DNA of 64,000 bases from Nitrosarchaeum sp. (GTDB taxonomy: Archaea > Thermoproteota > Nitrososphaeria > Nitrososphaerales > Nitrosopumilaceae). The stretch lies in contig OZ245020.1 of the NCBI GenBank assembly GCA_965223865.1, positions 416,001-480,000 of the forward strand, read 5' to 3'. The position numbers were made by a program, and so were the translations under genes. This document shows, piece after piece, positions 1-64,000 of this stretch (positions are counted from its first letter, which is position 1; the number at the start of each line of letters is the position of its first letter). The notes beneath the pieces are model-generated. The model saw only the letters and a list, made by a program, of their open reading frames with translations. It did not search any database and was not told the DNA's origin.

Positions 1-888
1 TACTATCCATCCCAACCAAAAGACACACTTGAAACCTTCAGAAAGGATATCTGTGATGATCTTTATAATCATTTTGGAATTAAAATCGAAGCTGAACATC
101 ACGAGGTAGCAACGTCTGGTCAATGTGAAATTAATTTAGTATATGATGAGATGATTGCAATGGCAGATAGTGTTGTTGCAGTAAAAAACATCGTCAAAGT
201 TAAAGCAAAACGAAAAAATAAAGTTGCAACCTTTATGCCAAAGCCCATCTTTGGCGATAATGCATCAGCAATGCATACTCATCAAAGTTTGTGGAATGAT
301 AAAATCAATGTAATGTTTGATCCTAATGATGAAGTTGCACAAATGAGCCAGATAGGTCGTTATTATGTTGGCGGAATTTTAGAGCATGCATCAGCATTAT
401 GTGCAATTACAAATCCTACAACTAATTCCTACAAACGTCTAGTTCCTGGATTTGAAGCTCCTGTTAATGTTTGTTGGGGAATGGGTAATCGTTCCGCTGC
501 TATTCGTGTGCCAATGTATTATAGAAACCAAGAAAAAAGTAAAAGAATTGAATATCGTGTTCCTGATCCGACTGCAAACATCTATCTTCTAGAAGCAGCA
601 TTATTGTTAGCTGGTTTGGATGGAATTAAAAACAAAATTGATCCAGGGGATCCAGTTGAAGAAAATGTCTACAAATTAAGTGCTGAAAAGAAAAGAGAAT
701 ATCATATTGGTTCTCTTCCTGTTTCGCTAAAGGGAGCCTTAGATGCATTAAAAAGTGATTGTAGTTTTCTAGAAGAAATTTTTACAAAAGATTTTCTTGA
801 AAAGTATACTGAATTAAAATACAAAGAATACACTGCATTTGCACAAACTCCAACAGCATGGGAAGTTTCCATGTATGCTGATGCATAA
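1..888 (+). CDS. glnA: glutamine synthetase type I (5'-truncated by window edge)
   Basis: Frame open from base 1 (EAEHHEVATSGQCEI), then FMPKP, MHTHQSL, NSYKRLVPGFEAP, RIEYRVPDP motifs. Confidence 0.97.
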   Translation, partial: YYPSQPKDTLETFRKDICDDLYNHFGIKIEAEHHEVATSGQCEINLVYDEMIAMADSVVAVKNIVKVKAKRKNKVATFMPKPIFGDNASAMHTHQSLWNDKINVMFDPNDEVAQMSQIGRYYVGGILEHASALCAITNPTTNSYKRLVPGFEAPVNVCWGMGNRSAAIRVPMYYRNQEKSKRIEYRVPDPTANIYLLEAALLLAGLDGIKNKIDPGDPVEENVYKLSAEKKREYHIGSLPVSLKGALDALKSDCSFLEEIFTKDFLEKYTELKYKEYTAFAQTPTAWEVSMYADA

Positions 889-989
889 ATAATTTTTTTA
901 TTGGTACAAACCTCAAACAACTGAAAAATCTATTTTTTTAATGATAAAATAGTATAACCTTTTTAAAATCAAGTTTTGATTTTTCTTTA

Positions 990-1655
990 TTGAAATTAAA
1001 AAACATTCTATTGTTATTATTGCTTATTCCAGGATTGATGGGAACCGTCTATGCACATACAGTTGATTCTGTAGGAAGCGACAAATATCGAATTGAAATT
1101 GGATGGATGAACGAACCTGTTGTAAGTGGAGAAACTAATGGAATAGAATTGTATATCAGTCCATTAATTCCATGTCCAGATATTCCAGAGGCAATGAAAT
1201 GTGCTGAATCACAAAAATTTCAAAATGGGGTACCGGGACTAGAAAAATCTTTGAAAATACAACTTGTATATAAAAATGAAAAAATCATGTTACCTCTAGT
1301 TGCTGATCACGATATCCCTGGAAAATATTATGCATTTGTAGATCCTACAGTTTCCGGTTACTATCAAGCAAATGTATTAGGTAACATATCTGAAGAAAAT
1401 GTAAGTTTGTCTATGCATCCACCAAAAGTTGGAGAACGCTCCTATATTGAATTTCCAGAACCATCAGATATTACATTAAATCAGTTAATTGATGGACATA
1501 CAACTCTACTAGGTGAAATTAATGATCTAAAAGTATCAGTCTCTAAATTAGAAAAAGAAAATCAGCAAATCAATGTTGGCTATACCGGAATGGGACTAGG
1601 GATAATTGGAATTGCAATTGCAATATTTGCTTTAAGTAAAACAAAGAAACACTAG
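990..1655 (+). CDS. secreted protein with C-terminal membrane anchor
   Basis: Signal peptide ending VYA-H, short coiled coil, C-terminal hydrophobic helix and basic tail. Confidence 0.75.
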   Translation: MKLKNILLLLLLIPGLMGTVYAHTVDSVGSDKYRIEIGWMNEPVVSGETNGIELYISPLIPCPDIPEAMKCAESQKFQNGVPGLEKSLKIQLVYKNEKIMLPLVADHDIPGKYYAFVDPTVSGYYQANVLGNISEENVSLSMHPPKVGERSYIEFPEPSDITLNQLIDGHTTLLGEINDLKVSVSKLEKENQQINVGYTGMGLGIIGIAIAIFALSKTKKH

Positions 1656-1656
1656 T

Positions 1657-2940
1657 TCACTTTAATTTTTTCTTGTTGTATATAACATAAAAAACCACAC
1701 CAGCTGCAATAATTCCTAAACCTGACAAAATAATCTCTATCTCAAATTGTGTTGCCATGTAAATTGTTGCTCCTAATCCAAAAAGTGGTAGAATTGGAAA
1801 TTTTCCAACATTAAATGGAACTCTAAAGGGCCTTTCCAAATCTGGCTTTACATATCTTAAAAGAATAACTGCCAAATTTATCATTGCAAATGTTACTACT
1901 ACTGCAAAAACTACAATATTTGCAACAATTACAATATCTCCAACAAAAACAAATCCTGAGGATGTTACAAAAATTAGAATTACTGCAATCCATGGAGTTT
2001 TGGTTTTAGAGTGAACCAACCCAAGTTTTGAAGGAAGTGAACCATCTTTTGCCATCCCATAAAATATTCGAGCTCCTGCCACCAAAGTAATCAAAATTGT
2101 ACTTGCTGTTGCAAAAAGAGCAATTATAGAGAGGACAAAATGACCTTGCTCTCCTAATCTTTGTTGGGCAACAAAGGCTAACGGAGCAGATGAATCTGCT
2201 AGTGGTTCCCATCCTACAACTCTAATTGATGCCAAAGATACTAGAATATAGATTACTGCAGTTATCAGTACTGAGAGCATAATTCCTCTAGGAATAGTTT
2301 TTTGCGGTCTTTTGACCTCTTCTGCAACATTTGCCATATCCTCAAATCCAATAAATGCAAAAAATACCAAAACAAATGCTACTATAATTCCACTAACACC
2401 TAATGGACTTTCAAAATAATCTATTTCGGTTTCTACAGGAAATGAAAATCCAACATATATAATCAAGGCCAATCCTGAAATAGTAACAATTGCAAAAATT
2501 GTATTCAGAGATGCAGATTCTCTTATTCCCAAAAAATTGATCAGAGATAATACTCCTAGAATAATTAATGCAGAAACTAAAATTGGTATGTTAGTTAATT
2601 CTTCCATATATCCTGCAAATCCTAATGCAACAGTTGCTGCAACAATTATTGAAGTAATTATTGTAAGCCATCCAACAATAAATCCGATAAAATTACTTCG
2701 AAATCCTTCTTTTACAAAAACATATTCTGCAGCTGCCTTTGGAAAAAGTGCTGCTAATTCAGAATAGCTGAGTCCTGCAAAAGATGCGACTACTGCACCG
2801 AGAATAAATGATAACCAAAGCGCATTACCTGCAAATCCTGCCGCTTCACCAATCAAAACATAGATTCCTGCACCAAGTATTAGACCAACTCCATACATTG
2901 TTAAATTGAATAATCCGATGTGACGACTAAGCTTAGTCAT
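1657..2940 (-). CDS. APC-family amino acid permease
   Basis: About 12 TM helices, ILGAGIY and FAFIGFE motifs, RPFRVP near C-terminus. Confidence 0.92.
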   Translation of the reverse strand: MTKLSRHIGLFNLTMYGVGLILGAGIYVLIGEAAGFAGNALWLSFILGAVVASFAGLSYSELAALFPKAAAEYVFVKEGFRSNFIGFIVGWLTIITSIIVAATVALGFAGYMEELTNIPILVSALIILGVLSLINFLGIRESASLNTIFAIVTISGLALIIYVGFSFPVETEIDYFESPLGVSGIIVAFVLVFFAFIGFEDMANVAEEVKRPQKTIPRGIMLSVLITAVIYILVSLASIRVVGWEPLADSSAPLAFVAQQRLGEQGHFVLSIIALFATASTILITLVAGARIFYGMAKDGSLPSKLGLVHSKTKTPWIAVILIFVTSSGFVFVGDIVIVANIVVFAVVVTFAMINLAVILLRYVKPDLERPFRVPFNVGKFPILPLFGLGATIYMATQFEIEIILSGLGIIAAGVVFYVIYNKKKLK

Positions 2941-2942
2941 AA

Positions 2943-3362
2943 TTATTCACCAATTATTTGTAATATAATATCTCGATCTCTACTCTTTGTATCTAATTCA
3001 ACAAAAACGATCTGTTGCCATGTACCAAGATATAGTATACTATCATTAAATGGAACTGTAAGTGAAGAGCCTACCAATGACGCCTTAACATGAGAATGGC
3101 CATTTCCATCATGCCATAACTCCTCATGACCATATTTGATATCTTTTGGTGCTAATCTAGCGAGCATATCTGGAAAATCTTTTGTTAATCCAGGTTCGTA
3201 TTCTATTGTAATAATTGCGCCTGTAGACCCCTTTACAAAAACTGTGACAATACCATCTGAAATATCTGACTCTGAGATAACCTCAGAAATTTTTTTGGTA
3301 AGATCTATCATATCATTTTCTCTCTTTGACTTAATATTGATAATTCTAGTCTTAACTGTCAT
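2943..3362 (-). CDS. YjbQ/UPF0047 family protein
   Basis: NGHSHVKASL and LGTWQQI motifs. Confidence 0.92.
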   Translation of the reverse strand: MTVKTRIINIKSKRENDMIDLTKKISEVISESDISDGIVTVFVKGSTGAIITIEYEPGLTKDFPDMLARLAPKDIKYGHEELWHDGNGHSHVKASLVGSSLTVPFNDSILYLGTWQQIVFVELDTKSRDRDIILQIIGE

Positions 3363-3459
3363 AGCTTAGATATGAATAATTTTGATTTAACATAAATCTA
3401 GATTATCAATATTTAAAACAAAATTTGGTACCAAAATTGATAATATTCATTTTGTATAA

Positions 3460-3711
3460 ATGGCCAATAGCCATATTCAAATTATGGTTTTTCAACTTGC
3501 AGTTGTCATTATTATTCCGATCATTTTTGGTATAGCCACAGTATCACCATTTGATCCTCCTCCTGAAATAGTAGAAAAACCAACAGAAATCGATGAAGAA
3601 CCACAATTCGGAATGCTTTACTTTCTCTTGATGATAATCTGGTTCTTTTTCCTGTTCAGAATTTTATTTCAGGTCAAAAAAGGTACTTTCAATCTACAAC
3701 GAAAATACTGA
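3460..3711 (+). CDS. small 2-TM membrane protein
   Basis: 83 aa, two hydrophobic helices with an acidic/Pro linker. Confidence 0.65.
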   Translation: MANSHIQIMVFQLAVVIIIPIIFGIATVSPFDPPPEIVEKPTEIDEEPQFGMLYFLLMIIWFFFLFRILFQVKKGTFNLQRKY

Positions 3712-3713
3712 AT

Positions 3714-4565
3714 CTAGTACATTTCTTTGTATTTTGCCCTCAATTCTTCATGAGGACCAACAACGGAAAAGGCATTAACAACATCTGTTTTGCTCACTAT
3801 CCCAATCAGATTTTTCTTAGAATCTATTACGGGAATTCCACTTATCTTATTTTTTATCATCAAGCTTGCCGCATTTGCCAAATCATCTTCTTCACTTATT
3901 GTAATTAATTTATCACTTAGCAAATCATTGACTGTAATCTTTTCTTTATCAATTGGAAGTAAATAATCTCTGGAGCGTGTCTTACCCTTTGTAAAATAAT
4001 CACTATGAGTAAGAAGTGTATTTGTGGTGATAAGGCCTACGGGACAACCATTTTCGTCAGTAACTACAAGTCTTGAAACCTCATTTTTATTCATCAAACT
4101 TAATGCAAATTTTATAGAATCTGCTTTTCTACACGTAACTACTTTCTTACTCATAAAATCCTTTACAAGATATTTTCCACCAAAAACACTAGCATAAGCT
4201 TTGACTAAATCCGTTCGTGAAACAATTCCTATTGTTTCCCCATTATCGTCAACAAGAATTACTGAACCAATTTTAAAAGTCTCCATTCTTGCCGAACATT
4301 GATCAAAATGGTCTTCAAGACCGTCGGGAATGGTAATAATATTTTTCTGCATAACATGTTTTATGGGAATTTCATCAACTGCTCTTGCAGTTTTATCTTC
4401 TCCAAGAAAACGGTTTATGTCTCTTTCAGTAACAATCCCTACTGGTTTATTCTTGACTGCAACTACAATACGTTTTACAAAATTTTTTTGCATTTGTGAT
4501 AATGTTTCAAAAATCGATGATTCTGGTTGAACGGTAATAACTGGCGATGAATAACTTTTTTCCAT
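3714..4565 (-). CDS. CBS-domain protein (4 CBS)
   Basis: Repeats GIVTERDI, GIVSRTDL, GLITTNTL, GIVSKTDV. Confidence 0.92.
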   Translation of the reverse strand: MEKSYSSPVITVQPESSIFETLSQMQKNFVKRIVVAVKNKPVGIVTERDINRFLGEDKTARAVDEIPIKHVMQKNIITIPDGLEDHFDQCSARMETFKIGSVILVDDNGETIGIVSRTDLVKAYASVFGGKYLVKDFMSKKVVTCRKADSIKFALSLMNKNEVSRLVVTDENGCPVGLITTNTLLTHSDYFTKGKTRSRDYLLPIDKEKITVNDLLSDKLITISEEDDLANAASLMIKNKISGIPVIDSKKNLIGIVSKTDVVNAFSVVGPHEELRAKYKEMY

Positions 4566-4647
4566 ATTTTTTCACACTACTTTTTTGATTTAAAATGAAA
4601 CTTTGATTCTCAAATATGATTATTATAAAATGAAAGAAGGCTAATAC

Positions 4648-4980
4648 TTAGGAAGTATTAGGCACAATTTCAATTTCAATATTGCTTCCATTGAATGTTG
4701 TAGCGATGGCCTTTATCTTACTCTTATAGAGAAAGTACTTTTTACCATCATCACTGATGGAACCAGAGATTCCTAAAAGTTTGTTATCATGTAGAGTCTG
4801 GAGTCTTCTATAAACAGTGCTAATTGGAATTTTAGTTTCAGCACTTATCTCCATAGCAGATTTTGGTTTCTCCATGGTATTTTCTATAATAGCCCGACAA
4901 TACTTATCAGACATCACTTCGAGTATTGCATCTTTTCTCGAGTCATCTTCTACTTTTCTTCCTGAAATTAATGCTTGCAT
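4648..4980 (-). CDS. ArsR-like winged-HTH transcription regulator
   Basis: KSAMEISAETKIPISTVYRRLQTL HTH plus wing. Confidence 0.85.
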   Translation of the reverse strand: MQALISGRKVEDDSRKDAILEVMSDKYCRAIIENTMEKPKSAMEISAETKIPISTVYRRLQTLHDNKLLGISGSISDDGKKYFLYKSKIKAIATTFNGSNIEIEIVPNTS

Positions 4981-5109
4981 GTTTTTTTTACGTCATTTTT
5001 TGATATAATCACTAAGAACACATTGCAATGCACTGCACTAGACTTAGGCGTGAAAAGTAACAGAAAATCTTCTAAGAGATTTAAATTGGACAATATTGTA
5101 GTTTTTAGC

Positions 5110-5544
5110 ATGATGTTCTCAAATATCTTAGTTCCATTTGATCTATCAAGTCATTCTATACGAGCATTCAAGACAGCCCTAGATATTGCAAAGAAGTACA
5201 ACTCTAAAATTACTATTCTGACTTGTCTTGAAGGAGACGCATGGCATCACAAGTTTTATGATTCTAGGGCCGATAATGAGTTGATAAAAAAGCAAAAAAA
5301 GGTTTCAGTGTCTCATATTGCCAAACTAGAAAATCTAGCAAACAAAGCAGATGTGTCCATAAAGTCACAAATTTTGAAATCAACTTCAGTTGTCAAAGAT
5401 ATTGTAACTTTTGCAAAATCACGAAAAATGGATCTTATAGTTATGGGTTCACATGGAAGAACTGGTGTAGATAAACTAATTCTTGGTAGTGTTGCAAATG
5501 GTGTTACCCAAAAAGCTAGTTGCCCTGTTCTTATAATAAAATAG
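5110..5544 (+). CDS. universal stress protein (UspA family)
   Basis: NILVPFD and DLIVMGSHGRTG...LGSVA...CPVLIIK; start moved to ATG 5110. Confidence 0.93.
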   Translation: MMFSNILVPFDLSSHSIRAFKTALDIAKKYNSKITILTCLEGDAWHHKFYDSRADNELIKKQKKVSVSHIAKLENLANKADVSIKSQILKSTSVVKDIVTFAKSRKMDLIVMGSHGRTGVDKLILGSVANGVTQKASCPVLIIK

Positions 5545-5560
5545 ATGAGATGAGATTCAA

Positions 5561-6463
5561 CTGATCTCAATTATTGGAGCTGGTAGAGTTGGGACATCAA
5601 TTGCCTTTCTTTGTGCATCAAATTCTTTAGATGATATTTTACTTGTAAATAGAACAAAAAGTAAAGCTATTGGAGAAGCATTAGATATTTCAAATGCCAT
5701 TCCTGCAAATTCTACTATTTCAGTACTAGGGACAGATGACTATTCGAAAATTGCAAGATCTAAAATTATTGTGATTACTGCAAGTACTGGGATTTACTTG
5801 AAAAATAGAACTGAGATGATAGACGCCCAAGTTATAATGATTAAGGAAATTGCAAATAAAATCAAAAACTATTGTAATAATGCAATAGTTTTGATAATTT
5901 CAAATCCTTTAGATGTTCTAACATATTTCTTTCAAAAAGAAACTCAATTTTCAAGAAAAAAAGTTATTGGAATAGCCTCAAGCTTAGATTCTAGCAGGTT
6001 TAGGTATATTCTTTCAGAAAAATTGAAAGTAAACCAATCACAAATTTCTAATGCAATAGTTTTGGGAGAACATGGTAATACTTTAGTCCCTTTATTTTCT
6101 CATGTAAAAATTAATGGAAAAAATTCATTAGAACTACTTGATTCAAATCAACAAGAAAAAATTTCAAAACAAGTCAAAGATTACTGGAAAACATTGAGAA
6201 ATTTCAAGAGTCGCTCACAATTTGGCATTGCTAAAAATACTTTTGATGTAATTGAGGCTATTCTCAAAAACAACGAATTGGCAATACCTGCATCTGTTGT
6301 GATAGATGGAGAATTTGGTGAACATGATGTTTGTATGGGAGTCCCTGTTGTTATTAATGAGAATGGAGTTTCACAAATTCAAGAGATGGCATTGAGTAAA
6401 TCTGAGAGTGATTCCTTAAAAATCTCCGCTCAAACTATACGAAATTACATTAAATCGGTCTAA
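5561..6463 (+). CDS. LDH/MDH-superfamily 2-hydroxyacid dehydrogenase (probable CTG start)
   Basis: Frame extends upstream of the track ORF to ISIIGAGRVG (GxGxxG); also SNPLD, LDSSR, LGEHG. In-frame stop at 5546, so the start is probably CTG 5561. Confidence 0.88.
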   Translation: MISIIGAGRVGTSIAFLCASNSLDDILLVNRTKSKAIGEALDISNAIPANSTISVLGTDDYSKIARSKIIVITASTGIYLKNRTEMIDAQVIMIKEIANKIKNYCNNAIVLIISNPLDVLTYFFQKETQFSRKKVIGIASSLDSSRFRYILSEKLKVNQSQISNAIVLGEHGNTLVPLFSHVKINGKNSLELLDSNQQEKISKQVKDYWKTLRNFKSRSQFGIAKNTFDVIEAILKNNELAIPASVVIDGEFGEHDVCMGVPVVINENGVSQIQEMALSKSESDSLKISAQTIRNYIKSV

Positions 6464-6471
6464 ACAATTAA

Positions 6472-7155
6472 TCACATTACAAGAAAATGCAGTCCATATC
6501 CTACAAAATATGCAACGGTAGCTGCAATTCCTCCAATAATGAGAGTATACAAACCTGATCTAATTTTTGATTTTTTAACAATTTTTCCTTTAATCATTCC
6601 AACCAAAAAGAATGCCACAAGAACTGCAATTGTAGAGTAGAAAAAGGCTTCTGAATTTGGTTCAACTCCTATCATCATAAAAGCCATAAACGGAATCAAT
6701 GGAATCAATCCTATCAAATTAAAACCAACAAAAGTACTTACAGAACTATCCATCGGATTCTTTTCATCTTCAATTAATCCTAGTTCTTCTTTCATCATAG
6801 TGTCTACCCAAACTTTTCTTCTTGAGGTAATTATTCGTACAACTTCTTCTAACAATTCATCTTTGAATCCTTTTTTTCGATATATGTCTCGGATTTCATT
6901 TCTTTCTTGCTCTTCTAAATTATCAATCTCCCATTCCTCTTGCTTTCTTTTCATTTCAACAAATTCATTTCTAGCCTTTGAAGCTTGATAATTTGCTGCA
7001 GCCATAGAAAACCCGTCTGCAAATAAATTTGCAAATCCTAGAATTAAAATAATTCCAGAGGGTAATGATGCACCTACAACTCCAGCAACTATAGCAAAAG
7101 TCGTTACTGCTCCATCAATGGAACCATAAATAAAATCATCAAAATGCCACTTCAT
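6472..7155 (-). CDS. VIT1/CCC1 family Fe/Mn transporter
   Basis: IYGSIDGAVT, ANLFADGFSMA, MMKEELG motifs. Confidence 0.93.
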   Translation of the reverse strand: MKWHFDDFIYGSIDGAVTTFAIVAGVVGASLPSGIILILGFANLFADGFSMAAANYQASKARNEFVEMKRKQEEWEIDNLEEQERNEIRDIYRKKGFKDELLEEVVRIITSRRKVWVDTMMKEELGLIEDEKNPMDSSVSTFVGFNLIGLIPLIPFMAFMMIGVEPNSEAFFYSTIAVLVAFFLVGMIKGKIVKKSKIRSGLYTLIIGGIAATVAYFVGYGLHFLVM

Positions 7156-7201
7156 GATTGCAATTATGCCTTATTCATTGTTTTAATGTATTTTCAGGAG
7201 A

Positions 7202-8032
7202 TTATTTTATAATGGCTTTGATAATGTCTGTTTTACTAATAATGCCTGCAATTGATTCATTTCCGTCGAGTACAACCAAACCACTTACATTATTTTCTAA
7301 AATCAGTTTACTCGCATCAATTAAACTCTGATTGAATTTAATTGTGATTAATCCTTTAGTCATAACATCTCTTGCTAAAGAAATATTTCCAAATCCTTCC
7401 TCTGAAAGAAATCCTTTTCTGATTTGATCTGAGATAGTAAATCCTGAATCGTCTTCTTCACTACCCAATTCAATAGAAATTCTAAACAAATCTCTAAACG
7501 AAATCACTCCAACAGGATTTTCATTCTGATTCTTTACAATTATTCTTGATACTTTGCTTTCAAGCATTTTTCTTATTACTTTGAATAAAGGTGCTGCAGT
7601 ATGTGTATTGACATAGTCATGTGTCATATAGTCTACTATCTTGTTTTCATTTGAGAAATTATCAAAATAATATTTCACAAGATCAGTTTTAGTAAAAATT
7701 CCCTTTATTTCTGCTGAAGATCCAATTGCAAGTGAACTTATTCCATTTTCAATCATGGTTTTTGCAGAATTTTCAGGAGATAGCGATTCTTCTACATAGA
7801 AAATAGGCTTCATAATATTTGTAATAGGAATATTGTCTAATCCTTGCTTGGTTGTTTCAGAAAATAGGAACAAACCAACATCTTTTTCAGTTATTATGCC
7901 TATAGGTTTTTGATCTTCAACAACAATTAATCTACTAAGGTTATTTTCCAATAGTTTTTTGATTATCTCTGAAATGGTAGATCTTTTTAGAATTGTAATG
8001 GGTTTTTTAGAAAATTCTGAAACTGACATCAT
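7202..8032 (-). CDS. CBS-domain protein (4 CBS)
   Basis: GIITEKDV, GIFTKTDL, GVISFRDL, GIISKTDI. Confidence 0.92.
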   Translation of the reverse strand: MMSVSEFSKKPITILKRSTISEIIKKLLENNLSRLIVVEDQKPIGIITEKDVGLFLFSETTKQGLDNIPITNIMKPIFYVEESLSPENSAKTMIENGISSLAIGSSAEIKGIFTKTDLVKYYFDNFSNENKIVDYMTHDYVNTHTAAPLFKVIRKMLESKVSRIIVKNQNENPVGVISFRDLFRISIELGSEEDDSGFTISDQIRKGFLSEEGFGNISLARDVMTKGLITIKFNQSLIDASKLILENNVSGLVVLDGNESIAGIISKTDIIKAIIK

Positions 8033-8170
8033 TTAATCGGAATAAATTTTCTATAAAAACAATCAATATAATTTTCATTATTGAATGTAAATTTCTATGT
8101 AAAATAGATAACAAATTCCCAAATTGAAAATTGTAATCTTTTTTATATTTGAAGAATTTTATCTGAATTT

Positions 8171-8593
8171 ATGGCAAAGTTCAAAAAAATCCTTGTCCCA
8201 CTTGATGGTTCTGCTAATGCTAATCGTGGTTTAGATAGAGCTATAGAAATTGCAAAAGAGAGTGGCGCAGAAATTACTGGATTTTACGTATTTCATTTGC
8301 CACGTGTTGCAGGACTAAAATATACAAAAAAAATGCATGATGAAGCACAAGAGAAGGCTGTCAAAGCAATTGGACCGGCTATGAGACGTGTTCAAAAAGC
8401 AGGTGAAGTGTTCAAATACAAAACTGGTGGCGGTCATACGGGATCAGAAATTGTCAAACACGCTGAACAAGGCAAATATGACATGATTGTAATTGGTGCA
8501 AGAGGAATGGGAGCTACTAAAGAAGCATTCTTGGGAAGTACCTCTAATTATGTAATGCACAAAACAAAAATTCCTGTTTTAGTGGTAAAATAG
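8171..8593 (+). CDS. universal stress protein
   Basis: ILVPLDGS, DMIVIGARG, FLGSTS, PVLVVK. Confidence 0.94.
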   Translation: MAKFKKILVPLDGSANANRGLDRAIEIAKESGAEITGFYVFHLPRVAGLKYTKKMHDEAQEKAVKAIGPAMRRVQKAGEVFKYKTGGGHTGSEIVKHAEQGKYDMIVIGARGMGATKEAFLGSTSNYVMHKTKIPVLVVK

Positions 8594-8689
8594 AAAAATT
8601 GGGATTTTCCCATTTCATTTTTCTTGATTATTTACTATTTAGAAAATCATCTGTTCAGTAAAAATACTATGAACTACTAACATAGAATA

Positions 8690-9160
8690 TTGAAGGATAG
8701 ATATTTTGTAATTATAGGATTAGTCATAGGGATGATAGGATTTGCTTCATTTATTGGCGTGATAGGTCAAGGAAATGTAAGACACGTTGAAATTTTTTGG
8801 CCTGAAAAAATTGAACAAACCGTTGCATTCAAAGACATAGATGATCAAATAAAATTAGTTGGAATTTCGGGTACTGCTGAAGATAATAACCCTACATTAA
8901 TTGTGAGAACAAGTTTTGCATATGTCCTTACCGTAGAAAATCATGGCAATCAACATCATAGATTGTACATTGAAGGATTTGATGTCCAAACAGATCTACT
9001 AGAACCTGGCCAAAGTGATACAATAACAATTTATCCAGATAAGGAAGGAATTTTTAATTATTATGACAAGAGAGAACGATTGTTACTACTAGGACAAATT
9101 AAATCAATTGAGGTAGTTCCATCTGATGGATTTACAGGTTTTCTAAAAGATATGATATAA
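8690..9160 (+). CDS. membrane-anchored cupredoxin-fold protein lacking the Cu-ligand Cys
   Basis: N-terminal TM; LTVENHG..HHRL..LLEPGQS..PDKEGIFNYYD pattern, no Cys. Confidence 0.6.
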   Translation: MKDRYFVIIGLVIGMIGFASFIGVIGQGNVRHVEIFWPEKIEQTVAFKDIDDQIKLVGISGTAEDNNPTLIVRTSFAYVLTVENHGNQHHRLYIEGFDVQTDLLEPGQSDTITIYPDKEGIFNYYDKRERLLLLGQIKSIEVVPSDGFTGFLKDMI

Positions 9161-9246
9161 TAAAATAATATACTTGATTTTTTATAAAGTGAAAAACTAG
9201 AAGTATGGGAAATATGAAGAGTTTACCAAAAACATGAGAGATAGCT

Positions 9247-10401
9247 ATGGTAGAAAATAATTATGACATTTTAGGCATTACTGAGGGTTCAACAGAAAGG
9301 GAAATTCGTGATGCATTTAGACGACTAGCACTTCAATTTCACTCTGATCGAGGTGGAGAAAATGAACAATTTATAAAAATTAAACAAGCTTACGAAGATC
9401 TTAAAATTGGAAAAAAATATCCAGAAACTGATCTAGAAAAACTACAAAATGCTAGAGTATATTCAGGTGAATCTGAAGAAAATGTAAGAAGAAAAAACCA
9501 AATTCTTGGTCAACAGTTATCTAAAGAAATGCAAACTGCTGAGGAATGGTCCGCAGCTCTTAACAGATCTAATTCTACTGCTTCTAGATTATTTGGTTCA
9601 AAAACTCTTGGTGAAATTGAACTAGAAAGAAAAGCCAATGGCGCACTCTCCATTAAGGGAAATTTTATGGCTGGTAGTTTGAAATATGATGGACCAATAA
9701 TTATGCAGGGAAATATTACAAGTCCATCATGGACTGAAGAATTTAGAACACTAATTCATTTAACCAAAGGAGATTTCAAATTTCTTAATCCTCTTGAAAA
9801 TAAATACCGAATTGAAAATGGAGCACAAATTATTGTTGATAATGGCAATGTAGTTGTTGGAAACATTTTTGGAAGAAAATTCAAAGTCTCAGATTCTGAA
9901 GGAAGAGTTGGAGTTTATCAAACTCAGGAACATCGAACACATATCAGTGCTCCAAAAGGAAAAATAATTGCTGAAAATGTCGTAAATACTGTTTCTCTTG
10001 ATGCTGATTGTATAATTGCTCTAAATTTAGAGGATGATGTAAAGATTAAGGGTCGTGAAATTCTGATTTATGGTGGCAAGATAACATATGACACAGTAAT
10101 TGAATTAAAGAAAGATGGTTTTATAAGATTTTTTGAAAATTTTTCAATTCAAGGTCTTAGTAATGATGCAAAAATTAAACTAGAAAATGGAAAAGAAATT
10201 CCACTAGTTGATATTAAGACTAAAAAAATTAGAGATTTGGCCGATGAATTTGTTCCTAACAAAGATGATTATAGAAAAGATGTAACTATGGTAGGTAATG
10301 GATTTACAATTACATATGAAATGCTAAATAATCTCTCAAAGAAACCATCAAAACCCCAAAAATCAGGATGGGCTTCAAAGTTTGGCTTTTCAAGAAAATA
10401 A
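9247..10401 (+). CDS. J-domain protein with beta-rich C-terminal region
   Basis: YDILG...IRDAFRRLALQFHSD...FIKIKQAYEDL. Confidence 0.85.
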   Translation: MVENNYDILGITEGSTEREIRDAFRRLALQFHSDRGGENEQFIKIKQAYEDLKIGKKYPETDLEKLQNARVYSGESEENVRRKNQILGQQLSKEMQTAEEWSAALNRSNSTASRLFGSKTLGEIELERKANGALSIKGNFMAGSLKYDGPIIMQGNITSPSWTEEFRTLIHLTKGDFKFLNPLENKYRIENGAQIIVDNGNVVVGNIFGRKFKVSDSEGRVGVYQTQEHRTHISAPKGKIIAENVVNTVSLDADCIIALNLEDDVKIKGREILIYGGKITYDTVIELKKDGFIRFFENFSIQGLSNDAKIKLENGKEIPLVDIKTKKIRDLADEFVPNKDDYRKDVTMVGNGFTITYEMLNNLSKKPSKPQKSGWASKFGFSRK

Positions 10402-10509
10402 TTTATTTGTTAATATTTCTCCCAAAATATTTTCTTTAAAATAACAAAAATTGTTTTTAAAATAAATAATCACCAAATTTACATATCAGTTTATCAAAAA
10501 AATAGTAAA

Positions 10510-11274
10510 TTGAATGTTATGATTTCATTAATTATTGGAGTTTTATCTTTCACATTACTGATAACTGTACCCTCTTTTGCAGTAGATAATTATGAGTTCA
10601 GAGGAAGTGGCATCTCTCTTGATTCAAATCTAGAAAATCCTCTCTTGTATAAAGCAAGCTTACGTTTGGAATTCACCAGTTTATCAGAAGTGGCAAAAGG
10701 TTCTATAATTCTCAAGTCTCAGGAAAATACTGTAGCAGCAAGAATGATTACAGAAGACTGGCATATTTCGTATAATGCTGATGGCTCTTTTATGGGTTCA
10801 GGTCCTGTTAGGACTTTACAAAATGCATACTATGATATGACAATTCAAGGAGAACGAAAGTATGTTGCAAATAATTGGTCAATGTGGGAAGCAGTTGGCG
10901 AATTAGAAGGAATAAATCAAGAAAAATATTCTTTAAGATTTATTGTTACAGGAGATGATAGATTTTCAACCACATCTCCTCCATTAGTTTCCACTATTGT
11001 TATCCCAACTGGAAATGCATTTGAACAAGAGTCCTCATCATACATTCCTGAAAAACCCACAGTGTTTAGAGGAACAATTGTTTCTTGGGTAAATCATGAT
11101 TCAGTAACTCACACTGTTCAAAGTCAAGATGGCCAAGGAAATGTTATTTCACTATTCAATAGTGATGTTCTGCAACCTGGAGATGAATTCAGCTATGATT
11201 TTGACGAGCCAGGCGTATATCATTATTTATGTACACTTCATCCATGGAGAACAGGCATAATTACGGTCATATGA
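10510..11274 (+). CDS. secreted protein with C-terminal plastocyanin-like blue-copper domain
   Basis: Signal peptide; WVNHDSVTHTV and YLCTLHPW motifs. Confidence 0.87.
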   Translation: MNVMISLIIGVLSFTLLITVPSFAVDNYEFRGSGISLDSNLENPLLYKASLRLEFTSLSEVAKGSIILKSQENTVAARMITEDWHISYNADGSFMGSGPVRTLQNAYYDMTIQGERKYVANNWSMWEAVGELEGINQEKYSLRFIVTGDDRFSTTSPPLVSTIVIPTGNAFEQESSSYIPEKPTVFRGTIVSWVNHDSVTHTVQSQDGQGNVISLFNSDVLQPGDEFSYDFDEPGVYHYLCTLHPWRTGIITVI

Positions 11275-11317
11275 TCCACGAAGAATTGATATTCATATAG
11301 AAATACTGAAGAATTGA

Positions 11318-13072
11318 ATGGCAATTTTATTTAGTCTAGACAAAAAACTCATTCTTCTTGTGATGTCAGTTTCTGTGATTGCCCTATCCATTACTGCATA
11401 TCTAAGTTTTAACTATGCTGATGAAATTCTCAAAGAACGACAAGGCGAGCAACTATTTGGTGAATCTAGAGTTCGAGGTGATACCCTTAGATTACTTTTT
11501 GAGTCTCGTATTGAACAGAATAAAATATTAGCAAACGATCCAATGATTAGAATTCTTGTCAATGAATTAAACCAAACTCCTAATGATGAATTAGAAAAAA
11601 TTAAAGAAGAAAAACGTAGAATTTTTCTTACTCAAATCCAGGCATTTCAAGAATTAATTGGATTTTCAATTGGTTTTGAGGATGTAAAAGTCATAGATTC
11701 AAAAGGAAATCTCCTCTTTACTCTAGGTAGAGTTACAAGTACCAATTTCTTTGATGATCCTTTATTCAAAAAAGGACTAACTAAATCATTTGTTGATTTT
11801 GAACCTACTCCAACTGGAAAAAAAATGATTGTAGTTTCTCCAATTTTTGTTCAGGATAATAAAAAAAGTGATGAACCAACTGGAGTAATTATTTCTAGAA
11901 TGAGAACAGCTGCAATAGACAGTGTTTTACTTAATAGAAGTGGTTTGGGTGACACAGGAGAAGTCTACATTGTAAATGATGGATCTCTGATGTTATCTGA
12001 ATCCAGATTTATTGAAGATGTTATTTTTAAACAAAAAGTCAATACAATTCCTGTTGAAAAATGCTTTAGAGAAGGAGAAGAGCATATAGGATTTTATCCG
12101 GATTATCGGGAAATCAAAGTTTATGGTTCTTCATATTGTGCTGAGGATTTAGGATTTGTATTGTTAGCTGAAATTGATGAGGCAGAAACTGTAGAGCCTA
12201 TTTTAATTCTTCAAGATAGAATATTTCAAACAGGTCTATTAATTACAACTGGAATGGCAATTATAGCATTTGTCTTATCAAGAACAATGTCAAAACCGTT
12301 GATCAAGCTAAAAAATGCTGCTAACAAAGTTGCATATGGAAATTTTGATGTTAGAACAAACATCAAAACTAGAGATGAAATTGGAGAGTTATCCTATGCA
12401 TTTGACTCAATGGCTCAGAAATTGCAGGATTCTTTAATTGAGATTAAAGAAAAGGAGGATGTCATAAAAAAGCAAGAAGACATTCTTTTACAATTCTCTG
12501 ATTATAGTGAAAACTATTGTGTGTGTATGGTAGATATTATGGATTCAACCAAGATAACTTCAAAATTGTCTGATACACAAACTAGTGAATTCTATAAAAT
12601 ATTCCTAAACTCTATTGCTATTATTGTTAGAAAATTTGATGGAATTGTAGTCAAAAATATTGGTGATGCATTACTATTCTACTTTCCAGTAATTCATTCT
12701 GAACAAAAATCCATATTAAAAAAGTGTCTTGATTGTTGCTTAACTATAGGAGAATCACATGATGATATTGTAGCACAACTAAAACAAGAAAGACTTCCTG
12801 TTTTTAATTATAGGATAAGCGCAACTTATGGTGTGGTAAGGATTGCAAAAACATCCACATCTTCTGTAAATGATATTTTTGGAACAACAGTCAACAGATG
12901 TGCAAAAATTAATCGTTCGGCACCTCCTAATGGCTTGATAATTGGACAAGATTTTTATAATAATGCCAAAAGCCTAGATAATTTTACTTTTGAAAAAATT
13001 GAAAGAGATGTAGTTTCCACAGAACATGGATTTGAAGGTTACATTGTCTCAAGAAAAAACACCAAAAAATAA
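11318..13072 (+). CDS. membrane sensor: Cache-like domain + HAMP + class III adenylyl/guanylyl cyclase
   Basis: 2 TM helices, HAMP (RDEIGELSYAFDSM), cyclase motifs VDIMDST, KNIGDALL, DIFGTTVN. Confidence 0.9.
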   Translation: MAILFSLDKKLILLVMSVSVIALSITAYLSFNYADEILKERQGEQLFGESRVRGDTLRLLFESRIEQNKILANDPMIRILVNELNQTPNDELEKIKEEKRRIFLTQIQAFQELIGFSIGFEDVKVIDSKGNLLFTLGRVTSTNFFDDPLFKKGLTKSFVDFEPTPTGKKMIVVSPIFVQDNKKSDEPTGVIISRMRTAAIDSVLLNRSGLGDTGEVYIVNDGSLMLSESRFIEDVIFKQKVNTIPVEKCFREGEEHIGFYPDYREIKVYGSSYCAEDLGFVLLAEIDEAETVEPILILQDRIFQTGLLITTGMAIIAFVLSRTMSKPLIKLKNAANKVAYGNFDVRTNIKTRDEIGELSYAFDSMAQKLQDSLIEIKEKEDVIKKQEDILLQFSDYSENYCVCMVDIMDSTKITSKLSDTQTSEFYKIFLNSIAIIVRKFDGIVVKNIGDALLFYFPVIHSEQKSILKKCLDCCLTIGESHDDIVAQLKQERLPVFNYRISATYGVVRIAKTSTSSVNDIFGTTVNRCAKINRSAPPNGLIIGQDFYNNAKSLDNFTFEKIERDVVSTEHGFEGYIVSRKNTKK

Positions 13073-13085
13073 ATTCAATCTAAGG

Positions 13086-13412
13086 TTAAATTAATTCTGT
13101 AGATTTTTCCTTTGTAGAAATATCATATGATTCTTCAATATTACTAACAAAGACTTTTCCATCGCCTTTTTCTCCTGTATGAGCTATATCTATTATTGCT
13201 GAAACTACAGATTGTACCATTGCATCTTGAACGACAGTAACAATAACATCTGTTGAATTAAATTCAATTTGATGACCTCCAATTACTGGTCGTTCACCTG
13301 AACCTTGTCCTAAAGACTGAATGAGAGTTACTCCTCCAACACCTGTTTTAGAAATGGCATCTACAACTTTCTTTGACATTTCACTTTGAACAATAGCCTC
13401 AATTCGCTTCAT
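13086..13412 (-). CDS. PII-family signal transduction protein (divergent)
   Basis: MKRIEAI, GQG, TGEKGDGKVFV signature. Confidence 0.9.
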   Translation of the reverse strand: MKRIEAIVQSEMSKKVVDAISKTGVGGVTLIQSLGQGSGERPVIGGHQIEFNSTDVIVTVVQDAMVQSVVSAIIDIAHTGEKGDGKVFVSNIEESYDISTKEKSTELI

Positions 13413-13495
13413 GCTAAGATTTTAAATTTAAACGATTTAAAAATATGCTTTCTATTATCACTGCTTTTTATTGATATCAAAATTGAAAATCAAGA

Positions 13496-14539
13496 TTGGA
13501 AATTGTACCAAATTTATATCAAAACCAATTCAGCAGAAATAATAGAGTGAATTATCTTTTCGTGATTTCAATTATCGGATTATTTTGTTCTATGTCCTCT
13601 GCTTTTGCTGAAGAATATGTGATTGATATTCCATTTGGCGCTTATAATCCAGAATTAAATACTCCTGCAGAAGTCTGGTATGATCCTCCTCAGATTTTCA
13701 TTACAATTGGTGATACAATTACTTGGTATAATGATGACAGAGAAGGTCACACAGTTACTAGTGGAGAAGGATCAGGAAGGTTTGGTTGGATGGATAATAA
13801 TTTTGGAACAACTGATGGACTTTTTGATAGTAATAGATTCATGCCTGGTGAATCCTGGTCATACAAATTTGAGGAATCTGGTACATTCTCATATTTTTGT
13901 ACGATTCATCCATGGATGGAAGGAGTTGTAATAGTTGAACAAAAAATCCCTGATTACCCACACGATGCTACAGGAAAAAAACTTGAATTTCCACTATTAA
14001 GCTATACTCCAGATAGAGACATTGAAGTTAATCTATCGTGGGATCCTCCTGTTATACGAACTCATGAAAAAATACAATTTGTATATCAATTTTATGATCC
14101 TCAAACAAATTCTAATCTTGCAAAAATGAAATATGATATCATAATCTTCCAAAATGGAAAAGAAGTTTTTCGTGATGAAGGACTAAACCAAATTGGCGGT
14201 GATTATAGAAATTTTGTCTTTAGCGATTCAGGTTCAATTATCATTAGAATAGAAGGAATTCATTCACCCTCAATTTTAGCAGAAGAAAGTGTTACTGTAG
14301 GAGGAGAGATTGAAAATAAAGCACAAAGGTCAGTAGATTTTACTGCCGTAGCATATGACAATCCAGAAAAAACTAGTCATGAAGTATATCATGTAAAACC
14401 AGCTCAGAGACTTGAAATTTACTATGAATTGATGTTACTTATCATTCTTGTTCCAGGTGCGTTATTTGCCATTGCATTACTTTGGTTAAAAAGAAAACCA
14501 GATACCCCACAAACCAAACCTGGTGCTGTTAAAATCTAA
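13496..14539 (+). CDS. membrane-anchored plastocyanin-like blue-copper protein
   Basis: WYNDDREGHTV and YFCTIHPWMEG (H-C-H-M ligands), C-terminal TM. Confidence 0.9.
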   Translation: MEIVPNLYQNQFSRNNRVNYLFVISIIGLFCSMSSAFAEEYVIDIPFGAYNPELNTPAEVWYDPPQIFITIGDTITWYNDDREGHTVTSGEGSGRFGWMDNNFGTTDGLFDSNRFMPGESWSYKFEESGTFSYFCTIHPWMEGVVIVEQKIPDYPHDATGKKLEFPLLSYTPDRDIEVNLSWDPPVIRTHEKIQFVYQFYDPQTNSNLAKMKYDIIIFQNGKEVFRDEGLNQIGGDYRNFVFSDSGSIIIRIEGIHSPSILAEESVTVGGEIENKAQRSVDFTAVAYDNPEKTSHEVYHVKPAQRLEIYYELMLLIILVPGALFAIALLWLKRKPDTPQTKPGAVKI

Positions 14540-14574
14540 AATAATAAAAAGAAATTAAAAATGATTGAACTTTT

Positions 14575-14874
14575 CTAATCGATTAGTTCAGTCCAACCTT
14601 TGACGAAGACTGAGTTCTTATAGAGTGGAACTGGTTGTCCTACAGTAAAGTCCATTGGTCTCATCCAAAAGATTGCTTTTGTTGGGCATACACCAATGCA
14701 TGCACCATCAGAAATACATCTTTCTGGGTAAAATACAAATGCTTTACCTCTCTTCCAGCCTTCAACTGGTTTTACTCTAAGTACATCGGGTCCTAATGTA
14801 GTACAGATTTCAACACATAGTGCACATCCAATACACATTTGTTCACCGATGTCTGGAATAATTCCTACTGGCAT
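14575..14874 (-). CDS. 2x[4Fe-4S]-type ferredoxin
   Basis: CIGCALCVEIC and CISDGACIGVCP. Confidence 0.93.
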   Translation of the reverse strand: MPVGIIPDIGEQMCIGCALCVEICTTLGPDVLRVKPVEGWKRGKAFVFYPERCISDGACIGVCPTKAIFWMRPMDFTVGQPVPLYKNSVFVKGWTELID

Positions 14875-14927
14875 AACGAAATAAACTCTGATTTTGATCT
14901 TAATATAACTTGCCCAAAAAATATGGA

Positions 14928-14963
14928 TTATAACGGCGTTTCAATTTCTAAACGGTGTTATAA
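14928..14963. promoter_or_regulatory. imperfect inverted repeat upstream of the ferredoxin promoter (candidate operator)
   Basis: TTATAACGGCGTTT-N8-AAACGGTGTTATAA, arms 12/14 complementary. Confidence 0.5.
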
Positions 14964-15003
14964 AATTTGATCGCATAATATCTGAACTTACTTTTGAACA
15001 AAT

Positions 15004-15594
15004 CTAAATTTTCTGAGAACTAGAATTTAATGATCGTAAAAACAAAGATTTTTCATCATTTTTTATTCGATACATTCCTAAATTTTTTGATTGAATAATA
15101 TGCCTTCCTCCTGGAGATAAAATCCATCCTTCGCCTTCCTTCTTTCTAGCCATAGCCGATATTACAATTATGGAATCTGTTTGTTTTGCTACTGATGTAA
15201 GCAACATTATTACAGCATTTATGAATATGCCTGATTCTATTTTGGTAAATAGATTGTAAAATCCATTCATTGAATCAAGAATTACCAAGAATCTCTTTTC
15301 AGAAATCTTTTTTACAATTGTAGAAAAAATTTTCTCTAGACTTTCTTTTTCAGGTTGATAAATCTCAACTCTGTCATTTTTTGATACCATTTTTGAAATA
15401 ATATATCCAGTATAAAGCAGATCAAAATCAAGAAAAATTACAGGATAATCTACTGAATCGATTAATTCGTTAAGTAACTGTGATTTCATAAACGGTTGAG
15501 AGCATAAAATTACATTTGGATTATTTTTTGAAAATTCATTTACTATTTCTTGTAAATTTTTATCTAAAGTCTGCTCAGGATTTTTATCCAACAA
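15004..15594 (-). CDS. hypothetical protein, degenerate RecA/KaiC-like fold
   Basis: IFLDFD and LVILDSMNG resemble RecA-fold strands; no intact Walker A. Confidence 0.6.
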   Translation of the reverse strand: MLDKNPEQTLDKNLQEIVNEFSKNNPNVILCSQPFMKSQLLNELIDSVDYPVIFLDFDLLYTGYIISKMVSKNDRVEIYQPEKESLEKIFSTIVKKISEKRFLVILDSMNGFYNLFTKIESGIFINAVIMLLTSVAKQTDSIIVISAMARKKEGEGWILSPGGRHIIQSKNLGMYRIKNDEKSLFLRSLNSSSQKI

Positions 15595-15620
15595 TCTTTT
15601 AGCATTTTACAGATATAATA

Positions 15621-16772
15621 ATGAACTTAGATTCTAGAGATATTTCTTCTGATTTTCCAAATTCAGGTAAAATCTATCTAAACAATGCCTCAGTTTCTTT
15701 AATGCCATTACAAAGTATCCAAGCAATGCAAGATTTTCTAATTGATTATAATTCAATAGGACCAGATTCAATTGATTCTGAATCGTTTGTTACTGAAAAA
15801 CTGCAAAATATTCGAAAAACTATTTCAAAAATAATTAATTGTCAACCTGAAGAAATAGTTCTTACACAAAGTACCACTGATGGAATTAATATTGTCGCAA
15901 ATGGAATTTCATTTAATGAAAACTCGAATTTAATAATTAGAGGATTATCTCATGAACACCACTCAAATTTTTATCCTTGGCTAAAACTTCAAAATAAGAT
16001 CCAAATCAAGAATTTATCCGTTGATAATAATGGTTTTTTTGATTTTGATGAATTTAAAAAATTTCTAGATGAAAATACAAGTTTAGTTGTTCTCAGCCAT
16101 GCATTGTATAACACAGGTTCAATATTACCTGTCGAAAAAATTGGAAAAATTATTCAAGATAAAACCCCATTCTTTCTTGATAGCGCTCAAACTATTGGAT
16201 GTATAGGAAATTTTGATGTAAAAAAAATCGGATGTGATTTTATGTCATTTAATGGCTCAAAATGGCTTTGTGGGCCTATGGGAACTGGTTTGTTTTACTG
16301 CCACAAAAAATCTAGTGAATTATTGGAACCAGTAACTATTGGTGGGGAATCTGCTATGTTATATGATGAAACAAAATTAGCATTCAAAGACATTCCAGAC
16401 AAATTTCAAACTGGATTTAGAAATTATGTTGGAATAGTAGGCTTAGAGTCTTCAGCTAACTATCTTCTTGAATTTGGAATGGAAAATATTAGAAAGAAAA
16501 ACCTACATTTATCTAAAATTCTTCGAGAAGAACTTTCTAAAATTAAAAACATTATTCTTTATGGTCCCAATGATCCTAATAAAAGAACCAGTATTGTATC
16601 CTTCAATATAGAAGGACATAAACCAGAATACGTTGTTGAAAAATTGGAAAAACAAAAAATTGTCCTTGCCATTAGAGAAATATTAGATACGAAGATTGTA
16701 CGAGCTTCTCCACATTTTTTTAACTCAGAATCAGAAATTCTTAGAGTAGTAGAAGCAATAAAAAACCTATAG
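15621..16772 (+). CDS. class V PLP-dependent enzyme (cysteine-desulfurase-like fold)
   Basis: IYLNNAS, EHHSN, LDSAQ, GSKWLCGP (PLP Lys), VRASPHFFN. Confidence 0.88.
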   Translation: MNLDSRDISSDFPNSGKIYLNNASVSLMPLQSIQAMQDFLIDYNSIGPDSIDSESFVTEKLQNIRKTISKIINCQPEEIVLTQSTTDGINIVANGISFNENSNLIIRGLSHEHHSNFYPWLKLQNKIQIKNLSVDNNGFFDFDEFKKFLDENTSLVVLSHALYNTGSILPVEKIGKIIQDKTPFFLDSAQTIGCIGNFDVKKIGCDFMSFNGSKWLCGPMGTGLFYCHKKSSELLEPVTIGGESAMLYDETKLAFKDIPDKFQTGFRNYVGIVGLESSANYLLEFGMENIRKKNLHLSKILREELSKIKNIILYGPNDPNKRTSIVSFNIEGHKPEYVVEKLEKQKIVLAIREILDTKIVRASPHFFNSESEILRVVEAIKNL

Positions 16773-17024
16773 ATTTTCTTGTTCTTCTATTACCATCATA
16801 GTAAGTGTTGATTGAACTTTACCAATTTTTCTAATTTTATTTGTAATTATTGCTCGTAATTTTTCAGCATCATCTGAGGAAAGTTTCAAAACAATATCAT
16901 AAACACCATACACGCCTTGTACTTCGTACTTTAGATCTTCATCTGAAAGAATTTTCTTTACTTCGTCAATAATGGATTCATCTGAACCTAGATCAGAATT
17001 TAATAAAACATATGCAGTAGGCAC
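16767..17024 (-). CDS. Lrp/AsnC ligand-binding-domain protein
   Basis: AYVLLN, VYGVYDIV, IRKIGKVQSTLT. Confidence 0.88.
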   Translation of the reverse strand: MPTAYVLLNSDLGSDESIIDEVKKILSDEDLKYEVQGVYGVYDIVLKLSSDDAEKLRAIITNKIRKIGKVQSTLTMMVIEEQENL

Positions 17025-17102
17025 ATTTCATTTTTTCATAAAACAGTATTTAACCTTTCACAGATCTCAAAAACTGATTAAACACCAAAACAATGAATTG
17101 GT

Positions 17103-17744
17103 GTGAAACCCATAGATCTTACATTAACAATATCTCAATCAATTCCAAATTTTCCAGGTTCGCCACAACCACAATTCATTTCTTGGTCAACAATAAAAGA
17201 AGACGGTTACAACCTTGAACTACTATTTTTGAGCTCTCATACAGGCACACATTTAGATGCTCCCTATCATTTTGTAAAAAATGGTGTAAAAATCCATCAA
17301 ATTCCTGTAAAGAGATTAATTGGTAATGCTATACTTGCAAAAATTCCCAAGGAAAAAAATAAAGCAATAACAAAAAGCGATATTATTTCCTTTGAAAAGA
17401 GAAATGGAAATATTTCAATTCATTCATCAATTGTGTTTTTTACAAATTGGCAAAAGAATTTGAATAAGGATTTTTATTTTCACAGCAATCCTGGTTTGGC
17501 TGAATCTGCAGCAAAATATTTAGCCTCAAAAAAGATCAATTTGGTTGGAATTGATTCTCCTAACATTGATTTAGGAGAAGACAAAAATTTTACAGCTCAC
17601 AAAATCCTTGCAAAAAATAATATCCTCATTGTTGAAAACCTTTCAAACCTAAATAAGATAAAAACCAAAGATTTTGAATTAATAATTTTGCCACTAAAGC
17701 TAAAGAATGCTACGGGTTCTCCAGTTAGAGCTATTGCAATTTAA
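17103..17744 (+). CDS. cyclase family / kynurenine formamidase-like metallohydrolase
   Basis: HTGTHLDAPYH, GIDS, IVENL, GSPVRAIA. Confidence 0.92.
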   Translation: MKPIDLTLTISQSIPNFPGSPQPQFISWSTIKEDGYNLELLFLSSHTGTHLDAPYHFVKNGVKIHQIPVKRLIGNAILAKIPKEKNKAITKSDIISFEKRNGNISIHSSIVFFTNWQKNLNKDFYFHSNPGLAESAAKYLASKKINLVGIDSPNIDLGEDKNFTAHKILAKNNILIVENLSNLNKIKTKDFELIILPLKLKNATGSPVRAIAI

Positions 17745-18799
17745 ATAGCAAAATGAAATCTATTTTTTTTGTAATTTTTTGACAACTTTCCAACAATTGG
17801 AATTTGATTGCCACATGACTTACATCTGTTTTTATCATCCAAATTCCATTCGTCAATATCAAAACCAAATCTCTTGATTGCTATATTATTACATTCGGGG
17901 CAATAGGTATGCTCTAATGGATGTCCAGGTACGTTTCCAAGATATGCGTACTTTAGGCCAACCTTTTTTGCAATCTCATGATGTTTTTCCAAAGTTTTAA
18001 CTGGAGTTGAATCAAACCCCATCATCTTATAATCTGGATGAAAACGTAAAAAGTGAATGGGTATTTCTGGTCCAAATTCATTGTAAATGAATGTACATAA
18101 TTTTTCTGCGTATTCTAAACTATCTCCTACTTCAGGAACAATCAAATCTGTTATTTCTACATGAATTTTTGTTTTATCACGAATTTCAATTAAAGTATCA
18201 AAAATGGGTTTAGGATCTGGAACACCAATATACTTTCTTGTGAAATTTGGTTCAGCATTTCCCTTGAAATCAACTGTAATAGAATCTAAAAATTCTCCCA
18301 TCATTTTTACAGAATCAGGGGTGTCATATCCATTTGAAACAAAAATATTGTAAAGATTTTTTGTGTGTGCAATAACTCCGCAATCCCTTGCAAATTCAAT
18401 GAAAATAGATGGTTCATTGTAAGTATATGCTATTCCATCCGCATTATTATCGAGAGTGGTTTGAACAACTTGTTCAGGCGTCATATCTTCTCCTTCTATC
18501 TTTCTTCGTTGACTGATATCATAATTTTGACAATATTTGCATAACCAATTACATCCAGTTGTAGCAATTGAAAATACTTTAGAACCAGGATAGTAGTGAG
18601 TTACTGGTTTTTTTTCAATAGGATCAACATGTCCTGCAATAACTTTGCCATAAACAAATAAGTCTAATTTTCCATTATTATTTCCACGAACACCACATAA
18701 TCCAACCTGTTCATCACTCATCTCACAATATCTTGCACAGGCAGTACATCGAACTTTGTTGTCAGGTAATTTCTCATAAAGAACTGCTTCCTTTCCCAT
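17741..18799 (-). CDS. amrS: AmmeMemoRadiSam system radical SAM enzyme
   Basis: DPIEKKP, GCNWLCKYCQN (CxxxCxxC), AYTYNEP, RFHPDYK, YLGNV. Confidence 0.9.
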   Translation of the reverse strand: MGKEAVLYEKLPDNKVRCTACARYCEMSDEQVGLCGVRGNNNGKLDLFVYGKVIAGHVDPIEKKPVTHYYPGSKVFSIATTGCNWLCKYCQNYDISQRRKIEGEDMTPEQVVQTTLDNNADGIAYTYNEPSIFIEFARDCGVIAHTKNLYNIFVSNGYDTPDSVKMMGEFLDSITVDFKGNAEPNFTRKYIGVPDPKPIFDTLIEIRDKTKIHVEITDLIVPEVGDSLEYAEKLCTFIYNEFGPEIPIHFLRFHPDYKMMGFDSTPVKTLEKHHEIAKKVGLKYAYLGNVPGHPLEHTYCPECNNIAIKRFGFDIDEWNLDDKNRCKSCGNQIPIVGKLSKNYKKNRFHFAI

Positions 18800-18880
18800 T
18801 CGATTATCATACCTATTTTATCCATATAAGGTGCAGCTACTTTTCGCAATCCTAAAAGTATAGAAACTTCAAGATAAAAC

Positions 18881-19375
18881 ATGAGCAGACCTGGAAATCT
18901 ATGGAGAAAGGTACATGGAAAAATTACTAAAAAACCAACAAATTTCTCTTGGTTAATTGAAGAAAAACTTGCCGGTTCAGGAATGCCCACTAGCTTTGAT
19001 GAATTTGAATGGATTCTAAATCAAGGTGTAAAATCAATTGTAACAATGACAGAAAATGCATTGCCAGAAAATTGGGTAAAAGATATTGGATATATACACG
19101 TGCCTACACCAGATCTAACTGCACCTGATATGGATAGAATTGATATTGCTGTTGATTTTATACATGAAAAAATTTCTGGCAATCAAGCTGTAATGGTACA
19201 TTGTGCTGCTGGGATGGGGAGAGCAGGAACTATTTTGGCATGTTATTTGGTAAAATACCAAAAATATTCTGCAAAAAAAGCGATAACAAAAGTAAGAAAT
19301 GAACGACCTGGTTCCATCCAGTCTGAAGTTCAAGAATTAGCTATTGGCTATTATGAAAAACATGTAGCAAGTTAA
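18881..19375 (+). CDS. dual-specificity protein phosphatase
   Basis: VHCAAGMGRAG (HCx5R), RPGSIQ. Confidence 0.94.
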   Translation: MSRPGNLWRKVHGKITKKPTNFSWLIEEKLAGSGMPTSFDEFEWILNQGVKSIVTMTENALPENWVKDIGYIHVPTPDLTAPDMDRIDIAVDFIHEKISGNQAVMVHCAAGMGRAGTILACYLVKYQKYSAKKAITKVRNERPGSIQSEVQELAIGYYEKHVAS

Positions 19376-19518
19376 ACAAATTCTGAAACTAGTTTTCCAT
19401 CAATAACTTTGATCTTTAATGTTTTATTTTCCTGAAATATCAAAGTTAATCCACCATCAGAATCGGGATCTTCAACTTTTACAAGCTCTATCATTTTGAT
19501 TTGATCAAATTTCTCCAT
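19372..19518 (-). CDS. 48-aa microprotein, paralog of 19528..19680
   Basis: Manual translation MEKFDQIKMIELVKVEDPDSDGGLTLIFQENKTLKIKVIDGKLVSEFV; GGTGA SD-like site upstream. Confidence 0.75.
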   Translation of the reverse strand: MEKFDQIKMIELVKVEDPDSDGGLTLIFQENKTLKIKVIDGKLVSEFV

Positions 19519-19527
19519 TTATTTCAC

Positions 19528-19680
19528 CTATTCCGGAATTGATACCGTTTCTATTTTTCCATCAACTACTTTGATGAACAAAAATCTATTATCTTTAAAG
19601 ATAACAGTAATTCCTCCTTCTTTATCAGGTTCTTCAACTTCAAGAACTGGTTGCCCTAACAAACCATCGTATTTTGCCAT
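19528..19680 (-). CDS. 50-aa microprotein
   Basis: Manual translation MAKYDGLLGQPVLEVEEPDKEGGITVIFKDNRFLFIKVVDGKIETVSIPE. Confidence 0.78.
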   Translation of the reverse strand: MAKYDGLLGQPVLEVEEPDKEGGITVIFKDNRFLFIKVVDGKIETVSIPE

Positions 19681-19710
19681 ATTGATTTACTGAAAAAGTT
19701 CTTTATATCC

Positions 19711-20247
19711 CTAATTGATTGTTATCTCAATCTCTTTGGAATTATTTTTGATATTTCCTGGTTCAGTATAATCGTGTTTTTGCCATGATGCAAATACCTC
19801 TGCTCCAATCTTGTGTTTTCCTCTTCCTAAATCAGATGCCTTACAGGTTAATTTTTCACTAAAATCAAACAGTTCCTCTCTAACTTCTTCTTCAGATAGT
19901 CTAATGAATGGTTCAAAATTCTTGGCTACTTGAACCCAAATCCTTCTATCCTTCATTGGATTGACAAGTTTTGGATTTCTTGTCCAAAAAATTGCAGCTT
20001 TTCTATAAGTATCAATGATTTTTCCAACCTCTTTTTTCCTAAAACCTCCCGACAAGAGTTTTACACCATATTTTAGCTTGAATGAATTATCATGATTATT
20101 GTAGGCTTTAGTCCAATTTGCCTCATTGAAGGTATCTCTTATACTGCCGTCAATTGAAAAATTCGCTATTATCTCGACGTTGTCATTGAGGGAATATTCC
20201 TCCTTATTTTTAATCAACTCAATCTCAGAAATCTTGCTTTCAGTCAT
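19711..20247 (-). CDS. hypothetical protein
   Basis: 178-aa ORF with protein-like composition filling the gap. Confidence 0.75.
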   Translation of the reverse strand: MTESKISEIELIKNKEEYSLNDNVEIIANFSIDGSIRDTFNEANWTKAYNNHDNSFKLKYGVKLLSGGFRKKEVGKIIDTYRKAAIFWTRNPKLVNPMKDRRIWVQVAKNFEPFIRLSEEEVREELFDFSEKLTCKASDLGRGKHKIGAEVFASWQKHDYTEPGNIKNNSKEIEITIN

Positions 20248-20297
20248 CTAACTGCTCATAATGATTTATATCCACAATAAGTGCTTTTTCCGAATAC

Positions 20298-20576
20298 ATG
20301 CAAGCCCAAGTGATTAGCTCTGAACCAAAAGAGATTAATCTTTCAATCAAGGAAACTGACATTGGAATTCTATACATTGTTCAGCATGAGCTACTTAAGG
20401 AATCAAATATTGATTTTGCTGGAGTTATAGTCAAACATCCTCTTACCAATGAATGTTGGATGAAAATTAATTCAAGCACAAAACCTCTAGGTGAAATCAA
20501 AAAGGCAACCGATTCGGCAATTAAAATGGCTGATGAATTTAAACAATTATTTAATTCACAAATCAAGGTAAATTAG
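20298..20576 (+). CDS. rpoL: RNA polymerase subunit L (Rpo11)
   Basis: 92 aa, KHPL motif, directly upstream of TFS. Confidence 0.75.
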   Translation: MQAQVISSEPKEINLSIKETDIGILYIVQHELLKESNIDFAGVIVKHPLTNECWMKINSSTKPLGEIKKATDSAIKMADEFKQLFNSQIKVN

Positions 20577-20891
20577 ATGAAGTTTTGCCCTAATTGTGAG
20601 GTCAAATTAAAAAAGAGTGATTCAGGTCTTCAATGCCCTAAATGTGATTATTCTGAAAAGCAGGAAAATAAACAGACCAAGAAGGTTGTAGAAGAAGAAA
20701 CTCAATCCGAATTTAATGTTTTTACAGAAAGTGATAAAGATGAAACATTACCTACAATCAAAATAGAATGTGAAAAATGTGGTAACGATGAAGCAGTTTG
20801 GTGGATGCTACAAACTAGAAGTGCTGATGAACCTACAACTCAATTCTATCGTTGTACGAAATGTAGATACACTTGGCGTAATTACGCATAA
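20577..20891 (+). CDS. tfs: transcription factor S
   Basis: Two Zn ribbons, QTRSADEP motif. Confidence 0.95.
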   Translation: MKFCPNCEVKLKKSDSGLQCPKCDYSEKQENKQTKKVVEEETQSEFNVFTESDKDETLPTIKIECEKCGNDEAVWWMLQTRSADEPTTQFYRCTKCRYTWRNYA

Positions 20892-20926
20892 CGTTTAACT
20901 GGAACATAAAATTCAACAATATTAGC

Positions 20927-21673
20927 TTGACTTTTGAAGCAAAAACAAGTGGTTCTGATGATCTCAAAGCAATTATCTCTGCAATATCTACCCTTGTTGA
21001 AGAGGCTACTTTTGTTGCAACCTCAGAAGGAATAACTTTTCGAGGAATGGATCCATCACATGTTGCACTAATTGATATTTCATGGCCAAATTCTGCATTT
21101 GAAAAATATGAATGTGATAGTGATATTAAATTTGGAGTTCGAATTGATGAGTTCTCCAAACTTATCAAAAGAGCAGAAAAAAAAGACAGTATAGAAATTA
21201 GCATCTCTGAACAAAATATGTTACTTGTAACTGTTGGAAAAAATAAAAAATACAAAATGCGTTTAATTGAAAGTTCAGCAACTGATACTCCACTTCCAAA
21301 AATTCCATACGACTCTAAGATTACATTGTCTTCTTCAAAATTTGACAAAATTTTAGGTGATGTTCAAGTGGTTTCTGATTATCTTACAATACATACTTCT
21401 GATTCAAAAGCAGATTTCTCTGGAAAAGGAGATTCAGGAGAAGTGATTATTGAGCTAGAACAAGATTCTGAAGAAATTGAAGAAGTTTCATCAAAAGAAG
21501 ATAGTACAGGCACATATAGCCTAGAGTATCTAAATCCCGTAGTAAAAGCAGTAGGAACAACTGCGGGCCAAATAACATGCGAATTTTCTAGTGCAAAACC
21601 CTTACGAATCGAATTTAAAGTAGCAAACATAGGCAGAATTCACTTTTACTTGGCTCCACGAGTGGAAAGTTAA
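20927..21673 (+). CDS. pcn: PCNA sliding clamp
   Basis: GMDPSHVAL and FYLAPRVE. Confidence 0.97.
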   Translation: MTFEAKTSGSDDLKAIISAISTLVEEATFVATSEGITFRGMDPSHVALIDISWPNSAFEKYECDSDIKFGVRIDEFSKLIKRAEKKDSIEISISEQNMLLVTVGKNKKYKMRLIESSATDTPLPKIPYDSKITLSSSKFDKILGDVQVVSDYLTIHTSDSKADFSGKGDSGEVIIELEQDSEEIEEVSSKEDSTGTYSLEYLNPVVKAVGTTAGQITCEFSSAKPLRIEFKVANIGRIHFYLAPRVES

Positions 21674-21708
21674 AGCATTTAAACATTAACTATTTCAGGT
21701 ACTTTGAA

Positions 21709-23112
21709 TTGAGAATCGTTTTAAAATATGGCGGATCATCCATCTCAACTGCAAAGGATATTCAGTCAGTTGCAAAATATGTAAATTCATTATCAAAAAA
21801 GAATAAAATAGTAATTGTCTGTTCTGCAATTAGTGGAACTACTGATGATCTAATAGAAATTTCTGAATCAATTAAAAAAGAAAACAAAGGAAAAGCCGAA
21901 CAATTAGCATCAAAAATTATCAATAGACATAAACAAGTTGCAAGACAAACCATCAAAAAATCAGAATTAAAAAAGAAATTGCTACAAAAATTAGATGAAG
22001 ACTTCAAGGAACTTATCGCATTAATTGATGGGATGGTTTTGTTAGGAGAAGTTACTCCTAGATCAATGGATTATTTGAGTTCATTTGGAGAACGTCTCTC
22101 AATAAAATTAGTATCTTCTACTATCCATGATACAGGTAAAAAATCAGTTACATTAACTGGTAAAGATGTTGGAATTATCACAGATTCAAACTTTGGAGAA
22201 TCCAAACCTCTAATGGATACCACAAGACTAAGAGTATCCAAAACTATTGATCATTTATTTTCAAAGAAAACAATTCCAGTAATAGGCGGATTTACGGGTT
22301 CGGATCAACATGGTCATATCACAACCTTTGGAAGAGGCGGATCAGATTATACTGCTACAATAATTGGTTCTTGCATAAAAGCAGATGAAATTTGGTTAAT
22401 GAGTGATGTTAATGGATTAATGACTGCTGATCCTAAAATTGTAAAAAATGCAAAGCTGCTCAAAGAAGTTTCATACATAGAAGCAATTGAAATGGCCTTG
22501 TTTGGTGCTAAACAGATTCACCCACGAACATTTGAACCACTCCTTTCAAAAAAAATTCCAATGAAGATACGAAGCTCCTTTAATGTAAAAAATGAAGGAA
22601 CGCTTGTCACAGCATCTCCTTCAATATCAGTAAAAAATACTGTAAAATGTGTAAGCAACATTCTTCATAATGGCTTAATTGATATCAGAGGTGGTAGCAT
22701 GGTAGGTACACCTGGTACTGCTGCAAAAATTTTTACCACTCTTGCTAAAGCCGGAATAAATGTAATGATGATCTCTCAAAATCCTTCAGAATCTAGCATT
22801 ACAATAGTAGTAAAAAACACCGACCTTGATAAAGCAGTAAATGTATTAGAAATGGAATTGCTAGGAAAAATTATAAAAAAACTTGAGGTAACAACAGATG
22901 TTGCCATTATTGCCCTAATTGGCTCAGGAATGCGTGGTACTGTTGGTGTGGCATCTAAAGTATTTGGTGCTATTGAGAAAAATAAAATTAATGTTGCAAT
23001 GATAACTCAAGGATCTTCAGAACTTAATCTATCATTTGTTGTAAAAAATTCAGATTCGAAAGTTGCAGTAAAAGCAATTCATGAGGCATTTAAACTAGAT
23101 AAAATTAATTAA
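21709..23112 (+). CDS. lysC: aspartate kinase
   Basis: KYGGSS, GRGGSDYTA, DVNGLMTADP, two ACT domains. Confidence 0.96.
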   Translation: MRIVLKYGGSSISTAKDIQSVAKYVNSLSKKNKIVIVCSAISGTTDDLIEISESIKKENKGKAEQLASKIINRHKQVARQTIKKSELKKKLLQKLDEDFKELIALIDGMVLLGEVTPRSMDYLSSFGERLSIKLVSSTIHDTGKKSVTLTGKDVGIITDSNFGESKPLMDTTRLRVSKTIDHLFSKKTIPVIGGFTGSDQHGHITTFGRGGSDYTATIIGSCIKADEIWLMSDVNGLMTADPKIVKNAKLLKEVSYIEAIEMALFGAKQIHPRTFEPLLSKKIPMKIRSSFNVKNEGTLVTASPSISVKNTVKCVSNILHNGLIDIRGGSMVGTPGTAAKIFTTLAKAGINVMMISQNPSESSITIVVKNTDLDKAVNVLEMELLGKIIKKLEVTTDVAIIALIGSGMRGTVGVASKVFGAIEKNKINVAMITQGSSELNLSFVVKNSDSKVAVKAIHEAFKLDKIN

Positions 23113-23150
23113 AATAAAATCATTTAAAGCAAAGATAACAATAATTTACA

Positions 23151-24614
23151 TTGAATACAATTGTAGTATTTTTGATAATTGGAATTTTTGTAACAGGAAT
23201 TTTAACAGTATCTATTTTGTCTGATCAGTTTGTAGATGCTGGTTCTAGGAAAAAAATACATTTTACCCAAACAATAACCTCATCTCAAGACCCTGGTATT
23301 GGACATGAAAATCATCAGCTAGCAATGATTCTTTCTCCCAACCAAGGAACTATTTATGATGGCTCTATGACATTTTCTTCAAGCGAACCAGTCCAAATTG
23401 TTGTTTTACATGAAATTAATGAAAGTGATGTAAAAGGACAACCTACATGGAGTATTGATGGAAAAACAATCTATGGATTATCTTTATTGGACCTAGGTAA
23501 AAAATCAGATTCTTTTGAATTTACTGGAGCTGCCCTTGCTTTACATTCTCCAAATTCCAAAGAATTTACTGCTACTGTAAGTCTTGATGGTTGGATAAGA
23601 GGACAACCTACTGAAGTAATTATGCAAAAAATGGAATTTGAAAAGAAAGATCCAACCCTATTACTTAGTAGGACAAATGTACCTGTTACCATTCCTATGC
23701 ACATGGGATTTTACAATAATGAACAAATTTTCTTTATTATTACAGATTCAAGTGATTCAGAATTTGCAACAACTATTTCAGGAAAACAAGGATGGAAAGT
23801 AGAAACTGCTTCCTCCCTAGCAAATGCCCCTGAAGAAGCCCTACAGAAAATTTTTGTTTTTACTAATGGTGTTCAAGGAGAGGGACTTTACGGATATCAA
23901 GAAGAGATTTTTTCAAGCACACCATCCCAAGAATCTGAATATAGTGCACTAGGTTCAGTTATTGAGGTAACTTGGAAAAAAGGCCAAAATATGATTCGTT
24001 TTGAATCAGCAGATGATATCATTAAAGCACATGAGGGTGAAAGAGTTGAATTTAATGAAACGGGAATTGTTCTTAACACTCCTCAAATAGTATGGCCTGA
24101 TGGACAAATGAAAATTAGAGATGATAAAGAAATCACAGATGAATTATCGTATGGCGATGGTCAGATTACTGAAATCAACAAAGAAGAAATGACTGTAACA
24201 TTTGTTGCCCATCGTGGTTGGGGCCCAGATGGAAAAACAATCTATTACATTGTTACAGATGCAACTCCCTCTGCACCAGCCGAAATAATGGGGGTTATTC
24301 ATTCACCAAAATCCTCGAATCTAATATCTAATTCTGCTGCAGTTGATTTATTCCAATTTCGAAATGGAATAAAAGGCTCTGGCCCATTAGGATTCCAACC
24401 AGGAATAGCTGCAGCAACACCTGGTGATGAAAACTATAGCCCTATGTGGCGAATTTACATGGTCGAATGGATTGATCCAGAATCTGCAAAAATTTTAGAA
24501 TCTAGTTCTGATATTGATTATTTTAAAAAAACTGAAAAAATTACAGTTAGTATAGCACGTCCTATGAATAGCGAATACATTGTCAATTGTCCATTTATTG
24601 ATCCATTTCAATGA
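23151..24614 (+). CDS. secreted/membrane-anchored protein with an internally duplicated domain
   Basis: N-terminal TM; repeated IFFIITDSS/IYYIVTDAT and YSAL/YSPMW segments. Confidence 0.75.
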   Translation: MNTIVVFLIIGIFVTGILTVSILSDQFVDAGSRKKIHFTQTITSSQDPGIGHENHQLAMILSPNQGTIYDGSMTFSSSEPVQIVVLHEINESDVKGQPTWSIDGKTIYGLSLLDLGKKSDSFEFTGAALALHSPNSKEFTATVSLDGWIRGQPTEVIMQKMEFEKKDPTLLLSRTNVPVTIPMHMGFYNNEQIFFIITDSSDSEFATTISGKQGWKVETASSLANAPEEALQKIFVFTNGVQGEGLYGYQEEIFSSTPSQESEYSALGSVIEVTWKKGQNMIRFESADDIIKAHEGERVEFNETGIVLNTPQIVWPDGQMKIRDDKEITDELSYGDGQITEINKEEMTVTFVAHRGWGPDGKTIYYIVTDATPSAPAEIMGVIHSPKSSNLISNSAAVDLFQFRNGIKGSGPLGFQPGIAAATPGDENYSPMWRIYMVEWIDPESAKILESSSDIDYFKKTEKITVSIARPMNSEYIVNCPFIDPFQ

Positions 24615-24657
24615 ATCACTAAACGGATAAATTACTTCAAAATGAATTCACCTTAAA

Positions 24658-25452
24658 ATGACTGGAAAACTCTACATAGTTGGTGTTGGACCTGGACATC
24701 ATGATCATATGACTTTTCATGCCAAGGAAGCTATTGCTAAAAGTGATACAATCATTGGTTATGAAACATATGTAAACTTGGTTCAAGATATGATTGAAGA
24801 CAAAACTGTGTATCGTTATGCTATGACACAAGAAGTTGAGCGTGCTCATCAATGTATTGATCTGGCAAAATCTGGAAAAATTGTATCTCTGGTTTCTAGT
24901 GGCGATCCTGGAATTTATGGAATGGCAGGATTGATTTATGAAACTCTTGCAGAAACAGGATGGAATCCTAAAGATGGACTTCAAGTTGAAATTGTACCAG
25001 GTGTTTCTGCTTTAAATTCATGTGCATCAATTATTGGCTCACCATTAATGACAGATTTTGCAGTTGTTAGTATGAGTGATTTGTTAGTGCCATGGGAAAT
25101 TATCGAAAAAAGAGTTGAGGCTGCAGCGCAAGGAGATTTTGTTATTGTAATATACAATCCTGCAAGTAAAAAAAGAATTCATCAGCTACAGGATACTAGA
25201 AAAATACTACTAAAATTTAGAAAACCATCAACCCCAGTTGCAATTATCAAAGGTGCATTTAGAAATTCACAAACAGTAGTTTTAACAAATTTGGAGGATC
25301 TCCCAAATCATTCTGAACAATTAGGAATGATTAGTACTGTAATTATTGGAAATTCTTCAACTTATACATATCAAGATTTAATGATAAATCCTAGAGGTTA
25401 CAAGTCAAAGTACAATTTAGAAGAGCAAACTAATCCTAATCTTAAAATCTAA
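24658..25452 (+). CDS. cobJ: precorrin-3B C17-methyltransferase
   Basis: VGVGPG, VSSGDPGIYGMA, SMSDLLVPW, YNPAS, PRGY. Confidence 0.95.
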   Translation: MTGKLYIVGVGPGHHDHMTFHAKEAIAKSDTIIGYETYVNLVQDMIEDKTVYRYAMTQEVERAHQCIDLAKSGKIVSLVSSGDPGIYGMAGLIYETLAETGWNPKDGLQVEIVPGVSALNSCASIIGSPLMTDFAVVSMSDLLVPWEIIEKRVEAAAQGDFVIVIYNPASKKRIHQLQDTRKILLKFRKPSTPVAIIKGAFRNSQTVVLTNLEDLPNHSEQLGMISTVIIGNSSTYTYQDLMINPRGYKSKYNLEEQTNPNLKI

Positions 25453-26495
25453 TAGCTCTTTTTTATCGATTCAAACAAATCTTCGCTTAGATTTAGTCTT
25501 TCTCTGATTGGAGAAATAATTTTCACCAGATAATTTCCCACAGTTTGTTTAAGATCTGTAGGGTGTAATTTCTTTTCTGAAAAATCTAATTCTAGTTGAT
25601 TGTAATCTGAGTATTCAACATTTCCTCCAAATTTCTCTGGCCTCTCAATTTTCATCTCTTTAAATTCATGAAAAATTACATGTTTTGAAATTTCTAGCAA
25701 TGGATTATTTTGAATATTTGCTTCCTCACACCAAGCTTTTTTGATTTTTTTCTGAATCTCATCATCTGAGTTATGAATAAAAATTCCCGAATTTGGATCT
25801 GATTTACTCATTTTTCCTAATATTTGAGAATCATTATTATCAACAGGTTTTGATAGACCAGGTAAGAGCTTATGATGAACTGCAACTGGAACTTTCCACT
25901 TCATTTTTGGAAAAATTTCCCTTACTAGCATGTGGATTTTTCTTTGATCCATTCCAGCATGAGCAATATCCACGTCTAATGAGTGAATATCAACTGCCTG
26001 CATAGGTGGATACAACAATTTTGCAAGATCAACTTTTTCCTCATTTTCTGAACGGCCCATAATTGTAAGTGTCCTCATTGTTCTTGCAAGGGACATGTGT
26101 TTGGTGAATTTCACCAGCTCAGACCAATATTCAGTTTTTTCTTGATAAAGTTCTGATCCTAAAACAATATTTACTTCTGGACAAACTATTTTAAAAGCAT
26201 CTTGATAATACTTTGAAACTTTTGAAATAATTTCCCAATCACCTCCTAGTTTATCATTGATCAAAGTGTGCCAATCTGCAAGAAAGACTGTGCACTTTAC
26301 TCCAGCTTTCACAAAATCATTAATTTTGAAACCAGTACTAATCAAACTACCTAAATGTAAAAATCCAGAAATTTCCAAACCAATGTAATGCTTGGGAGAT
26401 GAATTTGTTTTGAATAACTCAATTAATTCATTATTTGTAACTACTTCTTCAGTAGGAGGACGTTCAATTAAGCCAACTTTTTCTGTGATATCCAA
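25449..26495 (-). CDS. tyrS: tyrosyl-tRNA synthetase
   Basis: HLGS, LYPPMQAVDI, GMDQRK, KMSKS. Confidence 0.96.
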   Translation of the reverse strand: MDITEKVGLIERPPTEEVVTNNELIELFKTNSSPKHYIGLEISGFLHLGSLISTGFKINDFVKAGVKCTVFLADWHTLINDKLGGDWEIISKVSKYYQDAFKIVCPEVNIVLGSELYQEKTEYWSELVKFTKHMSLARTMRTLTIMGRSENEEKVDLAKLLYPPMQAVDIHSLDVDIAHAGMDQRKIHMLVREIFPKMKWKVPVAVHHKLLPGLSKPVDNNDSQILGKMSKSDPNSGIFIHNSDDEIQKKIKKAWCEEANIQNNPLLEISKHVIFHEFKEMKIERPEKFGGNVEYSDYNQLELDFSEKKLHPTDLKQTVGNYLVKIISPIRERLNLSEDLFESIKKSY

Positions 26496-26596
26496 TTCAA
26501 AACAATTTTAAGAATTATGCCTATAAAGTTATTTAAAATAATTACAAATAACAAAAAATTTGGAAGACTTGAATACTAGACAAATCAAAAAAAATT

Positions 26597-26803
26597 ATGA
26601 CAATAGAAGAAGGTCTGGAACTTATTGAAAATTACAAAAAAGGACTTCAAAAATTTCTTGAAACTTTACCTGAACAAGCAGTCCAATTAGGCCCAGAGAT
26701 GGTTAAAACTTTAACGATGAATTCTAAAAATGAGATAGCAAATTTAGAAGCCATTGAAAAAGCTTTGAAGAGACCACCTAGATATGAATCAGGATTAAAC
26801 TAA
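26597..26803 (+). CDS. small helical hypothetical protein
   Basis: 68-aa ATG ORF with amphipathic composition. Confidence 0.7.
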   Translation: MTIEEGLELIENYKKGLQKFLETLPEQAVQLGPEMVKTLTMNSKNEIANLEAIEKALKRPPRYESGLN

Positions 26804-26812
26804 CTAATTAAA

Positions 26813-27002
26813 TCATTTACAATTTTTTTTATGTTTTCTTAATTCATCACTAGTCTGAAATTCATTCCCACAAACCCTACATTTTTCATTTTTTTTTATT
26901 ATGGGCTTTTTCTTGATGTTTTTTTAGACGTTCTGAATCTGGAAGTACAGTGCCACACTTTTTACATTTTGTAGTCTTGGAACTAGAACCGAATAATCCC
27001 AT
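26813..27002 (-). pseudogene. tandem C2H2/C2HC zinc-finger microprotein split by an extra base in an A9 run
   Basis: MGLFGSSSKTTKCKKC...HQEKAH, then after removing one A at 26889-26897 EKCRVCGNEFQTSDELRKHKKNCK*. Confidence 0.72.
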
Positions 27003-27330
27003 ATACTTGAATTATCATTCTAATAGAAAAATTCAATTGAAATTCTTTATATTCTATATAGAATTTTATGGAAAAAATATTCTAGAGTATTTTCATAGGC
27101 AAAAAATAGTTAATTTTTCATGGTCTCAAAGCATTTTGAAGAACAATTTAGAAAATTTTGCTCTCAGAACACTATAAAATAGAATGAAAAAAATGTACAA
27201 ATAGACTAAATCCTTTCATACTACAAAAAATATTTGGATTCCCTCCCAAAATGGCTAATTTCTAAATTCACTTCACCCAAAAGAAAAGAGCTACTAAAGT
27301 TGTACATTTACAGAATCGACACTTGGTTCG

Positions 27331-27497
27331 ATGAATGAAGAACTTTGTTTATGGTGTGGAAGATTAATTTCAGAAACACGAAAAAAGAATCCTCGTGCGA
27401 AAAAGTGAAGTTTTGTAATCCAACACATGGAAAGGTGTTTGATAAAGTGAAATCTGACCAAGAAAAATTAGGAAAACTTTTCAATTCTGAGAAATAA
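27331..27497 (+). pseudogene. possible frameshifted Zn-binding microprotein (CxxC...FCxxxH)
   Basis: MNEELCLWCGRLI... continues as KVKFCNPTHGKVF... if one A is added near 27400-27404. Confidence 0.4.
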
Positions 27498-27511
27498 TTT
27501 TCAAATTCTAC

Positions 27512-28090
27512 TCATTCATCTAAGCTTTTTCTTGGCTTGACACTAAGATAAAATGCATGAGCACTAATAATAAATGCCGAAAGAAATATTTTGGTTGCAA
27601 AAACTAGGTTCCAAGGTCTTTCAGGATCCGGGTATGCTACAGATAATTTATCTATATCAGGAACTTGTCCATCTATTATTCCAGCTGTAATTTGTGCATT
27701 TAGAACTGTAAAATTGTATAATACTTCATAAAATGTAATTATTGCAAATCCCAATAACATTAATTGTAATAGTGCCATTCTCCAACCAACAATCTTATTT
27801 CCAGCAGTTCTTCTCCATCCAATTCTAGAAACACAATACCAACCAATTATTGTTGAAAAAAATATCCATGTTGAAACCCTAGCAAAATTCTCAAAGGGAA
27901 TAACTGTATTGTGGATTGCTTCCCCCATAACATAGGTTCCATTCTCCATCCATTCCATTGTAGTTACGTAAACTCCAAACACCAAAGATGATGCCATAAC
28001 GAATCCACAAACATAGAAAATGTAGAGATAAATCTTGTATGCAGTATCAGTCCTTTCAAGATGTCTGGGTTTCATTATGCGGTCTGCCAA
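27512..28090 (-). CDS. 4-TM membrane protein
   Basis: Four hydrophobic segments in 192 aa. Confidence 0.75.
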   Translation of the reverse strand: MADRIMKPRHLERTDTAYKIYLYIFYVCGFVMASSLVFGVYVTTMEWMENGTYVMGEAIHNTVIPFENFARVSTWIFFSTIIGWYCVSRIGWRRTAGNKIVGWRMALLQLMLLGFAIITFYEVLYNFTVLNAQITAGIIDGQVPDIDKLSVAYPDPERPWNLVFATKIFLSAFIISAHAFYLSVKPRKSLDE

Positions 28091-28154
28091 ATTTTGAAAT
28101 ATAAAAATTCATGTTTACTTGAGATTTATAGACTGGTAATGAGAGAAATTACTG

Positions 28155-29243
28155 TTGAAAATACCTATTAATGCTCCTTATTTGGGAAATGAGGAGATAT
28201 CAGCCGTCACTTCAGTTCTAAAAGAGGGCTTACTCACATCGTCTTCAAATCTAGGTGGTAAGAATGTGCAAGAATTTGAAATACTAGCATCATCATATGT
28301 TAAGTCAAAATATGCAATTGCAGTAAATTCTGGTACATCTGCTTTACAAGCAGCACTTTATGCCTTAGATATCAAAAGAGGTGACGAAGTATTAATACCA
28401 TCTTTTACTTTTGTTGCTACTGCAAATGCAGTTGTATCTAGTGGAGCAAAACCTGTATTTGTTGATATTTTAAAAGAAAATTATACAATAGATCCTGATG
28501 ATCTAGAAAAAAAAATTACTAAAAAAACTAGAGCAATCATTCCTGTACATCTTTATGGAAATGTTGCGTATGTAGATAGAATTTCAGAAATTTCAAAAAA
28601 ATATAATTTAATGGTTATAGAAGATTCTGCTCACTCACTTGGTTCTACTTTTAAAAGAAAACAAACTGGGACATTTTTTGATTTAGGATGTTACAGTATG
28701 TATCCTGCAAAAGTTATGACAGCTGGAGAAGGAGGATTTATTGTAACAAATAACAAAAAACTTCGAGATAAACTCCTAATGATTAGAAACCATGGGATGG
28801 TTTATGGATATGATACCAAAATATTTGGATTGAATCTTAGATTGTCTGAAATTAATGCAGCTATAGCATCTATACAAATAAGAAAACTACCAAAGTTTCT
28901 GGAAGCAAGAAAAAAAAATGCCCGTTTATTATCACAACTAATCTCAGATCTCAAAATAAAAATTCCTACGCCAAGAAAATATGAAAAAGTAAATTGGTAT
29001 TTGTATACAATTAGCACTAAAAAAAGAAATAATATTTTGAAAAAACTAAATCAAAAAGGAATTGGAGCTACAACGTATTATCCTATTCCAGTTCATAAAA
29101 CTCCATTTTACAAACAAAAAACAAAGTTACCTATAACGCAATGGGCAGCATCTAATGTATTATCACTTCCAATTCATCCAAAAATAACCGCTAAAAACAT
29201 CGAATTTATAGCAAAATCTCTGCGTGGAATATTAAATGAATAG
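28155..29243 (+). CDS. DegT/DnrJ/EryC1/StrS aminotransferase
   Basis: NSGTSAL, PVHLYG, EDSAHSLG, SMYPAKVMTAGEGG, LSLPIHP. Confidence 0.95.
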   Translation: MKIPINAPYLGNEEISAVTSVLKEGLLTSSSNLGGKNVQEFEILASSYVKSKYAIAVNSGTSALQAALYALDIKRGDEVLIPSFTFVATANAVVSSGAKPVFVDILKENYTIDPDDLEKKITKKTRAIIPVHLYGNVAYVDRISEISKKYNLMVIEDSAHSLGSTFKRKQTGTFFDLGCYSMYPAKVMTAGEGGFIVTNNKKLRDKLLMIRNHGMVYGYDTKIFGLNLRLSEINAAIASIQIRKLPKFLEARKKNARLLSQLISDLKIKIPTPRKYEKVNWYLYTISTKKRNNILKKLNQKGIGATTYYPIPVHKTPFYKQKTKLPITQWAASNVLSLPIHPKITAKNIEFIAKSLRGILNE

Positions 29244-29706
29244 TTTTGGGAATATGATTGGTGAGATATGTAAAGTAATTCTACCAATTCCTGAAAAATC
29301 TTTCCTTGGAAATAACGATTCTACTATTGCCATATGCACACTATCAAGCATAAATCTTCTAAAAAATATTGCAAATTCTGAGATTATGAAGCAGATTTCT
29401 CTTGCAGGTAGACTTTTTTCAGAAAATAAAGGAATTGATTCTATTGTGAAATTTGTAAATCAGAACCAAAATATCAAAACCATCATTGTATGTGGTAAAG
29501 AAGTATGGGGACATAAAGCTGGTCATTCACTAATTCAATTACATAAAAATGGGATTGATAGCAATGGAAAAATTATTGGTTCAAATAGTCCTGAACCATT
29601 CCTCACGGTAACCCAAATTGAAGTAAATTATTTTCAAAAAAAAGTTAAGTTAGTTAATATGATAAATGAAACAAATCTTGAGATAATTAAACAAAAAGTA
29701 ATTTAG
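29236..29706 (+). CDS. MtrA-like (methyltransferase subunit A domain) protein
   Basis: AICTLSS, SENKGID, CGKEVWGHKAGHSL..LHKNG, IIGS..P. Confidence 0.82.
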   Translation: MNSFGNMIGEICKVILPIPEKSFLGNNDSTIAICTLSSINLLKNIANSEIMKQISLAGRLFSENKGIDSIVKFVNQNQNIKTIIVCGKEVWGHKAGHSLIQLHKNGIDSNGKIIGSNSPEPFLTVTQIEVNYFQKKVKLVNMINETNLEIIKQKVI

Positions 29707-29707
29707 A

Positions 29708-30061
29708 TCAATATCCAGTTCTTTGTCTTTCTCGATTGATTTCATTCTTTTTTCTATACTCTTCTACAATATCATCTGGAGTTAGATTCAATTCTAGAGA
29801 TGCTTGAACAACAAAATGCCAAATATCAATTAGTTCTTCTCTTGCATCTGCTTCATTGAAAGGAGTTGGCATTTTCCACCATTTCCAATTTGTTGTTCTC
29901 TGTAGCTCTACTGCTTCATGAATAATAGCTGTACACAATGAAGAAACACGTCCTTCTGAATCCTCGGGATATCTATCTAACTTCATCATATCTGCAAGTC
30001 CTTGTTGTAATTTGAAGATAGTTTCTAGTCTATCTTTTTTTTCAGAATTATCTGGTGGCAA
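29708..30061 (-). CDS. all-alpha dimeric dUTPase-like NTP pyrophosphatase
   Basis: EAVEL, WKWWK, EELIDIWHF, KNEINRERQ..GY. Confidence 0.9.
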   Translation of the reverse strand: MPPDNSEKKDRLETIFKLQQGLADMMKLDRYPEDSEGRVSSLCTAIIHEAVELQRTTNWKWWKMPTPFNEADAREELIDIWHFVVQASLELNLTPDDIVEEYRKKNEINRERQRTGY

Positions 30062-30100
30062 TGCTTGATGATTTGTAGAAATAATTGAACTTAAGTTTTT

Positions 30101-30994
30101 TTAAAATCTAATCATTTTTTCGTATAATCTAATCCTTTTTGTAATATCAGATTTTTTTAGACTTAGCAATCCTGCTAAACCATATTTTTCAACTGCAAAA
30201 GAACCTAAAACATTTCCATAAACTACTGCCTTTTTTATTTCTGAAAGATTAGTTGACTTTTTACTTGCAAGATATCCAATCATACCACCTGCAAATGAAT
30301 CTCCTGCACCTGTGGGGTCAACAACATCTTCCAATGAAAATCCTGCTGATGGAAATATCACATCATCAAAAAACATGAGTGAGCCATGTTCTCCCTTCTT
30401 AATAATCACATATTTTGTTCCCCATTCCATCATTTTTTTTGCACATTTTATTAAATTGAATTCCTTTGTAAGAAGTTTTGCCTCTTCGTCATTTATCACA
30501 ACAGCATCTACTTCTTTTATCATCTTAATTACGGAATCTCGTTTTGAAGAAATCCAGAATTCAATAGTATCACACATCGAAAATTTTACCTTGTCAAATT
30601 CTTTGATCAGTTTAGAATTTTGGTCTGGATCATTATTTGCCAGATAAACAAATTGAGATTTTCTGTATTCATCTGGAACAGTAGGCTTGAAATCAGCTAA
30701 TACATTAAGTTCTGTCTTCAACGTTTCTCTGATACTTAACGTATTATCATATTTTCCATCGTATCGAAAAGTCTTTCCTTGCTGTACAGTAAAGCCTTGC
30801 AAATCAAGATATTTTGATAAAATCTGGTGGTGCTCATTTGGAAAATCATTTCCTACCACAGCAATCAATCCTGTTTTTACAAAATTACTAGCTGAAATAG
30901 CTGCAAATGTTGCAGCACCTCCTAAAACATTTTTTAGAGTTTTTTTTGGTGTTCTGATAGTATCTAAAGCAGTAGAACCAAAAACAGTAAGCAT
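30101..30994 (-). CDS. PfkB-family carbohydrate/nucleoside kinase
   Basis: LGGAA, KKGEHG, DPTGAGDSFAGG. Confidence 0.95.
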   Translation of the reverse strand: MLTVFGSTALDTIRTPKKTLKNVLGGAATFAAISASNFVKTGLIAVVGNDFPNEHHQILSKYLDLQGFTVQQGKTFRYDGKYDNTLSIRETLKTELNVLADFKPTVPDEYRKSQFVYLANNDPDQNSKLIKEFDKVKFSMCDTIEFWISSKRDSVIKMIKEVDAVVINDEEAKLLTKEFNLIKCAKKMMEWGTKYVIIKKGEHGSLMFFDDVIFPSAGFSLEDVVDPTGAGDSFAGGMIGYLASKKSTNLSEIKKAVVYGNVLGSFAVEKYGLAGLLSLKKSDITKRIRLYEKMIRF

Positions 30995-31011
30995 TCTTTA
31001 AAAAAATAAAT

Positions 31012-31464
31012 TTAGCGTATAAATTCTCTTGCTTGTTCATCTGTGGGATAATATACAAAAGGTACATCAATTGATGTAAGAAATACATCATAATTTGTAA
31101 CCCCTGTAATTTTTACCACCGGAGATTCTGAATCTGAATTAGAATTTGTTGTAAAACTTCCTTTTACAGAACTACTTCCTAGAGATGGTAAAATAAAAGG
31201 ATCCAACTTTCCCTTTCCTACCATAACATCATTTTCAACTATGAAAAATTCTGTTTCACCAGCTGTTAAAACCAAAAATGATGGATTCTGAAATTCTAAT
31301 ACTATATTATACTTTGATTCTATTTCATTTTCTTCAATAAGATCACTTTGTGTTACTTCTATGCCTATCTGAGATGCTGAAGCATATTGTGAATATCCAA
31401 AAATACCAATCGCAATAACAAAAACCATTACTTTCTTGGCAGAACTCATGAAAAGAAATATCAA
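31012..31464 (-). CDS. exported hypothetical protein (LEA_2-like)
   Basis: N-terminal hydrophobic helix, FQNPS, beta-rich. Confidence 0.65.
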   Translation of the reverse strand: MIFLFMSSAKKVMVFVIAIGIFGYSQYASASQIGIEVTQSDLIEENEIESKYNIVLEFQNPSFLVLTAGETEFFIVENDVMVGKGKLDPFILPSLGSSSVKGSFTTNSNSDSESPVVKITGVTNYDVFLTSIDVPFVYYPTDEQAREFIR

Positions 31465-31581
31465 AATTTCTTTTTAATCTGAATAGAAAAAAAACCAAAT
31501 AATATGTGTAAAAGTTTTGATCTAATCTTAAAGCTACTTAGAGCTAACAAAATAAATCAAAATTTTATGATTTATAGGTAA

Positions 31582-32070
31582 ATGGCAAGAATAAAGCTAA
31601 AGCTAGGCGATATTGAAATCGAAGTTGATTCTAGAGATTTCTACGTTGATAATAATACCTTACCTGAAATAATTGAAAATGTGTCGCATCTTTTGCAAGA
31701 AAAACAAGCCAAAATCTACTATGAAAACAATAATCAAGAAACTGAATCCTCAAACCAAATTGTCGAACCTACGCAAAATAGGTTAGAATATTTGGAGGAT
31801 GTCGAAGCTTTCGAACCTGAATTTAATGAACCAAAGTCCATTGATTTCCATGAAATTAAATCCAAATTACGCATTTTAGAAACAAGTGGATTTTTTAACT
31901 CTCCAAGAACAGTAACTGAAACTGTACAGCAATTAAGAGAATACGGATGGGCTGCAAGTCCACTGGATGTTTCCAAGTCCCTTGCTAAGATGGCCTCAAA
32001 CAGAGAAATCTACAAAAATTCTCAAGAAAATAGAGCACATTATTTTGTCCAAGAATCATTAACTAACTAA
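31582..32070 (+). CDS. hypothetical protein with C-terminal wHTH-like domain
   Basis: GFFNSPRTVTETVQQLREYGW...VSKSLAKMA. Confidence 0.7.
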   Translation: MARIKLKLGDIEIEVDSRDFYVDNNTLPEIIENVSHLLQEKQAKIYYENNNQETESSNQIVEPTQNRLEYLEDVEAFEPEFNEPKSIDFHEIKSKLRILETSGFFNSPRTVTETVQQLREYGWAASPLDVSKSLAKMASNREIYKNSQENRAHYFVQESLTN

Positions 32071-32254
32071 TTTTATATTGACATTTTTCGCACTTGTCAA
32101 AAGTTTCTCCCTCTAAATGATCAAAATGAGTGTTACATTGTTTACATGTGTGATGCATGTCAAAATATCCATCATCCTCAATTTGACCAATTCTATTTGA
32201 TTCTAATTCTGTACTTCCACACTTTATGCAATGACACCCACATTCAACTTTCAT
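32063..32254 (-). CDS. Cys/His-rich Zn-ribbon microprotein
   Basis: CGCHCIKC, HHTCKQC, CEKC. Confidence 0.75.
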   Translation of the reverse strand: MKVECGCHCIKCGSTELESNRIGQIEDDGYFDMHHTCKQCNTHFDHLEGETFDKCEKCQYKIS

Positions 32255-32299
32255 AATTTTTCAATAATGTATGTATAGTTTAACCATGTATACAAACCA

Positions 32300-32455
32300 T
32301 TGGAAAAAAAGCGCGAGATACCTTTGGAGATAGATGATCATTTCAAACTTTATGGCAAGGAGCCATGGGAAGTAGATTATGGAGAAAAGTGCCCGATTTG
32401 TGATGTACGAATTGATGAATATGGGTTTTGTTCATGTGGGTCTAGCGGAGATTAA
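32300..32455 (+). CDS. 51-aa Zn-finger-like microprotein (TTG start)
   Basis: Manual translation MEKKREIPLEIDDHFKLYGKEPWEVDYGEKCPICDVRIDEYGFCSCGSSGD. Confidence 0.72.
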   Translation: MEKKREIPLEIDDHFKLYGKEPWEVDYGEKCPICDVRIDEYGFCSCGSSGD

Positions 32456-33335
32456 GTTTTTTTATAATTGGCAATATCATTATCATCAAAAAGCCAATTG
32501 CCAAAGGAGCAATTATTGGAAATTCTGGTACTACCGTGGTTCCAATTATTGAAATCTCACCAGAATTCTCAGGTCTCATGTTTAACCATACATGAGTTCC
32601 ATTATTGTTATATTCACGAAAAGAAATTTGCTCTTCATCTAAAAATACTGCATATGGTCCCCATAACAATTCTAAGGGAATAATAGTGTTAACAAATCTA
32701 TTTTCTTTGGAAACATCAAAAGTAATGCTCTTTGTTGGTTGATCAAAAATAAATCCATCAATATTTGAATGACTTTGAATTTCTACAACAAATTCTTTAT
32801 CTTCCCATTTCACATTCTCAGAAATTTTTGGTTCATTTATGGAATATTCCAAAACCATTTGGCATCCATGACATGCAATTCCTTTTTTTTCATCCAAATA
32901 AACAGGTATTTTGTTTGCAAAAATCAGATCAACTTCCTCTGGTAAAATAAAAGAAGTTGTCTCAAGATACCTGAAACTCCATTTCCATACATTATCTTTT
33001 TGAACAAGTGCATTATCAAGGTCATATTCTATAATTGAATCCTCATCGGAGGGTTGAATCAATATGACATTTTCTCCAACCATTGAAAATTGTGTCTTTT
33101 CTCCTTGCTCATTTGTTACGGAAATATTTGAGACTGTTCCATAAACCAAATCAACTTGCTTTGGTGAATTTGATGAACTAATAACATGTTTAACATTAAC
33201 ATTACCTGCCGAATTTATGACAACTTCTAATGATTTGTGGTTAGCCTTTTCATCGATTGAAGTCTGGGCATAGACATCAGGAACAACAGTAATAAGTAAA
33301 AGAATAATTATTATTCCAAAAATCTTTACATTCAT
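32442..33335 (-). CDS. surface protein with PEF-CTERM/PEFG-like sorting signal
   Basis: Signal peptide; C-terminal IIGTTVVPEFP + TM helix + basic tail. Confidence 0.85.
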   Translation of the reverse strand: MNVKIFGIIIILLLITVVPDVYAQTSIDEKANHKSLEVVINSAGNVNVKHVISSSNSPKQVDLVYGTVSNISVTNEQGEKTQFSMVGENVILIQPSDEDSIIEYDLDNALVQKDNVWKWSFRYLETTSFILPEEVDLIFANKIPVYLDEKKGIACHGCQMVLEYSINEPKISENVKWEDKEFVVEIQSHSNIDGFIFDQPTKSITFDVSKENRFVNTIIPLELLWGPYAVFLDEEQISFREYNNNGTHVWLNMRPENSGEISIIGTTVVPEFPIIAPLAIGFLMIMILPIIKKLNLR

Positions 33336-33815
33336 TTAATCCACTGTGACATGAATCATTTTTGCCTCTTCTAGAGGACAATCATTTTGGTCACGCTGCA
33401 AGTTTACAATTTTGTCGGCAACATCCATTCCTTCAATTACTTCGCCAAATACAGTATACTGTCTATCTAGAAAGGTGCTGTCAGTAGTTACAATGAAAAA
33501 TTGCGACCCAGCACTATCTGGATCCTGTGCTCGTGCCATCGAAACAATCCCACGAAGATGTGATCTAGAATTAAACTCTGCTTTTACAGTATATCCTGGT
33601 CCTCCCATTCCCCAAGAACTCTTATTGCTACTTTTTGTATTAGGATCTCCTCCCTGAATCATGAACCCAGGAATAACTCTATGAAATAATGTACCATCAT
33701 AGAATCCCTCTTTAGCTAATTTTTCAAAATTTCTTACGGTTTCAGGTGCTAGTTCAGGAAGAAGTTTAAATGAAATTCCTCCAAAATCAGTTTCTATTTT
33801 TACTGTACTCAACAA
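33336..33815 (-). CDS. cyclophilin-type peptidyl-prolyl isomerase
   Basis: FHRVIPGFMIQGGDP, SAGSQFFI, LDRQYTVFG. Confidence 0.97.
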   Translation of the reverse strand: MLSTVKIETDFGGISFKLLPELAPETVRNFEKLAKEGFYDGTLFHRVIPGFMIQGGDPNTKSSNKSSWGMGGPGYTVKAEFNSRSHLRGIVSMARAQDPDSAGSQFFIVTTDSTFLDRQYTVFGEVIEGMDVADKIVNLQRDQNDCPLEEAKMIHVTVD

Positions 33816-34065
33816 GAATCTTGTATAGTCTTATCATAAGAGTCTTTTTGTAATATTCTAAAAATTCTCATATTGTCTTTATCAAAATTGAAAAATCTAT
33901 ACCCATCAGTACGTTTTTCGTTGTAACTTTAAATTTACTTTTTTAAAATATAATTTTCTATTTGTAAAATTTTCATTCGTCCAATTATTTTATTTTATTT
34001 GAAATTACAATTTTTTCATTTCAGAAGTTATAGTCTTATATAGAACGATAAAAATCTAGAATTCG

Positions 34066-34293
34066 TTGAATCGTACAAATCAGAGCACGATCATTAAAGA
34101 AGCAATTAATTCTTATCTTGACAAGGGAGTTACCGACAAACAGGACATATACACCAAAGTTGTAGACGAACTAGGTGTTCCAAGACCAACTGTTAGAAGG
34201 GTTGCAAGAGATCTGAGAACTGAGTTATTACAAAAAATCCAGATCTTACAATCTGACATGCCTAAAGCCACCACTCCAGAAGAAGACCAATAA
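34066..34293 (+). CDS. small HTH-like protein
   Basis: DIYTKVVDELGVPRPTVRRVA. Confidence 0.7.
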   Translation: MNRTNQSTIIKEAINSYLDKGVTDKQDIYTKVVDELGVPRPTVRRVARDLRTELLQKIQILQSDMPKATTPEEDQ

Positions 34294-34372
34294 ACTCGGC
34301 ACCTTTTTCTTTTTAATCTCATTTTTTGGTTTCAGCATTACTATTATAAACAATGAATTTTCCCCATATCTC

Positions 34373-34852
34373 ATGGGATATCTTGGAAACCATCTGGCTA
34401 CAGTGGTGACTGGAGTATTTGCAGCAGTTCTAACAGGACTTTGGCCTTATTTTGTTGACTTTGCACCCATACTTGAATTCGTTTTTATCATGGCCGTACC
34501 CATTACATGGTTCCTAACTCTAATGTGTTGGCTATCACAGAGAAGCGCTGATTATATGAAAAAATGGGAAGCTAGTCATACTCACACCGAAAAAAAAAGC
34601 TTGAGTAGTTCAGTAACTACGCAAGTCTATGCCACCCCTGAAAATCAAGTGAGTTATTCTGAAATCAAAAAAGCACAAAATCAACTATCTGGTGAATTAA
34701 ACCAATTAAAAGAATCTGTCAAAATAAAAGATGAGGAAATTGAACGATTGAATCAAGAGATCTCAAACCTCCAAACTCTAGTACAGATTGAATCATTAAA
34801 AACAGAACTCGCTAATCTGAAGATGTTAGCATCTGATAAGAAAAGTAAATAG
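34373..34852 (+). CDS. 2-TM protein with C-terminal coiled coil
   Basis: Hydrophobic N-terminus, heptad-rich C-terminus. Confidence 0.75.
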   Translation: MGYLGNHLATVVTGVFAAVLTGLWPYFVDFAPILEFVFIMAVPITWFLTLMCWLSQRSADYMKKWEASHTHTEKKSLSSSVTTQVYATPENQVSYSEIKKAQNQLSGELNQLKESVKIKDEEIERLNQEISNLQTLVQIESLKTELANLKMLASDKKSK

Positions 34853-34972
34853 CTAATCCTTACAATGGCAACAAACAATGCCATGATTATTTTTGCAACT
34901 TGGACAACTTACTGCTCCACCATAATGGCATTTACATGAACACAATTCTGTTGGATCTCGTTTTTCGCTCAT
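34853..34972 (-). CDS. 39-aa Cys/His-rich metallothionein-like peptide
   Basis: Manual translation MSEKRDPTELCSCKCHYGGAVSCPSCKNNHGIVCCHCKD (8 Cys, 3 His). Confidence 0.65.
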   Translation of the reverse strand: MSEKRDPTELCSCKCHYGGAVSCPSCKNNHGIVCCHCKD

Positions 34973-35420
34973 CATTTATCTCTAGAAATTGTTAATATTT
35001 GACTTTTATAGTTTAAGAGATGGTAGGAAAAAACATAACCTTGATAATTTCAGCACTAAGATCATTTTTGGTGTTAGTTTTTACTCTATCAACAAATTAC
35101 AGCATTTTTCCAAAACAATTTGTTTTGCCAAATTAACTCCAACAAATAATTCAATTCAGATTGAATAATTTCTGTTTTAAATTATATTATATATGCCGAA
35201 TTACAGTCGTTGTTTCAATAAAACCAAACTACAAAAAAGTATCAATTTATCCAGATTAATAATTTCAGTAAAGAATCTGATATTTTTTGAAAATATCTCA
35301 TACAAATTTCTGTGAAAAGAGTACTTCATTAAATAATATTTTTAGTTTTAAATTCTTTGAAAAAGAAAATTAATTTTGTTTAAAATTAACTATAAGAACT
35401 TCATTGGTATTTTCATAATA

Positions 35421-35948
35421 CTAATTTTGATGTAATTTTATGGCTAATTCTAAGGTACTGTCTACCATCTCTCTTAGCCTCTTCTTTGTGTCTTCTGAAA
35501 TACCATTATCTGAAATTGAATCAGTGGTAATAAACACGGCTTTTGGGTTTGCTATTATTCGAAAATATGATAATAATTGGGTAATTAGTGTCTGAACATC
35601 AATAAAACCTATGTTTCCAGCAGCCACAATTGTTATGCCTGCAACTTTTCCTTCAGTTTTTTTGTAATTTACATACTCAAATAGATTTTTCAGTGATGAA
35701 CTAAAAAATGAATTGTAAATAGGTGATCCAATCAGCCAAACATCTGCATCCATTAAATCATTGGCAGCATTTTTTGTTGCATCATTGTATTCTTCATCTG
35801 GTCCTCGATAACATTCAATTTGATCATCTGAAAGATTGATAAATTTCACATCAACACTTTTTGTTTGTATATATTCTACCACATACTTCATGATTAGAGA
35901 AGTGTTTGCATTTTTTCTTGGACTACCTGAAACAACTACAACTTGCAT
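35421..35948 (-). CDS. NADPH-dependent FMN reductase (flavodoxin-like)
   Basis: SGSPRKNANT, GSPIYN, LKNLFE. Confidence 0.92.
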   Translation of the reverse strand: MQVVVVSGSPRKNANTSLIMKYVVEYIQTKSVDVKFINLSDDQIECYRGPDEEYNDATKNAANDLMDADVWLIGSPIYNSFFSSSLKNLFEYVNYKKTEGKVAGITIVAAGNIGFIDVQTLITQLLSYFRIIANPKAVFITTDSISDNGISEDTKKRLREMVDSTLELAIKLHQN

Positions 35949-35996
35949 AATCCAAGCTATGAATCTTTGTATTTAAATTTCAAAAAAATTTGTAGA

Positions 35997-36009
35997 ACGG
36001 GCTTGGAGG
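35997..36009. repeat. distal att site: 13-bp copy of tRNA-Arg 3' end
   Basis: ACGGGCTTGGAGG, identical to 42904..42916. Confidence 0.85.
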
Positions 36010-36137
36010 TTCTCGCCTTCTCCAGCATTCGAAACCTCTAATTTTATTGATTTTTTCAAGATTTTAAAGTACTATAATCACTATATTTTATAATGTTTTA
36101 GTTATTGCTATGTAAAATAAAAAATAGGATGTCTTTT

Positions 36138-37256
36138 CTATGATTCTGGCAAATTATAGTAGCCACGTATGTTATCGATATCTGTTTGAATCTTACCCTT
36201 TTGTTCTGATGATTCTGTCATGTCTAATGCAATATCAAACTGCTCTTCTGCTTTTTCAAGTGGTGCTTTTTCTATACTATACATGTAAGAGTAAGCTTCA
36301 CCTTGGCACATGTGCGAATTAATTGAATCAAATTTTGAACAATAATTTAATGCTATTTCTGGATGTTTATAAATCGCATTAATTGCTTTTCCAATCCATG
36401 CATTTTCTGTATTGAATTTGCCCTCGTATAGATCTATTGCATTTTGGTATTCCACTTCAGACTCTTCTGAGAAAGACTTTATCTGACCAAAGTTACTTTG
36501 TGCTTGTAAAGAACTTCCCATACCAATAATAGATAACATGTGAAGATACTGCCCTCGTTTCAAATGATCAGAATGCCAATTATTTGTATCAAATATGGTT
36601 TTTGCCTTGACGAATGTTTCATATGATTGAGAATATTGTTTCTCCTCATACTGATGATTACCCATAGAGATCAGATATTCCATATCGTATAATGCATTTG
36701 CACTAGCCCATACAGATACACCAACTATGAGTCCAGCAGATATGAGAGCCACAACAGAACCAATTATTAGATAAGATGCAACAGAAGAACCAAACATAGT
36801 AAATCCTGAGGTAATCTTCCCAGATACTTCTAACAATCCAATACCTGTAGCAATAGATGCAGCAAGTGCAATTGGTACTCTGTGTTGCAATATAGGATTT
36901 CCATAATCAGTATTGTTCTCTAATGCATAAAATGAGGTTGCTATTCTAGTATCATTATAACCAGTAGTAGATATTTCCCAATCTAGTCTATAATTTGGAT
37001 TATTTGGATCTGATGCAGGTGCTACAGATCCACTTATCAGCTTATATTGAATTGATCTTTGTATTCTAAATACATAGTCATATCCTTCTTGCTTTAGATA
37101 TTCTGAATCAAGCTTTTCTTTTTTTCCAGCATATTTTATTCTTGAAAATAATCGTTTTGCTGCGAATGGATCCTGTAAGTTTTCGTATACTGTCTTTTGT
37201 CGTTGTTTGACATCCTTATAAGTACAAGTAATTAAATCAGCACCCAAAACATCCAC
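36138..37256 (-). CDS. membrane protein: soluble N-domain, 2 Gly/Ala-rich TM helices, TPR-like C-terminus
   Basis: Hydrophobic hairpin at about aa 127-185; TPR-like segments (MGNHQYEEKQYSQSYETFVKA, AEEQFDIAL). Confidence 0.7.
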   Translation of the reverse strand: MDVLGADLITCTYKDVKQRQKTVYENLQDPFAAKRLFSRIKYAGKKEKLDSEYLKQEGYDYVFRIQRSIQYKLISGSVAPASDPNNPNYRLDWEISTTGYNDTRIATSFYALENNTDYGNPILQHRVPIALAASIATGIGLLEVSGKITSGFTMFGSSVASYLIIGSVVALISAGLIVGVSVWASANALYDMEYLISMGNHQYEEKQYSQSYETFVKAKTIFDTNNWHSDHLKRGQYLHMLSIIGMGSSLQAQSNFGQIKSFSEESEVEYQNAIDLYEGKFNTENAWIGKAINAIYKHPEIALNYCSKFDSINSHMCQGEAYSYMYSIEKAPLEKAEEQFDIALDMTESSEQKGKIQTDIDNIRGYYNLPES

Positions 37257-37578
37257 CTTTGTTTACTGGTTTTTTCATTAATTTTTGAACAAATTCTCTG
37301 AAGTCAGATAAATAATCATCAAATGCGATAGACATATCGATAAACTTCTTTCCTTCATCTGTAACACAAAAGACAGGTTTTTTATCATCTTCACACCTCT
37401 CAACAAGTTCATGTTTTATTAAAATAGAAGTATCTCTACTAATTGAAGAAGGTAGTCTTCGTAATGAACGAACCATACAATCATTTGTATGAGGTCCTTC
37501 TTCTACTGCGAATAGTACCTCAAATGTAGAATTGTTTAATTGTATCTTTGAATCTGGTATTCTTCTTTTAGAAGTCAT
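37237..37578 (-). CDS. winged-HTH (MarR-like) regulator
   Basis: PSSISRDTSILIKHELVE...FCVTDEGKKF wing signature. Confidence 0.75.
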   Translation of the reverse strand: MTSKRRIPDSKIQLNNSTFEVLFAVEEGPHTNDCMVRSLRRLPSSISRDTSILIKHELVERCEDDKKPVFCVTDEGKKFIDMSIAFDDYLSDFREFVQKLMKKPVNKGGCFGC

Positions 37579-37584
37579 GCATTA

Positions 37585-37628
37585 TTAATCATAAATTCAT
37601 ATAAAACCATTTTTCACATATGTGAAAT
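37585..37628 (-). promoter_or_regulatory. promoter/operator cassette, copy 1
   Basis: 44 bp with minus-strand TTTTATAT about 25 bp before the wHTH ATG and perfect palindrome TTTCACATATGTGAAA. Confidence 0.75.
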
Positions 37629-37688
37629 TTAGAGTAGCGTCACAACATTATAAAAACAATTTTTAAAGAAAAATAATAAGTGATTTTT

Positions 37689-37901
37689 TTACAATTGAGA
37701 TTTTATATTGTGCATTTTAAGCATTAATCCTCCTAATGTCCCACCTAACCCTATAGCCAAATGTGAGAAGATCGCTGATCGTTCATCAGATTCTACTAAT
37801 CCAGCTAGTATTAAAGACATCAAAAATCCACTACCCAATACTACTATGAGCAAATTGGTAAAATCATTATCCATTGTAATTTTGTTCTTTTTAGATTTCA
37901 T
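37689..37901 (-). CDS. 70-aa 2-TM membrane peptide
   Basis: Two Gly-rich hydrophobic helices; lies downstream of promoter copy 2. Confidence 0.6.
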   Translation of the reverse strand: MKSKKNKITMDNDFTNLLIVVLGSGFLMSLILAGLVESDERSAIFSHLAIGLGGTLGGLMLKMHNIKSQL

Positions 37902-37962
37902 CAGTAAGAAAATAAATGTAAAAAAAATTATTTAATATTTTGTAACATATGTGAAAGTTTTG

Positions 37963-38006
37963 TTAATCATAAATTCATATAAAACCATTTTTCACATATG
38001 TGAAAT
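37963..38006 (-). promoter_or_regulatory. promoter/operator cassette, copy 2
   Basis: Identical 44-bp direct repeat of 37585..37628. Confidence 0.75.
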
Positions 38007-38395
38007 CATGCAAATTAATTTGGAGATGTCTTATTTTATTGTTGTATACAATTCTTATCTTGTAAATTCTTCTTAAACTTTCTACGTGATAGTTTTTAGA
38101 ATAAACTATATTCTATGTGTTTTTCTTTTCTTCAAATTTAGAATCATACTCAATAGATGGTCTTAACACATAATGCTTTGGTGACTTTTAGAGACTCTGA
38201 TCTAAGTGGCCGTTCAAGTTTCTATTGCTCTTACTTTCATGACAATATTTTCAACTTCTAGTTGTTGCAAAAATATCAGAAGATAATTGTTGAAGTATTG
38301 ACAAAATATAAAATAATTAATTTTCACTATCTACAAAAAAGGTATTATATTGTCTATATCTTAAATTTTAATCTAACAATATAATTCTAGATAAG

Positions 38396-39322
38396 GTGTA
38401 CGATCAAATCATCAGTATATTTCAAACCAAACCCCATTCTAGTTCAATCACGGCAAAAATAAAATACATTGAAAAAAACTTTAGAAATAAAACCCAAGAA
38501 CTACTTTATCACATAATCAGTATAGTAGAAGAATACGAAGAGATGGGCTACAACCTTACTGTAAGGCAAGTATACTATCAGCTTGTCTCACGTGATATCG
38601 TCCCTAACAATCTTGGTTCATACCAACTTACAAGCCGTGTCCTCAAAGATGCTAGAATGTCAGGACTAGTAGATTGGGATACAATAGAAGACAGGGTACG
38701 GCAGATAATTATGCCAAATGAGTTTGATGATGTAACCGAATTTATCACTGCTGCAATAAACTCATACAGACTACCAAGATGGAAAGACCAAGATCATTAT
38801 GTGGAGGTAATTGTAGAAAAAGAGGCACTTGCCGGAATACTGCGTACATTAACTAGTAGATACCATGTCCTTTTGCTTCCAAACAAGGGATACTCTTCAG
38901 CTAGTGCAATTCATGAGGCAGCTCAGAGATTCATATATCAAACATCAGAGGAAAAACAATGTCACATATTGTATCTTGGTGATCATGACCCAAGTGGGAT
39001 GGATATGGTACGAGACATACAAGACAGACTAGATGAGCTTTTGTGTACGGTATCAGTTGAAAAGATTGCCCTTACAATGGACCAGATAAAACAATACAAT
39101 CCACCTCCAAATCTTGTCAAAAAGTCAGATTCTAGGTCAAAAAAGTATGTCACTGAATATGGGGATAAATCATGGGAGCTAGATGCCTTAAAACCTGAAG
39201 TACTAAATGAATTGGTAGAGTCTAATATCAAAAAGTATCTTGATATGGAAAAATACGATGATATATTATCTCAGGAAAAACGTGAGAAACTGAGACTAGT
39301 TGAACTTTCTAATGCTGTTTGA
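38396..39322 (+). CDS. stand-alone TopoVI-A/Spo11-like protein (Mini-A-like; WH + TOPRIM)
   Basis: LTVRQVYYQLV (catalytic-Tyr helix), VEKEAL (TOPRIM Glu), LGDHDPSG (DxD), WELDAL. Confidence 0.8.
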   Translation: MYDQIISIFQTKPHSSSITAKIKYIEKNFRNKTQELLYHIISIVEEYEEMGYNLTVRQVYYQLVSRDIVPNNLGSYQLTSRVLKDARMSGLVDWDTIEDRVRQIIMPNEFDDVTEFITAAINSYRLPRWKDQDHYVEVIVEKEALAGILRTLTSRYHVLLLPNKGYSSASAIHEAAQRFIYQTSEEKQCHILYLGDHDPSGMDMVRDIQDRLDELLCTVSVEKIALTMDQIKQYNPPPNLVKKSDSRSKKYVTEYGDKSWELDALKPEVLNELVESNIKKYLDMEKYDDILSQEKREKLRLVELSNAV

Positions 39323-39365
39323 GAATAAAATAGATAGTTAGTAGATTCCAAAATCTACCACCCAA

Positions 39366-39478
39366 CCAGTAACGGTTCACCAGTTCAGTTCACCAGAACA
39401 GTTCACAAAAAATGCCATATTCTATGTATTATAATAAAAAGTGTGGGAACTATACCGATGAACTGTGTCCATGAACCG
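39366..39478. repeat. inverted array of 13-bp-phased repeats around an AT-rich spacer
   Basis: GTTCAC at 39375/39388/39401, GAAC at 39447/39460/39473. Confidence 0.7.
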
Positions 39479-40891
39479 GCATAATTGTGATTTTCTTCCC
39501 ATATTCGGGGGCTATAGAGTCCAAGATCTTCTGAATCTTGTCTTGAGTGTCTTCATAGCACCAAACTTCAACTTTGGAGAACCATTTTAGATTCTTTGTC
39601 ATATTTGACTTGACCTGTTCTGGAGGGCTCGTATCTCTTGCGGTGATTCTATCTCTATTGCAACAGCATTTGCCACATCAAAACTCTCATTGTCCAGTAT
39701 TGGTATGGATATTGCATCTGGCTGCTCTATTATGATGTCTTGCTTTAGGACCTCAAAATAGTACGCATGGTCAAGATGGTGTCTTTTTGCCTCCTGAATG
39801 AGGAAAAATGACTCTATTCCCCCCTCACGTTGATTCTCAAGGACTGGATTGAACAGTTTTTCTAGATTGCCTGATAGGTTATGCTCTATTCGGGATGATG
39901 TTTCAGATGGACTAATTGATACTAATCCCATGTTTGCAAGATTTTGCAGTCGGATTTTGACATCAGCCTTGTTGACACCTGACATTCCTGCAATGTCAGA
40001 TAGACTTGGACGGTATGACTTGTTGTCTGTGTCCTGTCGGTTTTTGATTAGATTGTGCATTACTACGCATATTTTGTGATGTTTTGGTTTGTATTCTGCA
40101 AGACTAATAGATGTCATATTTAGAATCTTTTGACTCTTTTGGATGTCAGTTGGACCTGTTGGTTTTTGCCTTTGTTGTTCCTCTTTTATTTTTGCCCTAA
40201 TTGCGGTCTCTTGTGGTATTTGTATGTCCTCAGAAACAGAAGATGATGTCATTGTTTCTGTATTTTCATTGTTATCTATTTTCTCAAATAGCTTTTCTAT
40301 TCTGTCTACAAGTTCGTTGTTGTTTATACGACACATGTCAAGTGTTTCATTACAGTATCTGAATATTCGTGGAATATGCACATCTTCCATCTCCTTTTTT
40401 ACTGTTCTTTGCAGAAATTCACTTACCTTTTTATCCATTTTCAGAGTATCTGTAAATTTTGTCACCATGTCCTGAATAGAGTTTACATCTTGTCTGTGAT
40501 CTTCTCTCATTGATGTAGCTGTCTCTTTGATTGTAGTTACAGCCTGCTCTAGGTGTTCTGTAACTGAAGAAAGATTGTCTGAAAACAGCTCCTCTCCTCG
40601 TTTTGTTCCCCACGAAAATGTTTTCCACGATACTGCTCCGCATATGCCTGCTATTGCAACTGTTAGTACTGTATCTAGAGGCTGCATATCTACAATGACC
40701 TGTTGTACCAAAGGAGATATCACAATACCATTTACTACTGCGATTCCCAGTATTGTGAGAAATCGTACTGCATTCTCCTCAATTCTGATTCTCTGCATCA
40801 TTCCTGACTGGAGGGATCCTCCTATGGCAAATGGCAATCCAACCATACTGACAAGAGACACTATCAAAAGTATCATGTCCAATGGAGGCAT
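39450..40891 (-). CDS. TM + coiled coil + wHTH + PD-(D/E)xK-like protein (frameshift near 39624)
   Basis: 3 N-terminal TM helices; SLSDIAGMSGVNKADVKIRLQNLANMGLV; QPDA...AIEIES; alternate frame continues PEQVKSNMTKNLKWFSKVEVWC to stop at 39450. Confidence 0.65.
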
Positions 40892-41044
40892 TTTTACTGC
40901 TGCACCTCCTTCTGGTCATTCTTCTTCAGAGTTGTATTTTCTATTGTTTTTGTGTGATCTTTTTTCATGCAATATGATAAATGATTTGTATATAAGCGGA
41001 AAATTTTCCAATTTTTGCTTTTATACAAACCACAATACCATATT

Positions 41045-41407
41045 ATGAAAGAAAATTGTTCAAATCAAAAGAAATCACATGCATTATTACTTGCAGAGCT
41101 AGATAGACTGCAAAAAATTACAGGCAATAACCAACAATCTGATCTAGTATGGTCTCCTCAAAGTGATTCGCAGATAGAGGGAAAAGTTGACGAAAACACG
41201 ATTACAATCTATTCTGAAAATATTGCAGATGCAATAGATACATTGCAACACGAGTTTGTTGACTATGTTATTAGTCAAGCAATCAAACCGTATATCAAAC
41301 TAGTAAATTTGTTGATGTCAATAATCACAAAAGATGCATATGAAACAAAAGAAGATGTAGTAGAATCATTGTTAAGATTAATGAATAATGATTCTACAAA
41401 AAATTAG
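41045..41407 (+). CDS. zincin-like small protein (HExxD variant)
   Basis: EGKV..TITIYS...DTLQHEFVD; start moved to ATG 41045. Confidence 0.55.
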   Translation: MKENCSNQKKSHALLLAELDRLQKITGNNQQSDLVWSPQSDSQIEGKVDENTITIYSENIADAIDTLQHEFVDYVISQAIKPYIKLVNLLMSIITKDAYETKEDVVESLLRLMNNDSTKN

Positions 41408-41412
41408 TTGTT

Positions 41413-42863
41413 TCATTTTTGTTTTCTCACAATGACACGATTACGTGTTAATTCCTTTATCGGTTCCCACCCTTGACATATGTAATGTAATAATTGTTCA
41501 CATTTTTTATTATCTTTCCATCGTATTGTTTCTGTTGGATTTCGTTAGTAGATGTTACAGATGATGACATTGTCTTCATTATTTCTTGTCTTATTGCATC
41601 TGTTTCTTGTTCAATGTCAAAAATTATTTCGTTGTCTGTATCATTTGAATTATTAATTTTCTTTCTTTGTCTTTGTTTTTCAATCTTGATCTTTACAGGA
41701 TCAATTCCATATAACTTTGCTTGTTCTCTCCACATGTCAAGTAACATCTCTTTTTTGTTTTGAACAGAATTGCTGTTCTTACTATTTATGGTACACAGAA
41801 ACTGTTGGCTTTTAGAGTATGCACTTCTCATGTCTGAGATCATCTCATCAGTTAACCTTCCTTTGTTTGTAGTGTATCTTGCCTCAATGTCTCCCTTATG
41901 TCCCATAAAGAACTGTCTGTATGCATGAGTCATCTTTCCATGGCTTTCAGCTAATAGTAACTGAGTATCAAAGTATGCACGCAAGACATACGGTCTTGCT
42001 TTAGTTATGCTCCAGATTGCTTTTCTAATATCTGATGTAATTCGTGGTGTTGTGATTAATTCTGTAGATGATTTGAGAGTTTTACTTCCTCTTCTTGATT
42101 GATATCCTTGCTCCAAAGATATTACAGGTGAATTTTTGGTAAGGTTTTCGCCAGATGAGGTTCTTTTTCTCATATAGCCTAGAACATATTCGCATCCTTC
42201 TGCAGGCAAGAATGTAAAGTACTTATTTTTGGTCTTGCTTAGTGATGCTCTCACAGTAATCATTGCAGGTATTTGTGCAAAACTAACTGTTCTACCATCA
42301 TTTTCAATCACTAGATCATTCAAGTCAGCTAATTTGAGACCATCACTTGCGTCATAATTTCCCATTACTTGTGGTCTAATACCTGAAAATGCCATCAAAC
42401 TGATACTAGTTCTGGTTCTAGGATTTGCAACATTGAGGATCGACTGTAATTGTTCTTTGGTAGGTACCTGCTCGTCTTGTATGTTTACTGGTATTCCTGC
42501 ATTTGCAATTCTTATCTTTCTTTTTGGCTCTATGTAGTTGAAGACAAGCCATGATCTTATTGATTTGAGTATTCCATCGATATAGTTTGGTGCATAGTTT
42601 TGTGATTCAAGCCATGACACATGATCAAATAATATGTTCTCAAGCTTGATGATGTCTCTTTTTCCCATTTTTACAAGAAAAGATGGTGTAGTATTTGTCC
42701 TGTAACAAAATAGATTCAATCTGCGTAGTCTAATGTCTGCATTTAGCTTGCTACCTCTACTTGTGTTGTCATACCAGCGTTGTACATTTTTATCTTGCAG
42801 AAGAGCTTTTGTTGCAGATTTCTCCTTTGTTTTAGTAGACATTATTTTTCTCCACAATGTCAT
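41413..42863 (-). CDS. tyrosine recombinase/integrase (C-terminal frameshift near 41500)
   Basis: SGIRP (R), SKTK (K), YVLRAYF (R), FMGHKG (H), ARYT (Y); track ORF stops at 41457 but the alternate frame gives EQLLHYICQGWEPIKELTRNRVIVRKQK*. Confidence 0.9.
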
Positions 42864-42904
42864 ATTTGATTTGCTTAAAAGCAGGTCTCGGATCCTGGAG
42901 TATA

Positions 42905-42998
42905 CGGGCTTGGAGGGCTTCGATCCCTCGACCTGTAACTTAGGAGGCTACCGCGCTATCCATGTTTCGCGTCAAAAATGACTCTGCGCCACAAGCCC
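42905..42998 (-). tRNA. tRNA-Arg(CCT) with non-canonical 19-nt D-loop intron (42965..42983)
   Basis: Acceptor GGGCTTG/CAAGCCC, anticodon arm GTAGC-CTCCTAA-GTTAC, T arm GAGGG/CCCTC; removing the intron restores a 75-nt cloverleaf. Confidence 0.9.
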
Positions 42999-43022
42999 AG
43001 AAAAAAAAATACTTGTAATTAT

Positions 43023-43730
43023 TTAAGCGTAATCAAGGTTGCTTTTGATCATTTCCTGAATTTCTTTCCAATCAGAATTGTCTTTTTGTTCCCATTTTTC
43101 AAAAAATACTACATCTTTAAGATCAAGTCTAGGAAGCCAACCTGCCTTTTCAAGATCTGGTTTTTCTGAAAACTCATCAACATATCCTAAACATAGATAT
43201 GCAATTGGAACAACATGTTCGGGTAGTTCTAAAACATCTCTAAGAATATCATTTGAAAGTATACTTACCCATCCAAGACCAACTCCTTCAGTTCTTGCTG
43301 CAAGCCATAAATTCTGAATTGCACAACAAACACTGTATAATCCAGCTTCTGGAATGCTAGATCTACCAATTACAAAAGGACCAAATTTTGATGGATCATA
43401 TGTTACACAAAGATTGACAGGTGATTCTAAAATTCCCTCAAGTTTGAAGGAAAGATATTTTGATCTTCTTGGTTCTTCGACTAGTTGTGAAGAACGGTTT
43501 TTTTCAATTTCAAAAGACTCTTTGATCTTCTTTTTTGTTAAATTATCTTTTATCAAAATGAAATTCCAAGGTTGAGAAAATCCTACTGAAGGTGCATGAT
43601 GCGCTGCATGTAGAATTTTTGATAAAATCTCATTTTCAATCGGTTTTGAAGTAAAATGGGATCTTACATCTCTTCGAGAATAAATAGCCCTGTAAAGACC
43701 TCTTTTTTCTTCTTCAGTGAATCCTGACAT
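43023..43730 (-). CDS. bluB: 5,6-dimethylbenzimidazole synthase (nitroreductase family)
   Basis: RRDVR, HAPSVGFSQPW, CAIQNLWLAAR, GWVSI, AYLCLGY. Confidence 0.95.
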   Translation of the reverse strand: MSGFTEEEKRGLYRAIYSRRDVRSHFTSKPIENEILSKILHAAHHAPSVGFSQPWNFILIKDNLTKKKIKESFEIEKNRSSQLVEEPRRSKYLSFKLEGILESPVNLCVTYDPSKFGPFVIGRSSIPEAGLYSVCCAIQNLWLAARTEGVGLGWVSILSNDILRDVLELPEHVVPIAYLCLGYVDEFSEKPDLEKAGWLPRLDLKDVVFFEKWEQKDNSDWKEIQEMIKSNLDYA

Positions 43731-43802
43731 TTCTTTAGCCTTTTCTCATTTCATGCTTTTGTTAAACGTTAATAATGTCAGTACCTAGTCTTGTACTTCA
43801 AT

Positions 43803-43876
43803 GGGCCGGTAGTCTAGCTGGTTAGGATACCGCCTCGACACGGCGGTGATCATGAGTTCGAATCTCATTCGGCCCA
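43803..43876 (+). tRNA. tRNA-Val(GAC)
   Basis: GGGCCGG/TCGGCCC acceptor, CCGCC-TCGACAC-GGCGG anticodon arm, ATGAG-TTCGAAT-CTCAT T arm. Confidence 0.93.
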
Positions 43877-43881
43877 CTTTT

Positions 43882-44379
43882 TTAATTTAAACTAGTCTGA
43901 AATTCTTTTTCAATTACACTCCAAGAAGTTTCAGTTGTAATACTTCCTTCAGCCCTAAAACTAGATATCTCATCATTCAACACTGAATCATAAACCTGAG
44001 AATCTACCTTAGACTTTACAAGAACAAATGTATTTTTCAATGGAATCTCTGCTCCTGAATAAAACACTGCTCTACCTGGCATCGAAATATCTTCTGTAGA
44101 ATATTGTCCTGAACCTAACAATTGCCCATCAGCAAATAATTGATAACCAATTACTGGAACAGTAAATGTTTTCTCACTTGGATTCTTTACGAGAAATACA
44201 ACTTCTAACTTTGCAGTATTTTCAATTTTATTCACATCCTTTACTTTAACTTCTCCTAATTTAATTTCCACTTGTTCTAATTCGGTATTATCCAAACTTG
44301 CATAATATACAATTCCTCCCATCATTGCTAGTAGGCCTGCGATAGCGGCGTATACAATCATCTTACTTTGAAGTGCCAA
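43882..44379 (-). CDS. membrane-anchored LEA_2-like protein
   Basis: TM helix then VFLVKNPS..YQLFADGQLLGSG; start moved to TTG 44379. Confidence 0.7.
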   Translation of the reverse strand: MALQSKMIVYAAIAGLLAMMGGIVYYASLDNTELEQVEIKLGEVKVKDVNKIENTAKLEVVFLVKNPSEKTFTVPVIGYQLFADGQLLGSGQYSTEDISMPGRAVFYSGAEIPLKNTFVLVKSKVDSQVYDSVLNDEISSFRAEGSITTETSWSVIEKEFQTSLN

Positions 44380-44461
44380 TTTACTGGTATCACATTCTGT
44401 ACAACTAAAAAAGGTTATCAAGATCCAAATACATAATATTTGATTTAAGAGCCGATATATT

Positions 44462-44959
44462 GTGTCACCATTAGAACAAGCAATTCTCACTTGGATTCAT
44501 TTAATCTCGGCTGCAATATGGGTAGGTGGCTCATTATTCATTGGAATAGTTTTCTCGCCACTTCTTAAAACCATGTCAAATTCAATTGAGGATAGATTAC
44601 AAATTATGATTAGAGTTGGAAAAAGATTCAACAAAATTGCAGTGCCATCTTTGATAATTCTCATGGGAACTGGTTTGTATAATTCCCATATGCTTTTGAG
44701 TAAACCTGAATTGTTAATAGCTACAAGCTATGGTACCTATCTTATAATTAAGATAATTCTGGTTATTGCCTTAATCATTACATATACTGTGCATGTAAGA
44801 ATAATTCGAAAAGATGTTGAGGAAAAAATAATGTCAAAGCAAATGCCCAAGGAGCAGATTCAAAAATTAAGAAAAAAAATTATAATTTTAGGAGAAATCA
44901 CAGTAGTTATCTCTATAGCAATTCTATTTTTTGCATCTTTATTGGATGCTGGAGTTTGA
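44462..44959 (+). CDS. CopD/DUF4149-like membrane protein
   Basis: WIHLISAAIWVGG, YGTYLIIKIILV, 4 TM. Confidence 0.8.
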   Translation: MSPLEQAILTWIHLISAAIWVGGSLFIGIVFSPLLKTMSNSIEDRLQIMIRVGKRFNKIAVPSLIILMGTGLYNSHMLLSKPELLIATSYGTYLIIKIILVIALIITYTVHVRIIRKDVEEKIMSKQMPKEQIQKLRKKIIILGEITVVISIAILFFASLLDAGV

Positions 44960-45964
44960 AACTCCCTCTATTCTAACCTCATAACCATTTTGTAATTTAC
45001 CAATACCATATCTGCATCCTGTAATTTTTGAAGTAACAAACAGGTTTGTTTCTAAGTGTTTTGAAATCTTTGGTACTCTAACAATAGTCATGCCATTTGC
45101 TAAACTTGCAGGTAGAACTAACATATCTGCAAGATTTTCATCGACTCCTAAATCGTTTTCAATAATTTCTCTCAAATCTAAATTAAATTCATCACATTTT
45201 TTATCATACACACAATCAATGCCAATAATAGAATTCTTATCTATACTAGCAATTAGTAAAGAAGAGCCTGAATCAATGGCATCCTCCCTTTGAATTATAG
45301 ATTTTACAACAAAATCGTTTTCAATCAATTTTTCTTTTATCTTTTCAATCTTTTTAGTAATAATTTCTTTTTTCAATTTAGAAAATGAACAAAACAGTCT
45401 TACATTTTTGGTTTCTCTATTGATTAGAGATATTGGTTTGATTTTAGAAGGAAAAACTTTCAACATTATTTCTCCTCCACCCTTGGGATAGTAACCTCGT
45501 TTGATTAAATTTACTGAAAAATTTATTCCCAGTCTTGCATATGCTTCTTTTAAAACATGTTGAGTATAATCCATTGTTGGACTCCAAAGAACATCAGTCC
45601 CACCTTTGATGACTAGTTCAAGTTTTTTTTGACAAATTGCTGATGCGGGAATTATGACTTGAAGAATTAAAGAAATACTTCCAGCCGTTCCAACATCTTC
45701 TTTTGTACTGACATCTTTTACCTTACCAGGAACAAATTTTAAACATGTTGAACCAATTACTCCTCCTTCTACTGTAGCATTACAAATTTTTTCCAGAATT
45801 TTAATGGCTGTTATATGCTGACGTTTTAATCCGGGATTTTTTCTGTTTCTCCTAATATTTTCTATAATTATTGGTGTATTTGTTATACACGACAATGTAA
45901 TGGCAGTTCTGACTATTTGCCCACCCCCTTCTCCAAATCCACCATCAATTTTTACAAAATCCAT
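44939..45964 (-). CDS. rtcA: RNA 3'-terminal phosphate cyclase
   Basis: GEGGGQIVR, PGLKRQH, GGTDV, RGYYPKGGG, HLETN. Confidence 0.95.
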   Translation of the reverse strand: MDFVKIDGGFGEGGGQIVRTAITLSCITNTPIIIENIRRNRKNPGLKRQHITAIKILEKICNATVEGGVIGSTCLKFVPGKVKDVSTKEDVGTAGSISLILQVIIPASAICQKKLELVIKGGTDVLWSPTMDYTQHVLKEAYARLGINFSVNLIKRGYYPKGGGEIMLKVFPSKIKPISLINRETKNVRLFCSFSKLKKEIITKKIEKIKEKLIENDFVVKSIIQREDAIDSGSSLLIASIDKNSIIGIDCVYDKKCDEFNLDLREIIENDLGVDENLADMLVLPASLANGMTIVRVPKISKHLETNLFVTSKITGCRYGIGKLQNGYEVRIEGVSNSSIQ

Positions 45965-46026
45965 AAACTAGATCTTAACAAACTCTTTATGATAGTTTTT
46001 TAAAAAGAAATTTTCCTACCTTTTCT

Positions 46027-46521
46027 ATGAATGGTCTGCTAATTGGAAGATTTCAACCATTTCATTTAGGTCACTTGGATGCATTACATTTTGCTTTATC
46101 TAAAGTTGAAAAACTGTGGGTAGGATTGGGAAGCTCAAATAAACCTCCTCAAAAAAACAATCCATTCTCTGCTGAAGAGCGAAAGGAGATGATTTTAGAT
46201 TCAGTTGATGATTCTGTTAAAAAAAGAATCGAGATCTATTTCATTCCTGATCTTGAAAATCATGTTAAATGGATTGAGTTGATAGGTACTATTGTTCCAA
46301 AATTTGATATAATTTTTACAAATGACGAATTAACCAAGCATCTTTATTCAAAAAGAAACGTCAAAGTTATTTCAATTCCTTTTACTAAAAGGGAAACGCT
46401 TTCGGGAACAAACATACGAGATTTAATAATCAGCGATCAAGAATGGGAAGATCTAGTACCTGAAGGAACAAGAAATTTTTTGAATAATATTTCTGTAAAA
46501 GATCGTCTTTCAATTCTTTAA
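46027..46521 (+). CDS. nadM: nicotinamide-nucleotide adenylyltransferase
   Basis: GRFQPFHLGH, NPFSAEER, SGTNIR. Confidence 0.93.
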   Translation: MNGLLIGRFQPFHLGHLDALHFALSKVEKLWVGLGSSNKPPQKNNPFSAEERKEMILDSVDDSVKKRIEIYFIPDLENHVKWIELIGTIVPKFDIIFTNDELTKHLYSKRNVKVISIPFTKRETLSGTNIRDLIISDQEWEDLVPEGTRNFLNNISVKDRLSIL

Positions 46522-46563
46522 TTATAAATAAACCCCAAGAAGTACACAGTCAGGCGAAATTAT

Positions 46564-47709
46564 TTGGAATATTTAGTAATGTTACCAGGACCAACAAACG
46601 TTCCTGAAAGAGTAACTAGGGCAATGTATGTGCCTATGATTAATCATAGAAGTGATGATTTTGTTCAAGTCTACGAACCATGTGTTGAAAAAACAAAACA
46701 AGTCTTTCAAACAGAAGGAGATGCGGTATGTCTTTCAGCTTCTGGAACTGGTGCTGTAGAGGCAGGTGTTGTAAACTTGATTAAAAAAGGTGATAAAGTA
46801 ATAATTCCAGTAAATGGAGAATTTAGCACCCGACTTTCTCAAATGATAGAATGGGCAGGTGGTGAAACCATAAAAATTGAAACCCCTCCTGGTGAAAATG
46901 CTACCTTTGATCAGATAAAAGAAGCATTTGACAACAATAAAGATGTCAAGGCATTCTATTGTGTTTGGAATGAAACATCTACTGGAACAATGATAAATTA
47001 TCTTGATAGAATTAAAGATCTCACCTCTAGAAATGACTCTTACTATGTTGTTGATGGCGTATCAATCGTAGGTGGAGAAGAACTCCAAATGGACAAATGG
47101 GGAATCGACATTGCAATGACAGGTGCACAAAAAGCATTTGCATGCCCACCAGGAATATCTCCAATCTGTATTAATGCTAGAACCAAAAAGTACATGATAG
47201 ACAATCCACCAAATACAATGTACTTTAACCTTCCAAGATATTTCAAATATTATGAAGAAGCAAAACATACTCCTTTCACACCTGCACTTCCTTTACTTTA
47301 CGCATACCGAGAAGCAATGGATATTATTCTTGAAGAAGGACTAGATGCTAGAATTAAAAGACACAGAATTTGTTCTGAAGCTCTCTATTCAGGCCTAAGT
47401 GCAATTGGTCTTACTCCATTTGCAAAAGAAGACTCTCGTTCAACTGTTGTAATTGCATTGAACTATCTAGATGGATTAGAAGATAAAACATTCAGAACAA
47501 CACTCTCTGACAAATTTAGAGTACTAGTGGCTGGAGGATTTGGAAATCTAAAAGGCAAAGTGTTTAGAGTTGGATGTATGGGAGAAGTTAACAGATATCA
47601 TGTAATGAGAACAATTTCTTCAATATCATCGACATTAGCTATGATGGGATATCAAACAGATGCTCAAGCAGGTCTTAACACAGCAGAAGAAAAACTCAAA
47701 GCTCTCTAA
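46564..47709 (+). CDS. alanine-glyoxylate/serine-pyruvate-type class V aminotransferase
   Basis: PGPT, SGTGA, NETSTG, GAQKAF, FRVGCMG. Confidence 0.93.
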   Translation: MEYLVMLPGPTNVPERVTRAMYVPMINHRSDDFVQVYEPCVEKTKQVFQTEGDAVCLSASGTGAVEAGVVNLIKKGDKVIIPVNGEFSTRLSQMIEWAGGETIKIETPPGENATFDQIKEAFDNNKDVKAFYCVWNETSTGTMINYLDRIKDLTSRNDSYYVVDGVSIVGGEELQMDKWGIDIAMTGAQKAFACPPGISPICINARTKKYMIDNPPNTMYFNLPRYFKYYEEAKHTPFTPALPLLYAYREAMDIILEEGLDARIKRHRICSEALYSGLSAIGLTPFAKEDSRSTVVIALNYLDGLEDKTFRTTLSDKFRVLVAGGFGNLKGKVFRVGCMGEVNRYHVMRTISSISSTLAMMGYQTDAQAGLNTAEEKLKAL

Positions 47710-47750
47710 TTCATGTTAACTTAATATAAGGAAATTCGAGACCGATCACA

Positions 47751-48497
47751 TTGACTTTCGATAAAGGTTCATTGATACTTGTAGACTATACTGCTAAAGT
47801 AAAGGATACTGAAGAAATTTTTGATACCACTATCGAAGAAGAGGCAAAAACACATTCAATCCATGAATCAAATGTAAAGTATCAACCAAAACTTGTTTCA
47901 ATTGGTGAAGTTTCTTATCCTGTCCTCAAAGGACTTGATGAAGCACTAACAAAAACATCTGTTGGGGACAAACTTACTGTCGAAGTTACTCCGGACAAGG
48001 GATTTGGTGAAAGAGATTCAGGTAAAGTTAGAATGATTCCAATCAGAAAACTTGGTGAAGATGCAGAAAAAGTTTCCGTAGGTGACACAATAGAGATTGA
48101 CAACAAAAGAGGAATTGTAAGATTCATTGGTTCAGGAAGGGTTCAAATTGATTATAACCACAAGTATGCAGGAAAAACTATTCTTTATGATGTTAATGTA
48201 AAAAAATCCCTTGATTCTTCAAATGACAAGATAGAAGGAATTTTACAAAATAGATTACCCTTGGAAAACTCAAAAATAAATTTTGAATTAAAAAATAATG
48301 AAGTCAACATTACCATTCCAGAAGAAATTTTGAGAGCAGATGGATTACAAATTATGAAACACTTTATCCAATTAGATATCTTCAAGTTTGTCCCATCTTT
48401 AGAGAAAATCAATTTTGTAGAGACATACCTAAACAAACAAACTCAAAAGAAAACTGAAACTACAGAACAAAAAGCTCCTGAACCTAAAGCAGCATAA
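47751..48497 (+). CDS. FKBP-type peptidyl-prolyl isomerase (long archaeal type)
   Basis: FDTT, GLDEAL, GFGERD, DYNHKYAGK. Confidence 0.93.
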   Translation: MTFDKGSLILVDYTAKVKDTEEIFDTTIEEEAKTHSIHESNVKYQPKLVSIGEVSYPVLKGLDEALTKTSVGDKLTVEVTPDKGFGERDSGKVRMIPIRKLGEDAEKVSVGDTIEIDNKRGIVRFIGSGRVQIDYNHKYAGKTILYDVNVKKSLDSSNDKIEGILQNRLPLENSKINFELKNNEVNITIPEEILRADGLQIMKHFIQLDIFKFVPSLEKINFVETYLNKQTQKKTETTEQKAPEPKAA

Positions 48498-48498
48498 A

Positions 48499-49563
48499 TC
48501 AAATTACTTTAGTACTTTTTGCTAGATTTAATGCAATTCTTTCTGTCATTTTAATTTCTTTGAGTATGGTGTATCGTTCAGGCCTCAAATTTTGTGCACT
48601 CATTAATGCATCTATCACTTCTTTGTCTTTTAGGCCAATTTGCTTTGCAGTTGTTGGTGCACCAACTTCTTTTAATGTCTTGACAATTTTTTTCCAGTTT
48701 TGTCCCTGTAACTTTGCCATCATTATTGATCCAATTCCACATTTTTCACCATGTAAGCCTTTTTCAGGTGCAATTTTGTCTAATGCATGAGAAAAAAGAT
48801 GCTCAGCTCCAGAACATGGTCTACTGCTTCCTGCTATGCAAGAGGCAACACCTGCACTAATTAATGCCTCAACAATAACTCTAGCATCTAATCCCTTTTT
48901 GGCAAACTTTTTAGAATTCTCAAAAACTATCTTGGCACTCATCATCGATAAATCAGCTGAGTACATACCATAATATTCTCCAGTTTTTTCATGACCTAAC
49001 TGCCAATCTTTGACTGCAATCATATTTGCTATCAAATCTCCACATCCACTGGACAGAAGCTTTGTCGGAGCTTTTTTGATAATATCAATATCTACAAAAA
49101 CCCCTAGAGGTGCTGTGGCAACCATTGAATGAGGCTTGTCACTTTTTATGGACACAAAGGGACTTGCCATCCCGTCATGTGAAGCTGCAGTTGGAACACT
49201 CACAAATGGAATATCTAGGTTAAATGCAACCATTTTTGCAGTATCTACTGAGCGTCCTCCTCCTAGTCCAGCAATAAGATCGCTACGATCTTTTTTTACA
49301 TCTTTTTGGATCTGATTCAGAGTTTCTATCTTGTTATCTTTTGAGGTATGCCAAGTAAAAGCAATTTTTTTTCTTTTTAACGACCTTTCAATTTGTTGTT
49401 TGAAAATTTTTTTAACATGAATTCCAGAAATTAATGAAACTTTTTTTGGCTTGTTTAATGAAAGTACAAACTCCCCAAATTCACCAATATTTTTATCACC
49501 AATTACAATCAGCCTGGGCAGTTCCATCGTATGAGATTGCATGCGATCTTGCTTTGTTATCAT
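48499..49563 (-). CDS. egsA: sn-glycerol-1-phosphate dehydrogenase
   Basis: GGGRSVDTAK, PTAASHDG, SRPCSGAEH, LHGE. Confidence 0.96.
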   Translation of the reverse strand: MITKQDRMQSHTMELPRLIVIGDKNIGEFGEFVLSLNKPKKVSLISGIHVKKIFKQQIERSLKRKKIAFTWHTSKDNKIETLNQIQKDVKKDRSDLIAGLGGGRSVDTAKMVAFNLDIPFVSVPTAASHDGMASPFVSIKSDKPHSMVATAPLGVFVDIDIIKKAPTKLLSSGCGDLIANMIAVKDWQLGHEKTGEYYGMYSADLSMMSAKIVFENSKKFAKKGLDARVIVEALISAGVASCIAGSSRPCSGAEHLFSHALDKIAPEKGLHGEKCGIGSIMMAKLQGQNWKKIVKTLKEVGAPTTAKQIGLKDKEVIDALMSAQNLRPERYTILKEIKMTERIALNLAKSTKVI

Positions 49564-49631
49564 TATTTATCATTTGAAGGGATCAAAAAGTTATTTAAAA
49601 GGGTGTCATGCCACTTAGATCATCTCTATAG

Positions 49632-50273
49632 GTGTATTTTTTGTCAAATAACGTTGAAGAAAAAATTCTGCACGGGACAACCACTGTAGGTATCAAGGCT
49701 AAGGACGGCATAGTCTTATGTGCTGACATGAGAGCTAGTGCTGGCTATTTTATTGCAAATAACAATACAATGAAAATTCAAAAAATTGATGATCATGCAG
49801 GACTAACCCTAGCAGGTGGAGTAGCTGATGCTCAAAATATTGTCGATATTCTTCGTTACCATTCCAATCTACATAGAGTAGAAAAACAAGAACCAATTGC
49901 AATTCATTCTCTTGCAAGACTTTGTTCACTCATCTTTCACCAAAATCGTGGTTATCCGTTTATGGCAGATATCTTGATAGGTGGTTATGACTCAAATGGA
50001 CCTGCATTATTCAACGTTGACATGTTTGGTTCAGTTGAAGCAAAAAACTATGTAACAACAGGAAGTGGTTCTCCTGTTGCATATGGTACGTTAGAGGAGG
50101 AATATAGTCCTGATCTAACTATCGAAGAAGCAAAGAAAGTTGCTCTTAAGGCAGTAAAAGCAGCAATCGTAAGAAATATTGGAACTGGTGACGGAATTAA
50201 CGTTGCCATCATGGATAAAGACGGATTCCGTCTATTAACCAATGAACAAAAGAAAGCAATTATAGAACTTTAG
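49632..50273 (+). CDS. psmB: proteasome beta subunit
   Basis: GTTTVG N-terminal Thr, GSGS. Confidence 0.96.
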   Translation: MYFLSNNVEEKILHGTTTVGIKAKDGIVLCADMRASAGYFIANNNTMKIQKIDDHAGLTLAGGVADAQNIVDILRYHSNLHRVEKQEPIAIHSLARLCSLIFHQNRGYPFMADILIGGYDSNGPALFNVDMFGSVEAKNYVTTGSGSPVAYGTLEEEYSPDLTIEEAKKVALKAVKAAIVRNIGTGDGINVAIMDKDGFRLLTNEQKKAIIEL

Positions 50274-50280
50274 TGATTTA

Positions 50281-52218
50281 ATGCAACGAAAACAGCAACA
50301 AAAAGAAATACCTTCTAGCCAAAATATAATGGCCACCATACTGCAAAGTATTCCAAAAGAAGCAAATGTAACTAAAATTGAATATGAAGGACCACGAATA
50401 GCACTTTACACTAATGCACCTCGTTATTTGATGGAAAATAACGAAAAAATTTCTAATCTTGTAAATATCATAAAAAAAAGAATTGTAGTTAGAACAGACG
50501 AATCAATTCGTAAAACAGAAGAAGATGCTAGGAAAATCCTTACAGAATGTATTCCAAAGGATGCTAACTTTCAAGGTGCATTCTTTGACACAGCTACAGG
50601 TGAAGTATCAATTGAAGCAAAAAGACCCTGGTTACTTCAAAGAGACGCAAAAGAATTCAATCATGCTGAAGTTACTGAAAAAATTGGTTGGAAGTTAAGA
50701 ATACGAAAAGCAACAACAATCCCTTCTCGTACAATTCAAACAATAAATTCAAACCTAAAACTTTCATCAGCTGAGAGAAGTAAGCAATTCAGACAGATTG
50801 GAGATGAAATTTTTAGGCCGAGATTGGCGCAAAAATCCGAGGTTTCTCTTCTAACCCTAGGAGGCTTTGGTCAGGTAGGAAGATCCTGCATGTTATTATC
50901 CACACCTGAAAGCAAAATCCTAGTAGACTGTGGAATTAATCCGGGGGCAAAACATCCAATGGATGCATTTCCAAGACTAGATTGGGCAAATATTACCCTT
51001 GATGAACTTGATGCAATAGTAATAGGACATGCCCATTTAGATCATACGGGATTTTTGCCAGCCTTGTGTAAATATGGGTATAAGGGACCAATCTATTGCA
51101 CTGAACCAACACTACCCATGATGAATCTAATTCAATTAGATGCAATCAAAGTTGCTGCTGCTCAAGGAAGAACACCAATGTATGCTGAAAGAGATGTAAA
51201 ACAAATCATGAAGCAAGCTATAACCTTACCTTATGGAACCGTAACAGACATCTCTCCTGATATTAAACTCGTTCTTGCAAATGCCGGCCACATACTTGGT
51301 TCAGCATTATGTCATTTCCACATTGGAAATGGCGATCATAACTTTGTGTATTCTGGTGATATTAAATACGGAAAGAGTATTCTCTTTGAGGCGGCAAGTT
51401 GGAATTTCCCAAGAGTTGAAACACTTCTAGTTGAGAGCACTTATGGCGCAAAAGAAGACATTCAGCCATCAAGACAAGAGGTTGAATCTGCTTTCATTAA
51501 TGCAGTAAACAATACACTTGCTGATGGCGGCAAAGTTCTCATACCAATTCCTGCAGTAGGTCGTGCTCAAGAGATCATGATGGTAATAGATCACTACATG
51601 AAATCAGGAGAAATGGTAGAAGCTCCTGTTTTTACTGAGGGAATGATTTCAGAGGCATCTGCAATTCATGAAGCATACCCTGAATATCTTGCAAGAGAAC
51701 TAAAACAAAAAATCCTTGAAACAGATGACAATCCTTTTGATTCTGAATACTTTACAAATATAGAACATGCAGATGCAAGAGAAGAACCAATGAGAGACAA
51801 CTCTCCTTGTATAATTTTGGCAACATCTGGTATGCTTGAAGGAGGACCTGTTTTAGAATACTTCAAAAACATTGCTCCTGATGAAAAAAACAAGGTACTT
51901 TTTGTTTCATATCAAGTGAATGGAACTTTAGGTAGAAGAGTTTTAGATGGTTCAAAACAAGTTTCAATGTTAGGCAAAGAAGGAAAAGTTGAGGTTATTA
52001 CAATAAACTGTGGAGTTGAAAAACTAGATGGATTCAGTGGACACAGTGATTATAATCAACTGATGTCTTTCGTCCAGAAACTAAGACCCAAGCTTCGTAG
52101 AGTTCTTGTCAATCACGGAGAACGAAAAAAATCAGAGAATCTTGCAATGAATATAAGAAGAATGTATAGAGTTCCAGCTCACTATCCACAAATCCAAGAA
52201 GCAATAAAATTATTTTAG
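50281..52218 (+). CDS. beta-CASP ribonuclease aCPSF1 (FttA)
   Basis: N-terminal KH region, HAHLDH, AGHILG, FSGHSD, HGE. Confidence 0.96.
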   Translation: MQRKQQQKEIPSSQNIMATILQSIPKEANVTKIEYEGPRIALYTNAPRYLMENNEKISNLVNIIKKRIVVRTDESIRKTEEDARKILTECIPKDANFQGAFFDTATGEVSIEAKRPWLLQRDAKEFNHAEVTEKIGWKLRIRKATTIPSRTIQTINSNLKLSSAERSKQFRQIGDEIFRPRLAQKSEVSLLTLGGFGQVGRSCMLLSTPESKILVDCGINPGAKHPMDAFPRLDWANITLDELDAIVIGHAHLDHTGFLPALCKYGYKGPIYCTEPTLPMMNLIQLDAIKVAAAQGRTPMYAERDVKQIMKQAITLPYGTVTDISPDIKLVLANAGHILGSALCHFHIGNGDHNFVYSGDIKYGKSILFEAASWNFPRVETLLVESTYGAKEDIQPSRQEVESAFINAVNNTLADGGKVLIPIPAVGRAQEIMMVIDHYMKSGEMVEAPVFTEGMISEASAIHEAYPEYLARELKQKILETDDNPFDSEYFTNIEHADAREEPMRDNSPCIILATSGMLEGGPVLEYFKNIAPDEKNKVLFVSYQVNGTLGRRVLDGSKQVSMLGKEGKVEVITINCGVEKLDGFSGHSDYNQLMSFVQKLRPKLRRVLVNHGERKKSENLAMNIRRMYRVPAHYPQIQEAIKLF

Positions 52219-52488
52219 ATCATATTCTGGTTTCCAGATTTTAATATTTGATGGTGCTACAATTATTCTCTCTTCACCTAACCTTGCAATATCGGCACCG
52301 GCAGTCTTTGCTATAGAATACAGCTCTTCTACAACTTTTCGTAGTTGCTCTACATCTTTTTGGGCCAAAGGCGTAACCCTTAGAATTAAAATCATTTCTT
52401 TTTTGATGTCTTCTTTGATTGAATGCACATCACTAATGTCACGAATAGTAATTGCTTTCAAATATGTTGGATTTTCCTGCTTTTGCAT
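52210..52488 (-). CDS. sepF: SepF-like protein
   Basis: DIARLGEERIIVAP. Confidence 0.8.
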   Translation of the reverse strand: MQKQENPTYLKAITIRDISDVHSIKEDIKKEMILILRVTPLAQKDVEQLRKVVEELYSIAKTAGADIARLGEERIIVAPSNIKIWKPEYDLK

Positions 52489-52561
52489 CCTTGAGGAAAA
52501 TGTGATCTACTCCCTCAAAAACTCTTCCTTAGCTTCGGCTATTTTTTTAAAAAATTTACGC

Positions 52562-53614
52562 CTAAATTCTAAATTTAATGTAATCTTCTTCTTTGGCACC
52601 CTGAGTTAAGATTTCTTCTTTGAAATTTTTCGTATTAGAGACTACATATGCTTGTTTGTCTTTTGGAGCATCAGAATACCTTAGAGTTACAGATACTGCA
52701 AATGAAATATGACTTGATGCATTTTTTCCACGTAATATAGAGACTGGTCCAACATGATCACGTGCTTCAAGTAAAATATCATCAGGTAATGCTACCGCTT
52801 TAATGATTTCATTTTCATCTTTGTTTCTTCCAACAACAAATTTAGTTTCTTCATCTAATCTAAAATGCCTTCCAATTTTTAGCAAATCAATATCATTAAT
52901 TGTTGGAGTCTCAGTATGTTCAAACAAATCTTTTGCCTTTATTCCAAAAGCTGGATCAGTTAAGAGACACCCACCACCAGCATTTGGTGGATTTTCTATT
53001 CCATACTTTTTTGCCATTTCTAATTGTGCTCGTCTTGTTCTTCCTTTGATCATTCCGAGGTTTTCTCTTTTGATTAATCCCCCTTTTTCTGGATCGGTTT
53101 CTGGTAACAAACCAGCAGATAATGGTCTGACAATTTTTCCAACAAGTCCAGATTCTTTTTCAATAGTCCTTAGAGCAGGTGCATGCTGACTCATTGGTCT
53201 TTGTCCTAAAACTTCACCTGAAATAATAAACTCTGCACCAATCTCTTTCATGTGTTTTTTTGCAGCTTCAAACATCATAGACCTGCAATCTACACACGGA
53301 TTGAATCCTGCACCTGTACCATATTTTGGATTTTTTAGCATCTCAATATATTCATCACCAAGATAAACTGTTTTTAGATTAACATTGAGTTCATCAGATC
53401 TTTCTCGAATCTCAAAACCACAACCCCTACCACAATCAAAGTCACAAAATGGGGTCTTTATTGCAACTGCTGAAACATCAAAACCTTGCTCCTGCATCAT
53501 TCTAACGGCAAGCTGACTATCCAATCCTCCTGAAAGCAAAGCAACTACTTTCTTTTTTTCCTCAGTCACAATTTCAAAGCAAAAAATCGCATATACAAAC
53601 TTTGCATCATACAT
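52562..53614 (-). CDS. PP-loop tRNA thiouridylase-like protein (ThiI/MnmA-like) with C-terminal DUF814-like domain
   Basis: SGGLDS, NPCVDCR, GEVLGQRPMSQ, GGCLLTD, GRHFR. Confidence 0.85.
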   Translation of the reverse strand: MYDAKFVYAIFCFEIVTEEKKKVVALLSGGLDSQLAVRMMQEQGFDVSAVAIKTPFCDFDCGRGCGFEIRERSDELNVNLKTVYLGDEYIEMLKNPKYGTGAGFNPCVDCRSMMFEAAKKHMKEIGAEFIISGEVLGQRPMSQHAPALRTIEKESGLVGKIVRPLSAGLLPETDPEKGGLIKRENLGMIKGRTRRAQLEMAKKYGIENPPNAGGGCLLTDPAFGIKAKDLFEHTETPTINDIDLLKIGRHFRLDEETKFVVGRNKDENEIIKAVALPDDILLEARDHVGPVSILRGKNASSHISFAVSVTLRYSDAPKDKQAYVVSNTKNFKEEILTQGAKEEDYIKFRI

Positions 53615-53640
53615 AAATTAAGAATACACAAAACTGTCTC

Positions 53641-54705
53641 GTGAAACAGCGAAGAAAAAACCTCCTTAAATTTGCCAAGAAAATAAACTGTGACACACTA
53701 GTTACTTTTGAGCCTGAAAATCTATTTTACATGACAGGATTTTGGGGTGAGGCAATTGGATTACTAGAAAAAAATGGAAAAACCACAATTATTACTCCTG
53801 AATTGGAAGTTGGGCGTGCAAAAGCAGAATCTGAAGACTGTGATGTAATTACTGCTGAACGGGGTACTGGGCTTATATCCTCACTGGTAAATAAAATCAA
53901 GAAAAATAGAGTATGCACTGACTGTCAGAACTACTCTGTAATGATGTCTCTGAAAAAATCAATTCCAAAAATAAAATCCTCTACTGAACCGTTTTACAAT
54001 TCTCGGATTCTCAAAGATGAAAAAGAAATTACAATTCTCAAAAAAGCTTCAAAAATAATTGATGAGATGTTTGAGATTTGCTCAAAAAAGATGAGAATTG
54101 GACAAAAAGAGACTGAACTCCAAGCAATTCTAATGTCTTATGCCATAAATCAGAAGATGTTTGACACTGGATACAAATCCACTCTCAACCCGCTTATAAT
54201 CGCAGGTGGACCAAATGGAGCATTACCACATGCACAGGTAACTGAAAGAAAATTCAAGAAAGGTGACCTTGTGGTAGTTGATCTTACACTTCGATACAAG
54301 GGATACGTCTCAGATGCCACAAGAACATTTGCGATAGGAAAAATTTCTCCATTAGCTGATCAAGCTTACGAAATTGTCAAAGAATCACAGAGACTTGGAT
54401 TAAAAGCCGTAAAACCTGGTAATGATTGTAAAAATGTAGATCTTACTTGCAGAAAATACATTGAAGATAAAAATTTTGGAAAATACTTTATTCATTCTAC
54501 CGGTCATGGTATAGGCCTTGAAGTTCACGAGTTACCAAACATATCATACAAAAGTCAAACCAAACTAGAAAAAAATATGGCAATTACAGTAGAACCTGGA
54601 ATTTACATTGAAAACAAATTTGGAATTAGAATTGAGGATTCATTAATTGTAAAAGAAAAGCCCATTGTAATGCACAAATTTACCAAAGATCTTGTTATAA
54701 TTTGA
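53641..54705 (+). CDS. Xaa-Pro aminopeptidase (M24)
   Basis: YVSDATRT, HSTGHGIGLEVHE, TVEPGIY, GIRIED. Confidence 0.95.
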   Translation: MKQRRKNLLKFAKKINCDTLVTFEPENLFYMTGFWGEAIGLLEKNGKTTIITPELEVGRAKAESEDCDVITAERGTGLISSLVNKIKKNRVCTDCQNYSVMMSLKKSIPKIKSSTEPFYNSRILKDEKEITILKKASKIIDEMFEICSKKMRIGQKETELQAILMSYAINQKMFDTGYKSTLNPLIIAGGPNGALPHAQVTERKFKKGDLVVVDLTLRYKGYVSDATRTFAIGKISPLADQAYEIVKESQRLGLKAVKPGNDCKNVDLTCRKYIEDKNFGKYFIHSTGHGIGLEVHELPNISYKSQTKLEKNMAITVEPGIYIENKFGIRIEDSLIVKEKPIVMHKFTKDLVII

Positions 54706-54707
54706 GC

Positions 54708-55199
54708 CTAGTCATAAAAGTCTACTAAATCAATAATGTGCTTTGACTCTGGATTATTCCCTTTAATCTCTCCAGTTTCTGCATTAACATTCCAATCATA
54801 ATTTAGCTCACCCTTATATGATTGAAAATTCAAAGTAACCTGATGGTCTTTTGATTCTGTAATGGTAACCAAAAGATTTACAGATGTTTTCTTGTTGTCA
54901 TAAATTTTTTCATCAGGATATTCTTCACTTATTTTATTTGATATTGCATCTAATACACTAAGACCCACGTCATTTGGCCCTTTGTAGGACATTAGAGTAT
55001 CTACAATCTTCCTCTCTTCTTCTGAGAGATTTTCTGGAAATTTACTTTGTAGATCTCCTTTGGTTAGTTCAGGAACAACAAAGACAACAATTAATGCAAT
55101 TACACCCAAGTAAATTGGAGCACGTTTTTTTACAAATTTTTTAAATTCAGATTCTTTTGCCTTTTCTTCTTTCTTTTTTGAACCTCTTGCCATGACCAT
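54708..55199 (-). CDS. membrane-anchored hypothetical protein
   Basis: Basic N-terminus, one TM helix; start moved to ATG 55199. Confidence 0.72.
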   Translation of the reverse strand: MVMARGSKKKEEKAKESEFKKFVKKRAPIYLGVIALIVVFVVPELTKGDLQSKFPENLSEEERKIVDTLMSYKGPNDVGLSVLDAISNKISEEYPDEKIYDNKKTSVNLLVTITESKDHQVTLNFQSYKGELNYDWNVNAETGEIKGNNPESKHIIDLVDFYD

Positions 55200-55201
55200 C
55201 A

Positions 55202-56056
55202 CTAGTTTTTTGCAGTTAAAATTAAAACTTCCCAAGGAAACTTGATTATTCCATTTCTTTTTGTATACTGATTGGTATTTTCTAGAACCTTTTCTTTCAA
55301 TTCCCTTTTTGTTTTTATTTCCAGGGAATCAAGTTTTTCCTTTAGGGGCTTTGCAACGTATTTTAGATAATTTCTCCAGTAATCTTCAAATTTTCCTGGA
55401 CTATACTTGAACACATAATCTTTTACTGATATGTTTGAAAATCCTGCTTTTTTTGCTTCCTTGCTAAGTGAAGATTTTGTTCCAAATCTATCCAAATTTG
55501 GAGATTCCGGGGGAACATAGTCTGGAATAAATTCCAAAACTGCATCAAGTATGTTGCTAAAAAATGGAACGTTATCTCTATTGCCATGAACTGAGATGCC
55601 TATCTTTCCATTTTTTTTCAGGCTGTTTTTCATGTTTTTAAGGGCTCTTTGTGCATTTGGAAAAAAGAACAGTGCATACTGACATGTAATTGCATCAAAG
55701 CATCTAGTAAAATTAAATTTCTCAGCATCCGTGTTTACAAAATCTAAATTTGATTTTGAATCATTCCATTTTTTTGCAATTTTGATTGCAGTAGCTGAAG
55801 TATCTACACCAACAACATATCCTGACTTTCCAATTCTTTGACTAATCTTTTTTGTGACTACTCCCGTACCACATGCAACATCCAAGATTGTATCCCCTTT
55901 TTTTAATTCCATTAATTGAACTAGTTTTGATGTACTCTGAAAAGGTCCATCATTGATACTAGCCCATCTTTTATGATACCTAGGCGCTACCTCATTCCAG
56001 ATACTCATGTTCCTTTGCTTGTATTGTATCTGATTGAATCTCATTTTACATTTCAT
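55202..56056 (-). CDS. class I SAM-dependent methyltransferase (UbiE-like)
   Basis: ILDVACGTG, VGVD, DAE. Confidence 0.9.
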   Translation of the reverse strand: MKCKMRFNQIQYKQRNMSIWNEVAPRYHKRWASINDGPFQSTSKLVQLMELKKGDTILDVACGTGVVTKKISQRIGKSGYVVGVDTSATAIKIAKKWNDSKSNLDFVNTDAEKFNFTRCFDAITCQYALFFFPNAQRALKNMKNSLKKNGKIGISVHGNRDNVPFFSNILDAVLEFIPDYVPPESPNLDRFGTKSSLSKEAKKAGFSNISVKDYVFKYSPGKFEDYWRNYLKYVAKPLKEKLDSLEIKTKRELKEKVLENTNQYTKRNGIIKFPWEVLILTAKN

Positions 56057-56073
56057 CTCTTAATTTATGCAAT

Positions 56074-56226
56074 TTAATCTGATTCTAACTGCCGACCTGT
56101 TTCATGATAATACCTATGCTGAAGCTCTCCTAACTTTTCAACATATTTTTTACTGTATGATTTTTTCAACTTTATCTTAATTCCTTTATACTCTGCAACA
56201 AGTTTTCGAAGCTCTGATTTTTTCAA
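56074..56226 (-). CDS. 50-aa basic microprotein (TTG start)
   Basis: Manual translation MKKSELRKLVAEYKGIKIKLKKSYSKKYVEKLGELQHRYYHETGRQLESD; starts 1 nt after the coaBC stop. Confidence 0.65.
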   Translation of the reverse strand: MKKSELRKLVAEYKGIKIKLKKSYSKKYVEKLGELQHRYYHETGRQLESD

Positions 56227-56227
56227 T

Positions 56228-57487
56228 TTACTTTTTCAATTGATTTTCTAGTTCTCTTCTGATAAACTTTGCAATTTTTTGCTTTTTTACCCAACCTGAT
56301 GAACTTACTTTTTTTGAATTTACAATAATTACCTCATTGTTGTCTGGATTTTTTCTATACCTTGTACTGCCAATATCATTAGCTACTATCAAATCTGCTT
56401 CTGATTCGACCATCTTCTTTTTTGCTTCATTAATCAAATCTTTTTTTGATAAATTTGTCTCTGCTTTGAATCCAATCAAAAGGACATCTTTTTGGATTTT
56501 TTTTACTTGATTGATAATTTTGGGGGTTTTTTTGAGGCTAACTTCTAGCGTACTTTGGGAGCTTTTGATCTTCTTTTTACTTGGCTTTTCAGGAGTATAG
56601 TCTGCAGCTGCTGCCGCCATAATTACAACATCAAGTTTTTTCTTCATTGTTTTTTTTACTGCATCAAACATTTCTTTGCCAGTTGAAACCCTAATCACTT
56701 TAGCTCCTTTGGGTGGTTTTTCTGTGCCGGGCCCATAAACCAAGGTTACTTTGGCCCCTGCTGAAATTAATTCCTTAGCTAATAACACTCCTGTTTTGCC
56801 TGAACTCTGATTAGTTATCACCCTTACAGGATCAATGTATTCTATTGTTGGACCTGCAGTCATTAGCACTTTTTTATTTTTTAATTCAGATGAAAATCCA
56901 AACTTCCTTAACACATGATCTAAGACATCTTCAGGCTCTGGAGCTTTTGCTTTTCCTTCAATCATTTGTGGACTAAGAAATTGGATTTTTCTTTTTAGAA
57001 AATCTATGTTCTTTTTTACTGCAGAATTATCATACATTGATTCATGCATAGCAAGACACATCAGAATTGGAATCTTTGATCCAAATCCTACCGTAAGAAC
57101 CGTAGATATTGGAGTATCATCAATACCATTTGCAAGTTTTCCAAGAGTATTTGCTGTAGCTGGATATACTATTATCAAGTCTGATTGATTATAATCTGCC
57201 AATCTGATGTGTTCTAATTCGCCAGTAAGTTTTGAAATGACTTTATTTCCAGTTGCCCATTTGAAATAATCTGGTTGAACGAGTTTGGTAACTGCACTAC
57301 TAGCTACACATGTAACATTTGCACCATGTCTCATCAATAGTCTGGCTAACTCAATTGCTTTGTATGCAGCAACGCTTCCTGCAACGCAAAGAACTATTCT
57401 TTTACCTGTTAATTCAACACCATGAGAAAAAACAATATCTAATGAAGGATGATCGTTTTTTGAGATTTTTTTAGCTACCAATTTCAT
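56228..57487 (-). CDS. coaBC: phosphopantothenoylcysteine decarboxylase/synthetase
   Basis: GSVAAYK, PATAN, DPVRVITNQSSGKTG, GFKAET. Confidence 0.96.
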   Translation of the reverse strand: MKLVAKKISKNDHPSLDIVFSHGVELTGKRIVLCVAGSVAAYKAIELARLLMRHGANVTCVASSAVTKLVQPDYFKWATGNKVISKLTGELEHIRLADYNQSDLIIVYPATANTLGKLANGIDDTPISTVLTVGFGSKIPILMCLAMHESMYDNSAVKKNIDFLKRKIQFLSPQMIEGKAKAPEPEDVLDHVLRKFGFSSELKNKKVLMTAGPTIEYIDPVRVITNQSSGKTGVLLAKELISAGAKVTLVYGPGTEKPPKGAKVIRVSTGKEMFDAVKKTMKKKLDVVIMAAAAADYTPEKPSKKKIKSSQSTLEVSLKKTPKIINQVKKIQKDVLLIGFKAETNLSKKDLINEAKKKMVESEADLIVANDIGSTRYRKNPDNNEVIIVNSKKVSSSGWVKKQKIAKFIRRELENQLKK

Positions 57488-58310
57488 CTCGTAATTTTTT
57501 TAGCTCTTCTTTTTCCATTGAAAACCAATTCTCTTGGGCAGGAAATGTTCCTGATTCTATGTCAGTTTTGTATTTTTTTAGGGACTCTACGATATCTTCA
57601 GATAAATTCATGTATCTTTTTGCAAATTTTGGTTTTATCTTATCATACATACCAAGTAAATCTTGAACCACAAGAACTTGACCGTTACATCCGGCACCTG
57701 AACCAATACCTATAGTTGGCACACTGATAGTTTCAGAAATTATTTCTGTCACTTCATGGCTTATCATTTCTAATGCAATACTGAAAACTCCAGCTTCTTC
57801 AAGCTTCTTTGCGTCTTGAATTAATTTCATGGCTGTATCTTTTGTTTTTCCCTGAACTTTGTATCCTTCTGATAACATTGTTGTTTGTGGTTGTAAACCA
57901 ATGTGACCCATTACAGGAATTCCAATATCAACAATTGCACTAATTGTTTCAGCCATTGGAGATCCTCCTTCAAGTTTTATGGCGTCTGCTCCTGCTTTAA
58001 CCAGTCGTCCAGAATTTCTTATTGCATCATCAACACTTACTTGATATGACATAAAAGGCAAGTCTGCAACTAACAAAGAATTCTGTCGTGCTCTACTAAC
58101 TGCTTCAGTAAACATACACATCTGTTCCATTGTTACAGGAATTGTATTTTCATATCCCAGCATTACCATACCAGCACTATCACCAACAAGTAATACATCA
58201 ATTCCAGCTTTATCACACAATGATGCTAAAGTATAATCATAACTTGTAATGACTGAGATTTTTTCTCCAGTTTTTTTCATTTTAATAATGTCTTGAACTG
58301 ATTTATGCAA
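57471..58310 (-). CDS. panB: 3-methyl-2-oxobutanoate hydroxymethyltransferase
   Basis: LVGDS, KLEGG, GHIGLQPQ, IGIGSG. Confidence 0.97.
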   Translation of the reverse strand: MHKSVQDIIKMKKTGEKISVITSYDYTLASLCDKAGIDVLLVGDSAGMVMLGYENTIPVTMEQMCMFTEAVSRARQNSLLVADLPFMSYQVSVDDAIRNSGRLVKAGADAIKLEGGSPMAETISAIVDIGIPVMGHIGLQPQTTMLSEGYKVQGKTKDTAMKLIQDAKKLEEAGVFSIALEMISHEVTEIISETISVPTIGIGSGAGCNGQVLVVQDLLGMYDKIKPKFAKRYMNLSEDIVESLKKYKTDIESGTFPAQENWFSMEKEELKKLRDEIGS

Positions 58311-59067
58311 TTTTAGATCTCCTGGATAAATTATTTTTTATTTCAAGAATATTTTCTGAAAGATTTTTCTTGTTATCAAAATCTTTAATGATTTTTTGAA
58401 GAGATGAACGATTTTTTTTAGACATTTTTTTACATAGATCAATTAACAAATCTATACCTCGTGTGACGTTATCTACAATTGTTATGTTTGCAGTCTGCGA
58501 TGTTCTTGAGAGCGGGTTTAGATCAAATGTAATGACTGTTTTTCCAGCCTTTCTTAATGCCAATGTCCTGTCTCCATCCTCTAGGGGAACAACTACAACA
58601 TCTGCTGAAAAAATTCCATTTTTATCTACAATCCTTCTTGACGAATCAATTCCAGGCAATGTGGCCTTTGAATCCTTATCTGTGCCTAGAATCTCCTTTG
58701 CACCGCTATTTTTTAGGATCTTAACGATGTTTTCTTTTCTTTTCTCGTTGGCATAAAACAAATTTACTTCAATTTTGGCGTTTACAGTCTTTGCTAATCT
58801 AACAACTTCCTTTGGGCATAATGCGGCAAGATTTCCATTTACAGAAATTACTGGAAAATCTGCTAAAAGAATCTGAGCAGCTGATGCCCTGATCGCCTTT
58901 TTTGCTGTCTTGCCAGTTTTTTCACCTAACAAATAATCAAATGCCTCTCCTCTACCTTGAGCAAGAAGTCCTTCCTTTGCAACTAGTCCATTATCAAAAC
59001 CACTAACTAGCCTTTCTCTAATTAATAATGATTTAACTCTGGGATGGGATTTTGGAATTATAGTCAT
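58303..59067 (-). CDS. archaeal phosphopantothenate synthetase
   Basis: GRGEAFDYLLGE, SVNGN, PLEDGDR, DLNPLSRT. Confidence 0.95.
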   Translation of the reverse strand: MTIIPKSHPRVKSLLIRERLVSGFDNGLVAKEGLLAQGRGEAFDYLLGEKTGKTAKKAIRASAAQILLADFPVISVNGNLAALCPKEVVRLAKTVNAKIEVNLFYANEKRKENIVKILKNSGAKEILGTDKDSKATLPGIDSSRRIVDKNGIFSADVVVVPLEDGDRTLALRKAGKTVITFDLNPLSRTSQTANITIVDNVTRGIDLLIDLCKKMSKKNRSSLQKIIKDFDNKKNLSENILEIKNNLSRRSKIA

Positions 59068-59077
59068 CTGGATTCAA

Positions 59078-59989
59078 TTAGTTATTTAGAACTCTTGCAC
59101 CCAAATTGTCTAATTCAGATCTTATAATAATTCCTTCAGTATATTTTTTAAATATTTTCAAAACATCACCTTCTTTTCCTTTTGGAACCATTGAAAAAAT
59201 CGTTTCACCGAAAAATGCTACTCCACATTTAATTTGATTAGAAGCGAGATCTTCAATTATTGTTTTCATTCTTGGTGTCATTACATCAACATATTTTGCA
59301 AACTCCAAAGACATATCTTGAAAATGTTCATAATTCTTCGATTCTAATAATCTATCAACCATCTTTTCACCTAAACCATTTATCTGTGAGAGTCTTTCTT
59401 TTAGAAAGTTGTTTGTTGAAATTGGAGAAAAGCAAATCATAATTATAGAAATAGGATCTGTGTCAATTTTTTCAACTTTGCCAATTCCTGGTGCACCTGG
59501 TTTAACTCTAATTTCAAAACCTCCAAAATATGAAGCCAAAACATCTCCCAATCCTGTTTTGCAATTTACTTCTGCATTATGGGCAATCTTTCCAATGATA
59601 TGATCATCTAATCTTGTCTGAAGAGCCTTATCTAATGCAAAGGCAAGTGATAATGCAACTGCACTACTAGAACCTAACCCATACCCAACTGGAACAGACA
59701 CATCATGTGTAATGTTGAAAAACAAATCATCAAATTTTCCAAGTTTTAGAAATTCCTTTAATACAAATTCAGAAACATCGGTTTTATCTGATTGATATCC
59801 ATGAGCAGAAATTTTAAAGTTTGAATCACCATTTGTCTTTGGTGTGATTGCTACCTTTGTGGTAACTCCATCTTTGATTGAAAAACCAGCACCCATCGAA
59901 CCAAGTTGCTCAGAATTCTTTTGATTTTCCTCCAAATGGGCCTTAAAAAAACCCGTAATGTGAGCAGGACAAAATGCTGTTGCTTCCAT
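59078..59989 (-). CDS. pantoate kinase (GHMP family)
   Basis: PAHITGFF, GSMGAG, PVGYGLGSSSA, TGLGDV; in the CoA operon. Confidence 0.93.
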   Translation of the reverse strand: MEATAFCPAHITGFFKAHLEENQKNSEQLGSMGAGFSIKDGVTTKVAITPKTNGDSNFKISAHGYQSDKTDVSEFVLKEFLKLGKFDDLFFNITHDVSVPVGYGLGSSSAVALSLAFALDKALQTRLDDHIIGKIAHNAEVNCKTGLGDVLASYFGGFEIRVKPGAPGIGKVEKIDTDPISIIMICFSPISTNNFLKERLSQINGLGEKMVDRLLESKNYEHFQDMSLEFAKYVDVMTPRMKTIIEDLASNQIKCGVAFFGETIFSMVPKGKEGDVLKIFKKYTEGIIIRSELDNLGARVLNN

Positions 59990-60054
59990 TGATCTGAGTT
60001 TAAATTTTACACAAAATATAAGAATATGGCTTAAATTAATTAAATTAGTATAAA

Positions 60055-61035
60055 TTGACTAAATTTGTTCGACGCCTACAAAAGATTGGAAGTAGTATTC
60101 TAGTTTCTCTTCCAAAAGAATGGGTTGATGCTAATAATTTGGACAAAAGTAGCCAGGTGGAAATTGAGACAGGCCAGGACAGCATTTCAATTTCAGCAAA
60201 TAAGGAAATGCGACCGACAAAAGAGCTAGTCATATCGTATCCCTTACCAAAAGAAGAAAATATTGTAGCTGACATTACTGGAGCTTATCTTTTGGGATAT
60301 GACATTATCCAAATTAATTCAAAATCAATTATTCCTAGTGAAGACAGAGAAAAAATTCGAAATTCAATGAGGCGTTTAGTTGGTATGGAAATCATTGAAG
60401 AAGATGCATCTAAAATAAATATGCAGTTTCTATTAGATGCAACTACCCTAAACCCAGAAAAAATTCTCAAAAGAATGAGCTCAATTGCACTTGGAATGTA
60501 TGAGGATGTATGCAATGGATTAACATCTGATGATAAATCAAACCTACCAACATTATCAAACAGAGATGTAGAAGTAAATCGACAATACTTTCTTCTTGTC
60601 AGATTAATTAGAAGTACTCTTGTTGATAAACGACTTGCCAATGTATTTAATTTAGAAAATATTGATGTTCTTGATTATAGGGTAGCTGCCAATCTTTTAG
60701 AAAATGCAAGTGACACAATAGTAGAGCTTGGAGATTTCATTTACAAATCATCGTTATCGGAGGATCATCTAAAAAAAGTATTTGATTTAGTACAACATTT
60801 TGAGGAGCTTGCAGAAAAATCAATTGATGCATTTACAAAACCTGATAGATTACTGGCAATTGAAGCTATATCCTTGCACAAAAAATATCAAGAAAGACTC
60901 TCTAAACTAAAAACCTCACTAGGAAATAAAAAAAATATTCCAATAGATTTTCTTGATCTTATCTACATGTTTGAGAGAATTGCAAAATCATGGGCAGATG
61001 TTGTGGATCTTGTAAAGCCTATTTACAAGGGATAA
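60055..61035 (+). CDS. AbrB-PhoU phosphate uptake regulator
   Basis: RRLQKIGSSILVSLPKEW plus PhoU repeats (RDVEVNRQYF, ERIA). Confidence 0.9.
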   Translation: MTKFVRRLQKIGSSILVSLPKEWVDANNLDKSSQVEIETGQDSISISANKEMRPTKELVISYPLPKEENIVADITGAYLLGYDIIQINSKSIIPSEDREKIRNSMRRLVGMEIIEEDASKINMQFLLDATTLNPEKILKRMSSIALGMYEDVCNGLTSDDKSNLPTLSNRDVEVNRQYFLLVRLIRSTLVDKRLANVFNLENIDVLDYRVAANLLENASDTIVELGDFIYKSSLSEDHLKKVFDLVQHFEELAEKSIDAFTKPDRLLAIEAISLHKKYQERLSKLKTSLGNKKNIPIDFLDLIYMFERIAKSWADVVDLVKPIYKG

Positions 61036-61551
61036 CTAGTTTAGTTTCTTTTTTGAAGCAAAAGTCATTACGGCACATATGGTTTTTGCATCTTGAATTT
61101 CTCCTTTCTTTATCATTTTCATCAATTTATCAAGCTCTATTTTTTCTACTGATAATATCTCATCTGCGTCTAGCTTCAAATCAGCAATTTTTTTCAGTCC
61201 TGAGGCTACATAACAGTGGATAATCTCTGAATTGTACCCAATTGATGGGTAAAATGAGATAAGAGGAGTCATTTTTTTGGCCCTATAACCTGTCTCTTCT
61301 TCTAGCTCCCTGAATGCACACTTTGTTGGATCTTCATTTTTCTCCAAAGTCCCTGCAGGTATTTCAAGAACATATCCATGAGGAAACCTATGCTGCTTTA
61401 CAAGAATTACCTTTTTATTCTCATCAAAAGCAAGCATCGCAGCTGCACCGCGATGCTCAATCATTTCTCGTTTTACTTTTCTTCCTTCAATAATACCATC
61501 ATAAACACTTAGGCCTAAAATTTTTCCTTGGTAGATCTTTTTCTTTTTCAT
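61036..61551 (-). CDS. NUDIX hydrolase (ADP-ribose pyrophosphatase-like)
   Basis: EIPAG...CAFRELEEETG Nudix box, QDAKT. Confidence 0.93.
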   Translation of the reverse strand: MKKKKIYQGKILGLSVYDGIIEGRKVKREMIEHRGAAAMLAFDENKKVILVKQHRFPHGYVLEIPAGTLEKNEDPTKCAFRELEEETGYRAKKMTPLISFYPSIGYNSEIIHCYVASGLKKIADLKLDADEILSVEKIELDKLMKMIKKGEIQDAKTICAVMTFASKKKLN

Positions 61552-61575
61552 GTGGGTTATTAATTAAATTATTAT

Positions 61576-62478
61576 TTAATTTGTTTGATAAGTTAAGTGA
61601 AGTGTTGGTGATTGTTTTGCATCTTCAATACTTTTCTCAAGCCACTTTTGAACAAAGGTAATTTTTTTTGGTATAAACAAGTCAGCTGTTTTCACATTTT
61701 CTTGGTTTCTAACCTTTTGAGTAATCTCATCCATTTTGAAAATATCATTGCTATACATAAACAAGACAATCTGATTTTTTGATATGAATGGAATTTGCAT
61801 ATAGGATTCTGAAAATTTTTTATTCATCTTTGATAATGTATCTTTAAGATCTCCTTCAATCCATGTAAGAATAGCATGAGGAATAAATCCCTGAATCTTT
61901 GTTGGGTTATAAATTAATGTGAATTGAATTCCCTCATTTTCTTGTAGCTTTTCTAAACAACGTGTTACAGTTTTTGTTGATAGGTTTGTACTCTTTGCAA
62001 TTGAATCTATTTTTTGTCTTGGATTTTTCATTAATTCTTTTATTATTTCCAAATCTGTCTTTGTAAGATTTGAAGAATATCCTGGATTTTCTGCTTCAAA
62101 AATTGATAGAACCCTAACATCTTTCATTAATTGTTTGGCTAGCTGAATTTTTTGATCCAAATCCTCTTTTACAACAATACTACAAACTGTAACTCCACCA
62201 ACACATGGTACAACAAAAAAAGGCTCTCCTACGAGACTGACTTGTTCTAAAATCTCCTCCATGTTTTGTCCAGTGACTACAAAATACAATACACTATACC
62301 CCAAAACAGGTGGCTCAACTCTTATAGTAAATTTCTCTATAATCTGGGAATCTTCCATCTTTCGAATCCTTGCTCTAACTGCTCCGCCTGAAATTCCCAA
62401 ATCTTTTCCTATTTGTCGATCAGATTCTCTACAATTATTCAGCAGTCTGCTGAGGATTTTTATATCTAAATTGTCCAA
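61576..62478 (-). CDS. AsnC/Lrp-type regulator with two HTH domains
   Basis: MDNLDIKIL...IGKDLGIS and LTKTDLEII...IAKSTNLSTKTV. Confidence 0.88.
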   Translation of the reverse strand: MDNLDIKILSRLLNNCRESDRQIGKDLGISGGAVRARIRKMEDSQIIEKFTIRVEPPVLGYSVLYFVVTGQNMEEILEQVSLVGEPFFVVPCVGGVTVCSIVVKEDLDQKIQLAKQLMKDVRVLSIFEAENPGYSSNLTKTDLEIIKELMKNPRQKIDSIAKSTNLSTKTVTRCLEKLQENEGIQFTLIYNPTKIQGFIPHAILTWIEGDLKDTLSKMNKKFSESYMQIPFISKNQIVLFMYSNDIFKMDEITQKVRNQENVKTADLFIPKKITFVQKWLEKSIEDAKQSPTLHLTYQTN

Positions 62479-62584
62479 TTTATCACCTAATTGTTAATTT
62501 ACAATATGTAAAGAACTAATTCAATATAAAAATGTCTATACTATTAGCACTAGGCATCATAGACATTAAATATTAGACTATTTT

Positions 62585-63781
62585 ATGATATGTGTGGAAT
62601 ATCGATTAACGCTTGCAAAACGAATGCTTTTCAACAAAAAAGGCAGTTTGATTGGGGCGGTTCTTGCAGTTACAATTGGGATTTTAGTAATTCATGTTAA
62701 CTTTGTAATTTTTCAGGGACTCTTTGATGCCATTGTTCGTGATATTAGTGACTATAGAAATGGAGATATCCTAGTTACAGATGAGGCAGATTACATTGAC
62801 AAATCAGATCTGTCTGTGGTAAGCTGGTTTGAAAGAATCCCCTATGTAGATGCCGCGACTCCGCGGCTTTCATCGTCTGCTGAGATGAACATGACTAAAA
62901 ATGGAAAATTAATTGAGGAGACAAGAATTCCAATAGTTGGAGTAGATCCATTCAGGGACATTAGAGCATCTACAGTTCATAAAACAGTCTCAGATGGTTC
63001 TTACGTTTTTTCGAGAAATTCTATAGTATTAGGTTCTAATGTCGCAAGAGATTTGGGTGGTGCTGAAGTTGGTGACAGTGTCAAAGTTTTAGTGGTTGAT
63101 AGATTCGGAGAGGATCAAATTAGGAGATTTACAGTATCAGGAATTGCAAAGTCTCCAGGTGGACAAGGATTTGATTACACTGCCGTAGTTCACATTGATA
63201 CTTTACGTGACATGATGAATAGACAAGGAGAAACCGGATCATTTATGGTAAAACTTAATGATCCTACTAAAGCATTTGAAGTAAAGGAATTCTTTTTGGC
63301 AGCGTTTCCAAATGATGACTTTTTGGCAGAAACAATAGAAGAATCTGCGGAAGAACAACTTGCTGGATTTAGGTCTGGTATTGCAATGATCAACATGATT
63401 GGATACTTTGGAATGATGTCCTCAGCGTTTGCTATTGTTACAATCCAGATGATGTTAGTTAACGGAAAAACAAGAGAGATTGGTGTAATGAGATCAATTG
63501 GCGCAAAGAGAAAAGATATTTTGATAATCTTTATCTTTCAGGGAATGATAATTGGTGCAATTGGTGCAGGTGTTGGAACTGCAGCAGGATTAGGATACAC
63601 ATTTTATGCAAAGGAGACAAAGATGTCCTTTAACAACAGTCTGCCTTTGGAGGTAAGCTATGATTGGCCTAAGATCATCCAAACAGCTATGACCTCATTT
63701 ATTTTGGCTATAATTGCATCTTTGTATCCCTCGTATAGAGCTACAAAACTATTACCAGTGGAGGCGATGAGAGCTGTCTAA
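62585..63781 (+). CDS. ABC transporter permease (MacB/LolC-E type)
   Basis: TM1, large external domain, KTREIGVMRSIGA, LYPSYRA. Confidence 0.93.
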   Translation: MICVEYRLTLAKRMLFNKKGSLIGAVLAVTIGILVIHVNFVIFQGLFDAIVRDISDYRNGDILVTDEADYIDKSDLSVVSWFERIPYVDAATPRLSSSAEMNMTKNGKLIEETRIPIVGVDPFRDIRASTVHKTVSDGSYVFSRNSIVLGSNVARDLGGAEVGDSVKVLVVDRFGEDQIRRFTVSGIAKSPGGQGFDYTAVVHIDTLRDMMNRQGETGSFMVKLNDPTKAFEVKEFFLAAFPNDDFLAETIEESAEEQLAGFRSGIAMINMIGYFGMMSSAFAIVTIQMMLVNGKTREIGVMRSIGAKRKDILIIFIFQGMIIGAIGAGVGTAAGLGYTFYAKETKMSFNNSLPLEVSYDWPKIIQTAMTSFILAIIASLYPSYRATKLLPVEAMRAV

Positions 63782-64000
63782 GGTACTTGAAATTCAAAAT
63801 CTCAGTAAAATTTACGGTGAAGGAGAAAACAAAGTAAAAGCATTAGATGATGCAACATTTTCTATAGAGCAGGGAGAAGTCGTGCTAATCGTTGGCAGTT
63901 CTGGCTCTGGAAAATCAACACTTCTAAACATGATAGGACTCTTAGACAGGCCAACTCACGGCAAAGTCTTCATTGATGGAGTAGACACTACAAAACTTGA
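63774..64000 (+). CDS. ABC transporter ATP-binding protein (LolD-like), 3'-truncated, probable CTG start
   Basis: SKVLEIQNLSKIYG...GSSGSGKST Walker A; in-frame TGA at 63768 leaves CTG 63774 as the start. Confidence 0.9.
   Translation, partial: MSKVLEIQNLSKIYGEGENKVKALDDATFSIEQGEVVLIVGSSGSGKSTLLNMIGLLDRPTHGKVFIDGVDTTKL

Follow-up and report, generated by a model that had tools for sequence, protein, structure and literature searches.

What kind of element occupies the tRNA-Arg(CCT) gene of a marine ammonia-oxidising archaeon, and has its like been described before? The locus lies within a window of 64,000 nt (the whole stretch of DNA analysed here; Nitrosarchaeum sp., assembly GCA_965223865.1, contig OZ245020.1, positions 416,001-480,000, forward strand), and we find that its 6.9-kb insert is an integrated mobile element. 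The original prediction held that it fits no recognised virus, casposon or ICE; it matches the published thaumarchaeal cryptic integrated elements (CIE; Krupovic et al., 2019, Environ Microbiol, PMC6563490), to which it belongs. While this class is already known, the element family has a conserved four-gene core built around Topo mini-A (hereafter Mini-A).

The insert is bounded by the 13-mer ACGGGCTTGGAGG, present in exactly two copies in the window, at 35997-36009 and 42904-42916. Even with one mismatch allowed, 0.01 matches would be expected by chance, and two copies appeared in 0 of 100 shuffles; the direct repeat had been predicted at exactly these coordinates and stands far above chance. 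The distal copy (attL) is followed by ~100 bp in common with the element of a relative, G004, and the proximal copy (attR) lies inside the 3' end of the integration target, a tRNA-Arg(CCT) gene on the minus strand (about 42904-42998). Because ~20 nt interrupt its D-loop, this gene goes undetected by ARAGORN and scores 26.9 bits against an Rfam gathering score of 29; when 16-28 nt were removed from the D-loop in silico, ARAGORN called tRNA-Arg(cct) in 182 of 460 variants. The same tRNA gene is found at the empty sites of relatives, with variation greatest in the D-loop insert.

An element-free site exists in at least seven relatives, whose flanks are adjacent (G003, G002, G005, G022, G018, G008 and G020); there the start of the left-flank gene or a promoter-like motif directly adjoins the single copy of the tRNA end. 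Relatives thus carry the empty attB that the original prediction had pointed to, and the element is not syntenic in all close relatives. Only G000 and G004 are occupied among the 11 genomes in which the tRNA locus was read. G004 is the closest relative (flanks 93-94% identical) and carries 31.6 kb between the same two 13-mers; the two elements have in common only the ~100 bp at attL and the block 38452-43925.

As predicted, an integrase gene adjoins the tRNA 3' end (41457-42863, minus strand; in the database the gene is called from 7 codons further in, giving 461 aa). Its product is a divergent tyrosine recombinase, recognised as such by its predicted fold only. In a Foldseek search of the PDB with the AF2 model (pLDDT 72), all matches listed were tyrosine recombinases or proteins of that fold, the best of those listed being XerA (5hxy, E 2.8e-6). 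Residues R156, K203, R288, H315 and Y323 are invariant and in the expected order across 22 sequences, and Y285 stands where the first H of the R-K-H-R-H/W-Y set would be, with residues assigned by pattern. The protein has no match in Pfam, NCBIfam, PHROGs, PADLOC or PDB sequences, and PF00589 (Phage_integrase) returned nothing at E up to 1. Since standard annotation profiles are blind to this integrase, automated surveys of the mobilome probably count too few such elements. The family comprises 2525 database proteins and is sporadic, being present in 64 of the 251 genomes of the archaeal family. Besides the integrase, a recount gives six accessory genes in the element rather than the seven first reported.

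The integrase forms a backbone with a 130-aa ORF, a membrane-anchored wHTH protein (~483 aa when intact) and Mini-A. This order is unchanged in every sufficiently long locus among 28 others, at target sites in tRNA-Arg(CCT), tRNA-Arg(TCT) or tRNA-Met(CAT). Order and orientation are the same in a second element of the source genome, at tRNA-Arg(TCT), in G004, L028 and L031, and in 23 metagenome loci; the integrase was found in 18, the 130-aa ORF in 20 and Mini-A in 20 of these 23, all misses falling at contig ends. A 29th locus, L029, joins the 483-aa gene and Mini-A to a different, canonical integrase (PF00589, E 1.1e-13). Five relatives are complete with both att copies: G004 (31.6 kb), L033 (11.2 kb), L043 (8.2 kb), L032 (7.5 kb) and L044 (12.2 kb). 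Their cargo differs from locus to locus. Among the 40 cargo ORFs scanned (20 of ~35 in G004 and all 20 of the other four elements), matches were to multicopper oxidase, CbtA, DsbD, Kelch, HtrA-like, Rieske and ferritin proteins, and further to GNAT, beta-propeller, KAP NTPase and OLD-family proteins.

The backbone gene that had been called TopoVI-A-like (38396-39322, plus strand) is real and, judged from its sequence, encodes a Mini-A: a 308-aa protein with 5Y-CAP and Toprim domains, without a B subunit, carrying all four diagnostic motifs. It matches phrog_6247 at E 2.2e-96; against Pfam TOP6A-Spo11_Toprim it reaches E 5.9e-4 and 20.3 bits, below the cut-off of 24.1. The motifs are those defined in PMC7671362, including the xWELDAL box, by which Mini-A is told apart from Topo VI and Topo VIII. 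The 5Y-CAP motif R-x-x-(Y/F)-Y reads RQVYY in the window protein, with R57 and Y61 invariant across 17 sequences. In the same alignment, E141, D196, D198 and G201 are invariant within the Toprim signature (E141 and D196-H-D198-P-S-G201), as are W260, E261, L262, D263 and L265 of the C-terminal box SWELDAL (residues 259-265), A264 being nearly so. None of the other six ORFs matched the ATPase domain of a GHKL/Bergerat B subunit in Pfam or NCBIfam. Mini-A occurs in 11 of the 251 genomes.

The wHTH gene is frameshifted in the window: compared with three intact relatives, a 1-nt deletion near 39625 separates the N-terminal 430 residues (39599-40891, minus strand) from the C-terminal 50 (39450-39602, minus strand), whose product is 80% identical to residues 434-483 of P0121. 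As the gene is frameshifted in both copies of the source genome, the element copy studied here is probably crippled and may no longer be autonomous. The protein consists of a hydrophobic N-terminus, a long coiled coil, a wHTH (265-352) and a conserved alpha/beta domain (357-483 in intact relatives). Its structural model is poor (pLDDT 59.8), and the nuclease-like reading of the C-terminal domain, a candidate PD-(D/E)xK, comes from one middling structural match. The membrane-anchored wHTH-nuclease first proposed therefore keeps its N-terminal hydrophobic segments and its wHTH; the nuclease part is in doubt, and the ORF described was a frameshifted copy. The gene is present in 2 of the 251 genomes. 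The 483-aa family has no match in IMG/VR viral contigs or in the phage collection, and the integrase likewise none in the latter, so that neither links the element directly to a known virus or plasmid.

The 130-aa ORF diverges from the integrase (41015-41407, plus strand; the start may be the ATG at 41045) and carries an invariant TLQHEF(V/I)D, of which HEF(V/I)D is found in all 22 distinct aligned sequences. It had been described as zincin-like, an assignment for which we find no support: the HExxH of a zincin metallopeptidase is absent and HEF(V/I)D stands instead. Language-model annotation yielded leads only (SprT-like, 0.89; Peptidase_M78, 0.86).

The cargo here is small. A 372-aa membrane protein (36138-37256, minus strand) has hydrophobic segments at 127-145 and 152-189 and a conserved C-terminal helical part, and is absent from all other backbone loci examined. 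Its family includes 15 relatives besides its own record, and 3 of the 16 members bear an N-terminal wHTH fusion. The predicted TM-TPR protein is borne out in its two hydrophobic segments; as to TPR, weak TPR_12 matches (E 0.038) occur in 2 of the 16 members, and the window protein has none. Overlapping this gene by 20 nt is that of a 113-aa wHTH protein (37237-37578, minus strand; weak MarR/HVO_A0114 matches, E 0.01-0.05), and the two probably make up a split wHTH-membrane regulator, of which relatives have fused forms. The perfect palindrome TTTCACATATGTGAAA (37612-37627) lies just upstream of the 113-aa wHTH gene, in the first copy of a 47-nt direct repeat (37582-37628); the second copy (37960-38006) contains it at 37990-38005, and a degenerate version with 2 mismatches stands at 37941-37956. 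Around the small ORFs the palindromic site is thus present three times. Between the repeats, a 70-aa ORF (37689-37901, minus strand) has one long hydrophobic stretch (13-38) and no family match in Pfam, PHROGs, NCBIfam or PADLOC.

Searches of the seven window proteins against Pfam, PHROGs and NCBIfam returned no virus structural or packaging, conjugation, Cas1 or standard replicase gene, an absence that holds within reach of sequence profiles. Nor did the 40 cargo ORFs of relatives match a capsid, terminase, portal, conjugation, Cas1, MCM, primase-polymerase, PolB or rolling-circle Rep gene; capsid or replication proteins of archaea may be too divergent for Pfam, and many of these ORFs are unmatched. 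A casposon was rejected, with no Cas1 match in Pfam or NCBIfam and ends that repeat the tRNA end in direct orientation, as was an integrative-conjugative element, with VirB4/VirD4/VirB6-type genes in 0 of 7 window proteins and 0 of the 40 relatives' cargo ORFs. Mini-A has been proposed as a rolling-circle-type replication initiator for viruses without another replication gene (Medvedeva et al., 10.1101/2021.07.29.453957), and also as a replication initiator in 10.64898/2026.02.13.705702. The original statement that capsid, casposase, conjugation and replicase genes are lacking therefore stands for the first three, which went unrecognised, and has to be softened for the replicase, given that such an initiator is already proposed in print.

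Taken together, we consider the element likely to be an integrated plasmid-like mobile element of the CIE kind. The divergent tyrosine recombinase would recombine the circle with the tRNA-Arg(CCT) 3' end via the 13-bp core common to both, so that attR keeps a whole tRNA gene and attL a copy of the 13 bp. A conserved backbone, including the membrane-anchored wHTH protein with its nuclease-like C-terminal domain, would be followed by a variable cargo bay between Mini-A and attL, which here appears to hold only the split wHTH-membrane regulator, with putative palindromic operator sites, and a small membrane protein. After excision the circle would be maintained by the backbone, where the only candidates for starting replication would be Mini-A, through DNA cleavage by its tyrosine and Toprim, and the wHTH protein. 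No excision product was seen in the assembled contigs of four runs, nor the circular attP junction that the original prediction looked to. The sole contig bridging the site, from 35981 to 42904 in run X1, carries 16 other letters and so seems to come from a co-occurring relative whose site is empty rather than from precise excision.

Mini-A and the membrane-anchored wHTH/nuclease-like protein might further constitute a two-protein replication-initiation and anchoring module, which would be new and which we regard as unlikely. In the wHTH protein Mini-A would have the partner long looked for, one that binds an origin and tethers the circle to the membrane, with Mini-A cutting the DNA to start replication. 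The pair, perhaps with the small membrane ORF, would suffice to form a free replicon of ~3.4 kb; such a replicon is hinted at by just one contig of run X7, joining 41022 back to 37658. The same pair could instead be a defence or exclusion system, and the element a small defence island carried by its integrase rather than a self-replicating plasmid. Mini-A has its 5Y-CAP/Toprim make-up in common with JetD-type nucleases, and PADLOC gives it a weak JetD match (E 0.0035, 29 residues around the DxD motif); defence genes lie beside the pair in relatives (KAP NTPase and OLD-family ATPase-Toprim in G004, AIPR in L029), the pair also travels with the canonical PF00589 integrase of L029, and both 483-aa gene copies are broken in the source genome, as is possible for costly or toxic genes. 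We nevertheless find this quite unlikely: no model of PADLOC-DB 2.0 was convincing for any of the seven proteins (best E 0.0016-0.0035, over short stretches), which leaves the defence island of the original prediction unsupported, the pair is in every family element seen, as expected of a maintenance module, and Mini-A is common in phage genomes themselves.

It is very unlikely, in our judgement, that the element is a fixed, decaying and immobile relic whose genes no longer serve a working element. The two 13-bp cores match perfectly, the integrase, Mini-A and 130-aa ORF are open and conserved, and the insertion, missing from the site in other species of the genus, is not an old one. The frameshifted 483-aa gene would fit decay but is a single-base change; the lack of precise excision and of a circle junction in the four runs would fit too, yet contigs cannot reveal rare excision. 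The element also has the smallest cargo of the family. Least probable to us is a remnant or satellite of a virus, for example of a tailless icosahedral Mini-A user, whose structural genes have disappeared or are provided by a helper. The first description of Mini-A placed it with viruses (Takahashi et al., 2019/2020, PMC7671362), thaumarchaeal homologues group with the Mini-A proteins of skuldviruses (10.1101/2021.07.29.453957), and the element itself encodes no transfer genes. However, capsid, packaging ATPase, portal and terminase genes were found in 0 of 7 window proteins (Pfam, PHROGs) and 0 of 40 relatives' cargo ORFs, the 483-aa protein has no match in IMG/VR or the phage collection and the integrase none in the latter, and the cargo of relatives is metabolic, as in published cryptic elements.

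To our knowledge, marine ammonia-oxidising archaea have no genetic tools. Toward vectors, the family offers a compact, well-bounded backbone with many intact natural variants, known attachment cores for three tRNA genes and a cargo bay with room for 2 to 27 kb; small integrated elements (3-12 kb) have been put forward as the best starting points for shuttle vectors (Krupovic et al., 2019). With Mini-A as one of only four conserved genes, the family is also a clean setting in which to test its role.

How does the element compare with known systems? It resembles pNOB8-type (non-suicidal) archaeal integrases and integrative plasmids (PMC8371274) in an integrase left intact on integration, a tRNA target and a tyrosine-recombinase fold, and differs from them in an att core of 13 bp rather than 40-60 bp and an integrase that neither PF00589 nor any NCBIfam model recognises. 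Its Mini-A is like those of viruses and other mobile elements: ~300 aa, 5Y-CAP and Toprim, the RxxY/FY, E, DxDxxG and WELDAL motifs, encoded on a mobile element with no B subunit nearby. As in skuldviruses, it is the sole replication candidate. Unlike viral Mini-A, it belongs to a non-viral, integrated element, and it always lies tail-to-tail with the membrane-anchored wHTH protein, itself without phage-collection or IMG/VR match. Homologues in tailed bacteriophages (84 records, 40-46% identity) differ in lying among nucleotide-metabolism genes, in 56-60-kb genomes.

The CIE, among which we place the element, are integrase-bearing, lie mostly at tRNA 3' ends, intron-containing tRNAs included, have att sites from 8 bp (median 17) and often lack an identifiable replication protein (Krupovic et al., 2019). 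The element likewise has a tyrosine recombinase (by fold), att repeats with one copy in the target, empty related sites and no hallmark virus, conjugation or casposon genes. It is small, inserted at the 3' end of an intron-bearing tRNA by way of a very short att of 13 bp, and encodes wHTH proteins and hypothetical ORFs; its relatives carry multicopper oxidase and other 'auxiliary' cargo. The main text of the CIE study contains 'mini-a' 0 times and a single 'topoisomerase', of type IA; members of the family may already be among the elements and sites listed in full in its supplementary tables. Unlike the CIE, stated there to have no signature genes, this element family has a fixed four-gene backbone.

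The 13-mer ACGGGCTTGGAGG occurs twice in the window, at 35997-36009 (attL) and 42904-42916 (attR), and no further copy was found in the 64 kb with up to one mismatch allowed. Shuffles gave a chance expectation of 0.01 matches, with two copies present in 0 of 100. ARAGORN called only a tRNA-Val in the window and missed the tRNA-Arg, and the Rfam tRNA match on the minus strand (42910-42975) scored 26.9 bits against a gathering threshold of 29. The minus strand from 42998 to 42904 contains an acceptor stem, a D-arm split by about 20 nt, an anticodon loop reading CU-CCU-AA and a T-arm, and ARAGORN called tRNA-Arg(cct) in 182 of 460 variants in which the D-loop was shortened in silico by 16-28 nt. 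The right-hand repeat is therefore the final 12-13 nt of an intron-bearing tRNA-Arg(CCT), which the original prediction had placed correctly.

We searched the left and right flanks of the element separately in 41 genomes, including the source genome (G000). The flanks lie about 10-90 bases apart in seven of them (G003, G002, G005, G022, G018, G008 and G020), where a single tRNA end stands beside either the start of the left-flank gene or a conserved 'gtatttaaa' stretch upstream of it; this motif and the gene start are likewise present in G006. Among 11 genomes in which the tRNA locus was read, sequence from the integrase side adjoins the tRNA only in the source genome and in its closest relative, G004. 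The flanks of the latter are 93-94% identical to ours and enclose 31.6 kb between the same two 13-mers (G004:C1:1333413-1365045, loci L025 and L026), an insert that has in common with the window element about 100 bp inside attL and the block 38452-43925, and nothing more. Since the flanks adjoin in relatives and a different insert occupies the site in G004, it follows that the element was truly inserted, at a tRNA-Arg(CCT) site that is used repeatedly. The outcome named as refuting the original prediction, synteny in all relatives with no empty site, did not appear; the predicted integrated mobile element is real and was correctly located.

Part of this element recurs elsewhere. Starting from the tRNA, the order integrase (468-aa ORF, 41457-42863, minus strand, adjoining the tRNA end), 130-aa ORF (41015-41407, plus), 483-aa gene and Mini-A (308-aa ORF, 38396-39322, plus) is found, with orientations unchanged, in a second element of the source genome, in G004, in two genome records (L028 and L031) and in 23 metagenome loci. 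In the metagenome loci the integrase was found in 18 of 23 and the 130-aa ORF and Mini-A in 20 of 23 each, every miss falling at a contig end. The second element of the source genome lies 195 kb from the first, at tRNA-Arg(TCT); it is outside the window (G000:C1:~650400-654800; L027 7300-11830), its proteins are 50-80% identical to those of the window, and a search over 17 kb found neither a repeat of its tRNA end nor its far end. In L028 and L031 the backbone sits at tRNA-Met(CAT), with no tRNA-end repeat in the locus DNA compared. Both att copies were found in five relatives, all larger than the window element: the G004 insert; L033 (11.2 kb) and L043 (8.2 kb), which have the same 13-mer, site and flank gene as the window; L032 (7.5 kb, 14-bp repeat, tRNA-Met); and L044 (12.2 kb, 11-bp repeat, tRNA-Arg(TCT)). 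Insertion is site-specific, at a 13-bp core in the tRNA 3' end; the build is modular, with a conserved backbone and a variable bay that extends from Mini-A to attL; and three tRNA targets are served by closely related integrases. In two metagenome loci a tRNA-Pro(CGG) lies about 450 bp past Mini-A (L037 4360-4435, L039 5132-5207), with no att repeat found near it; it may belong to the host flank, which would leave an element of about 5 kb made of the backbone only, or to the cargo.

The 483-aa gene and Mini-A also occur beside a different, canonical PF00589 integrase (L029 8142-17192), which shows that this pair moves between integrase types. The L029 insert adjoins a ribosomal-protein/SecY/Cbf5 gene cluster, and its genes include one for a TPR protein and an AIPR gene of the abortive-infection type. 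Of 251 family genomes, 2 have the 483-aa gene, 11 have Mini-A and 64 have a member of the integrase family; the last two tallies include genomes flagged as unpublished (G243 for Mini-A; G095, G221 and G243 for the integrase). A scan of IMG/VR with the 483-aa family returned zero relatives.

We scanned 40 cargo ORFs of the relatives, comprising 20 of about 35 in G004 and all 20 in L032, L033, L043 and L044. The products recognised were multicopper oxidases, CbtA, DsbD, Kelch and other beta-propellers, an HtrA-like protease, Rieske, ferritin, GNAT, KAP NTPase and OLD-family proteins; no capsid, packaging, conjugation, Cas1 or standard replication protein was found among the 40. The G004 cargo includes copper and metal genes (multicopper oxidase, CbtA, DsbD, ferric-reductase-like), and a KAP NTPase and an OLD-family ATPase-Toprim pair stand next to its Mini-A.

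The three cargo genes of the window element, all on the minus strand, are absent from the other backbone loci compared. They encode a 372-aa ORF (36138-37256), a 113-aa wHTH ORF (37237-37578) and a 70-aa ORF (37689-37901). The 372-aa protein has two hydrophobic segments and 15 relatives besides its own record, and in 3 of these 16 members an N-terminal wHTH is fused to it. The 113-aa and 372-aa genes overlap by 20 nt and so look like a split version of this wHTH-membrane fusion. A 47-nt repeat containing a perfect 16-nt palindrome (37582-37628 and 37960-38006), with a third, degenerate copy of the palindrome at 37941, lies upstream of the wHTH gene and the 70-aa gene; from this arrangement it is fair to suppose that the wHTH protein may regulate its own gene through these operator-like sites. 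Two other proposed assignments found no support. TPR motifs are barely detectable in the 372-aa family (2 of 16 members, E 0.038), which leaves the predicted TPR protein unsupported. The same applies to the zincin-like protein proposed for the 130-aa ORF: a TLQHEF(V/I)D stretch, invariant in 22 distinct sequences, differs from the zincin HExxH, and SprT/M78 is pointed to by language-model (ESM Atlas) leads only.

The integrase was recognized through its predicted fold. The 468-aa ORF had no match at E up to 1 to Pfam PF00589 or NCBIfam, nothing relevant in PHROGs or PADLOC, and nothing relevant among PDB sequences, whether searched as a single sequence or as a 22-sequence profile. Its family comprises 2525 database proteins, a few of which carry the NCBI name 'site-specific integrase'. 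The Foldseek PDB matches listed for its AlphaFold2 model (pLDDT 72) are all tyrosine recombinases or proteins of that fold, among them XerA (E 2.8e-6), Brujita integrase, IntI, Cre, XerH, Tn1549 integrase and the SroF repressor. Five residues (R156, K203, R288, H315 and Y323) never vary and follow the order expected of the catalytic set, an assignment made by pattern alone. We accept the ORF as a divergent tyrosine recombinase.

In the window the ~483-aa gene is broken, and the 430-aa ORF (39599-40891, minus) is its N-terminal piece. Its relatives are 472-545 aa long, and a 50-aa ORF that follows it in a different frame (39450-39602, minus) shares 80% identity with residues 434-483 of one of them, P0121. 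Compared with three intact relatives the window is a single base short near 39625, where the sequence is no homopolymer run, and a Logan contig from sequencing run X1, a possible source sample, spans 39424-40345 with zero differences. The gene is also frameshifted in the second element of the source genome, at a different place, and is in a single frame in all other loci compared. The family alignment and model show a hydrophobic N-terminus, a long coiled coil and a highly conserved alpha/beta C-terminal domain in which E363, D395, E416 and E418 are invariant. The family profile found nothing relevant among PDB sequences; weak Foldseek matches of the low-confidence model, to TrmBL2 and to methyltransferases that carry a wHTH at the N-terminus, were judged uninformative, and ESM Atlas gave unnamed clusters and, as a lead only, Replic_Relax at 0.87. 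The nuclease part of the wHTH-nuclease proposed for this ORF is weakly supported, and the gene itself is broken. Two other ORFs of the source genome (about 1060 aa each; G000:C1:1603573-1603932 and 737053-737421) weakly resemble the 483-aa protein in its wHTH and C-terminal region (28-31% identity, E 2e-6 and 3e-5).

Topo mini-A is defined by RxxY/FY, the Toprim E, DxDxxG and the xWELDAL box in the account of Takahashi et al. (PMC7671362). All four features are present in the 308-aa ORF and conserved across 17 family sequences, the A of WELDAL being nearly but not fully invariant, which bears out the TopoVI-A-like gene of the original prediction. The ORF matches phrog_6247 ('DNA topoisomerase') at E 2.2e-96 and the TopoVI-A/Spo11 Toprim domain at E 5.9e-4, under the Pfam cut-off; PDB sequences yielded nothing relevant to the single sequence or a 17-sequence profile, and no B-subunit-like ATPase was found within the element. 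Proteins of tailed bacteriophages (Salmonella, Xylella, Flavobacterium, Pseudomonas; 84 records) are 40-46% identical to Mini-A over about 85-98% of its length, unusually high for a pair from different domains.

In the life cycle that we propose, the integrase would catalyse both integration and excision, the backbone would also maintain the excised circle, and replication might be started by Mini-A, the wHTH protein or both. Skuldviruses are described as having no replication gene besides Mini-A, which was suggested to start rolling-circle replication like an HUH endonuclease and which groups with thaumarchaeal homologues in a tree (Medvedeva et al., 10.1101/2021.07.29.453957); the idea that Mini-A starts replication is repeated in 10.64898/2026.02.13.705702. 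The 84 tailed-phage homologues, and the position of the Mini-A homologue among nucleotide-metabolism genes in two tailed phages, argue against generalising this role.

In the window copy the other three backbone genes (integrase, Mini-A and 130-aa ORF) are intact, as are both 13-bp cores. Neither a circle junction (integrase end to attL) nor precise excision was seen in the contigs of four runs, in which rare forms are invisible. An X1 contig bridges 35981 to 42904 with 16 other letters, at a depth of 7.7 compared with about 100-380 for other X1 contigs; these letters and the low depth are consistent with a co-occurring relative whose site is empty. Two joints in run X2 (37207 to 38742 and 39988 to 40125) were set aside, having sides of only 21 and 30 letters. 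In metagenome run X7 a single contig, at depth 8, links 41022 back to 37658 across 30 other letters, a join compatible with a circle or tandem of about 3.4 kb that would hold the 70-aa ORF, Mini-A and the 483-aa gene.

We found no published description of the backbone, or of the link between Mini-A and the 483-aa protein, in a literature search, and the main text of Krupovic et al. (2019; PMC6563490) makes no mention of Mini-A. The backbone is compact and repeatedly sampled, in organisms without genetic tools, and the element offers a simple setting in which to test the role of Topo mini-A. It matches no casposon, ICE or recognisable provirus, and no defence system in PADLOC. The original prediction held that its gene set fits no recognised virus, casposon or ICE; far from being an unclassifiable entity, it matches the cryptic integrated elements, showing every feature by which the text of Krupovic et al. 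defines them, among these an att of short length, a target tRNA with an intron and no obvious replication protein. Its family is at most newly delineated within these known cryptic integrated elements.

What the first reader, a model, noticed from the sequence alone, without database searches (positions are those of the whole stretch)
38396..39322. Orphan TopoVI-A/Spo11-like (Mini-A-like) protein with intact catalytic motifs but no B subunit
Seen: TVRQVYYQL, VEKEAL and GDHDPSG. Known: these match the catalytic-Tyr winged helix and TOPRIM metal site of TopoVI-A/Spo11. Short homologs (Mini-A) occur on archaeal mobile elements, and Wadjet JetD has a related TOPRIM domain. There is no GHKL B subunit or SMC gene in the element. 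Inferred: it could be a stand-alone double-strand-break enzyme for element replication or resolution, a modulator of host TopoVI-B, or a defence nuclease.
Basis: partly seen in the sequence, partly recalled or inferred. Interest (0 to 1): 0.78.

Follow-up and report, generated by a model that had tools for sequence, protein, structure and literature searches.

The report
Stand-alone Mini-A topoisomerase-like gene
This gene encodes a member of the already described 'Mini-A' family, a short relative of the DNA-cutting half of topoisomerase VI, and it sits on a small mobile element inserted next to a tRNA gene of an ammonia-oxidising archaeon; what such proteins do has not been tested in any organism.

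Summary
The ORF at 38396-39322(+) encodes 308 aa carrying RQVYY, VEKEAL and GDHDPSG, plus KSWELDAL, the box published as the Mini-A discriminator. It matches phrog_6247 (E 2e-96) and folds as a winged helix plus Toprim domain, with Top6A the best structural match. It sits with Mini-A and apart from Top6A in a quick tree, and it is under purifying selection (dN/dS 0.08-0.13).

It lies in a 6.9-kb element bounded by 13-nt direct repeats at the 3' end of an intron-bearing tRNA-Arg(CCU). Two related genomes have the same site empty. The element has no GHKL or SMC gene. The host's own Top6B/Top6A pair lies about 370 kb away. A second, 86% identical copy sits beside tRNA-Arg(UCU).

This is therefore a new member of a known family (Takahashi 2020; thaumarchaeal homologues were already noted in 2021), and it is not an orphan.

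The function is untested. My best reading is a homodimeric, Mg-dependent tyrosine transesterase that serves replication of the element.

New here: a conserved core of Mini-A, a convergent ~480-aa winged-helix protein, a 130-aa protein and an integrase-like protein. Directly downstream of Mini-A lies a strongly conserved non-coding GTTCA-repeat/AT-rich block, a candidate cis site.

The parts
35997..36009 (.). attL: 13-nt core ACGGGCTTGGAGG, a direct repeat of the tRNA-Arg 3' end
   Evidence: Exact 13-mer shared with 42904-42916. In G054 and G003 the left flank (up to window 36009) and the right flank (from window 42904) overlap by exactly these 13 nt, so those sites are empty.
36138..37256 (-). 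Variable cargo ORF, 372 aa, no family match
   Evidence: No hit in Pfam, PHROGs or PADLOC. Not shared with the related elements.
37237..37578 (-). Variable cargo ORF, 113 aa, possible winged-helix regulator (weak evidence)
   Evidence: PF25212 HVO_A0114 at E 0.0098, 16.1 bits, below the cut-off of 27.6.
37582..38006 (.). Two 47-nt direct repeats (37582-37628 and 37960-38006, 98% identical). Each carries the palindrome TTTCACATATGTGAAA, and a third, imperfect copy lies at 37939-37959. They flank a 70-aa ORF (37689-37901, -). Probably duplicated promoter/operator regions of the two minus-strand genes (inferred).
   Evidence: the repeat finder families D1 and D3, inverted pair I1, sequence.
38396..39322 (+). 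Topo Mini-A gene, 308 aa: winged helix (5Y-CAP part) at residues ~30-101, Toprim at ~133-281, C-terminal helices to 307
39373..39453 (.). Conserved non-coding block in the convergent spacer: four direct GTTCA copies (39375, 39383, 39388, 39401), an AT-rich stretch, then the invariant core AAAGTGTGGGAACTAT (39438-39453, which overlaps the stop codon of the minus-strand gene). Candidate cis site: origin, cleavage site, operator array or antisense promoter.
   Evidence: Alignments. With 6 GTTCA/TGAAC copies this is the densest 130-nt interval in the 64-kb window, against 0.32 expected. The DNA fold is not significant (z -1.55).
39450..40891 (-). Conserved ~480-aa partner gene. Here it is split into 430 aa (39599-40891) and 50 aa (39450-39602) by a 1-nt deletion near 39626/39627 relative to L009. 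Hydrophobic N-terminus (my reading of the sequence, not run through a membrane predictor), a central MarR-like winged helix, and a conserved C-terminal domain of undetermined fold.
   Evidence: Alignment A2, frameshift. Family of 57 proteins. AF2 model of the C-terminal 214 aa of the L009 orthologue, pLDDT 73.5, with MarR-type matches at Z 10-11.7 for fragment residues 1-84. Convergent and adjacent to Mini-A in 8 of 8 loci that hold a close homologue.
41015..41407 (+). Conserved core ORF, 130 aa, no family match
   Evidence: Shared by the window, L003, L007 and L009. No Pfam, PHROGs or PADLOC hit.
41457..42863 (-). Integrase-like protein, 468 aa (putative tyrosine recombinase, inferred)
   Evidence: Lies next to attR. 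Invariant R163, K210, Y292, R295, H322 and Y330 in 39 homologues fit the R-K-(H/Y)xxR-H-Y pattern of tyrosine recombinases (my knowledge). 2 of the 120 listed homologues are named 'site-specific integrase' by NCBI. No Pfam, PHROGs or PDB sequence match.
42904..42916 (.). attR: second copy of the 13-nt core, overlapping the tRNA 3' end
42905..42998 (-). tRNA-Arg(CCU) gene, 94 nt, with a ~19-nt insertion between the acceptor stem and the D arm; the integration target
   Evidence: Rfam tRNA at 26.9 bits (gathering score 29), E 0.0011, over 42910-42975, with anticodon loop CUCCUAA. ARAGORN missed it. An identical gene sits at the same site in L007.

Best explanation
The gene encodes a bona fide Topo Mini-A, a ~290-aa stand-alone homologue of the A (DNA-cleaving) subunit of type IIB topoisomerases. 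It is carried by a 6,907-bp integrative element inserted at the 3' end of a tRNA-Arg(CCU) gene of a Nitrosopumilaceae archaeon.

Proposed mechanism, with shown and inferred steps marked:

- Shown by prediction only: it forms a symmetric homodimer through the linker, the Toprim domain and the C-terminal helix.
- Inferred from the Top6A/Spo11 chemistry and the invariant residues: each protomer binds Mg2+ with E141/D196/D198 and attacks DNA with Y61 (positioned by R57). This gives a 5'-phosphotyrosyl link and a free 3'-OH, and the break can be resealed without ATP.
- Inferred from context: the enzyme works on the element's own DNA after excision. It either starts replication, by a site-specific nick or break whose 3'-OH primes host polymerases (as HUH initiators do), or it processes or resolves replication products.

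The conserved GTTCA-repeat/AT-rich block directly downstream and the convergent winged-helix protein are the candidate target site and DNA-binding partner.

My odds: identity as Mini-A 0.95; a replication or recombination role 0.6; the specific nick-and-prime initiator model 0.35. The confidence figure given for this field (0.55) is for identity plus a replication-associated DNA-cleaving role taken together.
For: Identity:
- phrog_6247 at E 2.2e-96.
- The RxxYY, E, DxDxxG and WELDAL motifs are all present and invariant (definition in PMC7671362 passages).
- AF2 model with pLDDT 89.4 and pTM 0.83.
- Toprim residues 133-281 match Top6A 1d3y_B (Z 12.1, rmsd 2.9, 141 aligned), 2zbk_A (Z 11.3), MksG 8b7f_B (Z 11.1) and Spo11 8uru_A (Z 9.8). 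Residues 30-101 match winged helices at Z ~7.
- Foldseek's top hit is 1d3y_B at E 1.3e-06.
- In the quick tree all 22 Mini-A rows, including a record annotated 'Topo Mini-A', are split from 14 Top6A rows at SH-aLRT 100.

Mobile element:
- 13-nt direct repeats.
- Empty sites in G003 and G054.
- The same site in G030 holds a 31,618-bp element with the same core and the same 13-nt ends.
- Mini-A was found in 6 of 151 family genomes.

Dimer: ipSAE 0.60 (three runs: 0.60, 0.64, 0.60) against a best control of 0.00. The mark was reached by 20 of 30 proteins solved as pairs and by 1 of 23 solved as single chains. The runs agree in at least 93% of contacts and the partner's pLDDT is at least 85.

Replication role:
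- In Pseudomonas phage NP1 the gene lies between DNA ligase and a Sak4-like annealing protein, within a primase / RNase H / ThyX / Cas4-exonuclease / helicase block.
- In a Chi-like Salmonella phage it lies near recombination exonuclease and ThyX genes.
- In the 6.9-kb element here and in the 8.8-kb archaeal plasmid P-7H_11 no other replication protein is recognisable.
- For skuldviruses this absence is stated by the authors, who proposed Mini-A as a rolling-circle-like initiator (passages).
- 3 of 10 long family members carry LAGLIDADG/Hint inteins.
- dN/dS is 0.076-0.133.

Cis site: a conserved GTTCA-repeat/AT-rich block follows Mini-A in 8 of 8 loci with the Mini-A/480-aa pair. At least 3 direct GTTCA copies are present in 7 of 8, and a 16-nt core is invariant in 8 of 8. 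It is the densest GTTCA/TGAAC cluster in the window.
Against: - No biochemical data exist for any Mini-A. The reviews read in passages say so, and my searches found no assay.
- The dimer pass may come from the model's memory of solved Top6A dimers. Y61 and the acidic residues are not among the listed contacts, so a trans active site is not shown.
- The global superposition on Top6A is poor (TM 0.33-0.38, rmsd 16-17). Domain orientation may therefore differ, or may be wrongly predicted.
- The phages that carry Mini-A have their own primase and helicase. There it cannot be the sole initiator, which fits a recombination or processing role as well as it fits initiation.
- 2 of the 8 loci in the cis-site count were found by a 24-nt motif that contains most of the invariant core. 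Only 6 are therefore independent for that core.
- Part of the right-hand repeats lies in coding DNA (the I-M-P-V-H end of the 480-aa gene). The block could equally be a terminator or an antisense promoter. Its DNA fold is not significant.
- The partner gene is frameshifted in the window and truncated in the second copy. These two elements may no longer be autonomous.
- No circular or excised form was seen (contigs only).
Confidence: 0.55

Rival explanations
1. Mini-A is a dimeric double-strand breaking and rejoining enzyme. It would be used for recombination-dependent replication, concatemer or dimer resolution, or decatenation of the excised element, rather than for initiation.
For: The homodimer prediction gives two active sites. 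Top6A and Spo11 make double-strand breaks (established knowledge). The phage neighbours are recombination genes: Sak4-like annealing protein, Cas4-type exonuclease and ligase, and a recombination-associated exonuclease. In L008, L010 and L011 an actin-like (ParM/ALP) protein sits beside Mini-A, which suggests a plasmid-maintenance module (ALP_N at 22.4 bits, below the cut-off of 26.3).
Against: Strand passage in known type II enzymes needs an ATPase gate, and none is present. The element already has an integrase-like recombinase that could resolve dimers. There is no direct evidence.
Confidence: 0.25
2. Mini-A is a defence or counter-defence nuclease of the element, JetD/MksG-like, that cuts competing plasmid or viral DNA.
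For: The Toprim domain matches the MksG nuclease 8b7f_B (Z 11.1) almost as well as it matches Top6A. Foldseek lists JetD 7til at E 7.9e-03. The related 31.6-kb element in G030 carries an OLD-family nuclease and a KAP NTPase directly upstream of Mini-A.
Against: The PADLOC JetD model scores only 14.5 bits (E 0.0035), with no stretch passing on its own. There is no JetABC/SMC partner. The catalytic Tyr and Arg are invariant in this alignment. As far as I recall, cleavage by JetD/MksG is described as hydrolytic through the Toprim site, without a covalent tyrosine link. Mini-A belongs to the conserved core, whereas the defence-like genes are in the variable cargo arm. In phages it sits in replication modules.
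Confidence: 0.1
3. Mini-A pairs with or titrates the host Top6B, modulating host topoisomerase VI.
For: The host encodes a canonical adjacent Top6B/Top6A pair. Mini-A shares the A-subunit core fold.
Against: In the profile alignment Mini-A residue 40 lines up with host Top6A residue 89, so the N-terminal segment that contacts Top6B has no counterpart (PMC7671362 passages). Most family members listed are in phages of bacteria such as Pseudomonas, Salmonella and Xylella. Topo VI is only sporadic in bacteria (PMC11302465, abstract start seen in the search listing).
Confidence: 0.03
4. The two copies in this genome are decaying remnants, and Mini-A has no current function here.
For: The partner gene is frameshifted in the window and truncated in the second copy. 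No left att site was found for the second element. No excised form was seen.
Against: Both Mini-A frames are intact. dN/dS between them is 0.076 at dS 1.07. The 13-nt att repeats of the window element are intact.
Confidence: 0.07

Closest known systems
Topo Mini-A (Takahashi, Da Cunha, Gadelle et al., NAR Genom Bioinform 2020; PMC7671362)
   Same: About 300 aa. Only the second half of 5Y-CAP plus Toprim. RxxYY, E, DxDxxG and the xWELDAL T2BI box. No B subunit nearby. Encoded on a mobile element. Groups with a record annotated 'Topo Mini-A' and with phage 'DNA topoisomerase' proteins.
   Different: Nothing at the protein level. The carrier here is a small tRNA-integrating element with no recognisable virion gene, whereas the paper links Mini-A to free or integrated viruses. 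I could not see the paper's supplementary tables, so I cannot say whether this protein or its close relatives are listed there.
Top6A / Spo11 (A subunit of topoisomerase VI; meiotic break enzyme)
   Same: Winged helix with a catalytic Tyr preceded by Arg, a Toprim metal site, and a predicted dimer.
   Different: It lacks the N-terminal Top6B-binding part. PF21180 scores 20.3 bits, below the cut-off of 24.1, and no TP6A_N hit appears. There is no adjacent B subunit. It has WELDAL in place of the Topo VI box. A long branch separates it from Top6A.
JetD / MksG (nuclease subunit of Wadjet / MksBEFG)
   Same: Top6A-like CAP plus Toprim fold (8b7f_B at Z 11.1; 7til at E 7.9e-03).
   Different: There are no JetABC/Mks partners and no JetD N-terminal arm. 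The PADLOC JetD model scores only 14.5 bits. Mini-A keeps an invariant Tyr and Arg.
Topo VIII (plasmid-borne fused B-A type IIB topoisomerase)
   Same: MGE-borne type IIB relative that also lacks the first part of 5Y-CAP (PMC7671362 passages).
   Different: Topo VIII carries the GHKL ATPase and transducer and the RVELNAM box. Neither is present here. No Topo VIII sequence was available for my tree.
HUH rolling-circle initiators and relaxases (functional analogy only)
   Same: A tyrosine forms a 5'-phosphotyrosyl link and leaves a 3'-OH, and the gene sits next to a repeat-bearing site. Mini-A was proposed as the analogous initiator for skuldviruses.
   Different: Unrelated fold and a different metal site. 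No nick site has been defined for Mini-A.

Membership tests
Topo Mini-A | Stand-alone protein of about 300 aa made of the 5Y-CAP winged helix plus Toprim only | tested here: met
   308-aa ORF. AF2 model with a winged helix at 30-101 and Toprim at 133-281.
Topo Mini-A | Catalytic tyrosine in an RxxY/FY motif | tested here: met
   R57-Q-V-Y60-Y61. R57 and Y61 are invariant in 61 sequences. The motif aligns to the host Top6A RDVYY.
Topo Mini-A | Toprim metal ligands: E followed by DxDxxG | tested here: met
   E141 is invariant. D196, H197, P199 and G201 are invariant, and D198 is conserved in at least 90%. These align to the Top6A E and DGD.
Topo Mini-A | xWELDAL T2BI box, which discriminates Mini-A from Topo VI and Topo VIII | tested here: met
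   S259-W-E-L-D-A-L265. W260, E261, D263, A264 and L265 are invariant. The box is defined in PMC7671362 passages.
Topo Mini-A | No N-terminal 5Y-CAP part and no B (GHKL) subunit in the neighbourhood | tested here: met
   The alignment to Top6A starts at Top6A residue 89. No GHKL or SMC hit in the element's ORFs. No recurrent neighbour across 23 loci by BLASTP clustering.
Topo Mini-A | Encoded by a mobile genetic element | tested here: met
   att repeats and empty sites. Found in 6 of 151 related genomes.
Topo Mini-A | Clusters with named Mini-A and apart from Top6A | tested here: met
   In the quick ML tree 22 Mini-A rows are split from 14 Top6A rows at SH-aLRT 100. The careful search did not finish, and Spo11, Topo VIII and JetD were not included.
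Topo Mini-A | DNA cleavage or topoisomerase activity | not testable with these tools
   No assay is reported for any member in the papers I read in passages.
Top6A (Topo VI A subunit proper) | Passes the Pfam Top6A models (TP6A_N and TOP6A-Spo11_Toprim) | tested here: not met
   PF21180 scores 20.3 bits against a cut-off of 24.1, and there is no TP6A_N hit. The host's real Top6A scores 171.6 bits.
Top6A (Topo VI A subunit proper) | Adjacent Top6B gene | tested here: not met
   The only Top6B match in the genome is at C1:823957-824427, about 370 kb away and next to the real Top6A.
JetD / Wadjet nuclease | Matches the JetD models and sits with JetABC | tested here: not met
   PADLOC JetD scores 14.5 bits, E 0.0035, with no stretch passing. 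There are no SMC-like neighbours.
Tyrosine recombinase (for the neighbouring 468-aa protein) | R-K-H/YxxR-H/W-Y catalytic residues and the catalytic fold | tested here: inconclusive
   Invariant R163, K210, Y292, R295, H322 and Y330 with fitting spacing. 2 of the 120 listed homologues are named integrase. No Pfam, PHROGs or PDB sequence match.

The most novel reading that the evidence does not exclude
Three neighbouring parts together form a self-contained replication module of a family of Nitrosopumilaceae integrative plasmids: Mini-A, the conserved GTTCA-repeat/AT-rich block directly downstream of it, and the convergent winged-helix protein of about 480 aa with a hydrophobic N-terminus. In this module the winged-helix protein marks the site. 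The Mini-A dimer opens it by a tyrosine-mediated cut (5'-phosphotyrosyl link, free 3'-OH). That would make a type IIB topoisomerase A-subunit relative a replication initiator, unrelated to HUH, Rep_3, Orc or primase-type initiators. It would also give the long-sought function of Mini-A and bear on whether a stand-alone A subunit was the ancestor of Topo VI and Spo11.
Probability: 0.25. Interest if true: 0.8.

Novelty: new member of a known kind. Interest (0 to 1): 0.38.

Why it matters
Mini-A is a very large, MGE-borne branch of the topoisomerase VI/Spo11 superfamily, with 13,263 representatives at 50% identity. Its activity has never been measured. Whether a lone A subunit can cut DNA bears on how Topo VI and the meiotic break enzyme Spo11 arose (PMC7671362 passages).

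This locus adds no new kind of protein. It does offer one of the smallest natural contexts: a 6.9-kb element with exact borders, empty-site controls, a four-gene conserved core and a sharply conserved non-coding block next to the gene. A cleavage or replication assay with a defined candidate substrate can be designed from it.

It also documents a family of tRNA-targeting integrative elements in marine ammonia oxidisers. Their integrase-like protein escapes Pfam, and they can carry defence-like and copper-oxidase cargo.

Tried and rejected
- NCBIfam and PDB sequence searches of Mini-A gave nothing meaningful.
- A universal 'Mini-B' partner was sought by BLASTP clustering of ORFs within 4 kb of Mini-A in 23 loci. 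Only clade-specific neighbours recur (an earlier set of 7 loci).
- Left border of the second element: no shared word of 9 nt or more with its tRNA-Arg(UCU) end within 9.4 kb.
- The 480-aa partner has no Pfam, PHROGs or PADLOC hit. Atlas feature scores were at most 0.82, which is uninformative.
- In the VIA search of its C-terminal fragment the MarR-like winged helix filled the list, so fragment residues ~90-214 were barely tested. The Foldseek top hit, restriction enzyme PspGI (E 3.7e-04, TM 0.29, rmsd 19), is only a lead to a PD-(D/E)xK-like domain.
- Integrase-like protein: no hit in Pfam even at E 10, in PHROGs, or in PDB by sequence or by profile.
- The DNA fold of the conserved spacer is not better than shuffles (z -1.55; 17 of 200 shuffles fold as well).
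- Relatives of the 480-aa protein: none in viral contigs. The genome contigs machine gave no answer twice, so I used the genome search instead.
- Sequencing runs: no RNA holder is listed, so there is no evidence on expression either way.
- Laid contigs of 4 runs show no circle junction. One X1 contig joins 35981 to 42904 with 16 other letters, at depth 7.7 against about 100-420 elsewhere. This is most simply a related strain with an empty site, not excision.
- A complex of Mini-A with host Top6B was not run, because the single job went to the homodimer.
- The careful ML search did not finish in the time allowed, so a quick tree is reported.
- My first dN/dS run used a wrong frame for L003 and was redone.
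- The 47-nt repeats upstream of Mini-A were considered as an origin. I set this aside because they are not shared with the related elements and sit at the starts of two cargo genes.
Full report
**Observation.** The ORF at 38396-39322 (+) exists: GTG start, 308 aa. It also contains KSWELDAL. The paper that defined Mini-A gives xWELDAL as the short C-terminal 'T2BI' box that tells Mini-A from Topo VI and Topo VIII (PMC7671362, passages read by term search).

The match to known families is asymmetric:
- PHROGs family phrog_6247 ('DNA topoisomerase') matches at E 2.2e-96 over residues 21-304.
- Pfam's TOP6A-Spo11_Toprim reaches only 20.3 bits against a cut-off of 24.1.
- NCBIfam and a sequence search of the PDB give nothing meaningful.

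**What the protein is.**
- Alignment: in 61 homologues R57, Q58, Y61, E137, E141, K142, D196, H197, P199, G201 and W260-E-x-D-A-L265 are invariant.
- Structure: AlphaFold2 with this alignment gives a confident model (pLDDT 89.4, pTM 0.83; residues 1-17 disordered).
- Fold, without Foldseek: the Toprim domain (133-281) matches Top6A 1d3y_B best (Z 12.1, rmsd 2.9, 141 residues). Next come 2zbk_A (Z 11.3), the MksG nuclease 8b7f_B (Z 11.1) and Spo11 8uru_A (Z 9.8). Residues 30-101 match winged-helix domains at Z about 7.
- Fold, Foldseek: Top6A, M. mazei Topo VI, MksG, Spo11 and JetD rank on top. The global TM is only 0.33-0.38, so the relative placement of the two domains differs from the crystal forms or is uncertain.
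- Profile-profile alignment to 14 Top6A sequences taken from the host and its phylum: RQVYY falls on RDVYY, VEKEAL on IEKGGL and GDHDPSG on TDGDVYG. The alignment starts only at Top6A residue 89, so the N-terminal Top6B-binding part has no counterpart.
- Quick maximum-likelihood tree (the careful search did not finish): 22 Mini-A rows are separated from 14 Top6A rows at SH-aLRT 100. The Mini-A rows include a GenBank record annotated 'Topo Mini-A' and a Chi-like phage 'DNA topoisomerase'. Spo11, Topo VIII and JetD were not in that tree.
- The PADLOC JetD model scores 14.5 bits.

Every sequence-level feature that defines Mini-A is met. The features that define Top6A proper or JetD are not.

**How common it is.**
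- At least 7,570 proteins match at E <= 0.001 among the 8,000 candidates scored in the 90%-clustered collection.
- A profile search of 1.84 billion representatives finds 13,263 at E <= 0.001, 8,852 at <= 1e-10 and 3,386 at <= 1e-30.
- 84 of 50,697 phage records hold it, among them Pseudomonas, Salmonella Chi-like, Xylella, Xanthomonas and Flavobacterium phages and the haloarchaeal virus HCIV-1.
- 47 of 72,556 plasmid records hold it (38 Streptomyces, and two 8.8-kb archaeal plasmids annotated 'Topo Mini-A').
- In the host's own family it was found in 6 of 151 genomes searched, G000 included.

It is therefore not an orphan. The genome itself has a second copy, 86% identical, at C1:650403-651269.

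**The element.** The relatives that carry titles are Nitrosopumilus and Nitrosarchaeum MAGs, so the host is a Nitrosopumilaceae archaeon.
- Just beyond the 468-aa gene at 41457-42863 lies a tRNA that ARAGORN missed. Rfam finds it at 26.9 bits, E 0.0011, with anticodon loop CUCCUAA. I read it as tRNA-Arg(CCU), 42905-42998 (-), with a ~19-nt insertion between the acceptor stem and the D arm.
- Its last 13 nt are repeated at 35997-36009.
- In two same-genus genomes (G054, G003) the left flank ends at window 36009 and the right flank starts at window 42904. The two overlap by exactly those 13 nt, so these are empty sites. The element is thus 6,907 bp (36010-42916).
- In a third genome (G030) the same site holds a 31,618-bp insert with the same 13-nt ends and the same core. 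It also carries cargo that includes an OLD-family nuclease, a KAP NTPase, a multicopper oxidase and a Kelch-repeat protein.
- The second copy in G000 sits beside tRNA-Arg(UCU), and a Nitrosopumilus relative sits beside tRNA-Met.
- The part shared by these elements is 38375-42928: Mini-A (+), a ~480-aa gene (-), a 130-aa gene (+) and the 468-aa gene (-).
- The left arm (36010-38383) is variable cargo.
- None of the element's ORFs has a GHKL or SMC hit in the libraries run on it (Pfam: 5 ORFs; PHROGs: 7; PADLOC: 6).
- The host's canonical Top6B/Top6A pair is at C1:822759-824427.

**The neighbours.**
- The 468-aa protein has no Pfam, PHROGs or PDB sequence match. It does have invariant R163, K210, Y292, R295, H322 and Y330, with the spacing of tyrosine recombinases (the pattern is from my knowledge). 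2 of 120 listed homologues are named 'site-specific integrase'.
- Relatives of the 468-aa protein occur in 44 of 151 family genomes, often in several copies. That count includes the unpublished genome G077; without it the count is 43 of 150.
- The ~480-aa protein is intact in L007 and L009. In the window it is split by a 1-nt deletion near 39626/39627, and it is truncated in the second copy.
- Its family is small: 57 proteins, all at least 58% identical over the C-terminal 214 residues except two partial matches (45% and 27% of the query covered).
- A model of that C-terminal part (pLDDT 73.5) shows a MarR-like winged helix (Z 10-11.7). The last domain was left essentially untested. A weak Foldseek hit to restriction enzyme PspGI is only a lead.
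- Close homologues were found in 5 of 401 family genomes: G000, G030, G349, G371 and G395. Four more genomes gave weak matches (27-30% identity), for 9 of 401 at E <= 1e-8.
- In all 8 loci with a close homologue the gene is convergent with, and adjacent to, Mini-A.
- Other Nitrosopumilaceae Mini-A loci (L008, L010, L011) instead have an actin-like (ParM/ALP, sub-threshold) gene and an unknown 292-aa gene beside Mini-A.
- No neighbour recurs across bacterial, phage and archaeal loci. This agrees with the published failure to find a 'Mini-B'.

**A conserved non-coding block.** The 127-nt spacer between the stops of Mini-A and the 480-aa gene is better conserved than the coding DNA.
- It holds four direct GTTCA copies (39375, 39383, 39388, 39401), an AT-rich stretch, and a core AAAGTGTGGGAACTAT (39438-39453).
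- The core is invariant in 8 of 8 loci. At least 3 direct GTTCA copies are present in 7 of 8.
- 2 of the 8 loci (L059, L060) were found with a 24-nt pattern that includes most of the core. For the core, only 6 are independent.
- The two loci found through the protein (G371, G349) have Mini-A only 51-53% identical to the window's and still keep the core.
- The interval holds 6 GTTCA/TGAAC copies in 130 nt, the maximum in the 64-kb window, against 0.32 expected.
- The two inverted copies lie in the coding end of the 480-aa gene.
- A DNA fold is not significant (z -1.55).
- I read this as a cis-acting site. Whether it is an origin, a cleavage site, an operator array or an antisense promoter is open.

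**How it most likely works.**

Shown:
- The catalytic residues of the Top6A/Spo11 transesterase are all present and invariant.
- The gene is under purifying selection: dN/dS 0.076-0.133 in 6 pairs at dS 0.35-1.30, and 0.076 between the two copies in this genome.
- It sits on a mobile element.

Predicted:
- A symmetric homodimer, ipSAE 0.60 (runs 0.60, 0.64, 0.60) against a best control of 0.00. That mark was reached by 20 of 30 proteins solved as pairs and by 1 of 23 solved as single chains. Contacts agree in at least 93% and pLDDT is at least 85.
- The interface uses residues 97-128, 143-177, 214-216 and 297-308.
- The pass may reflect memory of solved Top6A dimers. The active-site residues are not among the listed contacts.

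Inferred:
- Y61 attacks DNA with Mg2+ held by E141/D196/D198. This gives a 5'-phosphotyrosyl link and a free 3'-OH, the same polarity that HUH initiators use.

Context favours replication or recombination:
- In phage NP1 the gene lies between DNA ligase and a Sak4-like annealing protein, inside the replication block.
- In a Chi-like phage it lies near recombination exonuclease and ThyX genes.
- In the 6.9-kb element here and in the 8.8-kb plasmid P-7H_11 nothing else looks like a replication protein.
- For skuldviruses the authors state this absence and proposed Mini-A as a rolling-circle-like initiator (passages).
- 3 of 10 long family members carry inteins with LAGLIDADG/Hint domains. Inteins are typical of replication and nucleotide-metabolism enzymes (my knowledge).

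I therefore commit to a replication-associated tyrosine transesterase (0.6), most likely a nick-and-prime initiator acting at or near the conserved block (0.35).

Rivals:
- a double-strand break, resolution or recombination enzyme (0.25);
- a defence or counter-defence nuclease (0.1);
- a Top6B modulator (0.03);
- a decaying remnant in this genome (0.07).

**Known or new.**
- Mini-A was described in 2019/2020 (PMC7671362).
- Thaumarchaeal homologues appear in the tree of the Asgard-virus preprint.
- Reviews of 2021 and 2024 and a 2026 preprint still call the function unknown or hypothetical.
- My searches of the held library found no assay: 'mini-A' with topoisomerase VIII, Topo VI, phage or Spo11; 'Topo mini-A' and its variants; and Top6A + Toprim + phage + rolling circle.
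- The 2019 survey of thaumarchaeal integrated elements, read in passages, mentions a topoisomerase only once, as type IA. It notes that many small cryptic elements lack a recognisable replication protein.

Verdict: a new member of a known kind. The added value is the exact element borders, the conserved four-gene core and the conserved block next to the gene.

**Left open.**
- Expression: no RNA holder was listed.
- Excision: contigs of 4 runs show no circle junction. One low-depth empty-site contig differs in 16 letters from the flank and probably comes from another strain.
- The trans active site in the dimer.
- The fold of the integrase-like protein and of the last domain of the 480-aa protein.
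- A co-fold with host Top6B.

Noticed in passing
window 42905-42998 (-): tRNA-Arg(CCU) gene with a ~19-nt insertion between the acceptor stem and the D arm. ARAGORN missed it, and it falls below Rfam's gathering score (26.9 against 29 bits). An identical gene lies at the same site in L007.
   Followed up: partly
window 41457-42863 (-); relatives in 44 of 151 Nitrosopumilaceae genomes (the count includes unpublished G077): A widespread, often multi-copy and sometimes pseudogenised integrase-like family with invariant R-K-YxxR-H-Y residues. It has no Pfam, PHROGs or PDB sequence match, and most database copies are called 'hypothetical protein'.
   Followed up: partly
G030:C1:1333450-1365031 (L040/L041): The same tRNA-Arg(CCU) site holds a 31,618-bp element with the same core. 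Its cargo includes an OLD-family nuclease directly upstream of Mini-A, a KAP NTPase, a multicopper oxidase, a Kelch-repeat protein, a DsbD-like membrane protein and a spermine-synthase-like methyltransferase.
   Followed up: partly
window 37582-38006: Two 47-nt direct repeats (98% identical), each carrying the palindrome TTTCACATATGTGAAA, with a third imperfect copy. They lie in front of the 113-aa and 70-aa minus-strand genes. They look like duplicated operator/promoter regions of the cargo arm.
   Followed up: no
window 39599-39630 and L003 10378-11816: The conserved ~480-aa partner gene is broken in both elements of this genome: a 1-nt deletion near 39626/39627 in the window and an internal loss in the second copy. 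Both Mini-A genes are intact.
   Followed up: yes
proteins P0206, P0171, P0254, P0141 (family representatives): 3 of the 10 long Mini-A homologues examined carry inteins (LAGLIDADG_3, Hint_2, Intein_splicing). One intein is inserted near the Toprim glutamate and two near the PPPN..K..D.R motif. One homologue has an N-terminal DUF1643 domain (E 7.6e-23).
   Followed up: partly
plasmid hits H43-H65: 38 of the 47 plasmid records with a Mini-A homologue are Streptomyces. Among the 19 actinomycete rows listed, 12 matches lie within 15 kb of a record end, and three records have two places. I did not check whether these are linear plasmids with terminal repeats.
   Followed up: no
L008 1756-2634, L010 4509-5411, L011 7128-7964: In a second group of Nitrosopumilaceae Mini-A loci the gene lies beside an actin-like (ALP_N/MreB, below cut-off) protein, adjacent in L008 and L011 and about 1.3 kb away in L010. 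A conserved unknown protein of 270-302 aa follows Mini-A directly in all three. This looks like a plasmid partition-type neighbourhood.
   Followed up: partly
L028 (Paenibacillus durus 15,151-bp circular plasmid NZ_CP009289.1): A Mini-A homologue (44% identical) sits on a small circular replicon that also encodes a zonular-occludens-toxin (Zot) domain protein, as filamentous phages do. No other replication gene is annotated.
   Followed up: no
L063 (G371), L065 (G349), L059, L060: The Mini-A/480-aa convergent pair and the core AAAGTGTGGGAACTAT persist in elements whose Mini-A is only 51-54% identical to the window's.
   Followed up: yes
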